From an uncultured Planctomycetota bacterium (GTDB taxonomy: Bacteria; Planctomycetota; PLA2; JAEUHO01), in assembly GCA_963752285.1 (NCBI GenBank), contig CAVVXN010000005.1, positions 2,208,001 to 2,272,000 on the forward strand: 64,000 bases of DNA. The letters run 5' to 3'. Every line of letters starts with the position of its first letter. Positions within the stretch are counted from its first letter, which is position 1. Both the position numbers and the translations under genes were made by a program. Below, one piece after another: positions 1-64,000 of the stretch. The notes under the pieces were generated by a model. It was not told the DNA's origin. It worked only from the letters and a program-made list of their open reading frames with translations, and made no database searches.

Positions 1-1010
1 GGGTCGTCCACCTCGAGCCAGGCGTTCGCCTGGAGCTCCGCCCCGTGCCCCTCGATCTCGTAGGGCGGATCGAACACGCCCTCGACCTGGGCCGGGTCGG
101 GCGGGGCGACCTCGAGGACGATGGCGCCGTCCTCCCGCGCCACCACCTTCTGGCCCACGGCGTCGGGAAACGCGCGGTCCAGGCCCCGGCCGACGATCCG
201 GTAGCGCGCGTGGCGAAGCGCCCGGGGCGCGTCGATCCGACCCTTCGGCTCGATCAGGCTCTTCACGAAGAGCTCCTTCGGCTCGACGTCGGCCTTCGCC
301 ACCGCCTCCTCGGTGCGGACCATGCGGAGCGTCCCGAACATCGGTGCGGGGATCTCCATCACCCAGGGCGTTCCCGCCTCGTCTACCCAGGAGACCTGCG
401 GGCCGGGGAGCAGCTGGCTCTTCACCTCGGTTCGGTAGAGGGACTTCTCGCGCCCGAGGACGTCGACGGTCTCCACCGGCCCCACCGTCACCTCGGCATG
501 ATCGACGAACCCCTTCGCCTCGGCTTCGAACGCATCGACGGGATAGGTGGTGCCCGCCTTGAACCCCTTCGCGATGGACAGCCGTTCGACGGCGGCCGGA
601 CCGAGCGCGCCCTCGGGGTAGGCGACCTCGTCCGTCCTGGTCCCGTTCGTCACCCGGAGCTTCCCGTCGGCGAGCCGTCCCTGCATCACGTTGGCCTGGG
701 CGCCGATCTCGGTCTTCTGCGAGAACGACACGACCTGCCCCGCCTCGTCCTCCTCCGTGTGCGACGTCTGCACGATTCGGAGCGGGGTGCCCCCTCGCGC
801 GATCGTCATGTCCATCTCGAGGTCGGAGATCCAGCGCAGGCCCTCCGCGTCCTCCGCGCGCGTCCGGGACGTGTGCACCCAACCGAGCTTCGTGCCTCCG
901 GACTCGAGTGCGTACCACTGGTCTTCGTCGGGCGCGGAGCGCGCGGACGCCGTGAGGAACCCGAGCGGGAGCACGAAGGCGAGGAGCGAGACGAGGATGC
1001 GCGGCTTCAA
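1..1010 (-). CDS. Secreted protein, probably transglutaminase-like domain protein (3' end outside window)
   Basis: Absent from ORF track because no stop lies in the window. TTG start at 1010 with GGAGG RBS. Reads MKPRILVSLLAFVLPLGFLTASARSAPDEDQWYALESGGTKLGW (signal peptide) and ends ...ELQANAWLEVDDP, resembling the segment preceding a transglutaminase-like core. Confidence 0.65.
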   Translation of the reverse strand, partial: MKPRILVSLLAFVLPLGFLTASARSAPDEDQWYALESGGTKLGWVHTSRTRAEDAEGLRWISDLEMDMTIARGGTPLRIVQTSHTEEDEAGQVVSFSQKTEIGAQANVMQGRLADGKLRVTNGTRTDEVAYPEGALGPAAVERLSIAKGFKAGTTYPVDAFEAEAKGFVDHAEVTVGPVETVDVLGREKSLYRTEVKSQLLPGPQVSWVDEAGTPWVMEIPAPMFGTLRMVRTEEAVAKADVEPKELFVKSLIEPKGRIDAPRALRHARYRIVGRGLDRAFPDAVGQKVVAREDGAIVLEVAPPDPAQVEGVFDPPYEIEGHGAELQANAWLEVDD

Positions 1011-1151
1011 GACGGGTCCTCCCGAGGCGCAGGGTCGGACCGTGAGGGTATCGCGCGGGGCAGCGCGCGTCCCTCGGAGCCCGTCCGCCTTCGCCGGCCG
1101 GTGTCGGCACGCGCCGCGCGCGGCACCGCGCGGTCCCCGGTCCTGGGCCGG

Positions 1152-3284
1152 TCACTTGCGGCGCATCTCGTGGACGCCGCGCCAGGCCGGGTCCGGCGGG
1201 GTCGTGCGGTGGGCCTCCGCGCGCTCGAGGAGGATCTCGCTCGGACGGTCGCCGGGATGCGACGCGAGGATCTCCCGGTACAGGACCACCGCGTGTTCGA
1301 AGTCGCGGGCGTGGTACCGCGCGATCGCGATCTCGGCGCGCGACGCGAGGTCCACGGCCGCCGGGTCCGCGCCCTCCCGGAGCCCCAGGAGCTCGTACAC
1401 GAGGACGCTCCGGCTCTTCCCCTTCACGGCCACGCGCTCGATCGGCCGCGCCACGACGACGTCGCCCACGGCCTCTCGCGTCGCCTCGGCCACGAGGATC
1501 GTCGTGGCGTAGCGCTTGTTGAGGCTCTCGAGACGGCTCGCCAGGTTGACGGGATCGCCGATCACCGTGTAGCTGAGGCGCGTGCGGCTGCCGATGTTCC
1601 CGACGATCAGCTCGCCGGTGGCGACGCCCACGCGGACGGTCAGCGGCGGCAGCCCCTCCCCCTCGAGCACGGCCGAGAGCGCGGCGATGCGGCGGCGGAT
1701 CCCGAGCGCCGTCACACAGGCGTCCGTGGCGTGCGTCGGCTTGGGGATGGGCGCGCCCCAGAACGCCATCACGGAGTCGCCCATGTACTTGTCTACGGTT
1801 CCGCCGGTCGCCTCGATCTCCTCGCCCACGGCCTCGAAGTAGCGGCCGAGGACCTCGACCATCTTCTCGGGGGCCAGGCGCTCGGCCATCGGCGTGAATC
1901 CGACGATGTCGGTGAAGAGGACGGTCAACGTCTTCCTCTCGCCGCCGAGCGCGATCTCGTGCCCGGTCGAGAGCACGGCCCGCACGAGCTCGGCCGGCAC
2001 GAACTTCTGGAACGAGCGGAGGCCCGCCTTCATCTCCTCCATCGCGCCGTTCAGTCGCGAGAGCTCGGCGAGACGTGTCGGCGCGTGGGGCTTGGGGTCG
2101 AGGCGGAAGTGCCCGATCGCCTCCGTCTCGGCGGCCAGCCGCCGGAGCGGCTGCGAGATGCGCCGCGCGAGGGCCACCGCCAGCATCGTCGAGAGCAACA
2201 GGCTCACGAGGCCGATCACGAGCGTCTCCAGGTTGCTTCGCTCCACCGGCGACATGAGGTCGTCCCGCGGCACCGTGATCCCGATCAGCCAGTGGACGTC
2301 GTGGCGGCTGACGAGCGGCTCCCATGCGCCGACGTACTCGTTGCCCTCCGCGGGGAACTCCGCCTTCGAGAGACCCGCGTGCGGGTCGATCGACCCGCGC
2401 GGCACCGTCGCCATCAACGCGCGGACCGGGACGCTTCGGATCTGCCCGAGCGGGAGGATGTCGTCCTTCTCCTCGCCATCGGCCTCGACCGGCCCCACGA
2501 TGACGTGCGGGTCCGGGTGCGCGATCACGCGGCGCGTGCCGTCCTCCCCCACCTCCACGACGAACGCCTCGCCGTGCTCGAAGATCCCCAGGCTCTTCAG
2601 GTACCTGCCGAGGGCGATCAGGTCGAAGTCGGCCGTCAGCACACCTTGGAACGACCCGTCCTCGCGGTAGATCGGCGTCGCGCAGGTGAGGCCCGGGTAG
2701 TCCTCGTTCGGCTGGTTCTTGAAGAGGTAGACGCGGGGCCAGGTCTGGTGTCCGAGACGCTTCGCGCGGACGTAGTACGGCCGAACGCGCGGGTCGTAGT
2801 CGTCGAAGTCGGTGCTCACCTCGTGGAGCTGGTCGCCGTCCACGACGTAGTTCGACTGGAGCGTCCGACCGTCCGCCTGGATCTCCCGCATCCGGAGCTC
2901 GATCGAGCCGTCGGGCGCCCGGTACGCGTGGCAGTACGCGCCGGTCTCCAGCCCGAGCGAGATGTACGTGAGGTCCGTGGAGAGGAGGATCGAGTCGTAG
3001 AACTGGCGGACGATCTTCGGGAAGTCCTTCGCCGTGACCGAACGGCCCGCGAGGTACTTCTTCTGGACGTCGCTGATCAGCGCCGCGCGGTCCAGGAGGC
3101 TTCGGATGCGGTCGTGGATCCGCTCGGCCGTCTGGTCGAGCACGTGGCCCGAGAGGTCGCCCACGATGAACCGCGCGTTCAGGTACGAGAACACCCCGAC
3201 CACGCCGACCGTCGCGAGGAGGATCGCCAGGACCGTGACGACGAGCGCCGATCGAAACGAGATCCGCCTGGGCGCGCGCGCCAT
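1152..3284 (-). CDS. Membrane-bound class III adenylate/guanylate cyclase (Cache-type sensor, HAMP, cyclase, C-terminal TPR-like helix)
   Basis: Two TM helices flank a periplasmic region, followed by a HAMP-like segment and catalytic motifs LFTDIVGFT, DKYMGDSVMAFW and YTVIGDPVNLASRLE. Confidence 0.93.
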   Translation of the reverse strand: MARAPRRISFRSALVVTVLAILLATVGVVGVFSYLNARFIVGDLSGHVLDQTAERIHDRIRSLLDRAALISDVQKKYLAGRSVTAKDFPKIVRQFYDSILLSTDLTYISLGLETGAYCHAYRAPDGSIELRMREIQADGRTLQSNYVVDGDQLHEVSTDFDDYDPRVRPYYVRAKRLGHQTWPRVYLFKNQPNEDYPGLTCATPIYREDGSFQGVLTADFDLIALGRYLKSLGIFEHGEAFVVEVGEDGTRRVIAHPDPHVIVGPVEADGEEKDDILPLGQIRSVPVRALMATVPRGSIDPHAGLSKAEFPAEGNEYVGAWEPLVSRHDVHWLIGITVPRDDLMSPVERSNLETLVIGLVSLLLSTMLAVALARRISQPLRRLAAETEAIGHFRLDPKPHAPTRLAELSRLNGAMEEMKAGLRSFQKFVPAELVRAVLSTGHEIALGGERKTLTVLFTDIVGFTPMAERLAPEKMVEVLGRYFEAVGEEIEATGGTVDKYMGDSVMAFWGAPIPKPTHATDACVTALGIRRRIAALSAVLEGEGLPPLTVRVGVATGELIVGNIGSRTRLSYTVIGDPVNLASRLESLNKRYATTILVAEATREAVGDVVVARPIERVAVKGKSRSVLVYELLGLREGADPAAVDLASRAEIAIARYHARDFEHAVVLYREILASHPGDRPSEILLERAEAHRTTPPDPAWRGVHEMRRK

Positions 3285-3473
3285 GTTCGTCCGCCGGGGT
3301 CGATTCCGGCACGAGTCTACCGGCGGCCGCCGGAGCGCCCCACGCGCGGTCCCGCGCCCCGAACACGCGACGCGCGGTCCACGGCCCGGTCGCGCGCGGC
3401 GTCGGCCCGGCGAGGTACCGGGCGGGGGGGCGCACCGGGTCGTCGAGGTGTCGCCTCGGCGCGCGCGATCGGG

Positions 3474-5090
3474 TCAGTCGGCCCCGGGATCGGGGACCCC
3501 GCCGTGGTCGAGCGATGCGGCCTCGCGGACGAGGTCGAGGAAGTCCCGGCGGTAACCGTCCGGGTCCTGCCCGAGCGCGCCGCTCGCCTCGGCGAGGACC
3601 GACCGCCACGTGGCGTGGCCCAGGTTCGGCGAGTGTCGGAGCAACATCCCGAACGCGGCGACCGACGCGGCGAAGCGCAGGTCGTCGGACGCCGCCTCGA
3701 AAGAGGCGCCGCGGTCCACGAGTGGGAACGTCAGGATCCGGCTCGCGTCGCCGTCGGGCTGCTTGTAGCGGACCTTTACGAAGAGCGTCTCGTCGGACGC
3801 GGACGTTCGCTCCATGACCGTGGGCTCCGCCCGCTGGTACCGAAGCGGGTCCACGCCGGGGAGCGACGTCGGTAGGCCGGCGGGAACGATCTCGTAGAGC
3901 GCGGTCACGGTGTGCCCCGCGCCCATCTCGCCGGCGTCCTTCTCGTCGTCGTTGAAGGCCTCGCGGGCGAGGAGTCGGTCCTCGTAGCCGAGAAGACGCC
4001 ACGCCGCGACGTGCTCGGGGTTCATCTCGATCTGCACCTTCACGTCCTTCGCCACGCTGAAGAGCGTGCCGCAGGCCTGCTCGACGAGCATCTTCCTCGC
4101 CTCGGCCGGAGTGTCCACGTAGCCGTAGGTGCCGTTCCCCTCGTCGGCGAGCCGCTCGAGCGTGGCGTCCTTGTAGTTCCCCATCCCGAAGCCGAGCACG
4201 GTCAAAAAGACGCCACGCCGGGCCTCGTTCCGGATCAGGTCGGTCAGGCGCGCCGAATCGGTGATCCCGACGTTGAAGTCGCCGTCCGTCGCGAGGAAGA
4301 CGCGGTTGGAGCCCCCGGGGAGGAGATTCCTGACCGCCAGGTCGTACGCCGTCCCGATGCCCGCGCCGGCGTTCGTCGAGCCACTCGCCTGGAGCCGGTC
4401 GATCGCGCGGAGGATGCGGCGATGGTCCGCGCCCGAGGTCGGAGGGAGCACGACGCCCGCGTCGCCCGCGTACGCGACGATCGCCACCTCGTCCTTCGCC
4501 CCGAGCCGACGCACCAGCATGCGCATAGCGCGCTTCACGAGCGGGAGCTTGTTCCCGTCGGCCATCGAGCCGGACACGTCGAGCAGGAAGACGAGGTTCG
4601 CGGGCGGCCGGTCTGCACCGTCGAGGTCGCGCGCCTTGAGGCCGATCCGTACCAGGCGGTGCGAGGGCTCCCAGGGACACGTCGCGGCCTCGATGCGCAC
4701 CGCGAGCGGCGCGCCGTCGGTCGGGGCGGGATCTGCGTACGGGAAGTAGTTGACGAGCTCCTCCAGGCGCACCGCGTCGGGGGGCGGGAGCGTTTTCGCG
4801 TCGAGGAACCGGCGGACGTTCGCGTACGACGCCGTGTCCACGTCGATGGAGAAGGTGGACACGGGTTCCACCTTCGTCTCGCGAAAGCCGTTCTCCGCGA
4901 TGCGGTCGTAGCTCTCGGTGTCGAACGGCCGCGCGACGCCCGGGGCGCCCGCCGGGCACGGAGCGCAGGCCGTCGCGGCGCACGGACCCGACCCCGCCGA
5001 GCCGGCTTGACACGCGGCGAGGGAGAGGCCCGCCAGCGACAGGGCCGCGATCCCTACCCCACGACGAACGAAGCCTCGTAGATCTCCCAT
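3474..5090 (-). CDS. YfbK-like VWA domain lipoprotein (vWF_A, VWA, DUF3520)
   Basis: Lipobox LAAC; STFSIDVDTASY; MIDAS motif DVSGSM; LATDGDFNVG; DAGEMGAGHTVTALYE. Confidence 0.92.
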   Translation of the reverse strand: MGDLRGFVRRGVGIAALSLAGLSLAACQAGSAGSGPCAATACAPCPAGAPGVARPFDTESYDRIAENGFRETKVEPVSTFSIDVDTASYANVRRFLDAKTLPPPDAVRLEELVNYFPYADPAPTDGAPLAVRIEAATCPWEPSHRLVRIGLKARDLDGADRPPANLVFLLDVSGSMADGNKLPLVKRAMRMLVRRLGAKDEVAIVAYAGDAGVVLPPTSGADHRRILRAIDRLQASGSTNAGAGIGTAYDLAVRNLLPGGSNRVFLATDGDFNVGITDSARLTDLIRNEARRGVFLTVLGFGMGNYKDATLERLADEGNGTYGYVDTPAEARKMLVEQACGTLFSVAKDVKVQIEMNPEHVAAWRLLGYEDRLLAREAFNDDEKDAGEMGAGHTVTALYEIVPAGLPTSLPGVDPLRYQRAEPTVMERTSASDETLFVKVRYKQPDGDASRILTFPLVDRGASFEAASDDLRFAASVAAFGMLLRHSPNLGHATWRSVLAEASGALGQDPDGYRRDFLDLVREAASLDHGGVPDPGAD

Positions 5091-5200
5091 GGTCTCCCTC
5101 CCCGGCGGGACGCCATCCAGGTCCCGACCTGGGTACGCGGCGTGCGCGTGCGCGTTGGTCCTTTTGCGGTCCTGGACAGGGCGCGGGCGGGTTCGGAGGC

Positions 5201-5755
5201 GTGCCGCGCCGCTCGTTTGGTCATCGCCCGGTCTCGGAGCGTCGAAGCGCGCATCCGCGCTCGCCCGTTCGGAGCGTCACGTTTCGCGACCTCACCCTCC
5301 ACACGAACGACAACTCCCTCTTCGACGCCCGCACGGACGGCCTGACGATCGTGCTCGACCGGTGCCGGGTCACGGGCTGGGACTGCGGCGCTGGCGGCTC
5401 GGTCCTCCTGGACGGCCGCGGCGCGGCGGTGTGGGCACGCGACACACGGTTCGAAGGGGGATACGGCCGCCATCCCGACGGCGGCAACCTCTTCCGATGC
5501 TCGGCGCACCTCGGGCGCTTCAAAGGCTGCACGATCGAGGGCCCCTTCCGCAGCGTCACGAACAGCGGGGGGCGGAACGCGTCCCTCTACTTCGACCACT
5601 GCGAGCTCGTGGACCTCGCCGACCGGCAGGTGGAGGAGCTCCAGGATCCCCCCCGTTCCGGCGCGACGCTGGTGGGCTCAACGGCCACCACCCGCCCCGG
5701 CGGCGTCCCGGAGCCCCCGACGCGGCGCGACCTCGCGGACACCAACCCCGCCTGA
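5201..5755 (+). CDS. Hypothetical protein, possibly a 5'-truncated beta-helix (pectin-lyase-like) gene remnant
   Basis: From VRSVTFRDLTL onward it shows repeating beta-helix-like strands (TFRDLTL, VLDRCRV, ARDTRFE, FKGCTIE, FDHCEL). The first ~22 codons do not look protein-like. Confidence 0.45.
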   Translation: MPRRSFGHRPVSERRSAHPRSPVRSVTFRDLTLHTNDNSLFDARTDGLTIVLDRCRVTGWDCGAGGSVLLDGRGAAVWARDTRFEGGYGRHPDGGNLFRCSAHLGRFKGCTIEGPFRSVTNSGGRNASLYFDHCELVDLADRQVEELQDPPRSGATLVGSTATTRPGGVPEPPTRRDLADTNPA

Positions 5756-5870
5756 AGCGGAGGCGCGACGCGCTGACGCCACCGCCGTACCCGCCCCCGG
5801 CCGGAGGCGCCCCGCGGGGAACCGGCGGCGGCCATACTCGTCCAACGTCTCGGTTCCCGAGGGAGAGACC

Positions 5871-6362
5871 ATGCGCGTCCGCCTGCTGCCCGCCCTCCTG
5901 CTCTTCGTGTCCGTCGCCTCCCCCCGTCCGACCGCGCGCGCCGACGACACGGCCGCGCCGCCCCCGCCGCTCGATACCGCGGCCGCGCTGGCCGTTCGCG
6001 AGGCCATGGTCGTGCGCCGCGCGAGGAGCGTGGTCCTCGCGCGCGTGAAGCAGGTCCACGAGAGCCCCGGGATCTGGTGCGGTGGCGTCGTCACGTGGCA
6101 GGACGTCGACTGGACGATCGACCGCGTGATCGACGGCGAGGACCCGGGCCCGGAGGTCGTCCTCGGCCACCTCCTCGTCGCGAAGAGCCCGCTCGTCGAC
6201 ACGGAGGCGCGCCTCGACCCGAAGAAGATCTTCGTCGGCCAGCGCGCGCTCCTCTTCCTCGAGGCGGGCGAGGAGCCCGGCCACGTCGGCACGGGCGGCC
6301 ACCCGTGGGCAGTCCACGACGAGGCGTACAGCGTGCGCCTCGTCCCGAAAGGCGATCGCTAG
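5871..6362 (+). CDS. Secreted hypothetical protein
   Basis: GGAGAG RBS, ATG start, signal peptide MRVRLLPALLLFVSVASPRPTARA-DD. Confidence 0.75.
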   Translation: MRVRLLPALLLFVSVASPRPTARADDTAAPPPPLDTAAALAVREAMVVRRARSVVLARVKQVHESPGIWCGGVVTWQDVDWTIDRVIDGEDPGPEVVLGHLLVAKSPLVDTEARLDPKKIFVGQRALLFLEAGEEPGHVGTGGHPWAVHDEAYSVRLVPKGDR

Positions 6363-6465
6363 CGAGAGGAGCGGAGAGCGCGTCGCGGCCGGATGTGGCC
6401 CGCGCGGGGGCCCGCGCGGTCCACTGACCCGTTCCACCGCGAGGCGTCGGCTCGGACGGTGCGGG

Positions 6466-6500
6466 AACGAAAGGGGGGGCGGCCTCGCGGCCGTCCCCCC
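6466..6500 (-). terminator. Intrinsic terminator downstream of phoX
   Basis: Minus strand reads GGGGGGACGGCC-GCGA-GGCCGCCCCCCC followed by TTTCGTT, about 30 nt after the phoX stop. Confidence 0.6.
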
Positions 6501-6527
6501 GCGCACATCGCGCATCGTGTAGTGGGT

Positions 6528-8504
6528 CTAGTCGTTCCCGTGGTGACCGTGGTGACCGTGGTGACCGTGGTGACCGTGGTGGCCGTGGCCATCGCAGTCG
6601 CAGTCGCACAGCGTCCGGAGGTAGCCGACGGAAGCGCTGTGCTTGTCGTTGTAGTAGAGCCTCTCGAGCGGATCGAGCGTGGACTCCACGACGTCGTGCA
6701 GCGGGCTCTCCCAGTCACCGGGATGCTGGAAGTTGCTCAGGACGTAGACGAAGCCGTTCAGGTCGTCGATCGGCTGGAGGCCCGTGGATTCCGCGCCCGC
6801 CGGGCAGGAGAGGATCCGGCTCAGCTTCTTCGTGTCCACGTTGTAGGCCCAGAGGAAGTTGTTGACGTGGTTGCCGCTGTCCTCGCCGACGAACAGCGTG
6901 CGCATCCCTTCGCTGAACTTGACGTTGTCGGGGTTCGCGATCTTGTCCGCGTTCGCGCTGTTGCCGAGGGCGTCGCGTACGGCGAGATCCTCGCCGATCA
7001 GCGCGTCGGGCGCCCACATCGACGTCGGGACCCACTGGCTGTGGATGGAGTGCCCGTCGGAGTCGGGCTGGTGCCCCTCGAGCTGGATCTCATAGACCGC
7101 GCCGGCGACCGGCCCCCCGACGTGGATGTCGGTGGTGCCGTCCGTCATCGACTTGTAGATGTACGACATCGCGACGTACGCACGCTTGTCGGCGCCGTTC
7201 ACCGTCATGCCTTCCATCTTCGAGAACCCCAGGGAGGCGCCGACGAGCGCCGCGTACCGGTGCGTCTCGAGGAACGCGGCCGCCTTCTCCATGCCCGGCT
7301 TCAACCGGACCCAGTTGTTCGCGCCGCTGTAGCGGATCTTCGTGTAGCTCGAGTCGCTCGGATCGACCTTCGAGACGTCCATGATGTCGGCGGCCGTGAT
7401 CCCGCCGTCCACGAGAGCCTGGATCTCGTCGCTCGTCGTGTGGCCGAGCCAGATCCAGGAGAGGTCGGCGGAGCCGGGGCCGACGCCGGAGGTCTGCGTC
7501 CACTTGGCCGCGTAGAGCGTGCCCGCGGACAGGTCGCGCTTGTGGTCCGCCACGAACAGGAACAGCCCGCCGTTCGTGGCGTCGTCGCCCATAAGGACGG
7601 TCCGCTCGTCGGGCAGCACCTGGACCACCTCGTGCGAGATGCGGCCGAGACAGTAGTGCTTCACGATGCTGGCCGTGCCGTCGGCGTGGACGGTCACCTC
7701 GGGGATGTGCCCGTAGTCGTAGGGGTTGGCGGCGCTGGGGTCGCCGAACAGGTTCGTGCTGAAGGCCTCGAGCTGCGCGTTGCTGGCGAGGGTCGCGTCC
7801 GGCTCGTACTCCTCGCTGGACAGGTGCGTGCCCCAGGGCGACGTGCTCGCGGCGCAGGTGATCCAGAGGCCCCGCGCGTCGGACGTGTCCACGTTGTGGT
7901 AGCTGACGAGGCTGAGCTCGCCCGTGCACGAGTCCTGGTCGAGGGTCAGCACCGCGATCGGCGACGGGAGCTTCCCGTACATCGAGTCGCCGTCGTCGTT
8001 GTAGGAGACGTACTCGAACTGCACGACGGCGAAGATGCGCTTGCACCCGTTGCGGTGGGAGTGCGCGCCATCGAGCTGGATCAGGGACATCCCGTCGGGG
8101 CAGTCGGAGAAGAACTGGTGCGAGTCGGCGGACGTCGGATCGACGATCGGCACGCCGTCGATGTCGTAGCAGCCCCCGGCCACGATGGTGCCGCCGCCGG
8201 TCTTCGGCACCACGTCGCCGGTCAGGAAGAGGCTTTCGTACGCGAGGTCGCACGTCTCGGCGTCGTGCGGTCCCCGGATCGTCGTCAGCGAGGACGCGAC
8301 GTAGGTCGACGCCATCTGCGTCGGGTCGGAGAGCGACGGCGCGTCCATCGAGTCGAACACGTAATGGGCATGTGCGCCGCCGGGCGTCGCCTGCGCGACG
8401 TCGGGCGCGCTGCCGAGCCAGGCGGCGACGAGAAGCAGGGAAACGACGGTCAGCAGGGTGCTGCCGAGCGAATGTCGGCGGAACGGACCAACGGGGTGCG
8501 GCAT
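6528..8504 (-). CDS. phoX: PhoX-family alkaline phosphatase (DUF839) with Cys/His-rich C-terminal tail
   Basis: ATG at 8504 with GGAGA RBS; RR-containing signal peptide; motifs CAASTSPWGTHLSSEEYE, GRISHE, KMEG, NPDN, GEDS, AESTG, SNFQHPG. Confidence 0.88.
   Translation of the reverse strand: MPHPVGPFRRHSLGSTLLTVVSLLLVAAWLGSAPDVAQATPGGAHAHYVFDSMDAPSLSDPTQMASTYVASSLTTIRGPHDAETCDLAYESLFLTGDVVPKTGGGTIVAGGCYDIDGVPIVDPTSADSHQFFSDCPDGMSLIQLDGAHSHRNGCKRIFAVVQFEYVSYNDDGDSMYGKLPSPIAVLTLDQDSCTGELSLVSYHNVDTSDARGLWITCAASTSPWGTHLSSEEYEPDATLASNAQLEAFSTNLFGDPSAANPYDYGHIPEVTVHADGTASIVKHYCLGRISHEVVQVLPDERTVLMGDDATNGGLFLFVADHKRDLSAGTLYAAKWTQTSGVGPGSADLSWIWLGHTTSDEIQALVDGGITAADIMDVSKVDPSDSSYTKIRYSGANNWVRLKPGMEKAAAFLETHRYAALVGASLGFSKMEGMTVNGADKRAYVAMSYIYKSMTDGTTDIHVGGPVAGAVYEIQLEGHQPDSDGHSIHSQWVPTSMWAPDALIGEDLAVRDALGNSANADKIANPDNVKFSEGMRTLFVGEDSGNHVNNFLWAYNVDTKKLSRILSCPAGAESTGLQPIDDLNGFVYVLSNFQHPGDWESPLHDVVESTLDPLERLYYNDKHSASVGYLRTLCDCDCDGHGHHGHHGHHGHHGHHGND
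6538..6582 (-). repeat. 9-bp tandem repeat (CCGTGGTGA on +, five units, last imperfect) encoding (GHH)5
   Basis: Read directly from the sequence. Confidence 0.9.
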
Positions 8505-8586
8505 GAACGATCTCCAGGATTCGCGGGAGCGATCCGTGCCCCCGGGCGAACGAGGTGACGTAGGTAGGGCGCGGTGGTGGCGCCGT

Positions 8587-8618
8587 GGTGAATGCGAGGT
8601 GAGAGTTCGGTGAATGCG
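8587..8618 (-). promoter_or_regulatory. PHO-box-like direct repeats, 11-bp period
   Basis: GGTGA on + at 8587, 8598 and 8609. Minus strand reads CATTCACC/CTCTCACC/CATTCACC, 83-114 nt upstream of the phoX start. Confidence 0.65.
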
Positions 8619-9230
8619 TCCCTCGCGTCGGCGACGGCGCGTCGGAGGGTCCGCCACGGTGACTCCTGCGGACGCGCGGCGGGGTCCGCCGAGTCGCCGA
8701 CGCGACGCACGCGGCATCGGGCATCGCGCGCGCAACGCGGACCGCGCGCCGAGACCGCGCGCCGCACGCGCACGACATCGCGCGCGCGTGCGCTCGGGGC
8801 GACGCGTACCCGCCGACGTCGGCTCGGGCCACGGAACGGCGCGCCGTTGCGGAACCACGAGGCCGCGTTCCGAAGACGGGGCAGGGTGCCGGCGCGTCCC
8901 TCGCCGAGACGGGCCGGCCCCCTGGACTCGTCCGAGCCGAGGTCCTCCTCCAGGGAGCCCATCCGAACCGACCGTCGTAAAGAAGCGAAGCGGAGGCGGT
9001 GAATTGCCCCGGGCGATGACCTTCGACCCGCGCCGGTCACGAGGGTCGCGGGAGGCCGACCGAGGTCAGCGAACCGCGCACCGCCGGAGCAGACGCACCC
9101 CCGCCGCGAACCCGACGCGCCGCGAGGCCGCGCCGACCGGACCACGGCACGGGACGGAGGCCGGAACCCGTCCCGCACGAACCGCAGGCGGCTCGATACG
9201 ATGCGCGAGGACTCGGTCGGGAGGTCGCGG

Positions 9231-9323
9231 ATGCGTCACTGGTGGAAGGCCCTGGCCCTCGCTCTTCTCCTCGGCTCGGCGGCGCTCACCTCCGCCTGCG
9301 CGAGCTGCGGTCCCACCGGCTGA
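9231..9323 (+). CDS. 30-aa small protein, putative micro-lipoprotein MRHWWKALALALLLGSAALTSACASCGPTG
   Basis: TACGAT -10 at 9197-9202, GGAGG at 9220-9224, ATG 9231, TGA 9321-9323, followed by a GC hairpin. Classic n/h-region signal peptide ending LTSA-C. Confidence 0.65.
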   Translation: MRHWWKALALALLLGSAALTSACASCGPTG

Positions 9324-9377
9324 CGCCCGGTCGCGCCGCCGGGTGCGGCGCCTCCCCTCATCCGCTAGGGTCGGCCG

Positions 9378-9551
9378 TCAGTCCGACCGCGGGCGGCGCC
9401 CGTGCGCCGCGTCGGCCTCCTTCGCGATGCGCTCGAGCCTCGCGAGGTGCTGGAGGAACGCGCGGCGTCCCGCGGCGGTGAGCCGGTACGTGGTCCGGGG
9501 CTTCCGGTGGACGAACCGCTTGTCGACGGCGACGTCCCGGGCCCGGGCCCC
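9378..9551 (-). pseudogene. 3' half of a winged-helix (HTH_34/ArsR-like) transcriptional regulator, no start codon
   Basis: Translates ...DVAVDKRFVHRKPRTTYRLTAAGRRAFLQHLARLERIAKE..., the wing and final helix of this family. It lies in frame directly after the TGA of the phosphotransferase gene. Confidence 0.7.
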
Positions 9552-10445
9552 TCAAACGCTGCGGGCGAGGAGGGTCAGGCGCTCCACGCAGCCGCGGGCG
9601 ATCGCCGCGGCGTCGAGCCACGGGGGCGGATCCTGGAGGTCGCAGAGCTCGCAGATCGTCGAGCAGAGATCGACGCGCGCGAGGTCCATCGACCGACCGG
9701 TCGTCCTCTCGTAGCGCCTCGCCGCGCGGCGGACCAGGTCGTTCGAGACCATGTGGAGCGGCGCGAGCTCGCCGTGCACGTCGCCGATCGCGGCGTCGCC
9801 GAAGTCGAAGAGCCCGACGAGCCGCCGCGCCTCCCGGTCGAAGGCCATGTTCCAGCCGTGCGCGTCGAAGTAGCCGAAGACCGGGTCCCCCGCCGGCACG
9901 GCGAGCGAGGGGGAGCGCTCGATCGCCTCGCGGGCGAAGGGGACGAGATCCCGGGGCAGCCGCGGCAGCACGTCCCGCAGACGATCGGGGCCGGGGAGCG
10001 GGGGAAGGGGCCCGGCGCCGAGCGCCCGCGCCTCGGCGAGGGGGATCTCGTGGAGCGTCGCGAAGAGGGCGACCACCCCCTCGGCGACCCCGTCGCGCTC
10101 CGCGGGCGCGAGTCGCTCGTAGTCCGGGGCGAGGAGGTGGTCGCCCGGGATCTTCCGGTGGAACGAGAAGGGCCACGGGCCGTCCCGGAGCCGGGGGCGG
10201 GGCGTCTCGACCGGCAGGGCCGGGACCCGCGCGCAGATCCGCACCTCGCGTCCGAGCGTCCGGAGCGCCCGGGCGTCTCGCGGGAAGCGGACGATCCACC
10301 GGCCGTCGTCCACGGCGACCGAGTCCCAGCCCGTGTCGTTCGCGCGAGCCCGCCCCGCGTCGAACCCGGGAAGGCGCGGCGTGACCACCCGCGCGAGGAA
10401 CGCGGGCGTCACGTCGCTCGGTCGGCGGACGAAGCTCGGTGCCAT
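9552..10445 (-). CDS. Aminoglycoside phosphotransferase (APH) family kinase
   Basis: GWDS loop, WIVRFPR, catalytic-loop variant YFDAHGWN, GLFDFGDA. Confidence 0.8.
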   Translation of the reverse strand: MAPSFVRRPSDVTPAFLARVVTPRLPGFDAGRARANDTGWDSVAVDDGRWIVRFPRDARALRTLGREVRICARVPALPVETPRPRLRDGPWPFSFHRKIPGDHLLAPDYERLAPAERDGVAEGVVALFATLHEIPLAEARALGAGPLPPLPGPDRLRDVLPRLPRDLVPFAREAIERSPSLAVPAGDPVFGYFDAHGWNMAFDREARRLVGLFDFGDAAIGDVHGELAPLHMVSNDLVRRAARRYERTTGRSMDLARVDLCSTICELCDLQDPPPWLDAAAIARGCVERLTLLARSV

Positions 10446-10503
10446 GGGGCGGGCGGTCTCCCTCTCCCGTGCGGGGGGCGCAAGACGAGCGTATCCTCCC
10501 GGC

Positions 10504-10971
10504 GTGAGCGACCCGCCGTGCTGGCTGCTCTCGAAGCGCCTCCGCGACCTCGCCCGGGAGGTGGCCGCGGCTCCCGACCCGGCGTCGGCCGAGGCGGTCT
10601 GGCGCCAGATGGACCTCGCGATCGCCGAGGCGGGCGCCGAGGACGACGAGGACCTGGTGCTGCCGGTCCTCGTGCGGAGCCTCCCGGACCTCGAGGCGCG
10701 CTTCGCGGCCTGGGACCGAGGCGACGCGCCCCTCCCCGCGCCCGACAAGGCGCTCCTGAAGCGCGCGATGAACGCCTTCCGCCGGCGACTCAAGCTGACT
10801 CGACTCGACGACGAGGTCACGGCGTCGAGGAACCCGCTCAGCCGGGGCGGGACGTCGTCGATCTGCGGCGTACGCCCGCCGGAGCAGTACCCCCCGGAGG
10901 TGTGGGAGATCCTCGTCCGCCAGGGACGGCTCCGCGACGGCGGGCACGGGCTCCTCGAGCCCGCCGAGTAG
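10504..10971 (+). CDS. Conserved hypothetical protein (Planctomycete-type, LKRAMNAFRRRLKLTRLDDE motif)
   Basis: GTG start 6 nt after TATCCT; coherent protein-like sequence; C-terminal domain recalled from Planctomycete hypotheticals. Confidence 0.7.
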   Translation: MSDPPCWLLSKRLRDLAREVAAAPDPASAEAVWRQMDLAIAEAGAEDDEDLVLPVLVRSLPDLEARFAAWDRGDAPLPAPDKALLKRAMNAFRRRLKLTRLDDEVTASRNPLSRGGTSSICGVRPPEQYPPEVWEILVRQGRLRDGGHGLLEPAE

Positions 10972-11006
10972 CGATCCGCGCCGTGTGCTCCTCGCGCGCC
11001 GCGATC

Positions 11007-11711
11007 GTGGGACCCTCTCGCACCGACCTGTCGTGTCACGGCGGCGGTCGAGACGCGCCCGACCCCGAGGTGTTCACGTACACGCCGCGCATCTTGCGGT
11101 TCTACGACGTCGCGGTCCACGGGTTGATGTTCCCGATGGTGTGGCGCTGTCCCGGGCGCCGGCTGCTCCGCCCGTACCGGGAGCTCCTCGCGGCCCGCCA
11201 CCTCGAGATCGGCGTGGGCACCGGCTACCTGCTCCGCCACGGTCGGTGGCCGACGAGGACGCCCCAGGTGGTGCTCCTCGACCGCAGCGCCTTCCCCCTC
11301 GAGGCCACGCGGCGCCGCATCGCGAACCTCCGGCCGACGACGGTCCTCGCCGACGCGATCGAGCCCTTCCCCGACCTCGGGGCGCCCTTCGGCTCCGTCG
11401 GGATGAGCCTCCTCCTCCACTGCCTCCCGGGGCCCCTCGCGAACAAGGCGCGGGTCTTCGACCACGTGCGCCCCTGGATGGCGCCCGGCGCGGTGGTCTT
11501 CGGAGCCACGGTGCTCGGTAAGACCCGACGGACGACGAGGCGACGGCGCCTCGCCCTCGCCTACATGAACCGGAGGGGGATCTTCTCGAACCGAGAGGAC
11601 GACCTCGACGGCCTCCGGCAGGAGCTCGACCGACGCTTCCCGAGCGTCCGGGTCGAACGGATCGGGCAGGTCGCCTGCTTCGAGGCGCGAAGTTGGTCCG
11701 ATACCGCATAG
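11007..11711 (+). CDS. Class I SAM-dependent methyltransferase (start uncertain, GTG 11007 or 11070)
   Basis: HLEIGVGTGY motif I, VLLD motif II, LLHCLPG, GIFSNRED. Confidence 0.82.
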   Translation: MGPSRTDLSCHGGGRDAPDPEVFTYTPRILRFYDVAVHGLMFPMVWRCPGRRLLRPYRELLAARHLEIGVGTGYLLRHGRWPTRTPQVVLLDRSAFPLEATRRRIANLRPTTVLADAIEPFPDLGAPFGSVGMSLLLHCLPGPLANKARVFDHVRPWMAPGAVVFGATVLGKTRRTTRRRRLALAYMNRRGIFSNREDDLDGLRQELDRRFPSVRVERIGQVACFEARSWSDTA

Positions 11712-11721
11712 GCTCTCGGAC

Positions 11722-12711
11722 GTGCCGTCTCGCTCCCGCGCCCCGTCCACCCCCCTGCTCGTCCTCTGGACGCTCGTCCTGTTCGGGGTGTGGAGCCACT
11801 CCTTCATCGCGATCGGCTACCTCCTCGGCAGCGAGAAGGTCCCGGCTCGCTTCGACTGGCTCTCCCTCACCGTGGCGAGGTTCGTCCCCGTGCTCTTCGC
11901 GCTCCTGCCGGTCGTGCTGGGTCCCTGGCGGCGGGAGACGGTGCGCGTCGTCCGTCGGCGGTGGCGGCGACTCCTGGTGTGCGGGCTGCTCGCCGTGCCG
12001 GGCTACGCCTTCGCGCTCTACTTCGGACAACAGCACGGCGTGCCGCCCCCCATCGCCTCGCTCGAGACGGCGCTCGCTCCCCTGTTCCTGATGATGCTCG
12101 GCGCGGGGTTCCTCGGCGAACGGCTGTCGACGAAGAAGCTCCTCGGGTTCGCCGTCGCGCTCGCGGGTCTCGCGTTGATCGCGACCGCGAAGGAGGGGGG
12201 CGAGAAGGCGACGTACGCGGTGGTCGTCGGCATCACGGCCCTCGCGCCGCTCCAGTGGGCCGTCCACTCCGTGCTCACGAAGGCCGTGAGCCACGAGTGC
12301 GCCCCGGCGCTCTGGGCCTACCTCGTCCTCGTCTTCGGCTCCTTCCCTCTGCTCTTCGTGCTCCCGTTCCACGGCGCGCGGGAGATGGCGCACCTCGACG
12401 CGAGCGGCTGGGCCGCGCTCCTCTTCCTCTCGCTCTTCTGCACCGTGTTCGGGAACGCCGCCTGGACCTGGCTCGTCAAGCACCTCCCGGCCTCGACCGT
12501 CGGCTTCACGATCTTCCTGAACCCGCCGCTCACGACCACGAGCAAGGCCGTGCTCGCCGCGGCGCTGCCCGCGACGTTCGCCTTCCAGATCGTCCCGCTC
12601 GAGTGGGTGGGCAGCGCGATCGTGCTGGTGGGCATGGCCGTGGCGCTCGTGCGCCGCCGCGGCCGCTCGACGGCCCCGTTCCCCGATCCCGCGGTCCCGG
12701 TGGGCGAGTAG
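11722..12711 (+). CDS. DMT/EamA family transporter
   Basis: About 10 hydrophobic helices in two repeats; FLGERLS, LNPP motifs. Confidence 0.88.
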   Translation: MPSRSRAPSTPLLVLWTLVLFGVWSHSFIAIGYLLGSEKVPARFDWLSLTVARFVPVLFALLPVVLGPWRRETVRVVRRRWRRLLVCGLLAVPGYAFALYFGQQHGVPPPIASLETALAPLFLMMLGAGFLGERLSTKKLLGFAVALAGLALIATAKEGGEKATYAVVVGITALAPLQWAVHSVLTKAVSHECAPALWAYLVLVFGSFPLLFVLPFHGAREMAHLDASGWAALLFLSLFCTVFGNAAWTWLVKHLPASTVGFTIFLNPPLTTTSKAVLAAALPATFAFQIVPLEWVGSAIVLVGMAVALVRRRGRSTAPFPDPAVPVGE

Positions 12712-12716
12712 GCCGG

Positions 12717-13444
12717 CTACGCGTGGCGGTTCTTGACCCGGAGCTCCTGGAGCCGGCCGGCCGGGTCCACGGCCTTCACCGCCGCCGCGACCCGGTTCTC
12801 CGGGTGGAGGGCCTCCCAGTACGCGTCGAGCACCCCGATCGGCCGGCCCTCGAGGGGCAGCAGGAGCGGGTCGCCCGCGAACGAGGGGAGCGGCGTGCCG
12901 TCCCCCCGGTACGTCGTGAGCCCGTAGCCGAAGCCGGGCGACGGCGTGGCGGGCCGGTAGACGTACCGGTCCGTCCGGCCCGAGTCGATCGGGTTCGCCT
13001 TGAGGATCCCGAGCTCGATCCGTCCCTCGCCCCGGCGGAAGTCGAGGAGCCCGGCGATCCGCGGCGTGTAGTTGGGCGCATCGGGCTCTCGCTCGCGGGT
13101 GCCGAGCGCGGCCGCGAAGCTCCCCCCGCGCCGATCGAGTCCACGATCGTCTTCGTCTGGTCGCCGTTCGAGACCACCTGCACCCTCTCGAGGGCGAGCA
13201 TCGCGTCGTAGAGGATCAGGCTCGGGTCCTTAACGAGGCTCGGGTCCACGGCCTCGGTGTAGAGCCGGTCGCCCTCGGTCCGCAGGCGCCGGTTCCGCGA
13301 GCTCTCGCTCCGTCCCATCAGGAAGTAGACGAGGAGCCAGCCCGGCGCGTCGGAGCGCCGCCCGACGACGAGCCCGCGCCCGGGGTAGGGGTTCTCGACC
13401 AGGTGGCGATCGAACGCCTCCCGTGCGACGGACCTCGCGTCCAT
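12717..13444 (-). pseudogene. IMP cyclohydrolase-like protein (PurO-like fold), frameshifted at a G6 run
   Basis: ATG 13444 with GAGGAG RBS. N-half has NPYPGRG, YFLMGRSESSRNR, VSNGDQT. C-half in another frame has EPDAPNYTPRI, TTYRGDGTPLPSF. Length 728 nt; one extra G at 13122-13127 restores the frame. Confidence 0.8.
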
Positions 13445-13624
13445 GGCGCGCTCCTCGTGCCGGTCTCCCGGCGCCGTGCCTCCCGCCGAGAGTCTACCGG
13501 CGTTGTCCCGCGGCACGCCGGGGGATCGGAACGTCCCGAGCCGGCGTGGGCGGCCCCCGCCCGGGGTAGGGGGTCCGCCCGCCGTCCTGCAAGATGTCGG
13601 CTTCGCCTCGACGGAGGTCCCACC

Positions 13625-14557
13625 GTGTCGATCTTCGACCGCCTGGTCGCCGCCACGATCCCGATCACGCCCAAGTTCGTCGTGGGGCGCGTCGCGCGCC
13701 GCTACATCGCCGGCGAGACGATCGAGGACGCGATCGAGACGATCCGCGGGCTCAACGCCTCGGGTGCGCTCGCGACCGTGGACGTCCTCGGCGAGTTCAT
13801 CCACGAGTTTTGCGAGGCCGAGGCGACGGCGCGCGGCTACGAGGCGGCGCTCGACGCCATCCACCGCGAGAAGCTCGAGAGCAACGTGTCCGTGAAGCTC
13901 ACGGCGCTCGGTCTCCTGCTCGACGAGGAGCGGTGCACCGACCTCGTCCGAGGCATCGCGAGCCGAGCCGCGGACCAGGGAAGCTTCGTGCGCGTGGACA
14001 TGGAGGACTCGCCCGTCACCGAACGAACCCTCCGCCTCGTCCGCCGCCTCTTCTCGGAGGGCCTTCCCGTCGGCGCCGTGCTGCAGGCATACCTGCACCG
14101 CACCGTGGACGACGCGCGCGCGCTGGGGCAAGAGGGCATCTCCGTCCGGCTCTGCAAGGGCATCTACCGGGAACCACCCGAGATCGCCTTCCAGGACCGG
14201 GAGGCGATCCGCGACTCCTACCGCCGCGCGCTGGCTGCGCTCCTCGAGGGGCGGGGGGGCGTCGGGATCGCGACGCACGACGAGGTGCTGGTCGAAGACG
14301 CGCGCCGCGCCGTCGGGGCGCGGAGGACGCCGCCCGCGCGCTACGAGTTCCAGATGCTCCTCGGTGTCCGCGAGTGGCTCCGGGAGGAGCTGATCCACAG
14401 CGGCGAGAGCGTCCGGGTCTACGTGCCGTTCGGAACCCACTGGTACGGGTACTCGACCCGGCGGCTCCGGGAGAACCCCAGCGTCGCGGGACACGTCATG
14501 AAGGCGCTCCTCGGCCTGGACCGCGCGAAGGGAAGGCGCTCCCCCCACGCCCCGTAG
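13625..14557 (+). CDS. Monofunctional proline dehydrogenase
   Basis: GGAGG RBS and GTG; RYIAGE, SVKLT, VDMED, LQAYL, VRLCKGIY, IATHD, EFQMLLG, VYVPFG, RRLREN. Confidence 0.93.
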   Translation: MSIFDRLVAATIPITPKFVVGRVARRYIAGETIEDAIETIRGLNASGALATVDVLGEFIHEFCEAEATARGYEAALDAIHREKLESNVSVKLTALGLLLDEERCTDLVRGIASRAADQGSFVRVDMEDSPVTERTLRLVRRLFSEGLPVGAVLQAYLHRTVDDARALGQEGISVRLCKGIYREPPEIAFQDREAIRDSYRRALAALLEGRGGVGIATHDEVLVEDARRAVGARRTPPARYEFQMLLGVREWLREELIHSGESVRVYVPFGTHWYGYSTRRLRENPSVAGHVMKALLGLDRAKGRRSPHAP

Positions 14558-14601
14558 CCCTGCGGCTTGGTCGGCGGGGGGGGACGCGGTACGCTTCCGG
14601 C

Positions 14602-15006
14602 ATGGGGGGGAGGCGCTCCGATCCGCTTCGGTGGGCCGCGCTGATCGCGCTGGTCGCGCTCGTGGTCTTGGGCGTGCTGCACTTCGCGAGGCCGGCGGGC
14701 GAGGGCGGGCAGACGCCGGGACCGAGACGGCGGGCGCCCGCGGACGCGTACGTCGGGCCGCGGTCCTTCGACGACGAGGCGGCGAGCGACGTGCTCGCGA
14801 CCGTCGCGGCCAGCCTCGGCCGCGCGCTCGCCCCCACCGACGCGGCGAGGGCGGCGCTCCAGGACGTTCGCGTCACCCTGGAGCTCGAGGAGACGACGGG
14901 GGCGGCGCTCCTGGACCGCCTGCTCCATCCGCGCGGCCTCGTGTGGATGGCCGACGACCCCACGACGCTGTGGATCGGAACCAAGGACGAGCGCCCGGGC
15001 CGTTGA
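14602..15006 (+). CDS. Membrane-anchored hypothetical protein with STN-like domain
   Basis: N-terminal TM helix WAALIALVALVVLGVLHF; C-terminal VTLELEETTGAALLDRLLHPRGLVW. Confidence 0.6.
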   Translation: MGGRRSDPLRWAALIALVALVVLGVLHFARPAGEGGQTPGPRRRAPADAYVGPRSFDDEAASDVLATVAASLGRALAPTDAARAALQDVRVTLELEETTGAALLDRLLHPRGLVWMADDPTTLWIGTKDERPGR

Positions 15007-15180
15007 CCGGGACCGGGCCGCGCCCGTCCCGGCGCGCCAAGGCCACCGTGGACCGCGCGCCGCGCGTTCGAACGCACGCGCCCGCCGGGCGCCGCGGACG
15101 AAGGGCCCGCGGCCCGGCCCCTCGCCGCCCCGGGGGCGCGGCGGGCGTACGCTCGTCGTCCGCACGCGAGAGGGACCGAC

Positions 15181-16545
15181 GTGATCACCACCACCAACCC
15201 CGCGACCGGCGAGGTCCTCGGCACGTACGACACGCTCGACGACGACGCGCTCGACCGCGCGATCGAGGCCACCGCGGCCGCCTGGCCCCGGTGGAGCGAG
15301 ACGTCGTTCGAGGCCCGTGCGGAGGTCCTCTGCCGCGCGGCGAAAGCGCTCCGCGACGACGCCTCCGCGCACGCACGACGCATGGCGGACGAGATGGGGA
15401 AGCCCGTGCGCGAGGGCCGCGCCGAGGCGGAGAAGTGCGCGTGGGTGCTCGAGGCGTACGCGGAGAACGGCGAGGCGTTCCTGGCGTCCGAGCAGGTCGA
15501 AACCGACGCAACGAGGAGCTTCGTCGCGTTCCGGCCGCTCGGCGTCGTCTTGGCGGTGATGCCGTGGAACTTCCCGTACTGGCAGGTGTTCCGGTTCGCC
15601 GCCCCGGCACTGATGGCGGGGAACGCGGGGCTCCTCAAGCACGCGTCGAACGTCCCGGGCTGCGCGCAGGCCATCGAGGACGTCTTCCGCGACGCGGGCC
15701 TGCCCGAGCACGTGTTCCGGTCGATCCGCATCCCCGGCGAGCGCGTCGGGCGCGCGATCGAACACCCCCGCGTGGCGGCGGTGACGCTCACCGGGAGCAC
15801 GCCCGCGGGACGGTCGGTCGCGGGGGCGGCCGGCCGCGCGCTCAAGAAGACCGTGCTGGAGCTGGGCGGGAGCGACCCGTACGTGATCCTCGCCGACGCC
15901 GACGTCGAGCACGCGGCCGCCGTGGCCGCGAAGAGCCGCTGCATCAACTCGGGACAGTCGTGCATCGCCGCGAAGCGCTTCGTCGTCGAGGCGCCGCTCG
16001 TGGCGCGCTTCGAGAGGCTGCTCGTCGAACGCATGGGCGCCCTCCGCATGGGCGACCCGCGCGACGAGGCGACGGACGTCGGGCCGCTCGCGCGGGCGGA
16101 CCTCCGCGACGACCTCCACCGCCAGGTCTCGGAGAGCGTCGAGAGAGGCGCACGGTGCCTGCTGGGCGGCGAGGTCCCCGCGGGCCCCGGCGCGTACTAC
16201 CCCCCCACCGTTCTCGCCGGCGTGGGCCCCGGGATGCCGGCGTACGACGAGGAGACGTTCGGCCCGGTGGCCGCGGTGATCCCCGCCGAGGACGAGGCCG
16301 ACGCGATCCGCATCGCGAACGACACGGTGTTCGGGCTCGGCGCCGCGGTGTTCACGAGCGACGCCGCGCGCGGCGAACGCATCGCCACCCACGCGCTCGA
16401 CGCCGGCTGCTGCTTCGTGAACGACCTCGTGCGATCCGATCCCCGCCTCCCCTTCGGCGGCATCAAGGAGAGCGGCTACGGCCGCGAGCTCTCCCGCTAC
16501 GGGATCCGCGAGTTCGTGAACGTGAAGACGGTCTGGATCCGCTGA
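15181..16545 (+). CDS. NAD(P)-dependent succinate-semialdehyde dehydrogenase-type aldehyde dehydrogenase
   Basis: MPWNFP, LKHA, TLTGS, LELGGSDP, NSGQSC, EETFGPV, PFGGIKESGYGRE. Confidence 0.93.
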   Translation: MITTTNPATGEVLGTYDTLDDDALDRAIEATAAAWPRWSETSFEARAEVLCRAAKALRDDASAHARRMADEMGKPVREGRAEAEKCAWVLEAYAENGEAFLASEQVETDATRSFVAFRPLGVVLAVMPWNFPYWQVFRFAAPALMAGNAGLLKHASNVPGCAQAIEDVFRDAGLPEHVFRSIRIPGERVGRAIEHPRVAAVTLTGSTPAGRSVAGAAGRALKKTVLELGGSDPYVILADADVEHAAAVAAKSRCINSGQSCIAAKRFVVEAPLVARFERLLVERMGALRMGDPRDEATDVGPLARADLRDDLHRQVSESVERGARCLLGGEVPAGPGAYYPPTVLAGVGPGMPAYDEETFGPVAAVIPAEDEADAIRIANDTVFGLGAAVFTSDAARGERIATHALDAGCCFVNDLVRSDPRLPFGGIKESGYGRELSRYGIREFVNVKTVWIR

Positions 16546-16646
16546 CCCGCGGTCCCGGCGCGCCCTCGCGCACATCCGGCCGGGGTCCGCCTCGTCGTCT
16601 TCCGACCCGCCGCCCCGCATACGCTGGCGGCGACGAACGGAGACGC

Positions 16647-17807
16647 ATGCGCGAAGCGACACGGACGCCGGAGGGGCTCGTCGTGGTGCCGCTCCCCCAC
16701 CCGCAGGGCTGCCGCACCTACCTCGTCGGCGACCCCGCGTCGAAGGAAGCGCTCGTCGTGGACCCGCACCTCGACGGCGTCTCGGATCTCGTGCGCGAGG
16801 GCGCGGGTCGCGGCTGGCGTCTCCGGTGGATCGTGGACACGCACACCCACGCCGACCATCCGTCGGGCGCCGCGGCGCTCGCGAGCGGGAACGCCGCGAC
16901 GCGCGTGGCGCACGCACGCGCGGGCCACGCGGGGGTCACGCACTTCCCCGACGACGACGAGCCCCTCGCCCTCGGCGACCGCGCGCTGGTCGTCCGTCAC
17001 GCGCCGGGGCACACGTCCGACCACCTGGTGCTCGTCGCGCCGGGCGCGTTGTTCTCGGGCGACTCGCTCCTGCTGGGCGCGGTCGCGCGCGCGGACTTCC
17101 TCGGTGGCGACGCCGGCGCGCTCTTCGACAGTCTGGAGCGCGTCGTCGGTCCACTCGCCGACGACACGACGGTGTTCCCGGGCCACGACTACGCCGGGCG
17201 CGTGTCCGGCCGTCTCGGTGAGGAGCGGCGCACGAACCCCTGGCTCGCGCTCCCCGACCGCGACGCGTTCGTGCGCGCCCTCGAGGCGAACCGTCCGCCC
17301 CGACCCGCGAACATGGCGGCCCTCCTCCGCTGGAACCGGGAGGGCCGCGCGCTCCCGGTGTCGGTGGACGCCGCGGAGGTCGTGGCGATCGTTCGGTCCG
17401 GCGGCGCGGGCTCGATCATCGACGTCCGGACGGACCCGGAGGTGGAGGGCGCGCACGTCCCGGGCTCGCGCCACGTCGTGCTGGACGAGCTCCCCGACCG
17501 GGTCCGGGAGATCCTCGAGACGCCCGCCCCCCGGCTCCTCCTCTGTCACGTCGGGCAGCGCGCGGAGCTGGCGCGTCGGTGGCTCTCCGCCCAGGGCGTG
17601 TCCGGGCTCCAGACCGTCGAGGGCGGGATCGCGGCGTACGCCGCCGCGGGGGGTCCCCTCGCCGGCGGGCGGCCCCGGATCTCGGCCTCGGGCGGTTGCG
17701 GCGCCGCCGCGCCCCCGACGGGGGGTGGATGCGCCGCGGCGCCGCCGTCGTTCTCGGACGATGACCACGAAAATCGACTCAAGCCAAAGGGCCCCGCCGC
17801 TCGATAG
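16647..17807 (+). CDS. MBL-fold hydrolase (persulfide dioxygenase-like) fused to a rhodanese domain
   Basis: DTHTHADH, PGHT, SGDSL, PGHDY, then IDVR and active-site loop CHVGQR. GGAG RBS. Confidence 0.85.
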   Translation: MREATRTPEGLVVVPLPHPQGCRTYLVGDPASKEALVVDPHLDGVSDLVREGAGRGWRLRWIVDTHTHADHPSGAAALASGNAATRVAHARAGHAGVTHFPDDDEPLALGDRALVVRHAPGHTSDHLVLVAPGALFSGDSLLLGAVARADFLGGDAGALFDSLERVVGPLADDTTVFPGHDYAGRVSGRLGEERRTNPWLALPDRDAFVRALEANRPPRPANMAALLRWNREGRALPVSVDAAEVVAIVRSGGAGSIIDVRTDPEVEGAHVPGSRHVVLDELPDRVREILETPAPRLLLCHVGQRAELARRWLSAQGVSGLQTVEGGIAAYAAAGGPLAGGRPRISASGGCGAAAPPTGGGCAAAPPSFSDDDHENRLKPKGPAAR

Positions 17808-17879
17808 TGACGGACGCGTGAGACTCGGCCGCTCGGCGGCGGCCGGGGGTGTGGCCCCGGAGGGCCCTGGGAGCCGCCC

Positions 17880-18851
17880 ATGCGTCACTGGATCCTCGGC
17901 GCCGCCGCGTGCGCCTTCGTCGTCCTCGCGGTGGCCCCCGCCGGCGCGGACACGGCCTACGTGAGCACGTACTACAGCACGCTCACGACCATCGACACGA
18001 GCGCGGGTTCCACCAGCTCGTTCTCGTATGCGGGCACCGCCGACACCCGTGGCGCCGCCTTCGACCTCGACGGCACCCTCTACACGACGACGAACGGCGG
18101 GGCGTCGCTCGGCGCCTACGACACGACGACCGGCGCGGTGACGGTGATCGGGAGCCTCCTCGGCGCGGGCTCATTCGACCAGCTCTACGCGATCGACATC
18201 GACTCGAACGGCACGCTCTACGGCGTCACGTGGACGTACGGGTACCTGTACCAGATCGACAAGTCCACGGGCACGCCGACCCAGATCGGCTCGACGGGCG
18301 CGTTCGGCTTCACCGACCTCGCGTTCGACGCGAACGACGTCCTCTGGGGCGTCGCCTCGAACCAGCTCTACACGATCGACGTCTCGACCGGCCAGGCCAC
18401 CCTGCAAGGCTCGATCAGCGGCGTGGCGGCCTACACGTACGTCGAAGGCATCATGTTCGACGCGGCGGGGAACCTGCTCGCGACCACGAGCACGGCGAAC
18501 GCTCCGCTCCTCTACATCGACCTCTCGACGTTCGCCGCGACACAGGTCGCTCTGACCGGCGCCTTCATGCCCTACGCCGGCGACATCTTCGTCCCCGTCG
18601 CCTCGGCGTCGGACGACCCGACCACGGGGGACGAGGGCGACGACGCGGACGGCGAGGACGACGGCTGTGACGGCCACCACCGCCAGGACGGCGCTCACGG
18701 GCACCACGGGCACCACGGGCACCACGGGCACCATGGACGCTTCGGCCCGCACTCGCACGAGAGCCACGGCCACCCGTCCGCGGCGCAACACGGCCACGCC
18801 GCCGCGGCGAGCCACGCCTGCGCCGGGCACGACGCGCACGGCCACCGCTAA
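17880..18851 (+). CDS. Secreted beta-repeat (propeller-like) protein with acidic and His-rich C-terminal tail
   Basis: Signal peptide ending APAGA-D; repeated AFDxxGxLY and LYxIDxSTG units; tail DDGCDGHH...(GHH)4...HGHR. Confidence 0.8.
   Translation: MRHWILGAAACAFVVLAVAPAGADTAYVSTYYSTLTTIDTSAGSTSSFSYAGTADTRGAAFDLDGTLYTTTNGGASLGAYDTTTGAVTVIGSLLGAGSFDQLYAIDIDSNGTLYGVTWTYGYLYQIDKSTGTPTQIGSTGAFGFTDLAFDANDVLWGVASNQLYTIDVSTGQATLQGSISGVAAYTYVEGIMFDAAGNLLATTSTANAPLLYIDLSTFAATQVALTGAFMPYAGDIFVPVASASDDPTTGDEGDDADGEDDGCDGHHRQDGAHGHHGHHGHHGHHGRFGPHSHESHGHPSAAQHGHAAAASHACAGHDAHGHR
18696..18731 (+). repeat. 9-bp tandem repeat (CACGGGCAC)4 encoding GHH repeats
   Basis: Read directly from the sequence. 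Confidence 0.9.
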
Positions 18852-19034
18852 CGACGGTCGGGCGCGACCCCGTCGCGCCGCCTTCGTCTCCTCGCCCGAC
18901 CCGGCGCGCTGGACCTGCCGGCCCCGACCGGTGGGCCCCGAAGGGACGACCGCGCCCGTCGCGGGTTCCATGTCCCGGTCCGGGCCCTGGCGCGCCACCG
19001 CGCGCGGCCCCGGTCACGGGAGGCGCGGTCCCCG

Positions 19035-19670
19035 ATGACGTTTCACCCCGGGACGCTCGCGGCGAAGGTGCTCCGACGGCTCGCGCGGCTCGTGTGGCTC
19101 CGCATGGACGACGTCGTCGCGGTCGTGCGCCTCGACGGCGCGCCGCCGGGTCCCGCGCGCCCGGTGGAGGGCGCCGTCGTCCGCGTCGCGACGGAAGCGG
19201 ACGTGGACCGCACGGACCGCGGCGCCGTCCGGTCCCCGGCGTTCCGGGAGCGGCTCCGGTCGGCGACGGGCGTCGTGGCGGAGGCGAACGGGGCGCTCCT
19301 CGGCCACGCCTGGATCACGTGGGGCCCCCGCGGCCGGGAGGGCGACCCGCCGTTCCTCTACGCGGTCACGCCCCCGGCCGGCACCGCGTACGTCTTCGAC
19401 GTGGAGGTCGCCCCCGCCGCCCGGGGCCGCGGGATCGGCCTGTGCGTCGTCGCCGCGGCGCTCGACGAGGCCCGCCGGCGCGGCGCCCGGCGCGTCGTCC
19501 TGACGCACGACCGTCGGAACGCGCCGATGACGAGGCTGGTCGCCCGGCTGGGCTTCACCTCCGCGGGCGTCCTCCGGTACCGCCGGCTGTTCGGGCTCGC
19601 GTGGCGCGACGTCCGCGCGCTCGACGAGGTGTTGAAAAGCCCTTCGCCGGAGGGCGGCGCGGCGCCCTGA
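19035..19670 (+). CDS. GNAT family N-acetyltransferase
   Basis: Motif A VAPAARGRGIG; NAPM...LGF motif B. Confidence 0.85.
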   Translation: MTFHPGTLAAKVLRRLARLVWLRMDDVVAVVRLDGAPPGPARPVEGAVVRVATEADVDRTDRGAVRSPAFRERLRSATGVVAEANGALLGHAWITWGPRGREGDPPFLYAVTPPAGTAYVFDVEVAPAARGRGIGLCVVAAALDEARRRGARRVVLTHDRRNAPMTRLVARLGFTSAGVLRYRRLFGLAWRDVRALDEVLKSPSPEGGAAP

Positions 19671-19728
19671 CCGGACCGCCACGGGTACCATGCTCCGCCT
19701 CGAGAACGCCTGGGAAGGGAGCCCCGCC

Positions 19729-21276
19729 ATGCCCCATTGCCGCCGGCCCGTCGTCCGCCACCCGGTCCTCCTCGCCGCCGCCCTCCTCGTGCTGGCGGGC
19801 CTCGCGGACGCCTCGCCCCAGGACGTCCAGCCGGGCCAGACGCTCGCGACGTACCGCACGGAGGGGACCACGCTCCACGCGGAGCCCAAGACGCTCTCGA
19901 AGGCGCTCGCGAGCCTCGCCACCGGCGAGCGCGTCCGCGTGCTCGAAGTGAAGTACCCGTGGGCGCGCGTCGAGCTCCTCCGGGCCGGCGCCACCACCGG
20001 CTGGCTCCGCGCGCTCGAGCTCGTGGACCCGGCGACGCTGGTCCCGAACCCGCGCCCCGCGTCCGCGCTCGCGGGCGCAATGGACCCGCGCGTCAGCCAG
20101 GAGGACCAGAGCACGGCGGGACGGCAGTTCACGGAGGACACGGAGCGCGCGTACCGCCAGGCGCACATGGACCTCCAGAGCGCCTACCTCCTCGTAGACC
20201 AGATGGAGCGGGCCACGAGCCAGATGATCCCCGCGGAGTGCGTGGCCTTCATCCGGGACGGCTCGCTCGGCCAGAAGGGGCAGGACGACAAGCTGCCCGG
20301 ACGGCTCCCGCCGGACCCCGTGCCGCGCAGCCCGAGCGCGGGCCCGGGCGGCGGCGGCGGGCCCCTCGGCGGGCTCGGCGGCCTCCGGGGCTTCCTGCCG
20401 CCCGGCGTGAAGGACAAGCTCGGCGGCGACAAGCCCCTCGGCCGGATCGCCGAGGCCGTCGTGACCGGCGCGCCCGAGTTCATGCAGCAGATGAACCGAC
20501 AGTTCACGCCGCAGCAGGAGTACTACCTCGGCCGCGCGGTCGCCGCGAACGCGATCGCGAAGTACGGCCTCGACCGGGACGAGCGCCGCCGCGCGTACGT
20601 CCGCCACGTCGGCGACGCGATCGTCCGACTCGCGCGTCCGAACTACATCCCGCCGACGTTCGGCGGCTACCACTTCGACGTCCTCGCGAGCGACGAGGTG
20701 AACGCCGTGAGCGGGCCGGGCGGTTTCGTGCTCGTGACGCGCGGCGCCGTCGAGGCCTGCCGGACGGAGGACGAGCTCGCCGCGATCCTCTCCCACGAGC
20801 TCGCTCATGTCTTCCGGAGGCACGCGGAGGCGGCGCTGCGCCAGAGCAGTCAGTGGCAGGGCATCGCGCAGGGCGTGACCCGGCTCGTCGGCGCGGGAAC
20901 GGGTCTCGACCGCAACGGCTGGTCCGCCCAGCTTCTCAGGCTGTTCGAGACGGCCGTGGGCCAGATGGCGAAGAACTCGGTCGAGCACAACTACGGGAGC
21001 GCCGCGGAGTTCGACGCCGACCTGCAGGGCACGTACCTCCTGATGGAGGTCGTGTACGACCACCGCGCGCTCTACGACGTCCTGCGGGAGCTCGCGAAGC
21101 GGCCCCACGCGTACGGAGCGGGGGCGACCCACGCGAGCCCCGAGGTCCGCGCGGCGCAGCTCCAGCCGATCGTCGCGAAGTGGCCGACCTTCCCGTACGG
21201 CGACGAGGTCCTGGCCGACCGGCGCGCGCGGTTCGAGGCGGCGCTCGGACGGGCCCGGGCCGCGCCGCCGCGCTGA
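19729..21276 (+). CDS. Secreted SH3b-domain / M48 metalloprotease fusion
   Basis: Signal peptide; SH3b-like LATGERVRVLEVKYPWARV...GWL; M48 motifs NAVSGPGG, EDELAAILSHELAH, EFDAD, THAS. Confidence 0.85.
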   Translation: MPHCRRPVVRHPVLLAAALLVLAGLADASPQDVQPGQTLATYRTEGTTLHAEPKTLSKALASLATGERVRVLEVKYPWARVELLRAGATTGWLRALELVDPATLVPNPRPASALAGAMDPRVSQEDQSTAGRQFTEDTERAYRQAHMDLQSAYLLVDQMERATSQMIPAECVAFIRDGSLGQKGQDDKLPGRLPPDPVPRSPSAGPGGGGGPLGGLGGLRGFLPPGVKDKLGGDKPLGRIAEAVVTGAPEFMQQMNRQFTPQQEYYLGRAVAANAIAKYGLDRDERRRAYVRHVGDAIVRLARPNYIPPTFGGYHFDVLASDEVNAVSGPGGFVLVTRGAVEACRTEDELAAILSHELAHVFRRHAEAALRQSSQWQGIAQGVTRLVGAGTGLDRNGWSAQLLRLFETAVGQMAKNSVEHNYGSAAEFDADLQGTYLLMEVVYDHRALYDVLRELAKRPHAYGAGATHASPEVRAAQLQPIVAKWPTFPYGDEVLADRRARFEAALGRARAAPPR

Positions 21277-21783
21277 TCACGCCGCCGGGTCGGCGTCGCC
21301 GCGGTCCACGAGCGCCCAGCCCAGAAGCAGCCAGTGGACGCCCAGGTAGAACGCGAGCGCCCACGCGCCCGCGAGCGGGCGGTCGCGGACGAGGCACACG
21401 CCGAAGAACACGGCGAGGAGGCCGTCCACGAGGACGGCCAGGCCCCACCGCCGACGCCGTCGCGGGAACGCCGCCGCGAGGAGGAAGAGGCCCCGGACCA
21501 GGAGGTACCCCGCGAGGGCGTACCGCGCGGGCGCGAGTCCGGCGACCTCGTGGAAGAGCAGGGCGAGCCCGCCGCCCAGGGCGAAGATCCCGCCGAACAC
21601 GTCGGGGACGTCCGGCGTGCGCGTCCCGGCGTGGCGCGCGGCGACGACCTCGAGGACGCCGAGCAGGACGAGGAGCCCGCCCGCCACGAACGGGGCGCCC
21701 CGGTACGTCACGAGCGGGGCGATCGCCACGACGACGGCCGCGGCGATCAGGACGAAGCCGAACCTGGTGATGCCGTGTCGCAC
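21277..21783 (-). CDS. HdeD/DUF308-like membrane protein
   Basis: Six hydrophobic helices in two hairpin repeats; GTG with GGGGAG RBS. Confidence 0.65.
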   Translation of the reverse strand: MRHGITRFGFVLIAAAVVVAIAPLVTYRGAPFVAGGLLVLLGVLEVVAARHAGTRTPDVPDVFGGIFALGGGLALLFHEVAGLAPARYALAGYLLVRGLFLLAAAFPRRRRRWGLAVLVDGLLAVFFGVCLVRDRPLAGAWALAFYLGVHWLLLGWALVDRGDADPAA

Positions 21784-21814
21784 GGGGCTCCCGGGGAAGG
21801 GGACCGAGCCTACC

Positions 21815-23143
21815 TCAGGACCGCGTCGGGGACACCGGGAGCCCGACGCGCGCCGCCTCGCGCCCTGCGGCCTCGTCCACGCCGAGGAGGAGCAGCCCAC
21901 CCACCACGAAGAAGGCGATCACCACCGCGAACCCCGCGCGTTGCGAGTCGAAGGCCTCCGTGAGCGTCCCGAGCAGCAGGGGGCCGAGGAACGCGGTGGC
22001 CTTGCCCGAGAACGCGAAGAAGCCGTAGAACTCGCTCTCCATGTCCTTCGGGACGAATCGGCCCATGAGCGCACGGCTCGCGGACTGGTTCGGGCCGACG
22101 AACACCCCGAGGAGCGCCGCCGCGACCCAGAACACCGTCTCGTCCGCCGTCAGGACGGCCGCGAGCGTCGCGAGGGACAGCGCCCCGAGCGTGACGAGGA
22201 TCGTCCGCTTGCCGCCGAGGCGGTCGTCCCACCGCGCGAACACGACCGCGCCCAGCGCGGCGGTGACGTTCAAGAGGATCCCGAAGCCCACCAGCTTCGA
22301 CACGGTGAACCCGAACGTGCCCGTCGCGTAGATCGCGCCGAAACCGAACACGGTGACGAGGCCGTCGTTGTAGACGAGGCGGGCGAGGAGGAACCGCACG
22401 ACCTGGCGGTAGCGCCGCACCTCGTGGAGGGTCCGAAGGAGCTGTCCGAAGGCCGCACGGACGAGGGGCGTCCCGGGCGGGCTCGCGCGCGAACGGTCCT
22501 CGCGCACGCGGACGAAGATCGGGATCGAGAAGACCGCGAACCAGGCCGCCGCGACCCACATCGCCACGCGAACGTGCTGGCCGCTCTCCTTGTCGAGGCC
22601 GAAGGGCGGCACCGAGCCCGCGACGAGCGGCAGCACCAGGAGCAGCGCGAGGATCCCGCCGACGTAGCCGAGGGCCCAGCCGTAGCCGCTGACGCGTCCG
22701 AGCGCGTCCGGCGGTGCGAGGTCGGGGAGGAACGCGTTGTAGAGCGCGCATCCCATCTCGTACGCGACGTTCGCCACAGTGAAGATCGCGAGCGCGGCCC
22801 ACGCGAGCCCGAGTCCGGGCGGCACGACCTCGAGCGCGGCGGTCGCGGCGACGCACACCACGGTCGTCGCGAGGAGAAGCGCCTTCCTCCGTCCGCCGCG
22901 GTCCGCGACCGCGCCCATGACCGGCGAGAGCAGGGCCACGATCAGCGCGCTGACCGTGACCGCGCGCGACCAGAGCGCCGTGCCCGCGTTCTCGTCGGCA
23001 GCGAACCGTTTCGTGAAGAACGCCGAGTAGACGAACGTCACGACGACGGTCGTGAACGCGGAGTTCCCGAAGTCGTAGAGGCACCACGCGAGGATCGCGC
23101 CGCGATCGCCTCGCTGCCCTCGCCCGGCCCGATCCTCGCCCAT
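21815..23143 (-). CDS. MFS transporter, UMF1/Atg22-like family
   Basis: AWCLYDFGNSAF, LYNAFLP, GWALGYVGG, LVYNDG, QSASRALM, EFYGF. Confidence 0.9.
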   Translation of the reverse strand: MGEDRAGRGQRGDRGAILAWCLYDFGNSAFTTVVVTFVYSAFFTKRFAADENAGTALWSRAVTVSALIVALLSPVMGAVADRGGRRKALLLATTVVCVAATAALEVVPPGLGLAWAALAIFTVANVAYEMGCALYNAFLPDLAPPDALGRVSGYGWALGYVGGILALLLVLPLVAGSVPPFGLDKESGQHVRVAMWVAAAWFAVFSIPIFVRVREDRSRASPPGTPLVRAAFGQLLRTLHEVRRYRQVVRFLLARLVYNDGLVTVFGFGAIYATGTFGFTVSKLVGFGILLNVTAALGAVVFARWDDRLGGKRTILVTLGALSLATLAAVLTADETVFWVAAALLGVFVGPNQSASRALMGRFVPKDMESEFYGFFAFSGKATAFLGPLLLGTLTEAFDSQRAGFAVVIAFFVVGGLLLLGVDEAAGREAARVGLPVSPTRS

Positions 23144-23172
23144 CGACCCTCCCGCCCGTCCGGCGGCCGAGG

Positions 23173-24048
23173 CTAATCGATCCAGGCAGGCGGGGCGATC
23201 CGCGCGACGATCCACACGGCCACGCCGGAGAGGACGAGCGCGCCCGCGGTCCCGAGGAGCCCGCCGGCCCGACCCGTCCGGACGAGGAGGACGCCGCCCA
23301 CCGCGGCGAGGGCGAGGAGCACCGCGGCCGCGAGCGGGAAGGACGTTTCGCCGGGGTGGTTCAGGTACGCGTGGCCCGACACCAGCAGGCCCGTGAAGAC
23401 GAGCGAGACGGGCGCCGCCGCGGCCGGGAGGACCTCGCGCGCGAGGGGACCGCGCGCGCCGGCGAGCGTGGCACCGAGCGTGGCGCCCGCAAGCGCCCCC
23501 GCCACCCCGCCGAGCACGAAGGAGCCGGCGAACCGCGCGTACGCCGCCGCGGTCGCGCCGATCGCGAGCGCGAGGGGCACCGCCGCCGCGAGGCCCGGGC
23601 GGCGCCCCGTGACCGGACGAAGGGCCGTCCACAGCGCGCTCGCGAGGAGGGCTCCCGCCGCCACGTGGACCGCCTCGAGGCCGGGCGAGAGCCCCCGGTG
23701 GGGCGCCACGACGAGCCACGCCGCCGCACCCCCCGCGAGGGCGCGAAGCAGTCCCCGGAGCGCGAACGGCAGGCGGCGGGCCTCGACGACGCCGGCCAGC
23801 CACCCGAGCGGCGCGAACCAGAGCGTCCACCGCCAGGCGTCTTCGCCGGGCGCGAGGGGGAGAGACGGCCACGGCACGAGCCGCAGCGCGCCCACCCCGA
23901 ACGCGAAGACGAGGACGAGCGCTGCGGCGGGTCCGAGAAGCGCCCTCGCGCCGACACGCCGGGCGAGGAGCGAGAGCACGAGGACCCCCGCCGCCGACAC
24001 GGCGCCGGGGAGCAAGACGGCCCCGAGCGCCTCGCTCTCGTACGTCAC
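23173..24048 (-). CDS. Polytopic membrane hypothetical protein
   Basis: Multiple hydrophobic segments; start approximate (GTG 24048). Confidence 0.6.
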   Translation of the reverse strand: MTYESEALGAVLLPGAVSAAGVLVLSLLARRVGARALLGPAAALVLVFAFGVGALRLVPWPSLPLAPGEDAWRWTLWFAPLGWLAGVVEARRLPFALRGLLRALAGGAAAWLVVAPHRGLSPGLEAVHVAAGALLASALWTALRPVTGRRPGLAAAVPLALAIGATAAAYARFAGSFVLGGVAGALAGATLGATLAGARGPLAREVLPAAAAPVSLVFTGLLVSGHAYLNHPGETSFPLAAAVLLALAAVGGVLLVRTGRAGGLLGTAGALVLSGVAVWIVARIAPPAWID

Positions 24049-24107
24049 GGCAGCGAGGGGAGCGAGTCGCCCCACGCGCGTCGCCGCCGCGCAACTCGCC
24101 CGCTCCG

Positions 24108-24707
24108 CTACTGCCTCTGGCCCTCGACCGCGATCGTGATCCACACCGTGTCGCTGACGCCGGGGATCCCCCCCGTCATGCCGAACCGGCTCCGCTCGAT
24201 CGTCGTCGAGCCCTCGAAGCCCGTGCGGTGGCCCACGCGCGGGTCATCGATCTCGCCGGTCTTCACGACCTTCATCTGGACCGGCTTCGTCACGCCGTGG
24301 AGCGTCAGGTCGCCGGTCACGTTCCACGCGTCGGTCCCCGCCTTCTCGACCTTCGTGCTCTTGAAGGTCATCTCCGGGTACTGCTCGACGTCGAAGAAGT
24401 CCGCCGAGCGCAGGTGCTGATCGCGCTTCTCGTTGTTGGTGTCCACGCTCGCGGTCTGGATCGTGAGCTCGACGCTCGACGCGTCCGGCGCGTCGGCGTC
24501 GAGCAGGTACCGGCCCGAGAAGTCGTCGAAGCGCCCGTACACGTGGCTCACGTCCATGTGCTTCACCTTGAACATCGCCGTCGAGTGCGCGGGGTCGATC
24601 TCGTACGTCGAGGGCGCCGCGACGGCGGGCCCGACCCGCACGAAGGCGACGAGGAGGGCGGCCCCGAGGGCCAGGGCGACCGCGAGCACGCGGGGGGAGG
24701 TCGTCAT
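24108..24707 (-). CDS. YceI family lipid/polyisoprenoid-binding protein (copy 2)
   Basis: IDPAHS, GRF, RDQHLRSADFFD, GDLTLHGVTK; signal peptide; GGAG RBS. Confidence 0.92.
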   Translation of the reverse strand: MTTSPRVLAVALALGAALLVAFVRVGPAVAAPSTYEIDPAHSTAMFKVKHMDVSHVYGRFDDFSGRYLLDADAPDASSVELTIQTASVDTNNEKRDQHLRSADFFDVEQYPEMTFKSTKVEKAGTDAWNVTGDLTLHGVTKPVQMKVVKTGEIDDPRVGHRTGFEGSTTIERSRFGMTGGIPGVSDTVWITIAVEGQRQ

Positions 24708-24760
24708 GGGCGATGCTCCTTCGGCTTCGGCCCGCGCACGGGCGGGCCGGGGGGGGCCCG

Positions 24761-24773
24761 AGGGTGGCAACGG
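24761..24773 (-). promoter_or_regulatory. 13-bp motif CCGTTGCCACCCT shared upstream of both yceI genes (copy 2)
   Basis: Identical to 25548-25560, at a similar distance from the start codon (54 vs 57 nt). Confidence 0.55.
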
Positions 24774-24885
24774 TTCCGGGGCCCCGGCCCCGGCCCGCAG
24801 GGACCCGTGACCAAGGCCCCGCCGGGCGGCGGGACGCCAGGGGGCTGGGCCAGGCCGATCCGGCGCAGAGAGGACGCCGAGCCGC

Positions 24886-25491
24886 CTACTTGCGGACACC
24901 CTCCACCGCGACCGTGACGTGAACCTCGTCCCCGATCGCCGGGAGCGCGTACGTCATCCCGAACTCGCTCCGCTTGATCGTCATCGTGCCCTCGAACCCG
25001 GTGCGGTGCTCGTGGTGCATGCCCTCGCCCTCGCCGGTCTTCACGAGGTCCATGGTCATCGGTTTCGTGACGCCGTGGAGCGTGAGGTTCCCGTCCACGC
25101 GCCACCGGTCCGGACCCGGCATCGCGACCTTCGTGCTCTTGAAGGTCATCGTCGGGAACTGCTCGACGTTCAGGTAGTCGGCCCCCATCAGGTCCTGGTT
25201 GCGCTTCGCGTTGTTCGTGTCGATGCTGTTCGTCTCGACGGTGATGTCCACCTCCGAGGAGGCGGGCGCGGCCGCGTCGAGCACGTAGCGGCCCGAGAAC
25301 ACGTCGAAGCGCCCGTAGACGTAGCCGACGTCCAGGTGCTTCACCTTGAAGAGGAAGGTCGAGTGCACGGGGTCGATCTCGTACGTCTCCGGCGCGGCGA
25401 GGGCGGGTCCGCCCGCGAAGAACGAGGCGACGCTCACGGCGGCGAGCCCGAGGACGAGCGGAAGGGCGAGGGAGCGGGCGGATCGCGACAT
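24886..25491 (-). CDS. YceI family protein (copy 1)
   Basis: IDPVHS, GRF, RNQDLMGADYLN, GNLTLHGVTK; signal peptide; GGAGG RBS. Confidence 0.92.
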   Translation of the reverse strand: MSRSARSLALPLVLGLAAVSVASFFAGGPALAAPETYEIDPVHSTFLFKVKHLDVGYVYGRFDVFSGRYVLDAAAPASSEVDITVETNSIDTNNAKRNQDLMGADYLNVEQFPTMTFKSTKVAMPGPDRWRVDGNLTLHGVTKPMTMDLVKTGEGEGMHHEHRTGFEGTMTIKRSEFGMTYALPAIGDEVHVTVAVEGVRK

Positions 25492-25547
25492 GGGGTTCCT
25501 CCGGGGCCGGGGACCGGGCGGGCCTCCCGCCCCGTCCTGCGCGCCCA

Positions 25548-25560
25548 AGGGTGGCAACGG
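25548..25560 (-). promoter_or_regulatory. 13-bp motif CCGTTGCCACCCT shared upstream of both yceI genes (copy 1)
   Basis: Identical to 24761-24773. Confidence 0.55.
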
Positions 25561-25698
25561 CCGCGGGGGGAGCGACCGGACCGGCCGCGCGAGTCGTGAC
25601 CTAGGGCCCGGCCGTGGACCGCGCGTCGCGGACCCGGAGGCGCTGGGAGGCGTCGCTCGACGCCCGCGGGGGGGGCCCGAAGGGTCCGCGCTCCGGCG

Positions 25699-26631
25699 TC
25701 ACACGTCGGCGGTGTCGAGGACGCCGAGCGTCTCGCGCTCCCACGCCTCCAGCGGGCGGCGGAACGCGAACGAGACGATGAGTCGTCCCGGCACCTCGGG
25801 GATGTCGCCGACCGTCAGCACCCGGACCGGCCCGTACCACACCGAGTCCCCCCGCTCGTCGTCCACCAGGACGTCTACGATCGCCCCGTACGCCTTCGAG
25901 AACGCGACGACACGGTCGGTGAGCGACGCCTCGGGGCGGAAGAGCGGCTCGCCGGAGCGGTCCTCCAGGCAGAGCACGCCGCCCTCCGAGCTGAACTCGA
26001 GCGGCCGGCCCTGGAGGGCGCCCGCCGGAGCGCGGGTCCTGGAGAGGATCGTCGCCGTGAGGCGCATGGGGGCCCGGCTCCCGTGGCCGGGGCTGGGGAC
26101 GCGCGAGGCGGCCCGCCAGGCCGCATCGTCGGAGGCGACCGGGGACGCGGGTCGCGCGCCGGCGTTCGGCCGTCGGACCCGAGGGGCCTCCGCGGCCATC
26201 CGGCGGCGCGCCACGTCGGGCGGCTCGCCGGGACGCGGAAGCGGGAGGCCGAGGGCCTCGGCGTCGTCCTCGGTCAGCGCGGGCACGAGCTCGCAGCCCA
26301 GCTCGAGCAGCCCTTCGTCGGAGCGCTGGGGACTCACCCGGACGATCTTGAGGCTCCGCCGGACGAGCGACCCCAGGTGCTCGGGGTCGAGCTCGACCAC
26401 GACCTTCACGGCCCGGGGCTGGTCGAGCACGCGGGCGAGGGAGGCCAGGGAGTCCCCGCCCCCCGCGCCGACGTCCACGGCGAGCCGGATCCCCGTGCGG
26501 GAGATGTCGAGGACCCGGGCCCGCGGCCAGGTGGCCGGGGAGACCACCCGCACGGACACGTCACACCGTACGCGACCGCTGGTGCGGTGCTCGGGGCGAG
26601 GCGGGTAGGGGGGGCGGCCTTCGGGGCTCAT
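25699..26631 (-). CDS. PilZ domain protein (N-terminal canonical PilZ, probable degenerate second copy)
   Basis: RTSGR (RxxxR) and DISRTG (DxSxxG); second half has SRAPMRL...EFSSEGG. Confidence 0.7.
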   Translation of the reverse strand: MSPEGRPPYPPRPEHRTSGRVRCDVSVRVVSPATWPRARVLDISRTGIRLAVDVGAGGGDSLASLARVLDQPRAVKVVVELDPEHLGSLVRRSLKIVRVSPQRSDEGLLELGCELVPALTEDDAEALGLPLPRPGEPPDVARRRMAAEAPRVRRPNAGARPASPVASDDAAWRAASRVPSPGHGSRAPMRLTATILSRTRAPAGALQGRPLEFSSEGGVLCLEDRSGEPLFRPEASLTDRVVAFSKAYGAIVDVLVDDERGDSVWYGPVRVLTVGDIPEVPGRLIVSFAFRRPLEAWERETLGVLDTADV

Positions 26632-26961
26632 CGTGCGCCCCATCCATCGACCATTTCCCGGCCTCGGATCAAGCCCTCCGTCCCGGTCCCCGGGCCGGAC
26701 CCGGCCCTCCGGCCCGGGACGTGCGGCCCCCGCCCCACGGCGCCCGCAGGGCGCCGCCGCGCGGTCGCGGGCGCCGTCGGCCCGGGGCCTGCCCTTCGCG
26801 CGCCCGAGGACGAGCGCACGCGCTCGCGTCGCGAAGCGGGAGCCCCGGGAGCAGGCCGCCCGAGACCCCGCGCGCGCCCACGCCCGGCACGCGAGATCGT
26901 GCTCGCCCGTGCGCTCGTGACCTCGACCCTCGACCGCCCCCCGGACCTCCCCCTCGTGCGC

Positions 26962-27330
26962 TCAGATCACCCGCCCCCACCCCTGTTCCCTCAGCCTTCG
27001 CCAGCGGGCCACGTAGACCATCTCGAAAAGGTCGAGGCGGTCGGGCAGCACCTCGCGGACGTGGTCGCGGAGGGCCTCGATCGCGATCTCCACGTCGATC
27101 TCGGCGACGTCCGTGTAGAGGATCGTCCAGGTGATCGCGTCCGCGCGGCGCTTCAGGTCCTCGGCGGCGCGCCGACCGGCCCGGCGCCGCCCACCCACCG
27201 GGAGCGGCGTCCGTCGCTCCTGGGGCGCGTCGCGCTCGACGAGCGCGCCGCACGTGCACGGGACCCGACGGCCGAAGGCGAAGAGCGTCGCGTCGTACTC
27301 GGCGCCGCAGCGTGGGCACAGGATCGACAC
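26962..27330 (-). CDS. Small zinc-ribbon-containing hypothetical protein
   Basis: CPRC...CTC at the N-terminus and a helical C-terminal domain; GTG 6 nt after TACGAT. Confidence 0.72.
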   Translation of the reverse strand: MSILCPRCGAEYDATLFAFGRRVPCTCGALVERDAPQERRTPLPVGGRRRAGRRAAEDLKRRADAITWTILYTDVAEIDVEIAIEALRDHVREVLPDRLDLFEMVYVARWRRLREQGWGRVI

Positions 27331-27586
27331 GAGCCCATCGTACGCGTCGCGAAGCCCACGGGGCGCGGACCCGGCCGGTTGCGACCTCCGCGCAGAGCCC
27401 ACGGGGCGCGCGACGTGTTCGACGCAAGGCGCGATCGCACGCCGGCTCGGGACGCGGGGCGCCCGCCCGTCCCCCGTGGGCGACGGGGGTCGCCCACGAC
27501 GCGCACCCGATGAATCGGGGACCGGCGCGCGCAGCGCCGCGCGACGCACGACCGCGCGACGCGCGGCCGCGCTCGGGTCCTTCAGG

Positions 27587-27934
27587 CTACCCCTCGCGGA
27601 GCAGCCGGCGGAGCCGGCTCACCATCCGGTCCACGCCCCCGCCGGGGAACTGCTTCCGGCTCTCCCCGCCCACGAAGATCACGTTGAAGGGGAGGTCGTG
27701 GACCTCGGCGACCCACGGGTTCGCCTTCTTGAAGCCGATCCAGCCCGGCCGGTCGAGGAGCAGCTTCCCGAACCGGACGTCGGGCCACTCCGCGTCGGTC
27801 TCGAGGAAGGCCTCGAGCTCGGTCGTCCACTGGTTGCACGCGGGGCAGTCGCTCTTGCCGAGCATGAGCACGCTCGCCGGCGCGCCGACGAAGGCCTCCC
27901 AGGTCGAGGGCTCCAGCATCTCGAGACGGCTCAT
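27587..27934 (-). CDS. Thioredoxin-fold protein (CPAC)
   Basis: KSDCPAC redox motif; DLP cis-proline region. Confidence 0.75.
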   Translation of the reverse strand: MSRLEMLEPSTWEAFVGAPASVLMLGKSDCPACNQWTTELEAFLETDAEWPDVRFGKLLLDRPGWIGFKKANPWVAEVHDLPFNVIFVGGESRKQFPGGGVDRMVSRLRRLLREG

Positions 27935-28046
27935 CGTGTCCCCTGCGTCGTGCGGGGCGGGACGACCCGCGTCGTCCCGCGCCCGCGAGAGCGCCCGCAC
28001 GCCGCGTGCGCCGGCGCGGGTCGTGCGGGGGATGCCGATCGCTTCG

Positions 28047-28571
28047 TCACGCGACGAAACGATCTCCCTTGTGCCAGTCGGCGCCGCAGAGACCGCCGGC
28101 CTGGAGCGCCTGCGCGGTGCGCAGGACCTCGGAGGGGCTCCGCCCCACGCTCAGGTCGTTGACCGACATCGCGCGGACGACGCCCTGCGCGTCCACGATC
28201 ACGGTGGCCCGGTACGCGACGCCGGCCTCCTCCTTCAGGACGCCGAAGAGACGGCTCAGGTTGTGGTTCGTGTCGGCGACCACCGGGTGGGTGATCTCCT
28301 GCGGAAACGTCTTGCGGTCCGCGAACCACGCCTTGTGGCTGTAGTAGGAGTCCGTGCTCGCTCCGATGACCGCGATGCCGTCGTCCTGGAAGTCCTCGAG
28401 CTTCTCCTGGAAGCCCTTGATCTCGGTGGGGCAGACGAAGGTGAAGTCCAGCGGATACCAGTACAGGATGTACCACTTGCCGGCGAAGTCGGAGCTCTTG
28501 ACCTCCTTCTCCTCACCGTCCACGTATGCGGTGGCGCTCCACTGGGGCGCCTTCTGACCGACCATGCTCAT
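28047..28571 (-). CDS. ahpC: 2-Cys peroxiredoxin (AhpC/Prx1)
   Basis: YPLDFTFVCPTE, GRS, resolving LCGADW. Confidence 0.93.
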   Translation of the reverse strand: MSMVGQKAPQWSATAYVDGEEKEVKSSDFAGKWYILYWYPLDFTFVCPTEIKGFQEKLEDFQDDGIAVIGASTDSYYSHKAWFADRKTFPQEITHPVVADTNHNLSRLFGVLKEEAGVAYRATVIVDAQGVVRAMSVNDLSVGRSPSEVLRTAQALQAGGLCGADWHKGDRFVA

Positions 28572-28710
28572 CGCGAGATGCCTCCGGGGTTCGGGGGGAT
28601 CCTCGGGGGATCCGGCTTCGACCCGCGCACCCCCGAGAGAGTCCCCGAGTGTACGCGATCCCCGAGCGGTGGCGGACCGCAGACGGACCGCTCCGGCGCG
28701 CCGCGCGATG

Positions 28711-30045
28711 TCACGCGAACGCGACGGGTCGTCCGTCCGCGGACCCGCGGGGCTCGTGGTCCCGGTACACGACGCGCCCGCGGAGCACCGTCACGACCGG
28801 CCATCCCGCGAGCCACCATCCCACGTAGGGGCTGTGGCCCGCACGCGAGCACAGCCACGCGAGCGGAAGGGGCTCCTGGACGTCCGGATCGACGATCGCG
28901 AGGTCCCCGTCGTACCCGGGCGCGACGCGGCCCTTGCGGGCGAGCCCGTACACCTCGGCCGGCGCCTCGCTGGTGACGCGGGCCACGTCCTCGAGCGAGA
29001 GCCATCCCTCGCGCACCGCGACGAGCAGCAGCGGGAGGATGGTCTGCACGCCGGGGATCCCCGACGGGCTCTTCGGATACGGCCGCCGCTTCTCGGCGAG
29101 CGTGTGCGGCGCGTGGTCGCTTCCGATGCAGGCGATCGTGCCGTCCGCGAGGGCCGCACGGAGCGCATCCCGATGGCGCGCGTCCCGGACGGGCGGGTTC
29201 ATCTGGACGAGGCTCCCCCACCGCGCGTAGCAGCCGGGCGCGGCGAGGAGGAGGTGGTTGGGCGTGACCTCCGCGGTCACGAGGTCGCCGAGGCGACGCT
29301 CGCGGAGGAGGTCCACCTCCTCGGCCGTGGACAGGTGGAGCACGTGGATCTTCCGGCCCGTACGCTCCGCGAGGTCGAGGAGGCGTCGCGTGGCCGTGAG
29401 CGCGGTCTCGACGTCGCGGACGTCGGGGTGGACGCCAACCGGTGCGCCCTCGGCAACCGAGGCGAGACGGATCCGGAGCCGCGGCTCGTCCTCCGCGTGG
29501 AACGCGACGCGCCGACGGCCCGACCGGAGGACGCGTTCGATCGTCGGGTCGTCCGGCACGAGCAGCGTCCCCGTGGACGAGCCCATGAAGACCTTCACGC
29601 CGGAGCAGCCCTCGAGCGCCTCCCACTCACCGAGCCGGTCGGCGTTCTCGGCCGTGGCGCCGAGGAAGAAGGCGTGGTCGGCCCACGCGCGGCCCCGGGC
29701 GCGGTCCAGCTTGTCCCGGAGGCGCTCCGGATCGGTCGTGGCGGGGTTCGTGTTGGGCATCTCGAAGAACGTCGTGACGCCGCCCGCCACCGCGGAGAGC
29801 GAGCCGCTGGCGAGGTCCTCCTTGTGCTCCGCGCCGGGCTCGCGGAAGTGGACCTGCGGGTCCACGAGCCCGGGGAACACGAGCTTCCCGCGCGCGTCGA
29901 GGACGGTCTCGCCCTCCCGGGCCACGAGGCCCGGCGACACCGACTCGATCCGGCCGCCGACGATCCGGACGTCCGCGCGGACGACGCCCGCCGACGAGAC
30001 CACGCGCCCGCCCTCGACGAGGACGTCCCTCTCGTCCGCGTTCAC
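28711..30045 (-). CDS. pyrC: Dihydroorotase (amidohydrolase superfamily)
   Basis: DPQVHFREPG, EMPNT, KVFMGSSTG, HAED, QMNPP, SDHAPH. Confidence 0.88.
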   Translation of the reverse strand: MNADERDVLVEGGRVVSSAGVVRADVRIVGGRIESVSPGLVAREGETVLDARGKLVFPGLVDPQVHFREPGAEHKEDLASGSLSAVAGGVTTFFEMPNTNPATTDPERLRDKLDRARGRAWADHAFFLGATAENADRLGEWEALEGCSGVKVFMGSSTGTLLVPDDPTIERVLRSGRRRVAFHAEDEPRLRIRLASVAEGAPVGVHPDVRDVETALTATRRLLDLAERTGRKIHVLHLSTAEEVDLLRERRLGDLVTAEVTPNHLLLAAPGCYARWGSLVQMNPPVRDARHRDALRAALADGTIACIGSDHAPHTLAEKRRPYPKSPSGIPGVQTILPLLLVAVREGWLSLEDVARVTSEAPAEVYGLARKGRVAPGYDGDLAIVDPDVQEPLPLAWLCSRAGHSPYVGWWLAGWPVVTVLRGRVVYRDHEPRGSADGRPVAFA

Positions 30046-30285
30046 CGTCGCCTCCCGCCCGCGAGGGCCATGGCCCTCGGCCTCGCCTCCCTCCACGCGC
30101 GAGGGTGCCGGCCCGTGGCCGCCCACGCTACCCGCGCCCCGGCCGCGCGCCACCCGTTCGCGAGAGGAGACGACGCGAACGCGACCCCGGCCTCGCCCGT
30201 TACGCGACGTGGGCGGTCGATGGGGTCATGATGGCCCGCCGACCTCGCGCAGCCGTCCGCGACCCCGCACGGACGAGGAGCCTCC

Positions 30286-31173
30286 ATGGCGTTTCGCATC
30301 TTCGAGCCCCACATCCACATGTTCTCTCGCGTGACCGACGACTACGAGCGGATGGCCCTCTGCGGGATCCGCGCGGTGCTCGAGCCGGCCTTCTGGCTCG
30401 GACAGAACCGCACGTCGGTGGGTTCCTTCGTGGACTACTTCGACACGATCCTCGGTTGGGAGCGCTTCCGCGCGGCGCAGTGGGGCATTCACCACTTCTG
30501 CACGATGTCCCTGAACCCGCGCGAGGCCAACGACGCGCGCGTGAACGACGCGGTGCTCGAGATCCTGCCCCGCTACCTCGAGAAGGACAGCGTCGTCGGC
30601 GTGGGTGAGATCGGCTTCGACGACCAGACCGACGTCGAGGAGCGCTGCTTTCGCGCGCAGATCGAGATGGCCGACCGCGCCGGGCTCCCGATCCTCGTGC
30701 ACACGCCCCACCGCAACAAGGTACGGGGCTTCGAGCGCAGCATCGCGGTGATCCGGGACATGGGCTTCCCGATGGACCGCGTGCTGCTCGACCACGGCAA
30801 CGAGGAGACGATCAAGATCACGAAGGAGCTCGGCTGCTGGTCGGGGTTCTCGGTCTACCCGAACACGAAGATGGACCCGCACCGCATGGTCAAGATCGTC
30901 CAGGAGTACGGCGTCGATCGGACGATCGTGAACAGCGCCGCGGACTGGGGCGTCAGCGACCCCCTCATGGTCCCGCGCACGGCGATGCGGCTCCAGCAGG
31001 CGCGGATCCCCGACGCGTCGATCGAAACGCTCGTCTGGCAGAATCCGGTGGACTTCTTCTCGCAGAGCGGCCGGATGGACGCGGCGTCGCTCGCCTGGCC
31101 CGCCGAGGCGAACCTCAGAGAGACGTGGGACGGCAACTCGCCGCTCCGCGGCCAGGACCCGGACCAGGTCTAG
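30286..31173 (+). CDS. TatD-family hydrolase, EboB-like
   Basis: PHIHMFSRVTDDY, EPAFWLGQ, GWERFRAAQ, LNPRE, GEIG, HTPHR, NSAADWG. Confidence 0.88.
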   Translation: MAFRIFEPHIHMFSRVTDDYERMALCGIRAVLEPAFWLGQNRTSVGSFVDYFDTILGWERFRAAQWGIHHFCTMSLNPREANDARVNDAVLEILPRYLEKDSVVGVGEIGFDDQTDVEERCFRAQIEMADRAGLPILVHTPHRNKVRGFERSIAVIRDMGFPMDRVLLDHGNEETIKITKELGCWSGFSVYPNTKMDPHRMVKIVQEYGVDRTIVNSAADWGVSDPLMVPRTAMRLQQARIPDASIETLVWQNPVDFFSQSGRMDAASLAWPAEANLRETWDGNSPLRGQDPDQV

Positions 31174-31181
31174 CCCGGATC

Positions 31182-31422
31182 ACCCGTGAACGTTCGTGCA
31201 TCCCGCGGCCCTGCGCACCGTAGAACCCCGAAGGCGGCGTCGTTCGGAGTCGGCGACCTCCAATCACAGGCAGGGACGGGGGGTCGCCTCTTCCTCACGC
31301 CATCCTGTCCTCGGGGCCCTGGCGCACGCAGGACACCCCGTCGACGAAGGCGTGATCGTCCGGCGGTCGCAACGCGAGCTTCCACCGACGCTTCCGTCGA
31401 ACACGTCGCGCGCTTCACGGGT
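31182..31422. other. 241-bp nested fold-back element (structured ncRNA or MITE-like element)
   Basis: Outer inverted repeat ACCCGTGAA/TTCACGGGT. Nested pairs GCGTCG/CGACGC, GCGACC/GGTCGC, ATCAC/GTGAT, GACGGGGGGTC/GACACCCCGTC, CGCCA/TGGCG. Confidence 0.5.
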
Positions 31423-31466
31423 TGTGCGGGCTGGTCCCGATGAGCCAGCCGGGGCAGGAGACGTCG

Positions 31467-32345
31467 ATGTCGGACGCCGATCGAGACGCCGGTCCGGGGC
31501 TGTTCGCGCGCATGGAGGCGCGGCTCGGGGAGGGCGGGGCCGCGTGGCTCGCCGACGCGCGGTCCCGGGTCGCGGCGGAGGGCGCCTCGGCGCTGCCGAT
31601 CCTGTTCCCCGCGCTGGCGCGGCGCGTCGGGCGGGTGACGCTCGGTCCGGGCCGACACCGCGAGGCGTACGGAGAGGTGGACCTCGGCGCGTGGCGGCTC
31701 TGCGACGCGGCGGGCCTTGCGCTGCTGCGCGCGGCGCGGCCCGACGAGGACGCGCTCGTGGACCTCTTCCTCGGCGGCGACCTCGAGGAGCGCACGATCG
31801 TGCTTCGCAGCCTCGCGCTGTCGCCCGTGACGCCCGCGACGGTGCGCCTCCTCGGCGAGGTCCAGCGTACGAACACGGTCGTCCACGTGGAGGCGGGGGC
31901 GTTCGACCACGATCTCGTCGTGCGCGCGCGGACGGAGGGCGGCGAGGCCGCGGGCTTCCGAGAGGACGACTTCCACCGCCTGGTCCTCAAGGTCGCGTTC
32001 CTCGACCTGCCGATCGCGCGGATGTTCGGCGCGCTCGACCACGCGTCCGAGCCGCTCTCCAAGATGCTCCAGGACTACGCGACCGAGCGCGAGGCGGCCG
32101 GACGGACCGTGTGGATCGACACGTACCGCTTTCTCGGCCGCGCGCCCGTCTCGGGCGCCGGCGCGCGCCTCGTCGGCGGTCTCGAGAACGGGAGCGACGA
32201 CGTGAGGCGCGCGGCGGCCGAGGGGCTCGCCGCGTGGGGCGACAAGGACCTCCTACCCTTCGCGAAGGAACGCCTGCCGCGGGAGCCGCGTCCCGAGATC
32301 GCAAAGCTCCTGAGGCGGCTCGCCGGCTCGAACGAAGCCGAGTAG
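31467..32345 (+). CDS. EboA-domain protein with C-terminal HEAT-like extension
   Basis: GDLEERTIVLRSL, VQRTN, LVLKVAF, MLQDYATEREAAGR; AGGAG RBS. Confidence 0.8.
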   Translation: MSDADRDAGPGLFARMEARLGEGGAAWLADARSRVAAEGASALPILFPALARRVGRVTLGPGRHREAYGEVDLGAWRLCDAAGLALLRAARPDEDALVDLFLGGDLEERTIVLRSLALSPVTPATVRLLGEVQRTNTVVHVEAGAFDHDLVVRARTEGGEAAGFREDDFHRLVLKVAFLDLPIARMFGALDHASEPLSKMLQDYATEREAAGRTVWIDTYRFLGRAPVSGAGARLVGGLENGSDDVRRAAAEGLAAWGDKDLLPFAKERLPREPRPEIAKLLRRLAGSNEAE

Positions 32346-32514
32346 CCGCAGGACGAAGCGGCTCACGAGGGCGTTCTCGCGCACGAGAACGAGCACGCTC
32401 TCGACGCGCGAGCCGAAGACCGGCCGCGCGCGGTCCATCGCGCGCCTCCCGGTCCCCCCCCCGCGGGTCCGGCTCGCGGGAACGTCTCCCGCCGCCCCAC
32501 GTATCCTCCCGCCT

Positions 32515-33447
32515 GTGGACGCACCCGACGCCGCTCCCGTCCGTGCGTGGCTCCTCGACCTCCAGGACCGCGTCGTCGCGGCGCTCGAGACCGAAGACGG
32601 CGCGGGGCGCTTCCGCGAGGACCGGCGCGAGGACGAGCGCGGGCTGACCTGGACCCGCGTGCTCGAGGAGGGCCGGGCCATCGAGAAGGCGGCCGTCAAC
32701 TTCACGCACGCGGCGGGCGACCGGTTGCCGGCGGCGGCCACGGAGCGCCGGCCCGACCTCCTCGGCCGCGCCTTCGAGGCCGTCTCGCTGTCGGGCATCG
32801 TGCATCCCACCAACCCGTACGCGCCGACCTGCCACGTGAACCTCCGCTTCTTCCTGGCCCGGGCGCGGGACGCCGCGCCCGTGTGGTGGTTCGGGGGCGG
32901 ATTCGACCTGACGCCCGTGTACGGCTTCGACGAGGACGCGATCCACTGGCACGAGACCGCGCACGCGGCGTGCGCGCCCTTCGGGGACGACGCGTACCCG
33001 AGATTCAAGACCTGGTGCGACCGCTACTTCCGGCTCCCCCATCGCGACGAGGCCCGCGGCGTGGGCGGCCTCTTCTTCGACGACCTCGCGGAGGGCGGCT
33101 TCGCGCCCGCGTTCGCCTTCGTCCGAAGCGTCGGGGAGCACTTCCTCCCCGCGTACCTCCCGATCCTCGCGCGGCGCAAGACGACGCCCTTCGGCGAGCG
33201 CGAGCGGGCGTACCAGCGCGTGCGCCGCGGGCGGTACGTCGAGTTCAACCTGCTCTACGACCGCGGCACCCGCTACGGACTCCAGTCGGGGCGGAGCGTC
33301 GAGGCCGTTCTGTCGTCGCTTCCGCGCGAGGCGCGGTGGGCGTACCGGCACGAGCCGGAGCCGGGGTCGCCCGAGGCGGCGCTCGTCGATCGGTACCTCC
33401 GGCCGCGCGACTGGCTCGCGCCCGGCGCGCCGCCCGTCACCCTCTGA
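32515..33447 (+). CDS. hemF: Oxygen-dependent coproporphyrinogen III oxidase
   Basis: EKAAVNF, HPTNPYAPTCHVN, WFGGGFDLTP, RGVGGLFFDD, RRGRYVEFNLLYDRGT. Confidence 0.96.
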   Translation: MDAPDAAPVRAWLLDLQDRVVAALETEDGAGRFREDRREDERGLTWTRVLEEGRAIEKAAVNFTHAAGDRLPAAATERRPDLLGRAFEAVSLSGIVHPTNPYAPTCHVNLRFFLARARDAAPVWWFGGGFDLTPVYGFDEDAIHWHETAHAACAPFGDDAYPRFKTWCDRYFRLPHRDEARGVGGLFFDDLAEGGFAPAFAFVRSVGEHFLPAYLPILARRKTTPFGERERAYQRVRRGRYVEFNLLYDRGTRYGLQSGRSVEAVLSSLPREARWAYRHEPEPGSPEAALVDRYLRPRDWLAPGAPPVTL

Positions 33448-33458
33448 CCCCGGCCCCT

Positions 33459-34769
33459 TCACGGCCCGGTGGCGCCCGCCGGGGACGGGCGATCGGGAGC
33501 CATCGGCTCGAGCCGGTAGCCGAGCGCCTCCACGACGGCCACCGCGCGCGCGAACACGTCCGCGCGGCGCGCGCCCCCCAGGTTCACGACGCCGTAGCGC
33601 ACGCTCCCGCCGTCCTCCTCCTCGAACCGATCGAGCACGTCGCCGACGCGGCACTCGCCGAGGATCAGCGCGTCGGGGTGCTCCGCGCGGATCCTCCCGA
33701 TCTGCGCCTCGTCGGGCGCCGCGACGACCCGCACGGGCTCGAGCGTCCGCAGGGGGATGCTCGCGGCCGCGGCGAACGCGCCCTGGCGGCGCCGGAGGCG
33801 CGGCGACCGGCCCGTCGCGAGCGCGAACGCGACCTCGTAGCCGTTCGTCCCGTCCACCTTCTCGTAGAGGTCGGCGAACTGCCCGCACATGCGCGTGTTG
33901 AGCTCGATCACGCCGACGCGACCGGTGGCGAGCTCGAACGTCAGCTCGGCGTTGAAGAGCGTCCGGTCGAGGCCGCTCGCCTTTGCGACCCGCAGGGCCA
34001 CGTCCTCGATCCGGGCGAGGACCTTCCGCGGGAGGTGCGACGGGTAGTCGAAGCGCGAGAAGCAGTGCGTCCCCGGATGGAACGACGAGTCCACGGTCCC
34101 GATGACCTTCGCCTCGCCCTCCTCGAGGTACCCCTCGACGGTCACCTGGCGGCCCGCGAGGAGGCCCTCGGCGAGGAACGCGCTCCCGTCGTGCTCGAGG
34201 TCGGTGAGCGCGGCGAGCATCCGGTTGTAGATCGCGACGTAGCGCGTGACGTGCGCGCGCGCCTCGGGCGCGTCGAGGAAGCGGCGGAGGTCGTCCTCGT
34301 CCTGGACGCGGCGCGCGAGTCTCGAGAACGCGCCCTTGACCGGCTTCACGAAGCAGGGGAACGCGAGAGGGAACGGCGCGGGCAGCGGCTCGTCGGGGCG
34401 GAGCCGGACGAAGGGCGGCGTCGACGCGGGCACGACCCGCGCCTGGTCCTGCCGGGCGTAGTACTTGTGCGAAGCGCGGAGCAGGAGGTCGGGCCGCGCA
34501 CCCGGGAGCCCGAGCCGCTTCGCGACGAGCGCCGCGAGCGTGGCCCCGGGGTAGTCGCTCGAGCTCGTGACGCCCTCGATCGAGCCGCGGTACGTCCGCA
34601 CGAGCTCGTCGGCGTACGGGATGGGGTCGAGGTCGTCGGGACAGTCGGCGTCCGAGAGGCTCCCGAAGACGGCCTCGTAGCGGGGGTCCCGCGCGAGCCA
34701 GGGCGGGATCTGGAGGCGGTCCCACTCGGTGGGGAGGACGACGAGGACGCGGGGGACGGCGGGGGACAT
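33459..34769 (-). CDS. ATP-grasp domain protein (amino-acid/peptide ligase-like)
   Basis: HKY, FPCFVKPVKG, LAEGLL, QVTVEG, IELNTR. Confidence 0.85.
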   Translation of the reverse strand: MSPAVPRVLVVLPTEWDRLQIPPWLARDPRYEAVFGSLSDADCPDDLDPIPYADELVRTYRGSIEGVTSSSDYPGATLAALVAKRLGLPGARPDLLLRASHKYYARQDQARVVPASTPPFVRLRPDEPLPAPFPLAFPCFVKPVKGAFSRLARRVQDEDDLRRFLDAPEARAHVTRYVAIYNRMLAALTDLEHDGSAFLAEGLLAGRQVTVEGYLEEGEAKVIGTVDSSFHPGTHCFSRFDYPSHLPRKVLARIEDVALRVAKASGLDRTLFNAELTFELATGRVGVIELNTRMCGQFADLYEKVDGTNGYEVAFALATGRSPRLRRRQGAFAAAASIPLRTLEPVRVVAAPDEAQIGRIRAEHPDALILGECRVGDVLDRFEEEDGGSVRYGVVNLGGARRADVFARAVAVVEALGYRLEPMAPDRPSPAGATGP

Positions 34770-34848
34770 CGACGGGTCGTCACGGCGGGCGGCCCGGCGC
34801 GGGCGCCACGGCGCGGGTGGTAGCGTACCGGCGGAGCCCCCCCCGCCC

Positions 34849-36798
34849 GTGACCGATGCGCCTCGACCCCGTTTTCCCGTGCGCGTCGTCGAGCACCTCT
34901 GGATCCCCGTCGGCCACGGCGTGCGCCTCGCGGCGCGCGCGTGGCTCCCCGACGCCCCGGGGGAGCGGGCGCGGGGCCCCGCCGTCCTCGAGTACCTCCC
35001 CTACCGGAAGCGCGACGGGACGCGGCGACGGGACGAGACGATCCACCCCGTGCTCGCGGCCCACGGCCATCCGTGCTTCCGCGTGGACGTCCGCGGCACG
35101 GGCGAGTCCGACGGGCTCCTCTCCGACGAGTACGCCGAGACCGAGATCGAGGACGGGCTCGCCGTCCTCTCGTGGATCGCCAGGCAGCCGGGCTCGGGCG
35201 GGCGGGCGGTCGTGCTCGGCAAGTCGTGGGGCGGAATCAACGCGCTGATGATCGCCGCGCGGCGTCCGCCGGAGCTCGCGGGGGTGGTCTCGGTGTGCGC
35301 GACGAACGACCGGTACGCGAACGACGCGCACTACATGGGCGGCCGGCTCCTCGCGGAGAACCTCACGTGGGGCGTCGGTCTGATGGCGGTCGCGGCGCAC
35401 CCCCCCGACCCGCGCCTCTACGGCGACGCGTGGCGCGAGGCGTGGCGCGCGCGCCTCGCGGCCGTCCGGCCGTTTCCCCGGGACTGGATGGCGCACCCGA
35501 CGGACGACGGCTACTGGAGACGCGGACGCGTCGGCGACGCGGCGCGGGACCTCGCGTGCCCGGTGCTCCTCGTCGGCGGCACCGAAGACCCGTACCGCGA
35601 CGCCATCGGGCACCTGCTCCCCGGTCTCGGGGCCGGACGCGTCGAAGCGGTCGTCGGCCCGTGGGCGCACCTCTACCCCCACCTCGGCCGCCCGGGTCCG
35701 GCGCTCGACTTCCCCATGGAGGTGGTCCGCTGGCTCGCCAGGATCGACGAGGGCGCGTCCGGCGCACGACCGCCGCTCCTCGTATACGTGACCGAGGGCC
35801 GGCGCGAGCGGGACGGCGGCGCGCGGGCGGGTCGCTGGGTCGCGCGCAGCGGATGGCCGTCCCCGGAGGCGACGGCGGCGACGTTCGGTCTCGGCGACGG
35901 GACGCTCGGAGACGCCCGCCCCGGTCGGATCCTCCTCTCGTCCCCCGTGCCGACGGGGCTCGCCGCCGGCGGGTGGTGTCGCTTCGGCCTCCCCGACGAG
36001 GGTCCGTACGAGCAGTCCGGCGACGACCGCGCCTCCGTCTGCTTCGACACGCCGCCGCTCGACCGCCCGCTCGACGTGCTCGGCGTCCCCGGGTTTCGCG
36101 CGACCCGCGCCGGCGACGGGGGCCCCGGCCTCCTCGTCGCGCGGCTGGAGGAGGTGTTCGAGGACGGGCGCTCCGAGCGCGTCGCGTACGGGTTCGTGGA
36201 CCTCGCGCATCGAGACCGGACGATCGAGGTGTCGCTCGAGCTCACCGCGCACCGCTTCCGGCGCGAGAGCCGCGTGCGCCTCGCGCTCGCGAGCGCCTGC
36301 TTCCCCGTCGCGTGGCCGATGCCGTCGGACGGGCCCGTGACGCTCGACCGGGCGGCGTGCGCGCTCCGCCTCCCCCTCGACGACGCGGCGGGCGCGCGGT
36401 CACTGCCGTCCGGCTTTCCCGCGCCGCCGCCCGCGGGCCTTCCGCCCGAGCCGGACCTCGAGGGCTTCCGACGCGAGGTCCGCCGGGACCCGGTGACGGG
36501 CGAGGTCACCGTGCACGCGACGTCGGACCTCGACGCCTCCGGCGCGCCCGTGACGCACCGCATGGAGGAGATCGACCTCGCGCACGGCCACGGCGTCGCG
36601 GAGACGTTCTCGGTGCGCCCCGGCGACCCCGCCTCCGCGCGGGGCGAGGTCCGTCACGTCGTCCGCTTCGAGGTCCCGGGCCTGCGCCTCGACGTGAACG
36701 CGACCGGACGGGTCCACGCCGAGCACGGCCGCGTGGTCTTCGAGGGCGAGCTCGAAGCGTTCGAGAACGGACAGCGCGTCGCGCGGCGGTCGTGGTGA
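34849..36798 (+). CDS. CocE/NonD family serine hydrolase (peptidase S15-like)
   Basis: LEYLPYRKRD, DVRGTGESDG, nucleophile GKSWGG, DPY, GPWAHLYP. Confidence 0.9.
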   Translation: MTDAPRPRFPVRVVEHLWIPVGHGVRLAARAWLPDAPGERARGPAVLEYLPYRKRDGTRRRDETIHPVLAAHGHPCFRVDVRGTGESDGLLSDEYAETEIEDGLAVLSWIARQPGSGGRAVVLGKSWGGINALMIAARRPPELAGVVSVCATNDRYANDAHYMGGRLLAENLTWGVGLMAVAAHPPDPRLYGDAWREAWRARLAAVRPFPRDWMAHPTDDGYWRRGRVGDAARDLACPVLLVGGTEDPYRDAIGHLLPGLGAGRVEAVVGPWAHLYPHLGRPGPALDFPMEVVRWLARIDEGASGARPPLLVYVTEGRRERDGGARAGRWVARSGWPSPEATAATFGLGDGTLGDARPGRILLSSPVPTGLAAGGWCRFGLPDEGPYEQSGDDRASVCFDTPPLDRPLDVLGVPGFRATRAGDGGPGLLVARLEEVFEDGRSERVAYGFVDLAHRDRTIEVSLELTAHRFRRESRVRLALASACFPVAWPMPSDGPVTLDRAACALRLPLDDAAGARSLPSGFPAPPPAGLPPEPDLEGFRREVRRDPVTGEVTVHATSDLDASGAPVTHRMEEIDLAHGHGVAETFSVRPGDPASARGEVRHVVRFEVPGLRLDVNATGRVHAEHGRVVFEGELEAFENGQRVARRSW

Positions 36799-36941
36799 TT
36801 CGGGCGCGGCGCCGTCGATCGGGAGGCCGCGCGGCCCACCGCGGGACGAACGGTACGTTCGTCGGCGCGCTCGGCGCGACGTGTCCGGCCGCGAGCGGTG
36901 CTTTTCCCCTCACCTCCGCGCGCGCGGGGTAGGGTCACCGG

Positions 36942-38360
36942 ATGGTTCCTCGTCACAAGACCCGCGTCGTCGCGACCATCGGCCCCGCGTCGGACGACGT
37001 GGAGACCGCCTCCCGCATGCTGGAGGCGGGGATGGACGTCGCGCGGCTCAACTTCTCCCACGAGGACCCCGACGCGCACGCGCGGCGCATCGCCACGCTC
37101 CGCGAGGCGGCGCACCGGACGGGACGCCGCCTCGCGATCATGGCCGACCTCCCCGGACCGAAGATCCGCCTGGGCGAGGTTGCGCCCGAACCGGTCGAGA
37201 TCCGCGCCGGCGACACGATCGTCCTCACGAGCGAGGAGGTGAAGGGGGACGCGAAGCGCGTCTCGGTGAGCCTCGAGCGCCTCCCCCGGGCGGCGCACCC
37301 CGGCGACCAGATCTTCGTGAACGACGGCCTGGTCGCGCTGGAGGTCGTGTCGGTCGCGGGGAACGACGTGACGTGTCGCGTCGTGCAGGGCGGGGAGCTC
37401 CGCTCGCGCAAGGGCGTGAACGTCCCCGGCATGGACCTCGGCATGTCGGGGTTCACCGACCACGACGCCGACCTCCTCCGCTTCGCGCTCGACGAAGGCG
37501 TGGAGATCGTGAGCCAGTCGTTCGTCGAGTCGGGCGACGACCTCCGCGCGCTCCACGACGTGGCGGCCGCGCACGGCCGGGTCCCCTTCGTGGTCGCGAA
37601 GATCGAGCGGGCCCGCGCGCTCGAGCGTCTCGACGACATCCTCGCGGTCGCGGACGGCATCATGGTGGCGCGCGGCGACCTCGGCGTGGAGATCCCGATC
37701 GAGCAGATCGCGACGGTGCAGAAGGACCTCGTGCGCCGCGCCCACGTCCTGGGCCTGCCGACCGTCATCGCCACACAGATGCTCGAGTCGATGACCGAGA
37801 GCACCCGGCCGACGCGCGCCGAGGCGACCGACGTGGCGAACGCCGTGCTCGACGGCGCGGACGCGGTCATGTTGTCGGGCGAGTCGGCCGTGGGGCTCCA
37901 CCCGGTCGAGGCCGTCGAGATGCTGGGACGCATCGCCGCGGCCGTCGAACCCCGGATCGAGTCCCGACGCTCCTCGGAGATCTTCGGCGACCTCTTCTCG
38001 GCGAAGCCCGACGGCATGCGCGACCTCTTGGCGCTCGCGGTCGAGACGGTGGTCGAGCACGCGAAGCCCGCCGTCGTGCTCGTCCCGACGCGGAGCGGCG
38101 CCACGGCGCGAAACGTCGCCCGCTTCCGCCTGCCTACCTGGATCGTCGCCGTGAGCCGCCACCCCGAGACCTGCCAGGGACTCCAGCTCTCGTGGGGCGT
38201 CGTGCCCATCCTGGTGGACGAGGAGCCCGAAGACTGGCGCACGTTCGCGAGGGACTGGCTGGCCCGGCAGGGCACGGAGGGGCACCTCGCCGTCCTCCTC
38301 CGCGGCCCCTCCGACCGAAATCCCCGCGTCAACCACCGGATGGAGATCCTCCCTCTCTAG
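36942..38360 (+). CDS. pyk: Pyruvate kinase
   Basis: ATIGPAS, ARLNFSH, DLPGPKIR, AKIE, MVARGDLGVE, ATQMLESM, MLSGE. Confidence 0.97.
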   Translation: MVPRHKTRVVATIGPASDDVETASRMLEAGMDVARLNFSHEDPDAHARRIATLREAAHRTGRRLAIMADLPGPKIRLGEVAPEPVEIRAGDTIVLTSEEVKGDAKRVSVSLERLPRAAHPGDQIFVNDGLVALEVVSVAGNDVTCRVVQGGELRSRKGVNVPGMDLGMSGFTDHDADLLRFALDEGVEIVSQSFVESGDDLRALHDVAAAHGRVPFVVAKIERARALERLDDILAVADGIMVARGDLGVEIPIEQIATVQKDLVRRAHVLGLPTVIATQMLESMTESTRPTRAEATDVANAVLDGADAVMLSGESAVGLHPVEAVEMLGRIAAAVEPRIESRRSSEIFGDLFSAKPDGMRDLLALAVETVVEHAKPAVVLVPTRSGATARNVARFRLPTWIVAVSRHPETCQGLQLSWGVVPILVDEEPEDWRTFARDWLARQGTEGHLAVLLRGPSDRNPRVNHRMEILPL

Positions 38361-38439
38361 CGACGCGGCGCCCGCGGCGCCTGGGGCGCCCTCCCTTCGC
38401 GCATCCCGTTCTCGGGACACGGCGTCCTCCCGATTCGCG

Positions 38440-40095
38440 TCAGGGGGCGGGGAAGACGAGGTCCTCGCCGCCCAGGTCCGTCACGTGGAGGACGGCCGAC
38501 CCGTCGGGATACGGGCCGAGCGTCGGGCCTGCGAGCGGGTCGCGGCGCGCGGCGCTCTCCGCCGCGTGTACCGCGCCCAGCGCGTCTTCGCCCGCGCGGA
38601 GCTCGGTCGTGCCCAGCCGTCCCGCGGCGGGGAAGGAGCCCCACCCGGGCACCTCGACGCGGAGCGCCGAGACCGCCACGTCGGGGGGCAACGCGTCGTA
38701 GAGCCGGAACGCGTGCCCGGGCCGGACGCGCGCCGGGGTCCGCGCCGCACGCCCGGCCACGACCGTCACGCCACCGAGGTCCGCGGTCTCGCCCGTCGCG
38801 GGCAGCGCGATCACCACGTCGTACGTCCCCGGACGGAGCGAGAAGCGAAGCGTGTCGGCAGCTTCCCGCGTCGGCGTCTCGGCCTGCCAACCGAGCCGGC
38901 TCCAAGCGCCGTCCAGGCGGCGCACGAACGCGAACGGCGCGAGCGCGCTCCCCTCGCGCTCGAGACCCTGGCCCGTGACCGGGAGGCCCGTCACGACGAG
39001 GTCGCCCGCCGCCGCGAGACTTCCAAGCCGCACGACCTCGCGCACCTCGCGGCCGGGCGCGTCGAGCTCGAACGAGCGGATCTCCGGCTCGCGACCCTCC
39101 GCCGTGACCTCGAGCGAATACGCGCCGGGCGGGAGGGGGAGATCGGCCTCGATCACGTCCGGGGTGTCGTCCGTCGTGTAGGTCACGGCCGTCGGGTCGC
39201 CGCGGGCGTCGTACACCTCGAGGTGCACCGACTCGGCGAGCGCTTCGCCCGTCGCGGGGTCGAGAACGTCGAGGACGAGCCGCCCCGGAGGCGCGACCAC
39301 GAGCCAGACGCCGCGCCCGCCGGGCTCCGCCACGGCCTCCGGGGGGTCGGTGACGAGGTCCAACGCCTCGACCACCACCGGCACCGGGCGGTCGAAGCGG
39401 AGCGTGGCACGCCCGTCCTCGTCGGTCGTCTCGAGCACGGTCGCAAGCGGCGACTCCGGGCCCGCCCACGCAGGGACCGCGCCGTGCCGCGTCGCCGGCC
39501 GCCCGCGCACCATCGCCTGGGCGACCGGCGCCCCGCCGGGCTCCGTGAGCCGAACCTCGACGAGGACGAGCGGCGGGAGACGGATGTCCACCTCGCGGCC
39601 CGTCTCCACCTGGTCCCCGTCCAGGAACGCGGGGGCGAGCCCCTCGCCCCGCGCGCCGATCCACGTGCCGGGGAGCGGCCGGGCCGCGAGTCGGAACGCG
39701 CCGTCCTCCCCCGCGACCGTGCTCGCGAACGCCCGGACGCCCATGCCCTCGCTCGCCAGCTTCGAGATCTGCCAGACCGAGGCGCGGGCGACCGGCCGGC
39801 CGTCGCCCGTGACGACACGCCCCGCGAGCACCCGTCCGGGGCCGACGTCCGCTGGCCCCGGGACACGGAAGACCCCGCGGGGCGGCGGCAAGACGCGGGT
39901 CGCGCCGCGCCGGGGTGCGACGGCCCCGGGCTGCCCGACGAGCCCGCGCGCGTGCCCCGGCGCCGGGGGCGTCGTCGGCGCGGCCGCGGGCGGACGCCCG
40001 AGCGCGCTGCCGAAGGGCCCCGACCCGTCCGAGAGCGCGCGCCACGCGACGAGGACGAGCAGGAGGACGGCGACGGCCAGGACGAGGCGGCGCAC
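38440..40095 (-). CDS. Membrane-anchored carboxypeptidase-regulatory-like (Ig-like) repeat protein
   Basis: N-terminal TM helix; repeated GRVVTGDGRPVA, TDEDGRA, LPPGAY, LRPGTY units. Confidence 0.75.
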   Translation of the reverse strand: MRRLVLAVAVLLLVLVAWRALSDGSGPFGSALGRPPAAAPTTPPAPGHARGLVGQPGAVAPRRGATRVLPPPRGVFRVPGPADVGPGRVLAGRVVTGDGRPVARASVWQISKLASEGMGVRAFASTVAGEDGAFRLAARPLPGTWIGARGEGLAPAFLDGDQVETGREVDIRLPPLVLVEVRLTEPGGAPVAQAMVRGRPATRHGAVPAWAGPESPLATVLETTDEDGRATLRFDRPVPVVVEALDLVTDPPEAVAEPGGRGVWLVVAPPGRLVLDVLDPATGEALAESVHLEVYDARGDPTAVTYTTDDTPDVIEADLPLPPGAYSLEVTAEGREPEIRSFELDAPGREVREVVRLGSLAAAGDLVVTGLPVTGQGLEREGSALAPFAFVRRLDGAWSRLGWQAETPTREAADTLRFSLRPGTYDVVIALPATGETADLGGVTVVAGRAARTPARVRPGHAFRLYDALPPDVAVSALRVEVPGWGSFPAAGRLGTTELRAGEDALGAVHAAESAARRDPLAGPTLGPYPDGSAVLHVTDLGGEDLVFPAP

Positions 40096-40107
40096 CGTTC
40101 GCCCCGA

Positions 40108-41562
40108 TCAGGGCGTGCGCATGCGGGCTTCGAGCACGAGGACCTGGCCCTGTCGCGCCAGGTCGATCGCCTCGCCGAGGAGGCGCGCGGCCTCCTGCGG
40201 CGCGTGGAAGCCCGTCGAGTTCTCGGAGGCCACGAGGTCGAGCCGCCAGAAGGCGCGCCGGTGGAGCGTCCGTGCGGGCGCCAGATCGTCGTCACGGATC
40301 CCCGCGTCGCGCGCCGCGCGCAACGTCACGACGAGCTCCTTGACCGCCTGCTCCGCCCGGAGCTGGAGCGACTGCGTCTTGTCCTGGATCTGGTTCACGC
40401 GGTCCACGAGCTCGTGCTCGGCATACGCGTGGCAGCTCCGGCACGCGGCCGCGACGTCGAGGACCGGGCTTCGGACGTGGTGGTCGCTGACGACGTCCGT
40501 GCCCACGCGCCGGCGCGGCATGTGACAGTCCGCGCACGCCACGCCGGACCGCCCGTGGATGCCCTGGCTCCACATCTCGAACTCCGGGTGCTGCGCCTTC
40601 AGGAGCGACGCGAGGCTGTCGGGATGGGTCCAGTCCGTGACCTCGCGCGCGTCGTAGTAGGCCTCCTCGGCCTCGGCGTCGAGGCCCCGCTCCCACGGGT
40701 ACACGAGACGCCCCGAGGCGGAGACCTCGTACTCCACGTGACACTGCGCGCAGACGAAGACACGCATCTCCTGCCGCGTCGCGTCGCGATTGGGGTCGTA
40801 CGGCGCGCGCTGGTCCCCGCGGCGCCACCGGCCGATGCTCGGCAGGGCGGGCAGCTCCGCGCGGCTCGCCGCGAGGGCGGCGATGCCCTCCAGGAACGCG
40901 GGGCGCGTGACGCGGAGGCCCATCGTGTCGGGCGTGTGGCAGTCGATGCAGGCGACCGGATGGTCCACGAGCTTCACGGCGTCCTCGTAGCGCATCCCGG
41001 AGACGACCTCGAAGCCCCGCGTGAGCTGTGCGCGGGCGTCGTCGCTGTCGAAGGGCGCGTCGAGGCGCCCCGGCGCGCCCTGGCCGAGCCCCACCTCGCG
41101 GTACGCGCGCACGATCGAGGCGTGGCAGTTGAGACACGCGCCGCGCTGCTCGACCCTCGTGACGCGCTCGCTCTCGAGCTGATCCTGCAGCATGTACGCG
41201 TGTCCGCGATCCTCGCGGTAGTCGATCGAGAACGGGTACCCGGCGTACAGGTCGCGCCAGACGGGGTCCTCGTCGAGCTTCTCGAACGCCTGGCTCCCCC
41301 CGTGACGTGTCCGGATCGAGTCCGTCGTGGCGAGGTACGCGTCGTACTCGCGCGGGTAGTCCCTCCCCCACGTCGCGGGATCCACGGTCTGCTCGTCGAG
41401 CTTCACCAGGGCGAGGCCCGCCGTCCGCGCCGCGGGCGCCGGCCGCGTCCTCGCGTCGAGGAGGAGGAGGACACCCACCGTCGAGACTCCGACCAGGAGG
41501 ACCAGGGCGAGCGGGGCCAGGCCGGCGACCCCGGCCGAGGGCGGGAGCGGGCGAGGCGTCAT
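40108..41562 (-). CDS. nrfA: Pentaheme ammonia-forming cytochrome c nitrite reductase, CxxCH-type first heme
   Basis: Five heme motifs CLNCH, CIDCH, CAQCH, CADCH, CRSCH; DRGH, CHVEY, KAQHPEFE, ENSTGFHAP. Confidence 0.9.
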   Translation of the reverse strand: MTPRPLPPSAGVAGLAPLALVLLVGVSTVGVLLLLDARTRPAPAARTAGLALVKLDEQTVDPATWGRDYPREYDAYLATTDSIRTRHGGSQAFEKLDEDPVWRDLYAGYPFSIDYREDRGHAYMLQDQLESERVTRVEQRGACLNCHASIVRAYREVGLGQGAPGRLDAPFDSDDARAQLTRGFEVVSGMRYEDAVKLVDHPVACIDCHTPDTMGLRVTRPAFLEGIAALAASRAELPALPSIGRWRRGDQRAPYDPNRDATRQEMRVFVCAQCHVEYEVSASGRLVYPWERGLDAEAEEAYYDAREVTDWTHPDSLASLLKAQHPEFEMWSQGIHGRSGVACADCHMPRRRVGTDVVSDHHVRSPVLDVAAACRSCHAYAEHELVDRVNQIQDKTQSLQLRAEQAVKELVVTLRAARDAGIRDDDLAPARTLHRRAFWRLDLVASENSTGFHAPQEAARLLGEAIDLARQGQVLVLEARMRTP

Positions 41563-41798
41563 GACGGGACCTCCGAGGGCGCGGCGCCGGCGCCGCGCGG
41601 TGCACGCGCACGGGATCGGTCGCGTCTCCGACGCCGCGGACGTCGCCGGCGGGGGCGTCGAATCGACGTCGGGCACGCGCGAGCGCGCGGCGGGGGCCCC
41701 CGGGGCGCGGTCCGCGACGCCTCGGGCGAGGCGAGCGCGACGGCGCCGGACCGGGGCGTCCCGACGGGACATCAAGGCCGATCCTCCGGGGTTCGAGT

Positions 41799-42029
41799 CT
41801 ACGCCGGGCCCGGCTTCCCTTCCAGGGGCGGGCACGCCCCCGCGCGGGGCACGCCGAGCCGCTCGAGGACCGTCATCATCGGACACCAGTTCGTGAAGGC
41901 GCTCTGGAACAGGTTGAGGCCCACGAAGCCCGTGAACGCGAGCCACCAGAGCGAGTGGACCTGCGACAGCACGACGCTCAGCATCACGAAGAACCCGGCG
42001 ATCAGCCGGAGCATTCGTTCGACGTTCAT
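41799..42029 (-). CDS. DUF2892 (YgaP-like) small membrane protein
   Basis: ERMLRLIAG...FVGLNLFQSAFTNWCP; AGGAG RBS. Confidence 0.88.
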   Translation of the reverse strand: MNVERMLRLIAGFFVMLSVVLSQVHSLWWLAFTGFVGLNLFQSAFTNWCPMMTVLERLGVPRAGACPPLEGKPGPA

Positions 42030-42109
42030 GAGGATCTCCTTCGGGCGACGAGTCTCCGCGCCGGGCGGCGGTTGGCCACCTCCCGCCCGAGAGCCCCCCG
42101 GCGGGCGCG

Positions 42110-42979
42110 TCAGTCCGCCAGGCGGCTCCGGCGGGCGAGCCCGTCCATCCCCCACCGGGCGAGGAACGAGGTCCAGGGACCGCGCGGGGCGCCCTTCCAC
42201 CGCAGCGCGTCCACGTCGAACGCGATCGGGACGTCCGTGACGAGCGTCGCGAGCCGCTTGTAGAGCGCCGCGTCGGCGCGGCGGGCGGCGAGGGTCGCCG
42301 CGAGGCGGGGCGTGCCGCGCACGTGCGCGGTCCACCGCGCCGGGTCGTCGGGAACCGCCTCGAGGGACCCGTGCGCCGCGAGGACCGCGGCCGCCGTCTT
42401 CGCTCCAAAGCCGGGCACGCCCGGGATGCCGTCGGCGGCGTCCCCCACGAGCGCGAGGAAGTCGGGTACCCGACGCGGCGGGACGCCGAGCTTCTCGACC
42501 ACGGCGGCTTCGTCGCGCACGACGTCGAGCCGCCGGTCCCACTGGACGACGAGGCCGTCTCGCACGCACTGCGCGAGGTCCTTGTCGGGGCTCGCGATCA
42601 CGACGCGATCGAACACGGCGGCGCCGAGACGCGCCGCGGTCGCGAGCGCGTCGTCGGCCTCGTGCTCCACCATGGGCCAGACGACGAGCCCGAGCGCGCG
42701 AAGCCCCGCCTCGGCGATCTCGAACTGGCCGAGGAGCCCGGGGTCCACGCCCTCGCCCGTCTTGTAGCCGGCGAAGAGACGGTTCCGGAACGACTCGATC
42801 ACGTGGTCGGTGGCGATGCCCACGTGGGTCACGTCGTCCCGCGCGAGCAGCGCCAGCATCGACTGGAGGAGGCCGTACGTCGCGCCCACCTCGGTCCCGT
42901 CGGGCGCCGTACGCGCGGGCACGGCGAAGTACGAGCGAAAGAGCTCGTACGTCCCGTCTACGACGTGAAGCGAGGTCAC
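42110..42979 (-). CDS. Stand-alone 5'-3' exonuclease / flap endonuclease
   Basis: VDG, FRN...YK, EADD, SPDKDL, LVGDAADGIPGVPGFGAKTA; GTG overlaps the upstream TGA. Confidence 0.9.
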   Translation of the reverse strand: MTSLHVVDGTYELFRSYFAVPARTAPDGTEVGATYGLLQSMLALLARDDVTHVGIATDHVIESFRNRLFAGYKTGEGVDPGLLGQFEIAEAGLRALGLVVWPMVEHEADDALATAARLGAAVFDRVVIASPDKDLAQCVRDGLVVQWDRRLDVVRDEAAVVEKLGVPPRRVPDFLALVGDAADGIPGVPGFGAKTAAAVLAAHGSLEAVPDDPARWTAHVRGTPRLAATLAARRADAALYKRLATLVTDVPIAFDVDALRWKGAPRGPWTSFLARWGMDGLARRSRLAD

Positions 42980-43500
42980 GTCTCGGTCTCGACGCCGCCC
43001 TCCGCGAGCGCACGGACGAACGCGTCCGGGTCCGCGCTGCCCACGAGCAGACGACGTCCGTCGGCGAGCTGGAGTCGCACGCCGCGGTGGCCCTGGACCG
43101 TCCACGCCCATCCCCTCGAGAACCACCACCGGAGGCCCCAGCCGCCGTACTCGCGGATCGGGTGGTACGTCACGGCGCGCGCGGACGAGATCTCGCCAAA
43201 GGGGATGCGGCGGTGTCGGAGCGGAACGTAGCGGAGGTCCAGCGCGTCCGCGCCGACGACCGTCTCGAGCCGGAGCGCGAGGAAGAAGACGGGCAGGACG
43301 ACGCCCATGCCGATCGCAATCAGGGTGAGCGAGGTGTCGGGCGCCGGTCGCGTGCCCCAGGGGATCCCGAGCACGACCTGCACGACGAAGCCCCACCACG
43401 CGAGCCCCACGATCGAGGCGACGAGGAGCCAGACCCAGAACATCCGCATCCGCTGGACCTCGCGGAAGCGGACGCCGGACGGGGACACGGGCTCGGCCAC
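42976..43500 (-). CDS. DUF6141-like membrane protein (two TM helices plus PH-like domain)
   Basis: FREVQR, YHPIREYGGWGLR, LLVGS. Confidence 0.75.
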   Translation of the reverse strand: MAEPVSPSGVRFREVQRMRMFWVWLLVASIVGLAWWGFVVQVVLGIPWGTRPAPDTSLTLIAIGMGVVLPVFFLALRLETVVGADALDLRYVPLRHRRIPFGEISSARAVTYHPIREYGGWGLRWWFSRGWAWTVQGHRGVRLQLADGRRLLVGSADPDAFVRALAEGGVETET

Positions 43501-43520
43501 GCTTGGAGGCTACGCCCCGC

Positions 43521-45182
43521 TCAGCGCGTCGCGACGCGCGGGTCGAGCGAGGCGAGGGCCAGGTCGCCGTTCTCTCCCTCGAGGGCGTACCGGAGCACGC
43601 CGATGACGCGGCCGTCCTTGCTGCGGACGGACGCCTGCCCGTCCACGACCGCCACGAACACGCGGTCGTACGGGGTCGCACGGAGCCAGCCGGCCAGGGC
43701 GTCGATCGCGGGCTTCCGCCGGGCGAGGGTCGGCCGGACCGACGCGTGGGCCACGGCCGGCAGGTACTGGAGCACCGTCGCCTCGGAGGCGAGGGGAAGC
43801 GCCCCCGGCCCGCGCGCGCGCGCGGCGGCGAGCAGGCCCTCGATCACCACACGGAGCCGCCCCGGAACGCCCGCGGCGAACGGCTCGGTCTCGACCGGAG
43901 GGAGCGTCAGGTCGTCGGGGAAGCGCTCGACCACCCAGTTCGCGTAGACGACCTCCATGCGGTCGCCCGAGGTCGCCAGCGTCACGTCCACCTTGCCGAC
44001 GATGTGCACGCCGCTCGTGAGGTACGCCTGCACGCGGATCGTGGCGGGGACCACGCCGTCGGCCTGCGGAAACGCCTCGCGCGCCTCCTTGAACAGCTGG
44101 GTGACGCCGAGCCCCTGCCGGCGACGCTTCACGAAGAGCGAGCCCGGCACGTCCCGGAGCTCCGGGTCGGTCACGATCCGGTCCAGCCAGCCGCCGAGCA
44201 CCCCACTCCACGCGAGCACGCCGGTCTGCGCATCGGCGAAGGCCGACGCGGGGACCTCGCCTCCGCGCGCGGCGTAGGACGGCAGCGGGTGTTCGACGAC
44301 GCTCTGGGGGGTCTTGTCGCGACCGGGGTTCGGGATCGGCTCCAGCACGAGCTGGAACGCGCCGGGCTCTGCCGCGCCGTCGTCGGGCCACGGCGTCTTG
44401 CGCGGCCGGATCGGCGGAACCTGCACCGGCATCGGGTCGGGCGGAAGGACCGCGTCCTCCACCCACACCTGGGGGACGATCGCCTGGTTCGATGTGTCCA
44501 CCATCATGCGGTACTTCATCCGCACGGCGGCGCACCCCGCGCGGTAGAGGAGGTCGATGGCCTGGATCGCGTCCTGCGCCTTCGTGCGCACGCCCACGCT
44601 CACCTCGGCCACGACGGGCTGGAAGTGCTGGATCGCGGCCTCGGCCGCGAGGTAGAGACGCGGCATGTAGGAGGGCTTGTCGCCGCGCGTCTCGAGACGG
44701 ACCTCGAGCTTCCGCGCGGTGCCGGCGGTCCCGTTGGCGGCGGGCGGTCGGCCGTAGGGAAGGAAGAGCGGGAACCCGAAGAGACCGTCGCCCGACTCCG
44801 CGCGCACCTCGATCCCGACGCGCGTCAGACCGACCTGCTGGCACGTGCCCAGCACGCTGACGACCCCGCCCCATTCCTGGTCGGCCGGCATCACCATCCA
44901 GACGTCGTGCGTCCGCCCCGCGGCCGCGGCCTGCTTGGCGCGGTCCGCGAGGACCTGCTGGAGCGTCTGGGCGTCCACGTCGGTCGGATCCCTGTCGATA
45001 CGGAAGAAGCCGCGGTCGCCGAGCGTGACCCACGTCCGGTCCGTGGACGGGATCGGCGCGCAGGTGCCGGCGACCGGCAGGCGCTCCGCCGAGACGTCGG
45101 GCACGTGAGGGCCCGCGAGGGCGGGCGCCGCGAGCGCGACCGTGCCGAGGAGAACGAAGGAGAGGCGGACGAGAGGTCGCAT
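43521..45182 (-). CDS. Secreted protein with N-terminal ExbD-like domain(s)
   Basis: Signal peptide ending PALA-G; VWMVMPADQEWGGVVSVLGTCQQVGLTRVGI resembles the ExbD/TolR periplasmic domain. Confidence 0.65.
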   Translation of the reverse strand: MRPLVRLSFVLLGTVALAAPALAGPHVPDVSAERLPVAGTCAPIPSTDRTWVTLGDRGFFRIDRDPTDVDAQTLQQVLADRAKQAAAAGRTHDVWMVMPADQEWGGVVSVLGTCQQVGLTRVGIEVRAESGDGLFGFPLFLPYGRPPAANGTAGTARKLEVRLETRGDKPSYMPRLYLAAEAAIQHFQPVVAEVSVGVRTKAQDAIQAIDLLYRAGCAAVRMKYRMMVDTSNQAIVPQVWVEDAVLPPDPMPVQVPPIRPRKTPWPDDGAAEPGAFQLVLEPIPNPGRDKTPQSVVEHPLPSYAARGGEVPASAFADAQTGVLAWSGVLGGWLDRIVTDPELRDVPGSLFVKRRRQGLGVTQLFKEAREAFPQADGVVPATIRVQAYLTSGVHIVGKVDVTLATSGDRMEVVYANWVVERFPDDLTLPPVETEPFAAGVPGRLRVVIEGLLAAARARGPGALPLASEATVLQYLPAVAHASVRPTLARRKPAIDALAGWLRATPYDRVFVAVVDGQASVRSKDGRVIGVLRYALEGENGDLALASLDPRVATR

Positions 45183-45390
45183 CGGGCGGGTCTCCGGGAG
45201 GGCGACGCCCGCCCGCGGGGCGAGCCAGAACGTCTCGAGGCAGACGGCCTAGAGTGTGCGGGCGCACGGGGGCCGGTCCAGCCCGGACGCACTCGCGGCC
45301 CCTCGGCGCGTGGACGGATCCCGATCGGAGCCGCGGTCGCCGAGCACGTCGGGTGGTAGCCTCGCGCCCCGACCCCCTCCGGAGCCCCCG

Positions 45391-47820
45391 ATGCGCCGCG
45401 CCTCGCTCCTCGCGCCCCTCCTCGCGCTCCTGCTCGTCTCGGGACGGGTCACGCCCGCCGAGGCCGAGGCGGCGCTGACGCCAAGGACCCGCGACTACGA
45501 CCTGATCCACCTGGACCTGGCCGTGGAGCTCGACGTGGACGCCGGGACGGTCAAGGGGCGCGCCGCGCTCTCGTTCACCTCGACGGTCGAGCACCTGAGA
45601 CGGCTGCGGCTCCACCAGACCGACCTCCAGGTGCTCGCGGTGACCGACGAGAACGGGACGCCCCTCGTGTGGCGGATCGAGGACGGCCTGCTCGTGGCGG
45701 ACCTCGCCGAGCCCCTCGCGAAGGGAGACCGCGCGGAGGTGCGCGTCCTGTACCGCGCGCGGCCGAAGCACGGTCTCTACTTCCACGCCCCGACGAAGGC
45801 GCACCCGTTGACGCCGAGGCTCGTCTACAGCCAGGGCGAGGGCGAGGACAACCGCTGCTGGTTCCCCTGCTACGACCTGCCCGACGACCGCTTCTCGTGG
45901 GACCTCCACGTGACCGTCCCCCGGGACCTGGTCACGGTCTCGAACGGGGTCCGCACGGGAAGCGAGCCGACGGACGACGGCCGGCGCACCGACGACTGGC
46001 GCTTCGCGGGTCGCGCGCCGTCGTATCTCGTGAGCGTCGCGGCGGGGCCGTTCGGCGTCGTCGAGGACCACGCGGGCGACGTGGCCCTCGAGTACGTGGT
46101 CCCGTCCGGGCACGAGGACGAGGCCCGCGAGGCGCTCGCCCACACGCCCGAGATGATCGCGTTCTACTCGTCGTGGCTCGGCGCGCCGTACCCGTGGCCG
46201 CGGTACGCCCAGACGTTCGTCTGGGACTTCGTGTACGGCGGCATGGAGAACGTGACGGCGACCACGCTGAACATGCGGGCGCTGCATCGGCCGGAGGCGC
46301 GTCCGAACTACGACCCGGACGGCCTCGTCGCGCACGAGCTCGCGCACATGTGGTTCGGCGACCTGCTGACCTGCCGAACCTTCGACGACATCTGGCTGAA
46401 CGAGGGCTTCGCGACGTACCTCTGCGACCTCTGGTACGAGCACCGGGACGGTCACGACGCGTTCCTCGAGCGCCGTCGGAGCCAGAACCGGTCGTACATG
46501 GACGGAACGCCGAACGCGGCGGGCCTGGGCCTCGAACGCGATCCGCGCGGCGACAAGCCCCTCGAGCTCCAGGGGGGCAAGCAGTACAGCCGCGGCGCCG
46601 CGATCCTCCACATGCTCCGCCTCGAGCTCGGGGACGAGCTCTTCCAGAAGGCGATCCGCGCGTACGTGAAGGAGCACCAAGACGACGCCGTCTCGAGCGA
46701 GGACCTCCGGCACACGGTGGAGGAGGTCGCCGGCCGTGACCTCTCGTGGTTCTTCGACCAGTGGGTGTACGGCGCGGGCTACCCGGTGCTCGACGTGCGG
46801 TTCGACGCGGGTCAGGGCCGCCTGGACGTCCGCCAGGTCCAGGAGCGGCGCGGCGGGCAGGGCCTGTTCCGCTTCACGCTCTGGGTGCGCGCGGGGCCCG
46901 ACGGTCCCGTCCTCCCGCTCCGGGTCTGGCGCGATCACCACGCGTTCCAGATCGCGGACGGCAAGCACCCGCCGCCGTACGTCCGCGTCGGCGTAGGGGA
47001 CGACCTCCTCGCGCGGGTTCGCTTCAACGCGGGCCCGGTCGCGTGGGCGGCGCTGCTGACGGAGGACCCGGACGTCACGGGTCGCCTCGACGCGGTGGAA
47101 GCGCTGGAGGCGGAGGGGGAGAAGGCCTTGCCGGCCCTTGCCACCGCGGCGCGGTCGGACGCCGCGTGGTCGGTCCGCGCCGCGGCGGTCCGGGCCCTCG
47201 GGCCGATGGACCTCGGCCCCGAGAGCGCCCAGCCGCTGGTGGGCGAGGCCCTCCTCGCGGCCGCGAGGGATCCGGATCCCCGCGTGCGCGAGGCCGCGTT
47301 CGACCAGCTCGGGGGACGGCCCCGGGACGAGGTGGCGGCGACGCTCCTCACGGCCGTGAAGGAGGAGACCCACGACTACCCGCGCGCCGCCGCCGCGCGC
47401 TCGCTCGGACGCGTCCAGGCCTCCGGCGCGTACGACGCGCTGCTCGACCTTCTCTCCGTGGACTCCCACGAAGACGTGGTGCGGGCGGGCGCGCTCGAGG
47501 GCATGCGCGCCCTCGGCGACCCGCGCGCGGCGGGCGTCGCCCGCACGTACTGCGACTACGGGTGGGACTGCGGGGGCACGGAGAGGCTGCGCTACGCCGC
47601 GATCGACGCCGTGGTCGCGCTCGAGCCGGACGCGCCCGAGACGCTCTCGCTGCTCGTCTCGCTCCTCGACGACCCGCACCGGGACATGCGCCGCAAGGCC
47701 GCGGAGTGGTGCGGCGACGACCACGTGGACGCGGCGCGCGACCGCCTGAAGCGGATGGTGCGCGAGGACCCCGACGAGGGCGTCCGCCACGCGGCCAAGC
47801 GTGCGCTCGAGAAGCTCTGA
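45391..47820 (+). CDS. Secreted M1-family aminopeptidase with C-terminal HEAT repeats
   Basis: GGMEN, HELAH...WLNEGFATY, YSRG; HEAT repeats; signal peptide. Confidence 0.92.
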   Translation: MRRASLLAPLLALLLVSGRVTPAEAEAALTPRTRDYDLIHLDLAVELDVDAGTVKGRAALSFTSTVEHLRRLRLHQTDLQVLAVTDENGTPLVWRIEDGLLVADLAEPLAKGDRAEVRVLYRARPKHGLYFHAPTKAHPLTPRLVYSQGEGEDNRCWFPCYDLPDDRFSWDLHVTVPRDLVTVSNGVRTGSEPTDDGRRTDDWRFAGRAPSYLVSVAAGPFGVVEDHAGDVALEYVVPSGHEDEAREALAHTPEMIAFYSSWLGAPYPWPRYAQTFVWDFVYGGMENVTATTLNMRALHRPEARPNYDPDGLVAHELAHMWFGDLLTCRTFDDIWLNEGFATYLCDLWYEHRDGHDAFLERRRSQNRSYMDGTPNAAGLGLERDPRGDKPLELQGGKQYSRGAAILHMLRLELGDELFQKAIRAYVKEHQDDAVSSEDLRHTVEEVAGRDLSWFFDQWVYGAGYPVLDVRFDAGQGRLDVRQVQERRGGQGLFRFTLWVRAGPDGPVLPLRVWRDHHAFQIADGKHPPPYVRVGVGDDLLARVRFNAGPVAWAALLTEDPDVTGRLDAVEALEAEGEKALPALATAARSDAAWSVRAAAVRALGPMDLGPESAQPLVGEALLAAARDPDPRVREAAFDQLGGRPRDEVAATLLTAVKEETHDYPRAAAARSLGRVQASGAYDALLDLLSVDSHEDVVRAGALEGMRALGDPRAAGVARTYCDYGWDCGGTERLRYAAIDAVVALEPDAPETLSLLVSLLDDPHRDMRRKAAEWCGDDHVDAARDRLKRMVREDPDEGVRHAAKRALEKL

Positions 47821-47856
47821 GCGGCCGGGTCGCCGGGCGCGCGCCCGGGCCGTCGT

Positions 47857-48216
47857 TCAGTTGGCGGCCTTCGACGGCTCCGGGATGTTCCAGCCCTGGC
47901 CCTTCTCGGCCTCCTGGATCTCCTCGAGGAGCTTTGCGCTCGGCAGCGGGTCCTGCCCCTCGGTCACGTTCGCGCCCGCTTCCCAGAGGGAGGCGTTCTT
48001 CTCCTCCCAGTCGGCGTACTCGGGCGGGATCTCGTGGTCGGGGTAGATCGCGTTGATCGGGCACGCGGGGACGCAGGCCTCGCAGTCGATGCAGGTCCCG
48101 GGGTCGATGACGAGCATGTGGGGGTCCTGGACCTCCCAGAAGCAGGTCACGGGACACTCGACGACGCAGTACGTGTAGCGGCAGTCGACGCAACGACCGG
48201 TGACGACGTGGGTCAT
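47857..48216 (-). CDS. Ferredoxin, FdxA (7Fe) family
   Basis: CVDCRYTYCVVECPVTCF and CIDCEACVPACP; GGAG RBS. Confidence 0.92.
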   Translation of the reverse strand: MTHVVTGRCVDCRYTYCVVECPVTCFWEVQDPHMLVIDPGTCIDCEACVPACPINAIYPDHEIPPEYADWEEKNASLWEAGANVTEGQDPLPSAKLLEEIQEAEKGQGWNIPEPSKAAN

Positions 48217-48319
48217 GATGCTCTCCGAGTCCGGCGTTCGGCCGGCGAGGATAGCCAGCGCGGCGCGAGAGACCAACCGCTCGCCAACCGAGCGCGTCTT
48301 CCCCGGAGGGGCCCCCTCC

Positions 48320-49027
48320 TCAGTTCGTGCGGGGCACGCTCAGCCCGACCGCCTCGCAGGGCTGCTTCTTGCACGGGATGACCGGGCACGGCGCCGGGCA
48401 CTCGCACTCCGCACAGTTCTCGGAGGGCTTCCAGGCCCAGTAGCCGGGGGTGTAGAGTTCCTTCACCCACTGGACGCGATACGTCCCCGGCACGTACTCC
48501 TCGCGGCAGCGGGTGACCGGCTCCGACCAGGCCTCGGTCATGTACTTGGGCGGGATCTCGGTGCAGTACTGGATGCCCCGCTCGGTCACGACCTTGTTGC
48601 ACCACTGGTAGCAGCCGGGCTCGTAGCAGTACTTCCAGCAGTCCGCGCCCCCCGGACCCGGGACGCGCTTCCACACGTACCCGCCGGGCTTCACCTGGAC
48701 GACCGCCTGGTCGCACCGGAGGTCGGGGGTCTGACACACTCGCTGCTCGGCGGGCTTCACGCACACGTCGCGGAACCGGGTCCGCATCACGGTCTCGGGG
48801 GTGACCTGGGTCCGTGGCGGGGACACCATCACGAGGCGGGGCACGTTCCGGTAGACCGGCGGCACCCAGACCCTGCAGTACGTGGTGCAGGGCAGGGGAT
48901 CGGGGGGCAGGTCCGTCGGGAGGACCCCGCAACCGACCCCGCCCCGTGGGGCGGACTGGCACCCGACGAGGCCGAGGAGGGCCGCGCCGAGGACGGCCGA
49001 AGCGATGCGTGTGTGGCTCCGAGTCAT
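48320..49027 (-). CDS. Cysteine-rich lipoprotein with PxxY/PGxYxW repeats
   Basis: Lipobox LVGC; 19 Cys; GGGAG RBS. Confidence 0.8.
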   Translation of the reverse strand: MTRSHTRIASAVLGAALLGLVGCQSAPRGGVGCGVLPTDLPPDPLPCTTYCRVWVPPVYRNVPRLVMVSPPRTQVTPETVMRTRFRDVCVKPAEQRVCQTPDLRCDQAVVQVKPGGYVWKRVPGPGGADCWKYCYEPGCYQWCNKVVTERGIQYCTEIPPKYMTEAWSEPVTRCREEYVPGTYRVQWVKELYTPGYWAWKPSENCAECECPAPCPVIPCKKQPCEAVGLSVPRTN

Positions 49028-49306
49028 GCCTGCTCCCTACCGCGCGGACCACCGGCGCCCGGGCCGCCAGGGCCCGAACCTCCCGCGGCCTTCGTAGCAC
49101 GTCGCCGCCCGACGAGGAAGAGCCGGGGGCCCCCGCCGGAGGCCGCCGGGGCGCCCCGCCGGGCGCGGGCTCCCCGCCGAGGTCACGAGCCGGTCACCCC
49201 CGGTGCCGGCGGGACGCCGGGACCGCCCGGGGCGCCGCTTGGGAGCGACACGCGGGCTTCCACCGGGGTTCCCGCGAACCGACCGGTAGGATCGTCGGGG
49301 AGAAGC

Positions 49307-50419
49307 ATGACTCGGTCCGACCGCCCGGCCCCCACTTCGGAACCGTCCGCCGTCCCCACCCCTCCGGAACGGGTCGTGGAGGTCAAGGGCTCGCTCGGCC
49401 TCGACCGGATCTTCACCCAGGCGGAGGCGGAGGTCGTGAAGGACCTCCTCTCGTACGCGAACGCCGCCGGGGACGCGTTCGGCCGGGACCTGGACCGGGC
49501 GCTCGACTCGGGTCTCCAGGGGCTCGGCACCATCGCGCTCGCGCTCGAGACGTACCCCTCGCTCCGGCACCGCCACGTCCTCGGCCGGAAGGAGCGGAGC
49601 CTCGAGACCCTCCTCCGCTCGCTCGTCGAGAGCGGCGAGCACGCAACGGAGTGGGGTCTCCCCACGAAGGCGGTCCTCGCGCGAACGTACGGGATCGCGA
49701 AGGTCCACTTCTTCACGTCGCTCCGCTACGTGCTGGACGCCCGGGAGGACCCGGAGGCCGGCGCGCTCCGCCAGCGGCTCACGGCCGCGCTGGACGAGGC
49801 CGTCTACACGCGCCTCGCGGAGGAGCTGTACGCGTCGTTCATCGGGTCGAAGACGATGTCGCGCGAGGTGAAGGTCCTCGCCGCGGAGCACCTGATCGAC
49901 CTGTGGGAGGGCCGAACGCGCGTCGCCACGTCGCGGTTCTGCCCCCTGCTCCGCTCCGCGTGGGCCGCGCGGCTCCGCGCCCCGCGCGTGTTCGGCACGC
50001 TGCGCGGCACGCAGGAGATCGTGCAGCTCCTGTTCGAGGACTGCGACCAGGAGTTCATCGACTTCTTCGTGCGCCACGAGCACGGGTCGGAGCCCCGCCA
50101 GGCGTTCGAGGAGTTCCTCTTCGACCTGCCGTTCGAGAGCCTGGAGCGCGTGCGAAGGCGCATGCGCGAGGAAGGGCTCGCCGTCGTGGGCCCGCGCGAG
50201 GTCGAGATGTACCTCGGCTTCGGCGAGGGGCGCCTGCGCCCGCTCGTCGCCGGGACGAAGTCGCTCTACACGTCGTTCCGCAGCCGCCGTGTCAAGGCGC
50301 AGTACCGCGCGTCGATGGGCGCTCCGGGCCCCAAGCGGACCGCGGAGGCGTACGTGCTCGAGGCGCTCCTGATCCGCGAGTCGGAGAAGGGCGGGCCCCC
50401 CGCCGCGCCGGAGGCCTGA
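49307..50419 (+). CDS. Conserved hypothetical helical protein
   Basis: TAGGAT -10 and GGGGAG RBS before ATG 49307; protein-like composition; C-terminal GPKRTAE. Confidence 0.75.
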   Translation: MTRSDRPAPTSEPSAVPTPPERVVEVKGSLGLDRIFTQAEAEVVKDLLSYANAAGDAFGRDLDRALDSGLQGLGTIALALETYPSLRHRHVLGRKERSLETLLRSLVESGEHATEWGLPTKAVLARTYGIAKVHFFTSLRYVLDAREDPEAGALRQRLTAALDEAVYTRLAEELYASFIGSKTMSREVKVLAAEHLIDLWEGRTRVATSRFCPLLRSAWAARLRAPRVFGTLRGTQEIVQLLFEDCDQEFIDFFVRHEHGSEPRQAFEEFLFDLPFESLERVRRRMREEGLAVVGPREVEMYLGFGEGRLRPLVAGTKSLYTSFRSRRVKAQYRASMGAPGPKRTAEAYVLEALLIRESEKGGPPAAPEA

Positions 50420-51348
50420 TGTGCCTCGCATGCGCCGCGCTCCCCGCGGCGCGGGCCCCGGCCGACGGGGCGCCCGCGGGCCCCCCGCCGTTCCCGGGCG
50501 AGGGAGGACCGTTCCCGTGGCCCTCGGCGCCGCCGATCGGCGGGACGCTCCGCTGGACGGGCGTCGCGGGGATCGTGCTCGCGGTCGGGACGCACCGGGT
50601 CGCGTTCGACCCCTTCGTCTCGCGGCCCGGCCTGGTCGCGACGCTCTTCCGGCGTCCGCGCGCCCGGAATGACCTCGTCCGCGAGCGGTTCTCGGACCTC
50701 GACGCCGTATTCGTCGGCCACACGCACTACGACCACGCGATGGACCTCGGCGCCGTACTCGAGGCGTCGCCGCGCGCGACCGTCCACGGGAGCGCCACGA
50801 CGGGCGAGCTCCTCTTCCGGCTCGGGGCGCCGGCGACGTCCTTCGTCCTCGCCCGAGACGCGTCGCGATTCGAGGTCGGACCGTTCACGGTGGAGGCCGT
50901 CGCGTCGCGGCACGGACGGGTCCCGTACGTCGGCCGGATCGACCGGATCGAGATGCCGCGCCGCGGGCTCCCCTGGACGCCCTTCCGATACCCCCGGGGC
51001 GCGGTCCTCGCGTGGCGCGTCGAGGTGGGCGGGCGCGCGGTCTTCGTGCAGGGGAGCGCCGGCCTCGACGACGGGGCGCTCGCACGCCAAAAGCCGGCGG
51101 ACGTGCTCCTCGCGTGCCTCGCCGCGCGGAAGGGGACGCCCGGCTACCTCGAGCGCCTCGCCGAAGCCCTTCGCCCGCGCGTCCTCGCGCCCCTCCACCA
51201 CGACGACTTCTTCCGCCCGCTCTCGGATCCGCCGCGCGCGGTCCCCGGCCTCGACTGGCCCTCGTTCCTCGCCGACGCGCACGGGCTGGCGGAGCGGCAC
51301 GGGACGAGGCTCTGGGTTCCTCCGCGCGACCGGGACGTGGAGATCTGA
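50419..51348 (+). CDS. MBL-fold metallo-hydrolase (UlaG-like)
   Basis: ATG overlaps the upstream TGA; DPFVSR, GHTHYDH, SRHG, PLHHDDFF. Confidence 0.85.
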   Translation: MCLACAALPAARAPADGAPAGPPPFPGEGGPFPWPSAPPIGGTLRWTGVAGIVLAVGTHRVAFDPFVSRPGLVATLFRRPRARNDLVRERFSDLDAVFVGHTHYDHAMDLGAVLEASPRATVHGSATTGELLFRLGAPATSFVLARDASRFEVGPFTVEAVASRHGRVPYVGRIDRIEMPRRGLPWTPFRYPRGAVLAWRVEVGGRAVFVQGSAGLDDGALARQKPADVLLACLAARKGTPGYLERLAEALRPRVLAPLHHDDFFRPLSDPPRAVPGLDWPSFLADAHGLAERHGTRLWVPPRDRDVEI

Positions 51349-51461
51349 AGGGGGGAGGCCCGCCGGTCGGGGAAGCGCCGCCCGGGGACCTCGTTCTCGA
51401 CCTCGTGGCGACCGGACGCGCGACGAGCTTCCCGGCCCTCTCCTGCGCGCGGCGAGCACCG

Positions 51462-53171
51462 TCAGTCCGCGAGCACCTGCAGGTCCTGGATCGGCTCCGG
51501 CATCTGCCCTCGGGACGTGGAGCACCAGAGGGCGTCGGCCGTGATCCGGCCGAGCCGCGCGCCCTCGTCGCGGTCGAGGAGGAGCCCGAGGCCGTGGCAG
51601 GCACAGGACTCGAGGCCGCTCGAGATCCCGCGTTCCCGGAGCACGTGGAGGTACAGGTCCACCTCGCGCTCGTCGCCGATCCGTCCGAGTTCCACGAGCG
51701 CGGCCGCGCGTCGCGCGTCGGGCAGACGGGGCGAGCGCGCGACCGACTCGAGCCGCCCCACGACGGTCGGGTCTTCGAGCAGGCCGAGTGCGAGCGACGC
51801 TTCGCGGCCCACCAGGAATTCGCGGCCCTCTTCCACGGCCGTGTAGAGCGCCGCGCGCTGGTCCGCCGGCGTGTCGAGCAGGCCGAGCGCGAAGCACGCC
51901 TGGGCCGCGACCTCGGGGCTCCCCGACGCGGCGATCCGGACCACGGCGGGCCGCGCGGCGTCGGCGCGGGCGAGTCCGCACGCGAGCGACAGCGCCGCGC
52001 GCTCCTCCGCGTCCTTCGCCGTCTCCAGGTGGCGCGCGAGGAAGTCACGGACGCCCGGGTCGGGCCGGCGGCGCCCGAGGAGGCCGAGGCCGAGCGCGGC
52101 GTAGGCGCGGTCGGCGGCGAGGCCCCGCTCGAAGTGGCGGACGACCGCGGCCGCGGCCGAAGCGTGGCCCGTCCGGCCGAGCGAGACGAGCGCCATCTGG
52201 CGCGGGCGGCTCTCCTCGTCGCTCACGGCCTTCAAGAGCACCTCCGCAAAGTCCGCGTCGTCCGGCCCGGCCACGGAGCCGAGCGCCTGGATCGCCACCA
52301 TCCGGACCGTCGGGCGCGGGTCCGCCGCGGCGGCGCAAAGGAGCCGGCGGGCGTCGTCGCCCGGGATCTCTGCGAGGGCCTGGCACGCGCACCACGAGGT
52401 GTCCTTGGCCCCCCCGTCCGCGGTCTTCTCGCCGTGGAGCTGTCGTTCGACCACGGGCAGCACGTCGCGCTGGCCGAGGGCTCCCAGCGCGTACGTCAGC
52501 GGACCCAGGGCGGTCGCGTGCAGACTCGCGCTCGCGGTGCGCGCCGCGAGCCCGCGACGGCGCAGCTCGACGAGCTCCGGCACGACGCGGGCGTCGCCGC
52601 GCATGGCGAGGGCGTACGCGCCGTTCGCCCAGAAGCTCGAGAACCGATCGCGACGGCCCCGCGCGCGGTCGAGCGCGTCGAGCAGCGCCCTCGGCCCGGT
52701 CGGCTCCGGCTCGGCGTCCCCGGCGGGGAGCATCCCGATCGCGAGGGCCGCCCATCGGTGGGCCCGCCTCGACGCGCCGATCTCCGGGTCTTCGACGATC
52801 GCCGCCAGGGCGGGAAGCGAACGCACGTCGCCGAGGCGGCCGAGCGCGAGGGCGGCCTCCGACCCGACGATCTCGCGGGGGCTGTGGAGCTCGGCGAGGA
52901 GCGCCGACCGCGCGCGCTCGCGGAGGTCGGCGGCGCCGGGAACGGGCCCCGCCTCCGGCGGACGCACGCGGTAGGTCGGCGCGAGGATCGCGACCCGGTT
53001 CGCGTATCACCACATCGGCCAGCCGTCGTCGCCGAGCTTCCCGACGCTCCGGCCGCGGTTCACGAGGAGGTCGTCGGCCGACATGTCGTCGGTGCCGTCG
53101 TCCGCGCGGACGGACGCGAGGACCGGGAAGGGCGCCGAGGCCGCGAGGAGCGCGATCGGGAGCCGGCGGAT
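51462..53171 (-). pseudogene. Secreted HEAT-repeat protein with an ATC in the start position and an in-frame TGA
   Basis: GGAGGT RBS, then ATC-CGC-CGG giving (M)RRLPIALLAA...VRA-DD. In-frame TGA at 53007-53009 in GWPMW*YANR. The frame continues into the HEAT-repeat ORF 51462-52967. Confidence 0.72.
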
Positions 53172-53575
53172 CGAGACACCTCCCGGGGGCCGACCCACCC
53201 AACCGGCCCACCTACCGAGAACGCCGGAGGGAGGGCTTCGGCATGGCGCCCCGCGGCGGCGAACGTCGGGTTCGACGTGGCCACGGCGCAGGAGATCGCC
53301 GGGGTGCACGTGCCCGCGGTGGAGCTCGACTTCGGCGCGAAGCGCGAGAACGGGCCGCGCGAGGGCGCACCGGCGGATCGACACGCTCCGGAGGGACACG
53401 AGACGCGGGACGAGGGGGAGCACGGTCACGACCGGGACCGCGGCGACCCCGGGGACGGCGACCACGGCCCCGATCGGAGGTGACGCCAGCGCCGGCGGGT
53501 CCGTGGGGTCCCGTGCGGCGCGCGCAGGGCGTCGGTAGGATCCCCCCGTTTCGAGCGCGGCGGGGAGCGACGGGG

Positions 53576-54436
53576 ATGGCGAAGATCGGGTCGTCGCGAC
53601 ACCGGGACCTCGTGTACACGTCGGCGGGCGCGTGCTCGAACGTGCGCCTCTGGCTCGAGGGCGACAAGCGGTTCGACCTGTGGGTGACCGACTACGGCGA
53701 GCGGGAGGACCTCCACGAAGCGCTCGCCGACCACCACGACGCCCGGGCGGGAAAGAAGTTCCCGAACCTCTGGCACGCGCGTCGGACTTGGCCCGAGGTC
53801 TTCGACCGATACGACGCGGTCTTCGTGGCCGACGACGACCTCGTGCTCGACGCGACCGCCATCTCGCGCCTCTTCGCGATCCGCCGCGAGCACGACCTCT
53901 GGTTGCTCCAACCGGCGTTCCTCCAAAGCGGGGTCGTCAGCCACCCGATCACCTGCGTCCACCCGTGGTTCCGACTCCGGTGGACGAGCTTCGTCGAGGT
54001 GACGTGCCCGCTCTTCCTCCGGGAGCGGCTGGACCGGTTCCTCGACGTGTACGACCCGGCCGTCGTGGGCTGGGGCGTGGACTGGTGGTACCTCGACGTC
54101 CTCGGGTCCGCGTCGGACCGCCGGATCGCGATCGTGGACGAGGTCCCGTGCGAGAACCCGCGTCCCGAGACGAAGCGCGTCCCCTTCGAGACCGACGACC
54201 CGCGCTACGCCGCCTTCCACCGCGACCGCCAGCGACGGGCATGGGAGCGAATCCGTCGCGAGCAGAACATCTCGGTCCCGGAGCGCGCGTTCGTCACGTA
54301 CGGGGGGATCCCCGTGCGGTCGGCGCGGGCCGCGTGGGCGCGCGTCGCGCATCGGGCGCGCACGCTCTACGAGGCGTGGCGGGGTCGCCCGGCGCCACTC
54401 CCGCCTCCGCCGCGCGGCACACGGCCTCCGGCGTGA
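53576..54436 (+). CDS. DUF707-like (glycosyltransferase-like) protein
   Basis: YDAVFVADDDL (DxD), LLQPA, SHPIT, FVEVTCPLF, GWGVDW. Confidence 0.78.
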   Translation: MAKIGSSRHRDLVYTSAGACSNVRLWLEGDKRFDLWVTDYGEREDLHEALADHHDARAGKKFPNLWHARRTWPEVFDRYDAVFVADDDLVLDATAISRLFAIRREHDLWLLQPAFLQSGVVSHPITCVHPWFRLRWTSFVEVTCPLFLRERLDRFLDVYDPAVVGWGVDWWYLDVLGSASDRRIAIVDEVPCENPRPETKRVPFETDDPRYAAFHRDRQRRAWERIRREQNISVPERAFVTYGGIPVRSARAAWARVAHRARTLYEAWRGRPAPLPPPPRGTRPPA

Positions 54437-55295
54437 GGTCGCCCTCGCCGTCCCCGGGCGCCCACGCCGCGCCCCGGGGACGGAGGCCGACGCGCACGAG
54501 CCGAGCGCCGATCCCCGCCTCGGCGAGCGTCTCGGCGACGATCGTGCCGAGGCCTCCGATCACGGCGTGGTCCTCGACGCTCACGACGCGCGCGCGGCCG
54601 CGGAGCAGGTCCACGAGCCCCGGCACGCCGCCCTCGACGATCTCCCGGACCACCGCCAGCGCCGCGGACACGCCCCGCGCGAGGAGACGCTCGCGCGCCG
54701 CCCACGCCACCGCCGTCGCGCGCCCCATCGCGACGAGGAGGACCTGCTCCCCCGGCGCCGCGAGCCGCGCCGAGGGACGGCCGGGGGCACCGGCGGGCGC
54801 GGCGATCGGCGTCTCGGACGACTTCCCGAGCCGGTAGTAGACGGGTCCGGGCGCGTCCCAGGTCTCAAGGAGCGCATCCCTCGCGTCGTCGTCGTCCGCG
54901 GGCACCATCACGCGAAATCCCCGCAGGCAGCGCAGCACGGCGACGTCCTCGAGCGCGTGGTGGGTGAATCCGGCGGCGCCGTAGTCGAGGCCGGGGCCCA
55001 CCCCCACCACGCGGACGGGGAACCCGTGGTGCGCCGGACCGTTTCGGAGCATCTCGAAGGGACGGAGGGTCGCGAACGTCGCGATCGAGTAGACGAAGGG
55101 CAGGTACCCGCCCTCCGCCAGTCCCGTCGCGACGCCGACCAGGTCCTGCTCGGCGACGCCGACGTTCAGGAACCGATCGGGATGGCGGGCCCGGAACCGA
55201 TCGAGCACGGAGAACCCGACGTCCGCGGTGAGGAGGAAGATGCGGCGGTCCCGGTCCGCGAGGCCCGACAGGGTCTCGACGAAGGGCACCCTCAC
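54294..55295 (-). CDS. Split transketolase, pyrimidine-binding/C-terminal subunit
   Basis: LTADVG, NVGVAEQ, LRPFE, THHALED, YYRL, VEDH; GTG overlaps the upstream TGA. Confidence 0.88.
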   Translation of the reverse strand: MRVPFVETLSGLADRDRRIFLLTADVGFSVLDRFRARHPDRFLNVGVAEQDLVGVATGLAEGGYLPFVYSIATFATLRPFEMLRNGPAHHGFPVRVVGVGPGLDYGAAGFTHHALEDVAVLRCLRGFRVMVPADDDDARDALLETWDAPGPVYYRLGKSSETPIAAPAGAPGRPSARLAAPGEQVLLVAMGRATAVAWAARERLLARGVSAALAVVREIVEGGVPGLVDLLRGRARVVSVEDHAVIGGLGTIVAETLAEAGIGARLVRVGLRPRGAAWAPGDGEGDLTPEAVCRAAEAGVAPGDPATPRRACAPDARRAPTRPAPTARGSPRT

Positions 55296-56104
55296 GACGC
55301 GGCCTCCTGCTCCGCGAGCGCGCGCCGGAGCTCGTCCGGACGCATCGGGAGGTAGTGCCACTCGACGCGCCCCTCCATGAAGCTCACGCCTCTCCCCGAG
55401 ACCGTCCTCGCGATCACCGCGCGCGGGCGGTCGTCCCCGGGCGACGGCGCGAGCGCGGCGACGAGGGCGGGCTCGTCGTGCCCGTCCACCTCGCGGACGG
55501 CCCAGCCGTGCGCGGCGAAGCGCGGCGCGAGCGGCTCGAGGTCGAGGACCTCCACGGTCGGTCCGAGAGCCTGCTGGCCGTTCGCGTCCACGACCGCGAC
55601 GAGCGCGCCGAGACGATGGTGGGCGGCGAGCTGGACCGCCTCCCACGTGGCGCCCGCGTCGAGCTCGGCGTCGCTCAGGAGCGCGAACACGCGACGCGAC
55701 GAGCCCGAGGCGCGCGCGGCGAACGCCGACCCGACGGCGAACGAGAGGCCCAGGCCGAGCGAACCCGTCGAGAAGTCCACACCCGACACGGCGCGGTCGG
55801 GGTGCACGCCGAGACGTCCGCTCCCGTCGCAGTACGTGTCGAGCGTCTGCCGGTCGAGCGCGCCGGCGAGGTAAAGCGCCGCGTAGAGCGCGAGCGCGGC
55901 ATGGCCCTTGGAGAGGACGAAGCGGTCCCGGTCCGGGTCGTCGGCCCGAACGACGCGGAGCACCTTCCCGTAGAGCGCGGCCACGATCTCGACGACGGAG
56001 AGCGCCGAGCCGACGTGGCCCGTTCCCGCGCGTCCCGCGACCTCGAGCACGAGGCGTCGCACGCCGGCCGGGGTCACCGCGGGCGACGGCGCGAGCGCCC
56101 GCAC
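55292..56104 (-). CDS. Split transketolase, N-terminal ThDP-binding subunit
   Basis: GHVGSALS, DRFVLSKGH, TGSLG, SDAE...WEA...DAN, VDGHD, WHY. Confidence 0.9.
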   Translation of the reverse strand: MRALAPSPAVTPAGVRRLVLEVAGRAGTGHVGSALSVVEIVAALYGKVLRVVRADDPDRDRFVLSKGHAALALYAALYLAGALDRQTLDTYCDGSGRLGVHPDRAVSGVDFSTGSLGLGLSFAVGSAFAARASGSSRRVFALLSDAELDAGATWEAVQLAAHHRLGALVAVVDANGQQALGPTVEVLDLEPLAPRFAAHGWAVREVDGHDEPALVAALAPSPGDDRPRAVIARTVSGRGVSFMEGRVEWHYLPMRPDELRRALAEQEAAS

Positions 56105-56107
56105 GCG

Positions 56108-56686
56108 TCACCGACGGTCCCACGCCGGCACGAAGGGACGGAGCGTTGCGAGCGGGGGCAACGCCTCGTCGCGCGCCGAGACGCGCGCCTCGCGAAACGG
56201 CCACGGGATCCCGACCGCCGGGTCGCGCCAGTGACAGCCGAGCTCGTTTCGCGCGTCCCACTCCGCGGTCGTGCCGACGAGGAACGTCGCCGCGACGGGG
56301 CAGTGGACGCCATGGCAGAGGCCCGCGGGCACGGCGAGCGCGCGGCGGCCCTCGGCGCAGAGCTCGAGGACACCCGTCGCGCCCTCGGTGGGCGAGCCCG
56401 CGCGGACGTCGCACCATCCGACGACGACGACGCCGGCGAGCACCACGTAGAGCTCGTCGTGGCCGAGGTGGACGTGGAGCCCGCGGAGCACACCCGGCTC
56501 GGAGCGGACCGCGTTCCACTGGACGACCGAGAGCCACGGACACCACGATCGCCGGAAGACCTCTTGGAGCGAGCCGCGGTCATCGTCGAAACGCGGGAGG
56601 TCGAGCGCGCGCATGCCCGCGGCGAGGGACGTCGGCCCCGTGGCGAGGTCCGCTCGGGCGGCGCCTCCGGATCCCCGACCGCGCAT
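56108..56686 (-). CDS. dTDP-4-dehydrorhamnose 3,5-epimerase family (RmlC-like cupin)
   Basis: DDRG, VLRGLH, DVRAGSPT, VPAGLCHG, IPWP...VSARD. Confidence 0.85.
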   Translation of the reverse strand: MRGRGSGGAARADLATGPTSLAAGMRALDLPRFDDDRGSLQEVFRRSWCPWLSVVQWNAVRSEPGVLRGLHVHLGHDELYVVLAGVVVVGWCDVRAGSPTEGATGVLELCAEGRRALAVPAGLCHGVHCPVAATFLVGTTAEWDARNELGCHWRDPAVGIPWPFREARVSARDEALPPLATLRPFVPAWDRR

Positions 56687-56833
56687 GATGGCCCCCGCGC
56701 GCCGTGGGCTCGACCGGGAGGCCGCGGACGCGGTCGCCATCGTAGGTGGGGCCCCGCGCCACGGGAACAGGGCGGGTGGCGGACGGACGCACGACCGGTA
56801 CCATGGCGCGCCCGCCCCCGATCGGAGCGTTCG

Positions 56834-57556
56834 ATGGCCCTCGACCTGGACCGCCTCGAGCAGCGCATCGTCGGCGTGCTCGTCGAGAAGCAGAAGACGG
56901 TCCCCGCGACGTACCCGCTCACCGTGAACGCCCTCGTCGCGGGCTGCAACCAGAAGAACAACCGCGACCCCCAGATGGAGGTCGAGGCGTACGAGGTCGA
57001 GGGGGCGCTGCGCTCGCTCGCGGAGAAGGGCTGGGTGCGCGAGATGGACCTCGCGGGCGGCCGCACGCTCCGCTACGAGCACAACGCCGTGGACCAGCTC
57101 GGCGTCGACGACGCCGACCTCTCGATCCTGGCGGAGCTCCTCCTCCGGGGCCCGCAGGCGCCGGGCGAGCTCAAGACCCGCGCCTCGCGCATGCACGCGC
57201 TCGCCTCGCCGGCCGAGGTCGAGGCGCGCCTCGGCGCGCTCGCGGACCGGCCCGTCCCGTACGTCGAGCGCCTCCCCCGCCGGCCCCGGGAGCACGCCCC
57301 GAGGTGGATGCACCTCCTCGGGCCGAGCGCGCCGGACGTCGGCCGGGGACCGCCGGCCGACGCACCGCCCCCCGCCGCGGCCGCACCGTTCGCGCCGGCA
57401 CCCGTGCGTCCGTCGCCCACCGTGGCCGCGCCCTCGTCCGGCGGCCCGTCGCGCGACGCCGGGGTGGAGGTCGCCGAGGCCCTCGAGCGGATCGAGGAGC
57501 TCGAGAGCCGCCTCGCGAGCCTCGAAGACCGGCTCGACCGTCTCGAAGGACGGTAG
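56834..57556 (+). CDS. YceH / DUF480 family protein
   Basis: GVLVEKQKTVPATYPLTVNALVAGCNQKNNRDP, LLLRGPQ, WMHLL, C-terminal coiled coil. Confidence 0.92.
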   Translation: MALDLDRLEQRIVGVLVEKQKTVPATYPLTVNALVAGCNQKNNRDPQMEVEAYEVEGALRSLAEKGWVREMDLAGGRTLRYEHNAVDQLGVDDADLSILAELLLRGPQAPGELKTRASRMHALASPAEVEARLGALADRPVPYVERLPRRPREHAPRWMHLLGPSAPDVGRGPPADAPPPAAAAPFAPAPVRPSPTVAAPSSGGPSRDAGVEVAEALERIEELESRLASLEDRLDRLEGR

Positions 57557-57582
57557 GCCCCGGGCCCGCTCGGCGCACACCG

Positions 57583-57743
57583 GAGCCTGTGAAGGAATGG
57601 GCCGAGGACCCGAGGCCGAGCGAGGGGGCGCGTGGCAAGGCGCGAGGAGGGGGCGACCCCGCCGTGGGTCGCTGGCGACGAGCGACGCCGCATCGCGGCG
57701 CCGCAGCCGGCCGAAGCGCCGGACTCGATTCCTTCGCAGGCTC
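57583..57743. mobile_element. 161-bp MITE-like element with 16-bp terminal inverted repeats
   Basis: GAGCCTGTGAAGGAAT (57583-57598) versus ATTCCTTCGCAGGCTC (57728-57743), 15/16 match. No coding capacity; abuts the TGA of the Nudix gene. Confidence 0.65.
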
Positions 57744-58391
57744 TCAGTCGGGCAGCGCGCGGGCCAGGCTCACGCGCTCGACGAGCTCCGCGAGGGCCAT
57801 CGCGGTCGCGCCCCAGAGGAACAGGCCCTCGACGTCGAAGTACGGGACGTCGAGCTCGCGTCCCGCGACCCACCACGGACGGTGGCGGCGCCGCTCGGGG
57901 TCGGCGAGCTCGTCGAGCGACACGAGCACGACGCGCTCGACCTCGCGCGGGTCCGCGCGGAGCGCCCCCGGGTCGGGTCCGAGAGCGACGAGCACGTGGA
58001 GCCGCGTGTGGCTCACGGGAATGTCCACCGGCGCGAGCCGCCCGAGCCACCGCAGCTCCGGCGCGGCGAGCCCGATCTCCTCCTGGGCCTCCCGCCGCGC
58101 GGTCGCCTCGAGACTCTCGCCCGCGCGGGGTCTCCCGCCGGGGAGCGACACCTGGCCGCCGTGCTCGGGCAGGTCCTCCCCCCGGACGGTCAAGGGGAGC
58201 CACAACCACCCCGCACGCTCGAAGACGTACGCGAGGGCGGCCGCGTTGCGGGGCCGCTTCGTCTCCGAGCCCGGCGGGCGCGGTCCACGCCGGAGCGGCT
58301 CCATGCGCCGCTGTGCCGCTCGGGGGTCGAGCAGCACGTGCGTGAACGCGCGCTCGAGGGCCCGGGGAGTGAGGGGGCTCCGCTCGGCCAA
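57744..58391 (-). CDS. CoA pyrophosphatase, Nudix (NudL/Pcd1-like)
   Basis: LTVR...HGGQVSLPGG, ARREAQEEIG, LWGATA; TTG with GGAGGA RBS. Confidence 0.88.
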   Translation of the reverse strand: MAERSPLTPRALERAFTHVLLDPRAAQRRMEPLRRGPRPPGSETKRPRNAAALAYVFERAGWLWLPLTVRGEDLPEHGGQVSLPGGRPRAGESLEATARREAQEEIGLAAPELRWLGRLAPVDIPVSHTRLHVLVALGPDPGALRADPREVERVVLVSLDELADPERRRHRPWWVAGRELDVPYFDVEGLFLWGATAMALAELVERVSLARALPD

Positions 58392-58492
58392 CGATCCTCC
58401 GGGCCGCCAGCCCGTGGACCTCGCGGGACGGGCGGTCGCCGGGAGGGTACCTTCGCCCGCTTCGATCCCGACCCTCTCGCCCGGAGGTGCCC

Positions 58493-59989
58493 GTGTCCGT
58501 CCTCGCCTTCCCCTCGTCTCTGACGCAGGCGCTCCGCGGCGCCGACGCCGTGCTCCTCCTCCTCCCCGCCGGCCTGGCCGAGAAGGGCTGGGTCGGCAAG
58601 TCGCTCCACGCCCCATGGGCCGACACGGTCGCGCGCGCGCTCCGCGGCAAGGAGTCCGGGCCCGGCGGACGCACGATCTCGCTCGCGAACCCGGGCGCGG
58701 GGCCGTCGAAGATCGTCGTGGGCCTCCTGCCCGAGCGCGTCTCGCGCCACAACGCCCCCGCGCGCACCGAGGCGGTCGCGGCGGCCGCGGCGGCCGCCGA
58801 CCTCTTCGGCCAGCCCACCGCCGTGATCGCGGCGCTGGACGACCCGGCCCACGCGCTCCCCGTGGCCCGCGCGACCCTGCGCGGCGCGCCGCTCTACACG
58901 CGCCAGACCGTCGTCGAAGGGAAACGCCGCGTGACGAAGAAGCCGGCGCGGCTGTCGTTCCTCGCGCTCGACGCGCAGGGCAAGACGGTCCCGATCGACC
59001 TCGCGGGCCGCGCGCTCCTCGAGCGCACGCGGTGGGCGGCCCGGCTCGTGGACATGCCGACCTCGGAGCTCACGACGGCCGCCTTCGAGAAGGCCGTCCG
59101 GAAGGCTTCTCAGGGGTTGGCGCACGTGAAGGTGACCAGCATCCGGGGGGACGACCTCCTCGAGCACGGCCTCGGCGGAATCCACGCGGTCGGTCGTGCG
59201 GCCGAGGTCGCACCGCGCCTGGTCGTCGTCCACTACAAGCCGCCGAAGGCGAAGCGCCGCATCGCCCTCGTGGGGAAGGGCGTCGTGTACGACACGGGCG
59301 GTCTCTCCCTCAAGCCCAGCGCGTCGATGTTCGGGATGAAGAAGGACATGGCGGGCGCCGCGGTCGCCGTGGCGGCGGCGCTCGCGATGGCCGAGGGGAA
59401 GGCGCGCGAAGAGGTGATCGCCGTCGCGCCGCTCGCGGAGAACGCGATCGGCCCGGGCGCGTACCGGCCCGACGACATCCTGATCATGCACTCGGGAAAG
59501 ACGGTCGAGGTGAACAACACCGACGCGGAGGGCCGCCTGCTCCTCGGCGACGCCGTCTCGTGGGTCGCCAGGAAGTACCATCCCGACGTCGTGATCGACG
59601 CCGCGACGCTCACGGGCGCCCAACTGATCTCGACCGGCCTTCGCCACGCCGCGATCGTGAGCAACCGGGAGGGGCTCGAGCGTCTCGCGATCGCCGTCGG
59701 CCGGCGCACGGGCGACCTCGTCCACCCGCTGCCGTTCGCGCCCGAGTTCTTCCAGGACGAGTTCCGCTCGAAGGTGGCGGACATGCGGAACTCGGTCGCG
59801 AACCGCATGAACGCGCAGACGTCGTGCGCGGCGCAGTTCGTGTACAGCCACGTGCAGGACCTGGACGTGCCGTGGCTGCACGTGGACCTCGCGGGTCCCG
59901 CCGGCCGCGACGACCGCGCGACGGGCTTCGGGGTCCACCTCCTGGCCGAGGTGGCGACGTCCGTGCGCCCCGAGGACTGGAAGGCTTGA
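58493..59989 (+). CDS. M17 leucyl aminopeptidase, NPEPL1-like
   Basis: GKGVVYDTGGLSLK, MKKDMAG, NNTDAEGRL, ATLTGA, HVDLAG; GGAGG RBS. Confidence 0.92.
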   Translation: MSVLAFPSSLTQALRGADAVLLLLPAGLAEKGWVGKSLHAPWADTVARALRGKESGPGGRTISLANPGAGPSKIVVGLLPERVSRHNAPARTEAVAAAAAAADLFGQPTAVIAALDDPAHALPVARATLRGAPLYTRQTVVEGKRRVTKKPARLSFLALDAQGKTVPIDLAGRALLERTRWAARLVDMPTSELTTAAFEKAVRKASQGLAHVKVTSIRGDDLLEHGLGGIHAVGRAAEVAPRLVVVHYKPPKAKRRIALVGKGVVYDTGGLSLKPSASMFGMKKDMAGAAVAVAAALAMAEGKAREEVIAVAPLAENAIGPGAYRPDDILIMHSGKTVEVNNTDAEGRLLLGDAVSWVARKYHPDVVIDAATLTGAQLISTGLRHAAIVSNREGLERLAIAVGRRTGDLVHPLPFAPEFFQDEFRSKVADMRNSVANRMNAQTSCAAQFVYSHVQDLDVPWLHVDLAGPAGRDDRATGFGVHLLAEVATSVRPEDWKA

Positions 59990-60285
59990 CGCCCGTTCCC
60001 CGCGCCCGGGACCTCCCGGCGCGGATCGGCGGCGCGTCCGGGTCGGTTCGACGAGCCCGGACAAGCGTCCCGGACGAGCCCCCAGGCCGTGCGTCGGCCG
60101 GTCCTCCCCGCGGCATCCGGGTCGCCGAGCGACACGGGGTAGGCGCCGCCCGTACGAGACGCGGGCGAGGTACGGCCCGGCCGTTCGGGCGCGACGCCCC
60201 GCGCCCGTCCCGTCGCGTCCCGACCCGGGGAATTGCCCTGGCTCGGCCGGCGCGTAGAGTGTTCGCGGACACGGGAGGGACTCTC

Positions 60286-60822
60286 ATGCGAGCTTCGTTC
60301 GCCGCCGCCGTCGCCCTGGCGTTCGCGTTCTCCCTCGTCGCCCTCGCGGGACCGGCCCGGGCGGACGACCCGACGGCCCCCGCGGCGACGCCGGCGCCGG
60401 CGACGCCCGTCGCGACGCCCGCGCCCGCCACGGCGCCTCCTCCGGCACAGGCGCCGGCCGTCGCGCCCGCTCCGAGGGTCGTCACGTCGCCGATCGGCAC
60501 CGCGTCCCCGGGCTGGGCCTTCCGGTACGGGCCGTGCGACCGGTGCCAGGGCCTCTACCCCTGGTACCGCTGCCGGTGCGGGCCGCCCTGCGGCACGACG
60601 CTCCCCGCGGCGTGGCAGCCTCGCGCCTACCGCAAGGTCTGCTACGACCCCGCGTGGTACGGGCCTCCGTGCTACGGGCGGCCCTTCCCGTCCCGCCCGG
60701 CGCGTGGGTCCCGGCCGGCGCCCGTCGTCCGCGTCGCGCCCGTGGCGACGGCGCCCGCGCCGGCGCCGATCCCCGCCGCGGCGCCCGTCCCCGACGAAGC
60801 GCCGCCGCCCGTCGTCCGCTGA
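60286..60822 (+). CDS. Secreted Pro/Ala-rich protein with Cys/Tyr/Trp-rich core
   Basis: TTGCCC-16 nt-TAGAGT promoter-like pair, GGAGG RBS, signal peptide ending PARA-DD, 7 Cys. Confidence 0.72.
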   Translation: MRASFAAAVALAFAFSLVALAGPARADDPTAPAATPAPATPVATPAPATAPPPAQAPAVAPAPRVVTSPIGTASPGWAFRYGPCDRCQGLYPWYRCRCGPPCGTTLPAAWQPRAYRKVCYDPAWYGPPCYGRPFPSRPARGSRPAPVVRVAPVATAPAPAPIPAAAPVPDEAPPPVVR

Positions 60823-61721
60823 ACCCCGCGCGCGCCGAAGAGGGTTCGACGACTCCCTACGACCCCCAGGCCGTCGTCCGCTTCGGCACCTCCTCGTTCT
60901 CGTCCGAAGACTGGGTGGGGCCGTTCTATCCGCCCGGCACGCCCGCGGCCGCCTTCCTCGCGTACTACGCGCGCCAGTTCGACACCGTCGAGATGGACAC
61001 GACGTACTACCGCGTTCCGAGCGCACGTCTCGTGGACGGGTGGGCCGAGAAGACGCCGCCCTCGTTCCTCGTCTCGGCGAAGTTCCCGCGCGACGTCGTG
61101 CACGCCGGCCGGGAGGCCGCGCCGGACGCGCGCCTGATCCTCGACCCCGACCAGACGTACGAGGTTCGCGACCGGTTCCTCGAGGTGATGGGCCGGCTCG
61201 GACCGCGCCTCGGGCCGCTCGTGCTCCAGTTCCCCTACTTCAACCGCGAGGCGTTCCCGTCGGTCGGCCCCTTCCTGGACCGCCTGGACCGCTTCCTCGC
61301 CGACCTGCCTCGCGAGGGCCAGCGGTACGCGGTCGAGGTCCGAAACCGCGCGTGGGTCGCAAAGCCCCTCCGCGACCTCCTCGCCCAACGCGACACGAGC
61401 CTCGTGCTCGTGGACCAGGCGTGGATGCCGCACGGGGACGAGGTCGAGAAGAAGCTGGACCCCGTCACCGCCGACCCGGTCTACGTCCGGCTCCTCGGCG
61501 ACCGCAAGGCGATCGAGCGCGTGACGAGGCGGTGGGACCGCGAGGTCGTGGACCACGGGGAGCGGATGGAGCGCTGGGCCTCGCTGCTCGTCCGCGTGAT
61601 GCGTCGGGGCGTCCGCGTGGTGGTCTACGCGAACAACCACTACGCCGGGCACGGTCCCACGACGGTCCGCCGCCTGGTCGAGATGTTCGAGCGCGCTCGC
61701 GAGGTTCAGCGCCGGACGTAG
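60819..61721 (+). CDS. DUF72 (YecE) family protein; start codon non-canonical or uncertain
   Basis: GTSSFS, WVGPFYP, VEMDTTYY, LQFP, AVEVRN, YVRLLG, NNHYAG. Confidence 0.88.
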   Translation: MNPARAEEGSTTPYDPQAVVRFGTSSFSSEDWVGPFYPPGTPAAAFLAYYARQFDTVEMDTTYYRVPSARLVDGWAEKTPPSFLVSAKFPRDVVHAGREAAPDARLILDPDQTYEVRDRFLEVMGRLGPRLGPLVLQFPYFNREAFPSVGPFLDRLDRFLADLPREGQRYAVEVRNRAWVAKPLRDLLAQRDTSLVLVDQAWMPHGDEVEKKLDPVTADPVYVRLLGDRKAIERVTRRWDREVVDHGERMERWASLLVRVMRRGVRVVVYANNHYAGHGPTTVRRLVEMFERAREVQRRT

Positions 61722-64000
61722 ACGCCGTCGTGCGCGGCCGCGAGGCGGCGGAGCAGCTCGCTGTCCCTGCCGAGCGAGACCGCGTGGATGGCGATCCTCC
61801 GGGTCAGCTCGATCCGCGCGACCGCCCGGAGGACGTCCTGCGTCCCGACGTAGCGGCCCTCGCTCGGGGCGCCGTCGGAGAGGAGGAAGACGGTGTCCAC
61901 CTCGGGCTCCAGGAGCGCGGCCTCCAGGGCGTCGTAGAGGTCGGTCCCCCCGCCGGGCGTGGCGTCCCGGAGGAACGCGTCCAGGTCCTCGCGGGCCCGG
62001 GGGGTGAGGGGCGTAGGGTGCGCGTGCCACACCGAGACGCCGCCGTGGAAGACGGCGACGTACACCGAGGCGGCGTCCGGCAGCGAGCCGACCGCGCTCC
62101 GGACCTCCTCGACCGCCCTCTCGAAGCGCGAGCGTCCTTCGGCCGCTCGACCCGTCCCCTCCGCGTCTTCGAGGGCCATCGAGCCGCTGCCGTCCACCAC
62201 GAACGCCACGTGGAGCGAACGCACGGCGATCCCGTAGAAGCCGGCGCGCGTCGTCCCGCGGTCGAGCGCCGGAAACGGGGGCACGCTGGCCGGGAGGACG
62301 AACCCCGGGCCGTGCTCGTCGAGCCAACGTCTCCAGGTGGCGGCGTCGTCGTAGAGGTTCACGCCGGTGATCGCATAGAGCGCCTTCGCGACCGCATCCC
62401 GGACCCGCACGTTGTCCTCCTTCTCGAGGCGCTCCACGAGCGGCGGGATCGCCTCGGGGGCCCGGAGTCCCCCCAGCGCCTCGGCGGCCGCGAGACGGAC
62501 GGTCCAGCGCGGGTGCGCGAGGTCCGGCAGCACGCGGGCGCCCGCGCCCGCGGCGCCCGACGCGGCGATCGCGTCGATCCCGAGCACGTGGTCCTCCCAG
62601 TCGCGCGAGCCGAGGAGTCCTTCGAGGAAGGACCGGACCCGGGCGTCGTCCGAGCGAAGTCTCACGAGCGCGCGGATCGCCGCCTCGCGAACGAGACGGT
62701 CGCGGTCGCGGGCGCGCGTCAAGAGGACGGGCGCCGCGGCGACGACCCTCCGGTCGCCGAGCGTCTCCAGCAGGAGGACGACGACGCGCCGGTCGCGCTC
62801 CCGGCCCGCGCGGTCGAGGAACGCGCGCGTCACGTCGTCGCGGACCCACGACGAGAGCGCGTCGGCGGCCACGAGCCGCACCGCGACGTCACGGTGCTGC
62901 AGGCCCGCGAGCAGCGACCTGAGCGCCCCTACGCCCCGGATCGGCGCGAGGGCCGCGACCACGTCGGGAAGCAGCGCGGGGGGGGCGTCGGTCGCCATCC
63001 CGAGCATGGCCGTCACCGCGTCGCCGTCGCCGATCCGCCCGAGCACCTCGACGGCCGCGCGCGCCACCGTCTCGTCCACCGGGCGGTCGCGTGACGCTTC
63101 GATCGCGCGCGTCTTCGCCACCGCGGGGTCGAGGAGCAGCAGGTCCCGGAGCGCGTCGGCGCGGAGCGACGGCAGGGGCGACGCGATCGCCTGGACGACG
63201 ACGTACGCGGGCGGCCCGGACGGCAGGGTCGCGAGCCCTTCGTAGATCGTCCGCCGGATCGCCGCCGCCGACTGCACCCGCCACGTGTCGAGCGCCACCC
63301 GGACCGCCCTCTCGTCTCCGATCCACGCGAGGGCCCGGGCCGCCGCGCCCGCGACGTTCGCGGGCCCGCGCGCGGCGAGGTCGAGGAGGACCGTCTCCCG
63401 GTCGGGCGCGCCCATGCCGTGGAGCGCCGCGACCGCCGCGATCGCGATGGCCGGGGTCTCGCTCCGCGCGAGCGTCGTGACGCGCGCGGCGCCGAGATCG
63501 AGGTACGCGGCATCGCCCATCGCTCGAATCGCCGCCGTGCGGGCGTTCAGGTCGTGGTCGGTCGTCGCGAGGGTCCAGAGCGCCTCGAACGCGCGCGGCG
63601 TGCCGAGGCGCCCCACGAGGCCGATGGCCTCCGCGCGCTCGGCGTACAGGCGCGAGCCCTCCGCGGCGAGCCGCGCCGAGAGCGCCTCGAACGAGAGATC
63701 GGGCGGCGGCGCGCGGACACCGGACGGCGGGGGGAGACGCCTGCGCCACGCGGGCGGCGGCGCCGGCGCGGGCTCGTCGGTGGCGCGAAAGACGACGCGC
63801 GCGCCCGAGGGCGGCGGCGGCGCGAGCACGAACGCCTTCCCCCCGAGCGCGAAGGGGCGGCCCACCTCGATCCGCTCGCGTCCCGCCGGCGCGGCGTCGA
63901 GGCGACCGTCGCCGTCGAGGTCGAGCCACGCGAGCACGTGGGCCGGGTCGTCGAAGCGCACGTTCCCGTCGTCGCTCTCGAGCGCGAGCACGCGGACCCT
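61706..64000 (-). CDS. HEAT-repeat protein with C-terminal VWA domain (5' end outside window)
   Basis: Many HEAT repeats; WRRW...FYGI linker; MIDAS DGSGSM; GGTD; LSDG. Confidence 0.88.
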   Translation of the reverse strand, partial: RVRVLALESDDGNVRFDDPAHVLAWLDLDGDGRLDAAPAGRERIEVGRPFALGGKAFVLAPPPPSGARVVFRATDEPAPAPPPAWRRRLPPPSGVRAPPPDLSFEALSARLAAEGSRLYAERAEAIGLVGRLGTPRAFEALWTLATTDHDLNARTAAIRAMGDAAYLDLGAARVTTLARSETPAIAIAAVAALHGMGAPDRETVLLDLAARGPANVAGAAARALAWIGDERAVRVALDTWRVQSAAAIRRTIYEGLATLPSGPPAYVVVQAIASPLPSLRADALRDLLLLDPAVAKTRAIEASRDRPVDETVARAAVEVLGRIGDGDAVTAMLGMATDAPPALLPDVVAALAPIRGVGALRSLLAGLQHRDVAVRLVAADALSSWVRDDVTRAFLDRAGRERDRRVVVLLLETLGDRRVVAAAPVLLTRARDRDRLVREAAIRALVRLRSDDARVRSFLEGLLGSRDWEDHVLGIDAIAASGAAGAGARVLPDLAHPRWTVRLAAAEALGGLRAPEAIPPLVERLEKEDNVRVRDAVAKALYAITGVNLYDDAATWRRWLDEHGPGFVLPASVPPFPALDRGTTRAGFYGIAVRSLHVAFVVDGSGSMALEDAEGTGRAAEGRSRFERAVEEVRSAVGSLPDAASVYVAVFHGGVSVWHAHPTPLTPRAREDLDAFLRDATPGGGTDLYDALEAALLEPEVDTVFLLSDGAPSEGRYVGTQDVLRAVARIELTRRIAIHAVSLGRDSELLRRLAAAHDGVYVRR

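Follow-up and report, generated by a model that had tools for sequence, protein, structure and literature searches.

Two unrelated exported proteins encoded in the window (the whole stretch of 64,000 nucleotides that was analysed) end in Cys/Asp/His-rich extensions predicted to be intrinsically disordered. With a probability of about 0.6, we consider that these extensions were built separately by repeat slippage and that they bind divalent or transition metals, rather than acting as a sorting signal. Both are His-dense, predicted disordered terminal segments lying outside the folded core, as in natural His-rich extensions, and the metal reading is supported by the 11 (PhoX) and 21 (propeller) His residues that they contain, together with Cys and Asp. 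They are known from a single 89%-complete assembly and were not found elsewhere among the genomes and homologues examined.

Anatomy of the Two Tails

The first protein is a PhoX-family (DUF839) phosphatase of 658 aa encoded on the minus strand (6528..8504), which matched the Pfam profile PF05787 along residues 201–574 (77.9 bits, cut-off 24) and showed 70–75% identity to proteins named PhoX family phosphatase in the sources. The Pseudomonas PhoX structures were recovered as a distant match (phmmer, E 4e-4), with the query ITCAASTSPWGTHLSSEE aligned to NCANGKTPWGTYLTCEE over the CA..PWGT.L..EE motif. The Cys of this C-A-x(4)-P-W-G-T-x-L-x(2)-E-E region, which we take to be the Fe3+ thiolate ligand of PhoX, is present in the protein. 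PhoX uses a thiolate ligand, requires two Fe3+ and three Ca2+ ions, and is exported through the Tat pathway (PMC4223295). Read by eye, the N-terminus MPHPVGPFRRHSLGSTLLTVVSLLLVAAWLGSAPDVAQA has the RR motif FRRHSL ahead of a hydrophobic stretch, forming a Tat-like signal peptide of 39 aa (...PFRRHSLG...AQA; 8388..8504, minus strand), and an S-R-R-x-x-L-K-like RR motif was found within the first 55 residues in 107 of the 120 listed PhoX homologues.

Past the conserved ...VGYL, where the family core ends, the PhoX protein carries a tail of 26 aa, CDCDCDGHGHHGHHGHHGHHGHHGND (6531..6608, minus strand), so that its C-terminus is LCDCDCDGHGHHGHHGHHGHHGHHGND, with the layout CDCDCD-GH-(GHH)5-GND and 11 His in those 26 residues. 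At the DNA level, this tail consists of (TGCGAC)x2.8 followed by GGCCAC GGCCACCAC (GGTCACCAC)x4. TRF delimited a 6-bp tandem array of TGCGAC encoding CDCDCD (6592..6608, minus strand; period 6, 2.8 copies, 100% matches) and a 9-bp array encoding (GHH)n (6538..6588, minus strand; period 9, 5.7 copies, 97% matches, four of the copies being perfect).

The second gene, on the plus strand (17880..18851), encodes an exported protein of 323 aa assigned from Pfam and an AlphaFold model to five-bladed beta-propellers of the DUF6923/DUF4394-like type. DUF6923 matched with 32.2 bits (cut-off 27), and weaker matches to DUF4394 and tachylectin fell below their cut-offs. The model presented pLDDT values above 90 for residues 24–238 and 20 strands, which we read as five blades, and Foldseek retrieved only generic propellers with it (TM 0.4–0.59). 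A Sec-type signal peptide, MRHWILGAAACAFVVLAVAPAGA (17880..17948, plus strand), was recognised by eye and is helical in the model. From residue 240 on, pLDDT drops, first to 63 and afterwards, for the greater part of the tail, below 50; the tail is on this basis predicted to be disordered (18597..18848, plus strand) and is made up of an acidic linker, GCDG, (GHH)4, and a His-rich stretch of 38 aa. The sequence after ...YAGDIFVPVA is SASDDPTTGDEGDDADGEDDGCDGHHRQDGAHGHHGHHGHHGHHGRFGPHSHESHGHPSAAQHGHAAAASHACAGHDAHGHR, and the final 60 residues of the protein contain 21 His. Its 9-bp array, (GGGCACCAC)x3 + GGGCACCAT, encodes the (GHH)4 run (18696..18733, plus strand; TRF period 9, 4.2 copies, 100% matches), and the 38 residues past it are non-repetitive, with a GC3 of 0.95 in frame over the post-repeat tail (18735–18848). 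The two His tails and, as judged by eye, the signal peptides of both proteins were present as the original prediction had described them.

Origin of the Repeats and of the Cys/Asp Segments

The Gly codons differ between the arrays, as had been proposed, and DNA similarity between the tails is limited to the repeat itself, with none in the flanks. From these two features, we infer that the arrays arose independently; alternatively, an old ectopic gene conversion, after which each array was homogenised, may have produced the same picture. The perfect repeats of both tails are evolutionarily young.

A shared module of Cys-Asp and (GHH)n had also been proposed, and this part was not supported. Among the 120 listed PhoX homologues, the conserved VGY is followed by a variable tail, containing at least one Cys in 21 of them and at least two His in 7. 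The closest one, with 75% identity, ends in DCGCECGHGAKGSEGRGH (DCGCECGHG), and others end in HEHEHDD, KHHDHDD, or CTRHDD; in addition, His-rich mature N-termini were seen in 4 of the 120. Judged from these endings, short Cys/His/Asp tails recur within one PhoX subfamily, and the Cys/Asp part of the PhoX tail appears clearly family-specific, having a putative CxCxC counterpart in the nearest listed homologue. The acidic linker and Cys of the propeller tail seem to resemble only weakly those of its closest listed homologues: blastp of the tail against the C-terminal domains of the four closest ones gave a best E value of 0.05 over this segment, which is not significant, and the alignment by MAFFT of its DGCDG with DGCDSG of the homologues may be a low-complexity coincidence. 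Although CDGH is present in both tails and was counted 5 times in the ORF set, where 1.7 would be expected, the C-D-G-H common to the two proteins looks coincidental.

Distribution of the Tails

Both tails belong to a metagenome-type assembly of five contigs and 4.64 Mb, within which they stand out. A run of at least two GHH units was found only in the PhoX and propeller ORFs among the 33,297 six-frame ORFs of the genome, so that a proteome-wide search for further carriers, suggested by the original prediction, yielded none. Ranked by His content in the last 30 residues, PhoX (11) and the propeller (8) were the top two of 3093 GC3-filtered ORFs, the next having 6. Perfect 9-bp arrays with at least four copies were limited to four in the whole genome, and two of these four, read in the same frame, each give an exported protein its C-terminal GHH run; the repetition of one tripeptide in half of so few arrays suggests selection on the tails.

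Other exported proteins of this genome have looser endings rich in possible metal ligands or Cys: a DUF6600 protein ends in ...GHGKKGHGRGG..GHGGK, a TPR-like protein has a Cys/Gly tail, and another one has (GGSS)8GHGHGHGHHGG as its C-terminus. In a crude signal-peptide test, all four GH-type tails scored as exported, a result that weighs little against the 46% background of a test in which any in-frame start was allowed.

Outside this genome, a (GHH)n tail was found in none of the 120 PhoX and none of the 120 propeller homologues listed, and the corresponding DNA pattern in none of 40 related genomes. A (GHH)3 DNA pattern was detected in two of the 400 genomes of a phylum sample, neither of them a convincing coding tail, from which approximately 0.005 such patterns would be expected per genome. 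A search with the propeller tail alone (residues 240–323) against 5.8 billion protein clusters returned 195 candidates, none with E ≤ 0.001, and no work on a bacterial PhoX tail was found, judged from the titles and abstract openings listed, in a literature search on histidine-rich PhoX C-termini, the coverage of which was incomplete. The Pfam profile PF07596, used as a check on the phylum, matched neither this genome nor the controls and was uninformative. The idea of a single island spanning both loci was rejected because the genes between and around them (EamA, IMP-cyclohydrolase-like/ProDH, M48, and MFS) are loosely syntenic in a genome of the same genus, in which neither PhoX nor the propeller was found.

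Possible Neutral Expansion or Probable Metal Binding

This narrow distribution, the perfection of the repeats, and the empty tail-only search would all agree with neutral or slightly deleterious slippage expansions, that is, young microsatellite-like arrays with no selected function at permissive, disordered C-termini, their absence extending over 240 listed homologues, 40 relatives, and effectively 400 phylum genomes. We regard this explanation as a possible one, with clearly lower odds than metal binding. It does not readily account for two of only four such arrays encoding the same tripeptide, in the same frame and the same position, on exported proteins, when so few are expected from the phylum sample; nor for the additional non-repetitive His-rich stretch of the propeller tail, with its coding-type GC3, or for the recurrence of short C/H/D tails in the PhoX subfamily.

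In the metal-binding reading, slippage of 6- and 9-bp repeats would have built the tails on two accessory exported proteins, where they would most likely hold divalent or transition metal ions, either in the periplasm or on the cell surface. The PhoX tail would capture or buffer metal beside a metal-dependent active site, and that of the propeller would serve in metal binding or in metal-bridged adhesion, since the supply of a cofactor does not explain a tail on a protein that is not among the known metalloproteins; no dedicated machine would read either of them as a sorting signal. Metal binding may be the selected function of both tails.

A more specific proposal is that one soil bacterium convergently tailed two unrelated exported proteins with (GHH)n, either as a metal chaperone or buffer acting in cis on the Fe-Ca centre of PhoX or as a metal-bridged tether to the cell envelope or to mineral surfaces that functionally replaces the PEP-CTERM anchor found at that junction in a third of the propeller's relatives. 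In this detailed form we find it doubtful.

The Tails as Proposed Sorting Signals

The original prediction offered the tails as either a sorting or a metal-capture tag. The second option is plausible and corresponds to our best reading, whereas a lineage-specific sorting or anchoring module, in which Cys-Asp-Gly-His plus a His tract would be processed by a dedicated enzyme in an exosortase/PEP-CTERM-like way, received no support; we consider it improbable and largely refuted. Its main attraction is positional, and here the original prediction was right: in 34 of the 120 listed propeller homologues, a PEP-CTERM-like tail directly follows the HGGDI junction, and the His tail of the propeller starts exactly at the same place. 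The export of both proteins and the excess of CDGH point the same way.

Against it, the carriers in the genome are just these two proteins, and both tails are hydrophilic throughout, with no hydrophobic or basic anchor segment; the PEP motif, the transmembrane helix, and the Arg/Lys cluster of the PEP-CTERM sorting domain (PF07589) are all missing. No NCBIfam model matched either protein at E ≤ 0.01, the Pfam scan of both gave no sorting-domain match, and no candidate processing enzyme adjoins either gene in its neighbourhood. Moreover, the genome is already equipped with a PEP-CTERM/exosortase system (18 PEP-CTERM tags and one exosortase). A dedicated system would have two substrates, no neighbouring enzyme, and no trace of the pattern in 40 relatives. 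The Cys/Asp parts also differ in ancestry: that of PhoX is a 6-bp repeat for which the nearest listed homologue has a CxCxC counterpart, and that of the propeller is an acidic linker plus Cys with a weak resemblance to the closest listed homologues. Finally, (GHH)4 appears elsewhere on cytoplasmic as well as secreted proteins; in our reading of the ORFs, the cytoplasmic ones would be the C-terminus of a CDF transporter, Streptomyces zinc-ribbon proteins, and a Spo0M-like protein. Essentially, these are the observations that the original prediction itself had set against a sorting module: no other carriers, the repeat on cytoplasmic proteins, and orthologues without it.

Reliability of the Sequence

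In a soil metagenome, one short-read contig of 151 bases spans positions 6558–6708 with one substitution and no gap, and it confirms the junction from the PhoX core through CDCDCD to GHGHH. None of the short-read contigs examined bridges the propeller tail; one short contig matching 18704–18733 was discarded, as its sequence is unlike ours on both sides and it probably represents the repeat of another organism. An assembly or frameshift artefact, with an indel placing the repeat in a false frame, is suggested by the five contigs, which point to long reads, by the indel errors that few-contig assemblies can carry, and by the unbridged propeller tail, but it is barely credible given the gapless short-read match, the GC3 in the annotated frame 3' of the propeller repeat, the lack of a PEP-CTERM remnant or any other recognisable ending in the other two frames of that tail, and a PhoX tail that continues in frame after the conserved VGYL, its nearest listed homologue also having a Cys/His tail.

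Relation to Known His-Rich Extensions

Natural His-rich tails are found in cytoplasmic proteins that handle Ni or Zn, such as UreE, HypB, SlyD, CooJ, and the loops and tails of CDF transporters. The tails described here share with them a His-dense, low-complexity composition, which in those proteins is metal-binding and often varies in length between relatives; those proteins are cytoplasmic, whereas PhoX and the propeller carry export signals. Among exported proteins, one source describes a Tat-exported two-domain multicopper oxidase of Cellvibrio japonicus whose native, genus-restricted, disordered His-rich region binds two additional Cu and adheres to Ni resin, and cites the His-rich N-terminus of the periplasmic Cu,Zn-SOD (SodC) as a metal-recruiting site (PMC13151041); the work of Battistoni et al. 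2001 on this N-terminal domain is cited both there and in PMC8382915. As in these cases, a disordered (here by prediction), lineage-restricted, His-dense extension lies outside the catalytic core of an exported metal-dependent enzyme, and such extensions are missing from most family members. Those of SodC and the Cellvibrio oxidase bind extra metal and are proposed to recruit it, while the tails found here are candidate binders by sequence; they lie at the C-terminus, where perfect (GHH)n repeats follow a CxCxC, and their hosts are a PhoX-family phosphatase (an Fe/Ca enzyme) and a non-enzymatic propeller.

An extended His-rich C-terminal tail has also been described in a subgroup ("cluster 2") of the periplasmic DUF4198 proteins, for which the authors suspect altered metal binding (PMC12663993). 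The likeness lies in the extended His-rich C-terminus, but the tail marks a whole sequence cluster there (PMC12663993) and is confined to one genome here. With the PEP-CTERM/exosortase system (PF07589, PF09721), the common points are the position, directly behind the HGGDI with which the propeller ends, and the presence of that system in the genome; the tails differ from it in having no PEP motif, transmembrane helix, basic cluster, or model match, and in being carried by two proteins only.

In conclusion, the tails are best read as natural His-rich extensions and not as a new sorting system, a candidacy that does not hold up. If the tails do capture metal, they would illustrate, on a small and natural scale, the gain of private metal-recruiting appendages by exported enzymes through simple repeat slippage, a case relevant to PhoX because iron supply often limits this enzyme.

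The Two Genes and Their C-Terminal Tails

The source assembly comprises 4.64 Mb in 5 contigs, with a G+C content of 73% and a completeness of 89%. The gene at 6528–8504 (− strand) encodes a PhoX-family protein of 658 aa (Pfam PF05787, 77.9 bits, cut-off 24), 70–75% identical to proteins labelled PhoX family phosphatase or DUF839 by their sources. The solved Pseudomonas PhoX is only a distant match (E 4e-4), with the active-site region C-A-x4-P-W-G-T-x-L-x2-E-E aligning between both proteins. A putative Tat signal (FRRHSL and a hydrophobic stretch to AQA) is found at the N-terminus, the RR motif being present in 107 of the 120 PhoX homologues among the matches listed, and the C-terminal sequence is LCDCDCDGHGHHGHHGHHGHHGHHGND. 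The gene is absent from 40 related genomes, yet 70–75% identical genes are carried by Gamma- and Betaproteobacteria (Steroidobacteraceae, Thiobacillus, Nitrogeniibacter), which suggests that it may have been acquired horizontally. Its G+C content is locally 0.689, versus 0.72–0.75 nearby, and its GC3 is already 0.96.

The second gene, at 17880–18851 (+ strand), encodes 323 aa with a Sec-type signal peptide, as judged from sequence reading and model. Residues 24–238 are modelled as a five-bladed beta-propeller of 20 strands (pLDDT >90); Pfam gave DUF6923 above cut-off and weaker matches to DUF4394 and tachylectin, and Foldseek with this model returned generic propellers. The tail of 84 residues, predicted to be disordered, consists of an acidic linker, GCDG, HH, (GHH)4, and then RFGPHSHESHGHPSAAQHGHAAAASHACAGHDAHGHR. 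In the closest homologues, P0003, P0004, P0008, and P0014, the propeller is followed by another module, made of an acidic linker (DxDxDGDGxxDxxDxC) and a Cys-containing helical domain of ~60 aa (...NHGxFVSCVxxL...GKEKGxIQSCAA...).

The likeness between both tails at the DNA level is confined to the repeat unit (8/9 bases). In the PhoX tail, CDCDCD is encoded by a hexanucleotide repeat, and DCGCECGHGAKGSEGRGH ends the closest PhoX homologue (75% identity); the Cys/Asp part of this tail thus has a history within its own family. For the propeller, the acidic linker and Cys show a weak likeness to the linker of the four closest homologues (blastp E 0.05), which is suggestive only of an own family ancestry. 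With 5 occurrences among the ORFs versus 1.7 expected, the 4-mer CDGH is not a strong signature.

Rarity of the Tails and Proposed Metal Capture Versus Slippage

Among 33,297 six-frame ORFs (≥60 aa), a (GHH)≥2 run was detected only in the PhoX and propeller ORFs, so no further carrier of the proposed shared module was found. The last 30 residues of these proteins contain 11 and 8 His, respectively, the next ORF having 6 and 1744 having none among 3093 GC3-filtered ORFs. Tandem repeat analysis of the PhoX tail revealed (TGCGAC)x2.8 with 100% matches and a 9-bp unit x5.7 with 97% matches, and that of the propeller tail a 9-bp unit x4.2 with 100% matches, besides degenerate 9- and 24-bp periods.

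Our best reading, with a probability of about 0.6, is that the tails would be natural His-tags that capture or buffer metal outside the cytoplasm or mediate metal-bridged adhesion; metal capture is the part of the original prediction that remains plausible. The main rival is neutral slippage of such repeats, which we consider possible but unlikely. Three observations suggest that the tails were kept for a reason: two of the only four perfect 9-bp arrays of ≥4 copies in the whole genome are those of the PhoX and propeller tails, converging on one peptide repeat at the C-terminus of exported proteins; the propeller tail continues into a His-rich stretch that is not repetitive and whose codon usage is of the coding type; and the PhoX subfamily repeatedly has short Cys/His/acidic tails after the conserved VGY end (CTRHDD, HEHEHDD, KHHDHDD), with at least one Cys in 21/120 and at least two His in 7/120 homologues among the matches listed. 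A His-rich mature N-terminus was present in 4 of these 120 listed homologues. Convergent selection, by which the tail would serve PhoX as a metal chaperone in cis or act as a metal-bridged surface tether in place of PEP-CTERM, seems rather improbable.

The Tails as a Proposed Sorting Tag

The original prediction also proposed a C-terminal sorting tag sited like PEP-CTERM tags. The position was confirmed: 34 of the 120 propeller homologues among the matches listed bear a PEP-CTERM-like tag right after the conserved HGGDI propeller end, the exact junction where the His tail begins here; some others bear T9SS domains instead. However, both tails lack a hydrophobic helix and a basic cluster, neither protein matches Pfam or NCBIfam sorting models, and a normal PEP-CTERM system (18 tags, mostly in contig C2, and one exosortase) is already present in the genome. 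The genes around the two loci are of unrelated functions (adenylate cyclase, VWA, APH-like kinase, methyltransferase, EamA, ProDH, aldehyde dehydrogenase, MBL-rhodanese, GNAT, M48).

Among the matches listed, the (GHH)n tail was found in none of 120 PhoX and none of 120 propeller homologues, and none of the latter had ≥6 His in the last 45 residues. A protein search with the tail alone gave 195 candidates, none at E ≤ 0.001. The (GHH)3 DNA pattern was absent from 40 related genomes, from same genus to same phylum, and present in 2 of 400 others sampled over the phylum; one of these hits is an ORF of 43 aa, the other an RDH-repeat ORF of low GC3, and neither is convincing as a coding tail. No orthologues of either gene were detected in the 40 relatives (best PhoX E 1.7e-4; best propeller 38% identity).

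Over 185,579 species genomes, (GHH)4 was located at at least 120 sites. In the 83 arrays from 80 loci that could be read, its contexts are heterogeneous. With proteins named by reading of ORF sequences and not by domain searches, the carriers include a CDF transporter with the array at its cytoplasmic C-terminus, zinc-ribbon proteins of Streptomyces, one Spo0M-like protein, Planctomycetaceae proteins that are small, secreted, and rich in Gly/Tyr, a secreted protein with repeats from an Obscuribacterales MAG, and many doubtful short ORFs; it is thus found on cytoplasmic as well as secreted proteins. With only two carriers in this genome, listed homologues without the tail, and mixed contexts, a sorting function is very improbable, and this half of the prediction is abandoned. 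At loci L033 and L049 (Planctomycetaceae, Gimesia), (GHH)4-5 ends small secreted Gly/Tyr/Ser-rich proteins, which may be a family of their own.

An artefact is hardly credible, as a 151-base soil-metagenome short-read contig aligned to 6558–6708 with no gap and a single substitution (Leu replaced by Val ahead of the first Cys), and, while no such contig spanned the propeller tail, its frame is supported by a GC3 of 0.95 3' of the repeat and by the lack of an alternative ending in the other two frames.

Genomic Context and Other Ligand-Rich Termini

A same-genus genome showed loose synteny of the genes between and beside the two loci (EamA, IMP-cyclohydrolase-like/ProDH, M48 peptidase, MFS), with the PhoX and propeller genes missing from this stretch. 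A single island holding both was therefore rejected, and the two genes are separate accessory insertions.

Looser tails rich in potential ligands were also observed on further exported proteins of the source genome. A lipoprotein-like ORF without Pfam family at 48320–49027 (− strand; MTRSHTRIASAVLGAALLGLVGCQS...) has a Cys-rich tail ...ENCAECECPAPCPVIPCKKQPCEAVGLSVPRTN ending in CAECECPAPCPVIPCKKQPC, whose CxCxC recalls the PhoX tail. Elsewhere in the source genome (G000), an exported TPR-like protein (L152, C4:36898–37995, − strand) has a metallothionein-like Cys/Gly tail of ~80 aa, ACAGCPCAGGCDGACGGCAGHCDGHCGGHCGDGGGCGDCPKSGDC..., and an exported DUF6600 protein with Trp/Gly-rich repeats (L143, C5:23340–24956, − strand) has a Gly/His/Asp/Lys tail, ...DDEGGHGKKGHGRGGSADGHGGSDDGHGKSDDGHGGK. 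Another protein, which matches no Pfam family and carries a membrane helix at its N-terminus (L142, C2:154766–156409, − strand), ends in (GGSS)8GHGHGHGHHGG, within the 62–172 kb stretch of C2 that holds most of the 18 PEP-CTERM matches. Two YceI-like paralogues lie in tandem at 24108–24770 and 24886–25557 (both − strand), and the N-terminus of each resembles a signal peptide.

Known Parallels of the Tails

From established coordination chemistry, a CxCxC motif followed by (GHH)5 would be expected to chelate Zn, Ni, Cu, Co, and Fe strongly. PhoX requires two Fe3+ and three Ca2+, is exported folded via Tat, and is thought to be limited by iron supply (PMC4223295). Another report describes a native, genus-restricted His-rich disordered region in a Tat-exported multicopper oxidase of Cellvibrio that binds two extra copper ions, and refers to the His-rich N-terminus of periplasmic Cu,Zn-SOD as a means of recruiting metal (PMC13151041); likewise, a C-terminal tail rich in His is present in one cluster of the periplasmic DUF4198 proteins (PMC12663993). 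Of 17 papers from a literature search on PhoX tails, the 15 listed, judged by title and opening of the abstract, include none on a bacterial PhoX tail. In conclusion, exported metalloproteins with His-rich terminal extensions are already known, and here such extensions are found on an enzyme of the PhoX family and on a lectin-like propeller, in one genome only.

Follow-up and report, generated by a model that had tools for sequence, protein, structure and literature searches.

A lipoprotein-type start in a variable island: a 30-codon reading frame that may be the remnant of a small lipoprotein gene in a planctomycete genome

Can a bacterial gene encode a lipoprotein that consists of little more than its own signal peptide? 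This question is raised by a 30-codon open reading frame (mini-ORF) located in the window analysed here, a stretch of 64,000 nucleotides (contig C5:2208001-2272000) from a planctomycete MAG of 4.64 Mb, assembled in five contigs and with 73% GC. An earlier note on this DNA described a complete expression unit, from a -10 box to a hairpin, for a micro-lipoprotein with the mature product lipid-CASCGPTG. Should the mini-ORF be translated and its product processed, the lower size limit of bacterial lipoproteins would drop to a mature part of 8 residues, and a lipid-anchored CxxC peptide could be encoded directly by a gene. The plain form, lipid-CASCGPTG, would then be the smallest lipoprotein known and would bear on the minimum length of a Sec/Lgt/LspA substrate. 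To our knowledge, no lipoprotein with an 8-residue mature part has been described. A literature search, which was not exhaustive, retrieved none either, and the smallest lipoproteins that it returned had 52 and 57 residues.

All the features listed by the earlier note, namely TACGAT, GGAGG, ATG, TGA and the hairpin, are indeed present in the sequence (Table 1). The estimate that about three quarters of the product is signal peptide also holds, since the signal-like part comprises 22 of the 30 residues. A positively charged n-region (net charge +2), with R2 and K6 among the first seven residues, is followed by an uncharged hydrophobic core that precedes the lipobox. Starting from a further in-frame ATG, at 9201, the protein would have 40 aa, though this codon is not preceded by a Shine-Dalgarno sequence (SD). 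Marsh metagenome DNA contigs from two studies cover most of the mini-ORF and, over 151 and 282 bases, have 1 difference. These two near-identical pieces span 9169-9319 and 9254-9535, where one contig diverges; they are short and of low depth, and display too little variation to judge selection on the mini-ORF. The organism is present at low depth in marsh and soil samples. The mini-ORF sequence is therefore not an assembly quirk.

Table 1. Features of the mini-ORF and of its surroundings (positions within the window).
Feature	Position	Strand	Remarks
PhoX-type alkaline phosphatase gene	6528..8480	-	PF05787, E = 1e-21; start near 8470-8480; divergent from the mini-ORF
TACGAT, candidate -10 box of the earlier note	9197..9202	+	Present in the sequence; function unsupported
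GGAGG Shine-Dalgarno, inside GGGAGGTCGC	9220..9224	+	ATG (9231) 6 nt further on
30-codon ORF and TGA stop	9231..9323	+	Encodes MRHWWKALALALLLGSAALTSACASCGPTG
Signal-peptide-like part, residues 1-22	9231..9296	+	n-region MRHWWK, h-region ALALALLLGSAAL, TSA, then Cys23
Would-be mature peptide CASCGPTG	9297..9320	+	Cys23 is the lipidation site if processed
TGA stop	9321..9323	+	Alternatives: former Cys codon, or selenocysteine
In-frame extension RPVAPPGAAPPLIR, 14 codons and TAG	9324..9368	+	Read only on passing the TGA
GC hairpin GCGCCGC-CGGGT-GCGGCGC	9333..9351	.	7-bp stem, loop CGGGT; between the convergent stops 9323 and 9378
Winged-helix regulator, 3' fragment, 57 codons and stop	9378..9551	-	HTH_34 positions 41-79 of 80, E = 2.2e-9
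Phosphotransferase (APH family) gene	9552..10400	-	PF01636, E = 7e-23; start approximate

How often such a frame arises by chance was assessed by comparing ORFs of 20-40 aa from the real and the reversed genome. A loose, PROSITE-type lipobox rule retained 98 ORFs in the real genome (7 with ATG and SD, 1 with ATG and GGAGG) and 216 in the reversed one (4 and 1, respectively). This rule is uninformative, and under it the mini-ORF is no more than chance. A strict test, requiring a best 10-residue hydropathy of at least 2.0 and a positive n-region, left six ORFs in the reversed genome, none of them with an ATG. The real genome gave five, of which two carried ATG and SD: the mini-ORF itself and the start of a selenoprotein gene. 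The best 10-residue hydropathy of the mini-ORF is 2.32, close to the median of 2.5 for real lipoproteins.

The canonical lipobox reads [LVI][ASTVI][GAS]C, with the Cys at position 15-35. The mini-ORF carries L-T-S-A-C, with Cys at 23, A at -1, S at -2 and T at -3, which fits the relaxed PROSITE-type pattern. As already remarked in the earlier note, T at -3 is non-canonical: it occurs in 12 of the 225 long coding-like lipobox ORFs of this genome, and the complete TSAC in none. When these 225 ORFs were used to train a position-specific matrix (PSSM) around the lipobox Cys, the mini-ORF scored at their 41st percentile and within the top 3.4% of the 179 short lipobox ORFs.

Codon usage points in the same direction. 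The codon model places the mini-ORF frame 5.1-21.6 nats ahead of the other five frames, and sliding windows over 8480-9370 give the strongest frame signal at the mini-ORF, with a margin of 12.8 nats versus 0.1-6.4 elsewhere. Compared with real lipoprotein N-termini, its codon score falls at the 24th percentile; compared with 997 intergenic ORFs, at the 90th. The density ratio of the former over the latter is about 3 (3.2), and the score exceeds the intergenic model by only 0.85 nats. Rare-codon count and GC3 are ordinary among real N-termini. Rare codons were considered as a sign of decay and rejected, since as many are found in 41% of these N-termini. A CGT at codon 2 was likewise discarded as a mark of true starts, this codon not being enriched there.

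The SD context itself, GGGAGGTCGC, is present in 96 copies in the genome, eight of which are followed by an ATG within 6 nt. The other seven of these eight sites all open frames without a stop within the first 40 codons. Occurrence of this 10-mer also upstream of a 48-aa lipoprotein gene was examined as a possible sign of homology and dismissed: it is a common strong-RBS context, and orthologues of the 48-aa gene do not conserve GGGAGGTCGC. The genome encodes the enzymes for lipoprotein maturation, Lgt (PF01790, two matches of 221 and 196 bits) and LspA (PF01252, one match of 109 bits). The strict tests set the mini-ORF apart from noise, and we conclude that its start is, or was until recently, a true lipoprotein-type translation start.

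The outer parts of the proposed expression unit fared less well than the good SD, the ATG and the typical n-h-c signal peptide. A sigma-70 consensus scan of 8500-9800 found no promoter-like site and did not pick up TACGAT, and no terminator-like site was found near the mini-ORF by consensus scan. The hairpin region has a minimum free energy of -25.7 kcal/mol (z = -0.42 versus dinucleotide shuffles), which is equalled or bettered by 60 of 200 shuffles. Neither the proposed -10 box nor the hairpin rises above chance level. The earlier note had also pointed to 12 nucleotides common to the mini-ORF and the start of a gene at 17880. This identity is real, and the 12-mer ATGCGTCACTGG exists in exactly two copies in the 4.64-Mb genome, at 9231 and 17880, but the flanks of the two copies have no similarity on either side. 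Since the match does not extend and signal peptides beginning with MRH are also found in relatives, it is no sign of common origin.

Relatives of the peptide were absent from all searches made. No paralogue of the peptide was found in its own genome, and none of the 39 other genomes of the class (28 of the same family and 11 further ones of the order) gave a match at E <= 0.05, the best having E = 0.07. In a set of 5.8 billion protein clusters, the 40-aa form had no match among proteins of near or greater length and the 45-aa form, read through the TGA, had none at all. A phmmer search against 1.84 billion representatives gave no match at E <= 0.001, which is weak evidence because a signal-rich query of 30 residues can hardly reach significance. 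The peptide has no match in Pfam, and its best NCBIfam match, to an unrelated model, scored 14-18 bits versus a cut-off of 37. The best ESM Atlas score was 0.86, and such hits are leads only. At the DNA level, 40 relatives were searched with 8900-9700; apart from a paralogue of the neighbouring regulator, the matches were short, GC-rich and due to chance. Rfam (all families, 8300-9700, E <= 1) gave nothing. Among 80 metagenome loci with PhoX homologues, no ORF or spacer resembled that of the mini-ORF; the best tblastn matches there (E >= 0.002) fall within the PhoX coding region.

The same method was applied to three short lipobox ORFs as controls. Orthologues were found in 17 of the 28 family genomes for a 68-aa ORF, in 8 for a 48-aa ORF and in 3 for a 26-codon ORF, with the same-genus genome included each time. 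The search is thus able to see short lipoprotein ORFs, though the comparison is weakened by the fact that the whole neighbourhood of the mini-ORF is variable. No search found the peptide conserved, and the earlier note had itself named lack of conservation, together with lack of translation, as evidence against its reading. Homologues running on beyond the TGA, which the note had named as the other counter-evidence, were not found either, as the searches gave no homologue at all.

This variability is obvious on both sides of the mini-ORF. Metagenome homologues of PhoX are up to 76% identical and match from query residue 1, and none was found in the four nearest genomes at E <= 1e-20. Similarly, the APH gene has no match in these four genomes at E <= 1e-10. 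Between them lies the regulator fragment, which lacks its 5' half and directly adjoins the APH gene stop. Over 173 nt, the fragment shares 79% identity with an intact 109-aa paralogue on the minus strand at contig C5:31309-31638 (L022 3310-3639). Its stop is 54 nt downstream of that of the mini-ORF, in convergent orientation, and the similarity to the paralogue ends about 10 nt beyond the stop codons. Since this similarity would end there anyway, a rearrangement junction is not demonstrated between the mini-ORF and the regulator; the one break that is proven is on the far side of the fragment, near 9545. The roughly 760 nt between PhoX and the mini-ORF carry no clear coding signal, and a six-frame Pfam scan of the spacer 8450-9711 detected the HTH_34 fragment only. 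A minus-strand frame at 8453-9178 was considered as a gene and rejected, its coding signal being weak (5.3 nats or more over 242 codons) and a Pfam match lacking. The mini-ORF is situated in a variable island and adjoins a broken gene.

Weak matches of the mini-ORF peptide include members of a lineage-specific group of tiny Cys/Pro-rich lipoproteins of 39-107 aa, often arranged in tandem and covered neither by Pfam nor by NCBIfam. Very small Cys-rich lipoproteins of 39-68 aa are encoded in the MAG and its relatives and are kept across genera. In the Cys/Pro-rich family, the mature part opens with C-[SN]-[SA]-C-x-P-C and continues with a Cys/Pro-rich portion that often carries either EPVYQSPCCPAPSG or CNQPNP repeats. 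The mini-ORF has the same kind of signal peptide, and its CASCGP fits the C-x-x-C-x-P start exemplified in the family by CNSCNPC, CNACSPC and CSSCNPC. When the 226 lipoprotein N-termini of the MAG were compared with an HMM of the family N-termini, the mini-ORF ranked first (21.6 bits, next 18.4); it ranked second of 226 with an HMM of the core subfamily. On the other hand, family members have many more Cys and Pro and mature parts of about 19 residues or more, and membership would call for at least three further Cys, whereas the mini-ORF has 8 residues and one further Cys. The shortest member, of 39 aa, has a mature part of about 19 residues. The core-subfamily motif EPVYQSPCCPAPSG is absent from the mini-ORF, as is CNQPNP. 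The two also differ in distribution: no orthologue of the mini-ORF was found in the 39 class genomes, versus 17 of 28 family genomes for the 68-aa family member. Kinship with the family is suggestive and no proof, since the HMM signal comes largely from the second Cys, three residues past the lipobox Cys. Literature on a cystine/proline-rich planctomycete envelope yielded nothing usable.

Taking these data together, the mini-ORF is most likely what is left of a small lipoprotein gene that was cut off or is decaying, a reading with a probability of about 40% and thus ahead of a working gene. The parent gene was probably a relative of the tiny Cys/Pro-rich lipoproteins of the lineage, and its frame would have been shortened by a deletion or by the change of a Cys codon to a stop. 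A genuine-looking start, the absence of any relative, the family link and a decaying setting, with its truncated regulator and flanking genes devoid of orthologues in the four nearest genomes, all argue for such a remnant. Since neither a parent gene nor a longer homologue was found, we infer the truncation, and with it the once-longer frame, rather than demonstrate it. Several observations fit a remnant less well. The 30 codons are free of decay, with an intact SD and ATG and normal codon use; the arrangement of stop, hairpin and convergent stop would suit an intact small gene equally; and the family link depends mainly on the second Cys, with a score margin of 3 bits. More generally, where relatives are absent and the surroundings are in decay, a start and a signal peptide that look flawless are not enough to make a gene.

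A working gene for a ribosomally made lipopeptide, in either a plain or a selenocysteine form, seems doubtful to us. In the plain form, which we regard as rather unlikely, the 30-aa precursor would be inserted into the membrane and exported, Cys23 would be diacylglycerylated by Lgt, and cleavage by LspA would leave a membrane-anchored lipid-CASCGPTG; each of these steps is predicted from sequence. At the membrane surface, the product might serve as a tag of the thiol/metal or disulfide type, or the released signal peptide may be the active species. Start signals and a signal peptide typical of real lipoproteins, the presence of Lgt and LspA, and the conserved Cys-rich lipoproteins of 39-68 aa in this genome and its relatives are in agreement with such a gene. 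So are its position in gene-free space, convergent with the regulator gene and with a hairpin between the stops, and the near-identical DNA recovered from marshes in two studies. This reading has to face the zero relatives, given that three short controls were matched by the same method, a mature part less than half that of the shortest Cys/Pro-rich family member, a TSAC box seen in none of the 225 long lipobox ORFs, and the failure to find a promoter-like site or a hairpin better than shuffles. Nothing indicates selection for lipid-CASCGPTG. Of the micro-lipopeptide gene proposed by the earlier note, the lipoprotein-type start and the encoded maturation enzymes are retained, but evidence of a maintained gene was not obtained. 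It is still less probable that the mini-ORF arose by chance in GC-rich non-coding DNA and merely resembles a lipoprotein start. The loose lipobox rule, with one ATG+GGAGG ORF in each of the real and reversed genomes, the small codon-score advantage over the intergenic model, the lack of conservation and of promoter or terminator signals, and the surrounding 760 nt without clear coding signal would all be consistent with chance. Against it stand the strict signal-peptide test, which gave no ATG-started ORF in the reversed genome, the PSSM rank among short lipobox ORFs, the GGGAGGTCGC-ATG sites, which elsewhere open only frames without a stop in the first 40 codons, and the first rank of the mini-ORF among 226 N-termini with the family HMM.

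In its boldest form, a working gene would read the TGA at 9321 (UGA-31) as selenocysteine. The product would be a 45-aa pre-lipoprotein, MRHW...CASCGPTG-U-RPVAPPGAAPPLIR, maturing into a 23-residue lipidated Cys/Sec peptide at the membrane surface, and the hairpin 9333-9351 would act as a SECIS element, not as a terminator. We judge this form very improbable. The Sec machinery is present in the genome (tRNA-Sec, SelA with 433 bits, SelB wing domain with 62 bits), together with several likely selenoprotein genes; the TGA of one of these is conserved across four genomes. As in bacterial selenoprotein genes, the UGA of the mini-ORF is followed by a 7-bp hairpin with a loop G at the right distance, the loop CGGGT starting 16 nt after the UGA. 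A SECIS-like element was defined as a stem of at least 6 bp with a loop of 3-5 nt that has an early G and starts 15-23 nt after the UGA. The mini-ORF hairpin falls within this definition, as do those of 5 of the 6 likely Sec sites, versus 147 of 2311 ordinary TGA stops (6.4%) and 301 of 5000 random TGA triplets (6.0%), though the definition was fixed after inspection of the same sites. Moreover, the frame stays open for 14 codons past the TGA, up to a TAG at 9366, and with the family HMM the extension raises the score, though by only 2.6 bits when the stop is written as X, or 4.5 bits when it is written as C. On the other hand, the base rate is low, since just a handful of the roughly 2300 genes ending in TGA are Sec genes, and the codon score of the extension versus the intergenic model is neutral (-1.95 nats). 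Rfam gives no SECIS match, the 45-aa read-through form has no database relative, and none of the 27 Cys/Pro-rich loci scanned contains a TGA-interrupted family member. Unlike bacterial selenoprotein genes, the mini-ORF also lacks a conserved downstream frame, a Cys-homologue and a known Sec motif.

Like the precursors of bacterial lipoproteins in general, the mini-ORF product has a basic n-region, a hydrophobic core, here of 13 residues, and small residues before Cys23; unlike them, it has just 8 residues from Cys23 on and T at -3 instead of L/V/I, and its lipidation is putative. Colicin lysis proteins have a cleaved signal peptide with an activity of its own. An ESM Atlas look-alike of the mini-ORF peptide to the Lysis_col cluster, with a score of 0.82, is a lead only, and the mini-ORF has no Pfam or NCBIfam match above cut-off to the entericidin, colicin-lysis or other curated small-lipoprotein profiles. 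As far as the cited accounts go, the small lipoprotein of the entericidin A/B family in S. meliloti (52 aa; PMC10117765), PflE of C. jejuni (57 aa; bioRxiv 10.1101/2025.04.02.646747) and the colicin lysis proteins (PF02402) are likewise short precursors with a large signal-peptide share, but all are clearly longer than the mini-ORF. Enterococcal sex pheromones come from full-size lipoproteins and depend on a site-2 protease as well as on an exporter and a receptor. Being cut from lipoprotein signal peptides (PMC4173765), they would be the precedent for an active released signal peptide.

Whatever the fate of the mini-ORF, the more useful yield of this analysis is that a poorly sampled planctomycete lineage possesses a conserved, undescribed family of tiny Cys/Pro-rich lipoproteins. 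This lineage also uses selenocysteine richly. For instance, the 26-codon control is the start of a gene whose secreted product has about 245 aa and whose frame contains a TGA immediately behind a Cys codon. Four genomes conserve this TGA, a conserved hairpin follows it, and the MAG contains at least five further likely Sec sites. Either the Cys/Pro-rich family or this rich use of selenocysteine could explain mini-ORFs of this type.

The tiny Cys/Pro-rich lipoproteins (39-107 aa), often arranged in tandem, are an undescribed family; it is carried by 17 of the 28 genomes from the planctomycete family of the source genome (G000), and no model for these proteins was found in Pfam or NCBIfam. Their mature part starts with C-x-x-C-x-P-C and continues with EPVYQSPCCPAPSG or CNQPNP repeats. 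Another conserved lipoprotein family, of 45-50 aa, is marked by the motif WNW(S/T)DPFHPxVCP and is contained in 8/28 of these genomes, the stop position being similar across the four copies read (G000 and its relatives G001, G009 and G013).

On contig C1 of G000, the gene for a secreted protein (about 245 aa) carries an in-frame TGA directly after Cys (..TAIGGC-U-GRSAASMAVL..). This TGA is kept in four genomes, and a conserved hairpin is located 3' of it. The protein is likely an exported selenoprotein with a Cys-Sec pair. Five further likely Sec sites lie within motifs (W-U-GPC, T-U-VPC, W-U-PWC and TPG-U-T) that are thioredoxin- or peroxiredoxin-like. SelA and SelB are also encoded by G000, so its lineage makes wide use of Sec.

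Location of the features in the window, in contigs C1-C5 of G000 and in extracted loci (L, local coordinates)
Feature	Position	Strand	Remark
Cys/Pro-rich lipoprotein gene	L103:501-704 = C5:1645674-1645877	+	
Same family, further locus	L121 (C5:1646100-1647600)		
Same family, relatives	L109-L111, L013, L017, L122-L133		
45-50-aa lipoprotein gene	L104:501-644 = C5:284421-284564	+	other copies L113-L115
Secreted ~245-aa protein	L116 about 840-1578; C1 start 493520	-	in-frame TGA 493440-493442
Likely Sec site	C5:1821586	+	
Likely Sec site	C5:252206	-	
Likely Sec site	C5:1051408	-	
Likely Sec site	C4:141550	-	
Likely Sec site	C4:48192	+	
tRNA-Sec	C1:658178-658276		
PhoX-type phosphatase gene	window 6528-8480	-	
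Spacer, PhoX to mini-ORF (30-codon lipoprotein-type frame)	window 8480-9230		about 760 nt
Winged-helix (HTH_34) regulator gene, 3' half	window 9378-9551	-	
Gene start MRSSRRWGPLAVVLVVGGGA...	C1:45225	-	
Gene start MRSSRRWGPLAVVLVVGGGA...	C1:31440	-	
Gene start MRSSRRWGPLAVVLVVGGGA...	C2:7869	-	
Gene start MRSSRRWGPLAVVLVVGGGA...	C3:6875	+	

The PhoX-type phosphatase ends with a Cys-Asp/His-rich tail (CDCDCDGHGHHGHH...GND); its gene has metagenome homologues with up to 76% identity and none in the four nearest genomes. The spacer separating it from the mini-ORF gave no Rfam match and, in six frames, no Pfam match, and its coding signal is weak and confined to the minus frame 8453-9178. On the other side of the mini-ORF, the regulator 3' half is fused to the APH gene at the latter's stop. 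An intact paralogue (L022 3310-3639, minus strand) lies behind the gene for a 209-aa membrane protein. One 450-nt contig of sequencing run X1 corresponds to window 9254-9535 and then continues unlike the window; in another, a match to 9527-9653 follows 24 unlike letters. Going by these contigs (window 9527-9545), there may be a strain in which the regulator gene and APH are not joined.

The four copies of the MRSSRRWGPLAVVLVVGGGA... gene start are preceded by the same RBS, and three of them are identical across the 40 residues shown; they probably belong to a repeated element close to contig ends. At window 23430-23522 (minus strand; C5:2231430-2231522), ARAGORN gives an irregular tRNA-like hit whose anticodon loop is odd; it is probably false.
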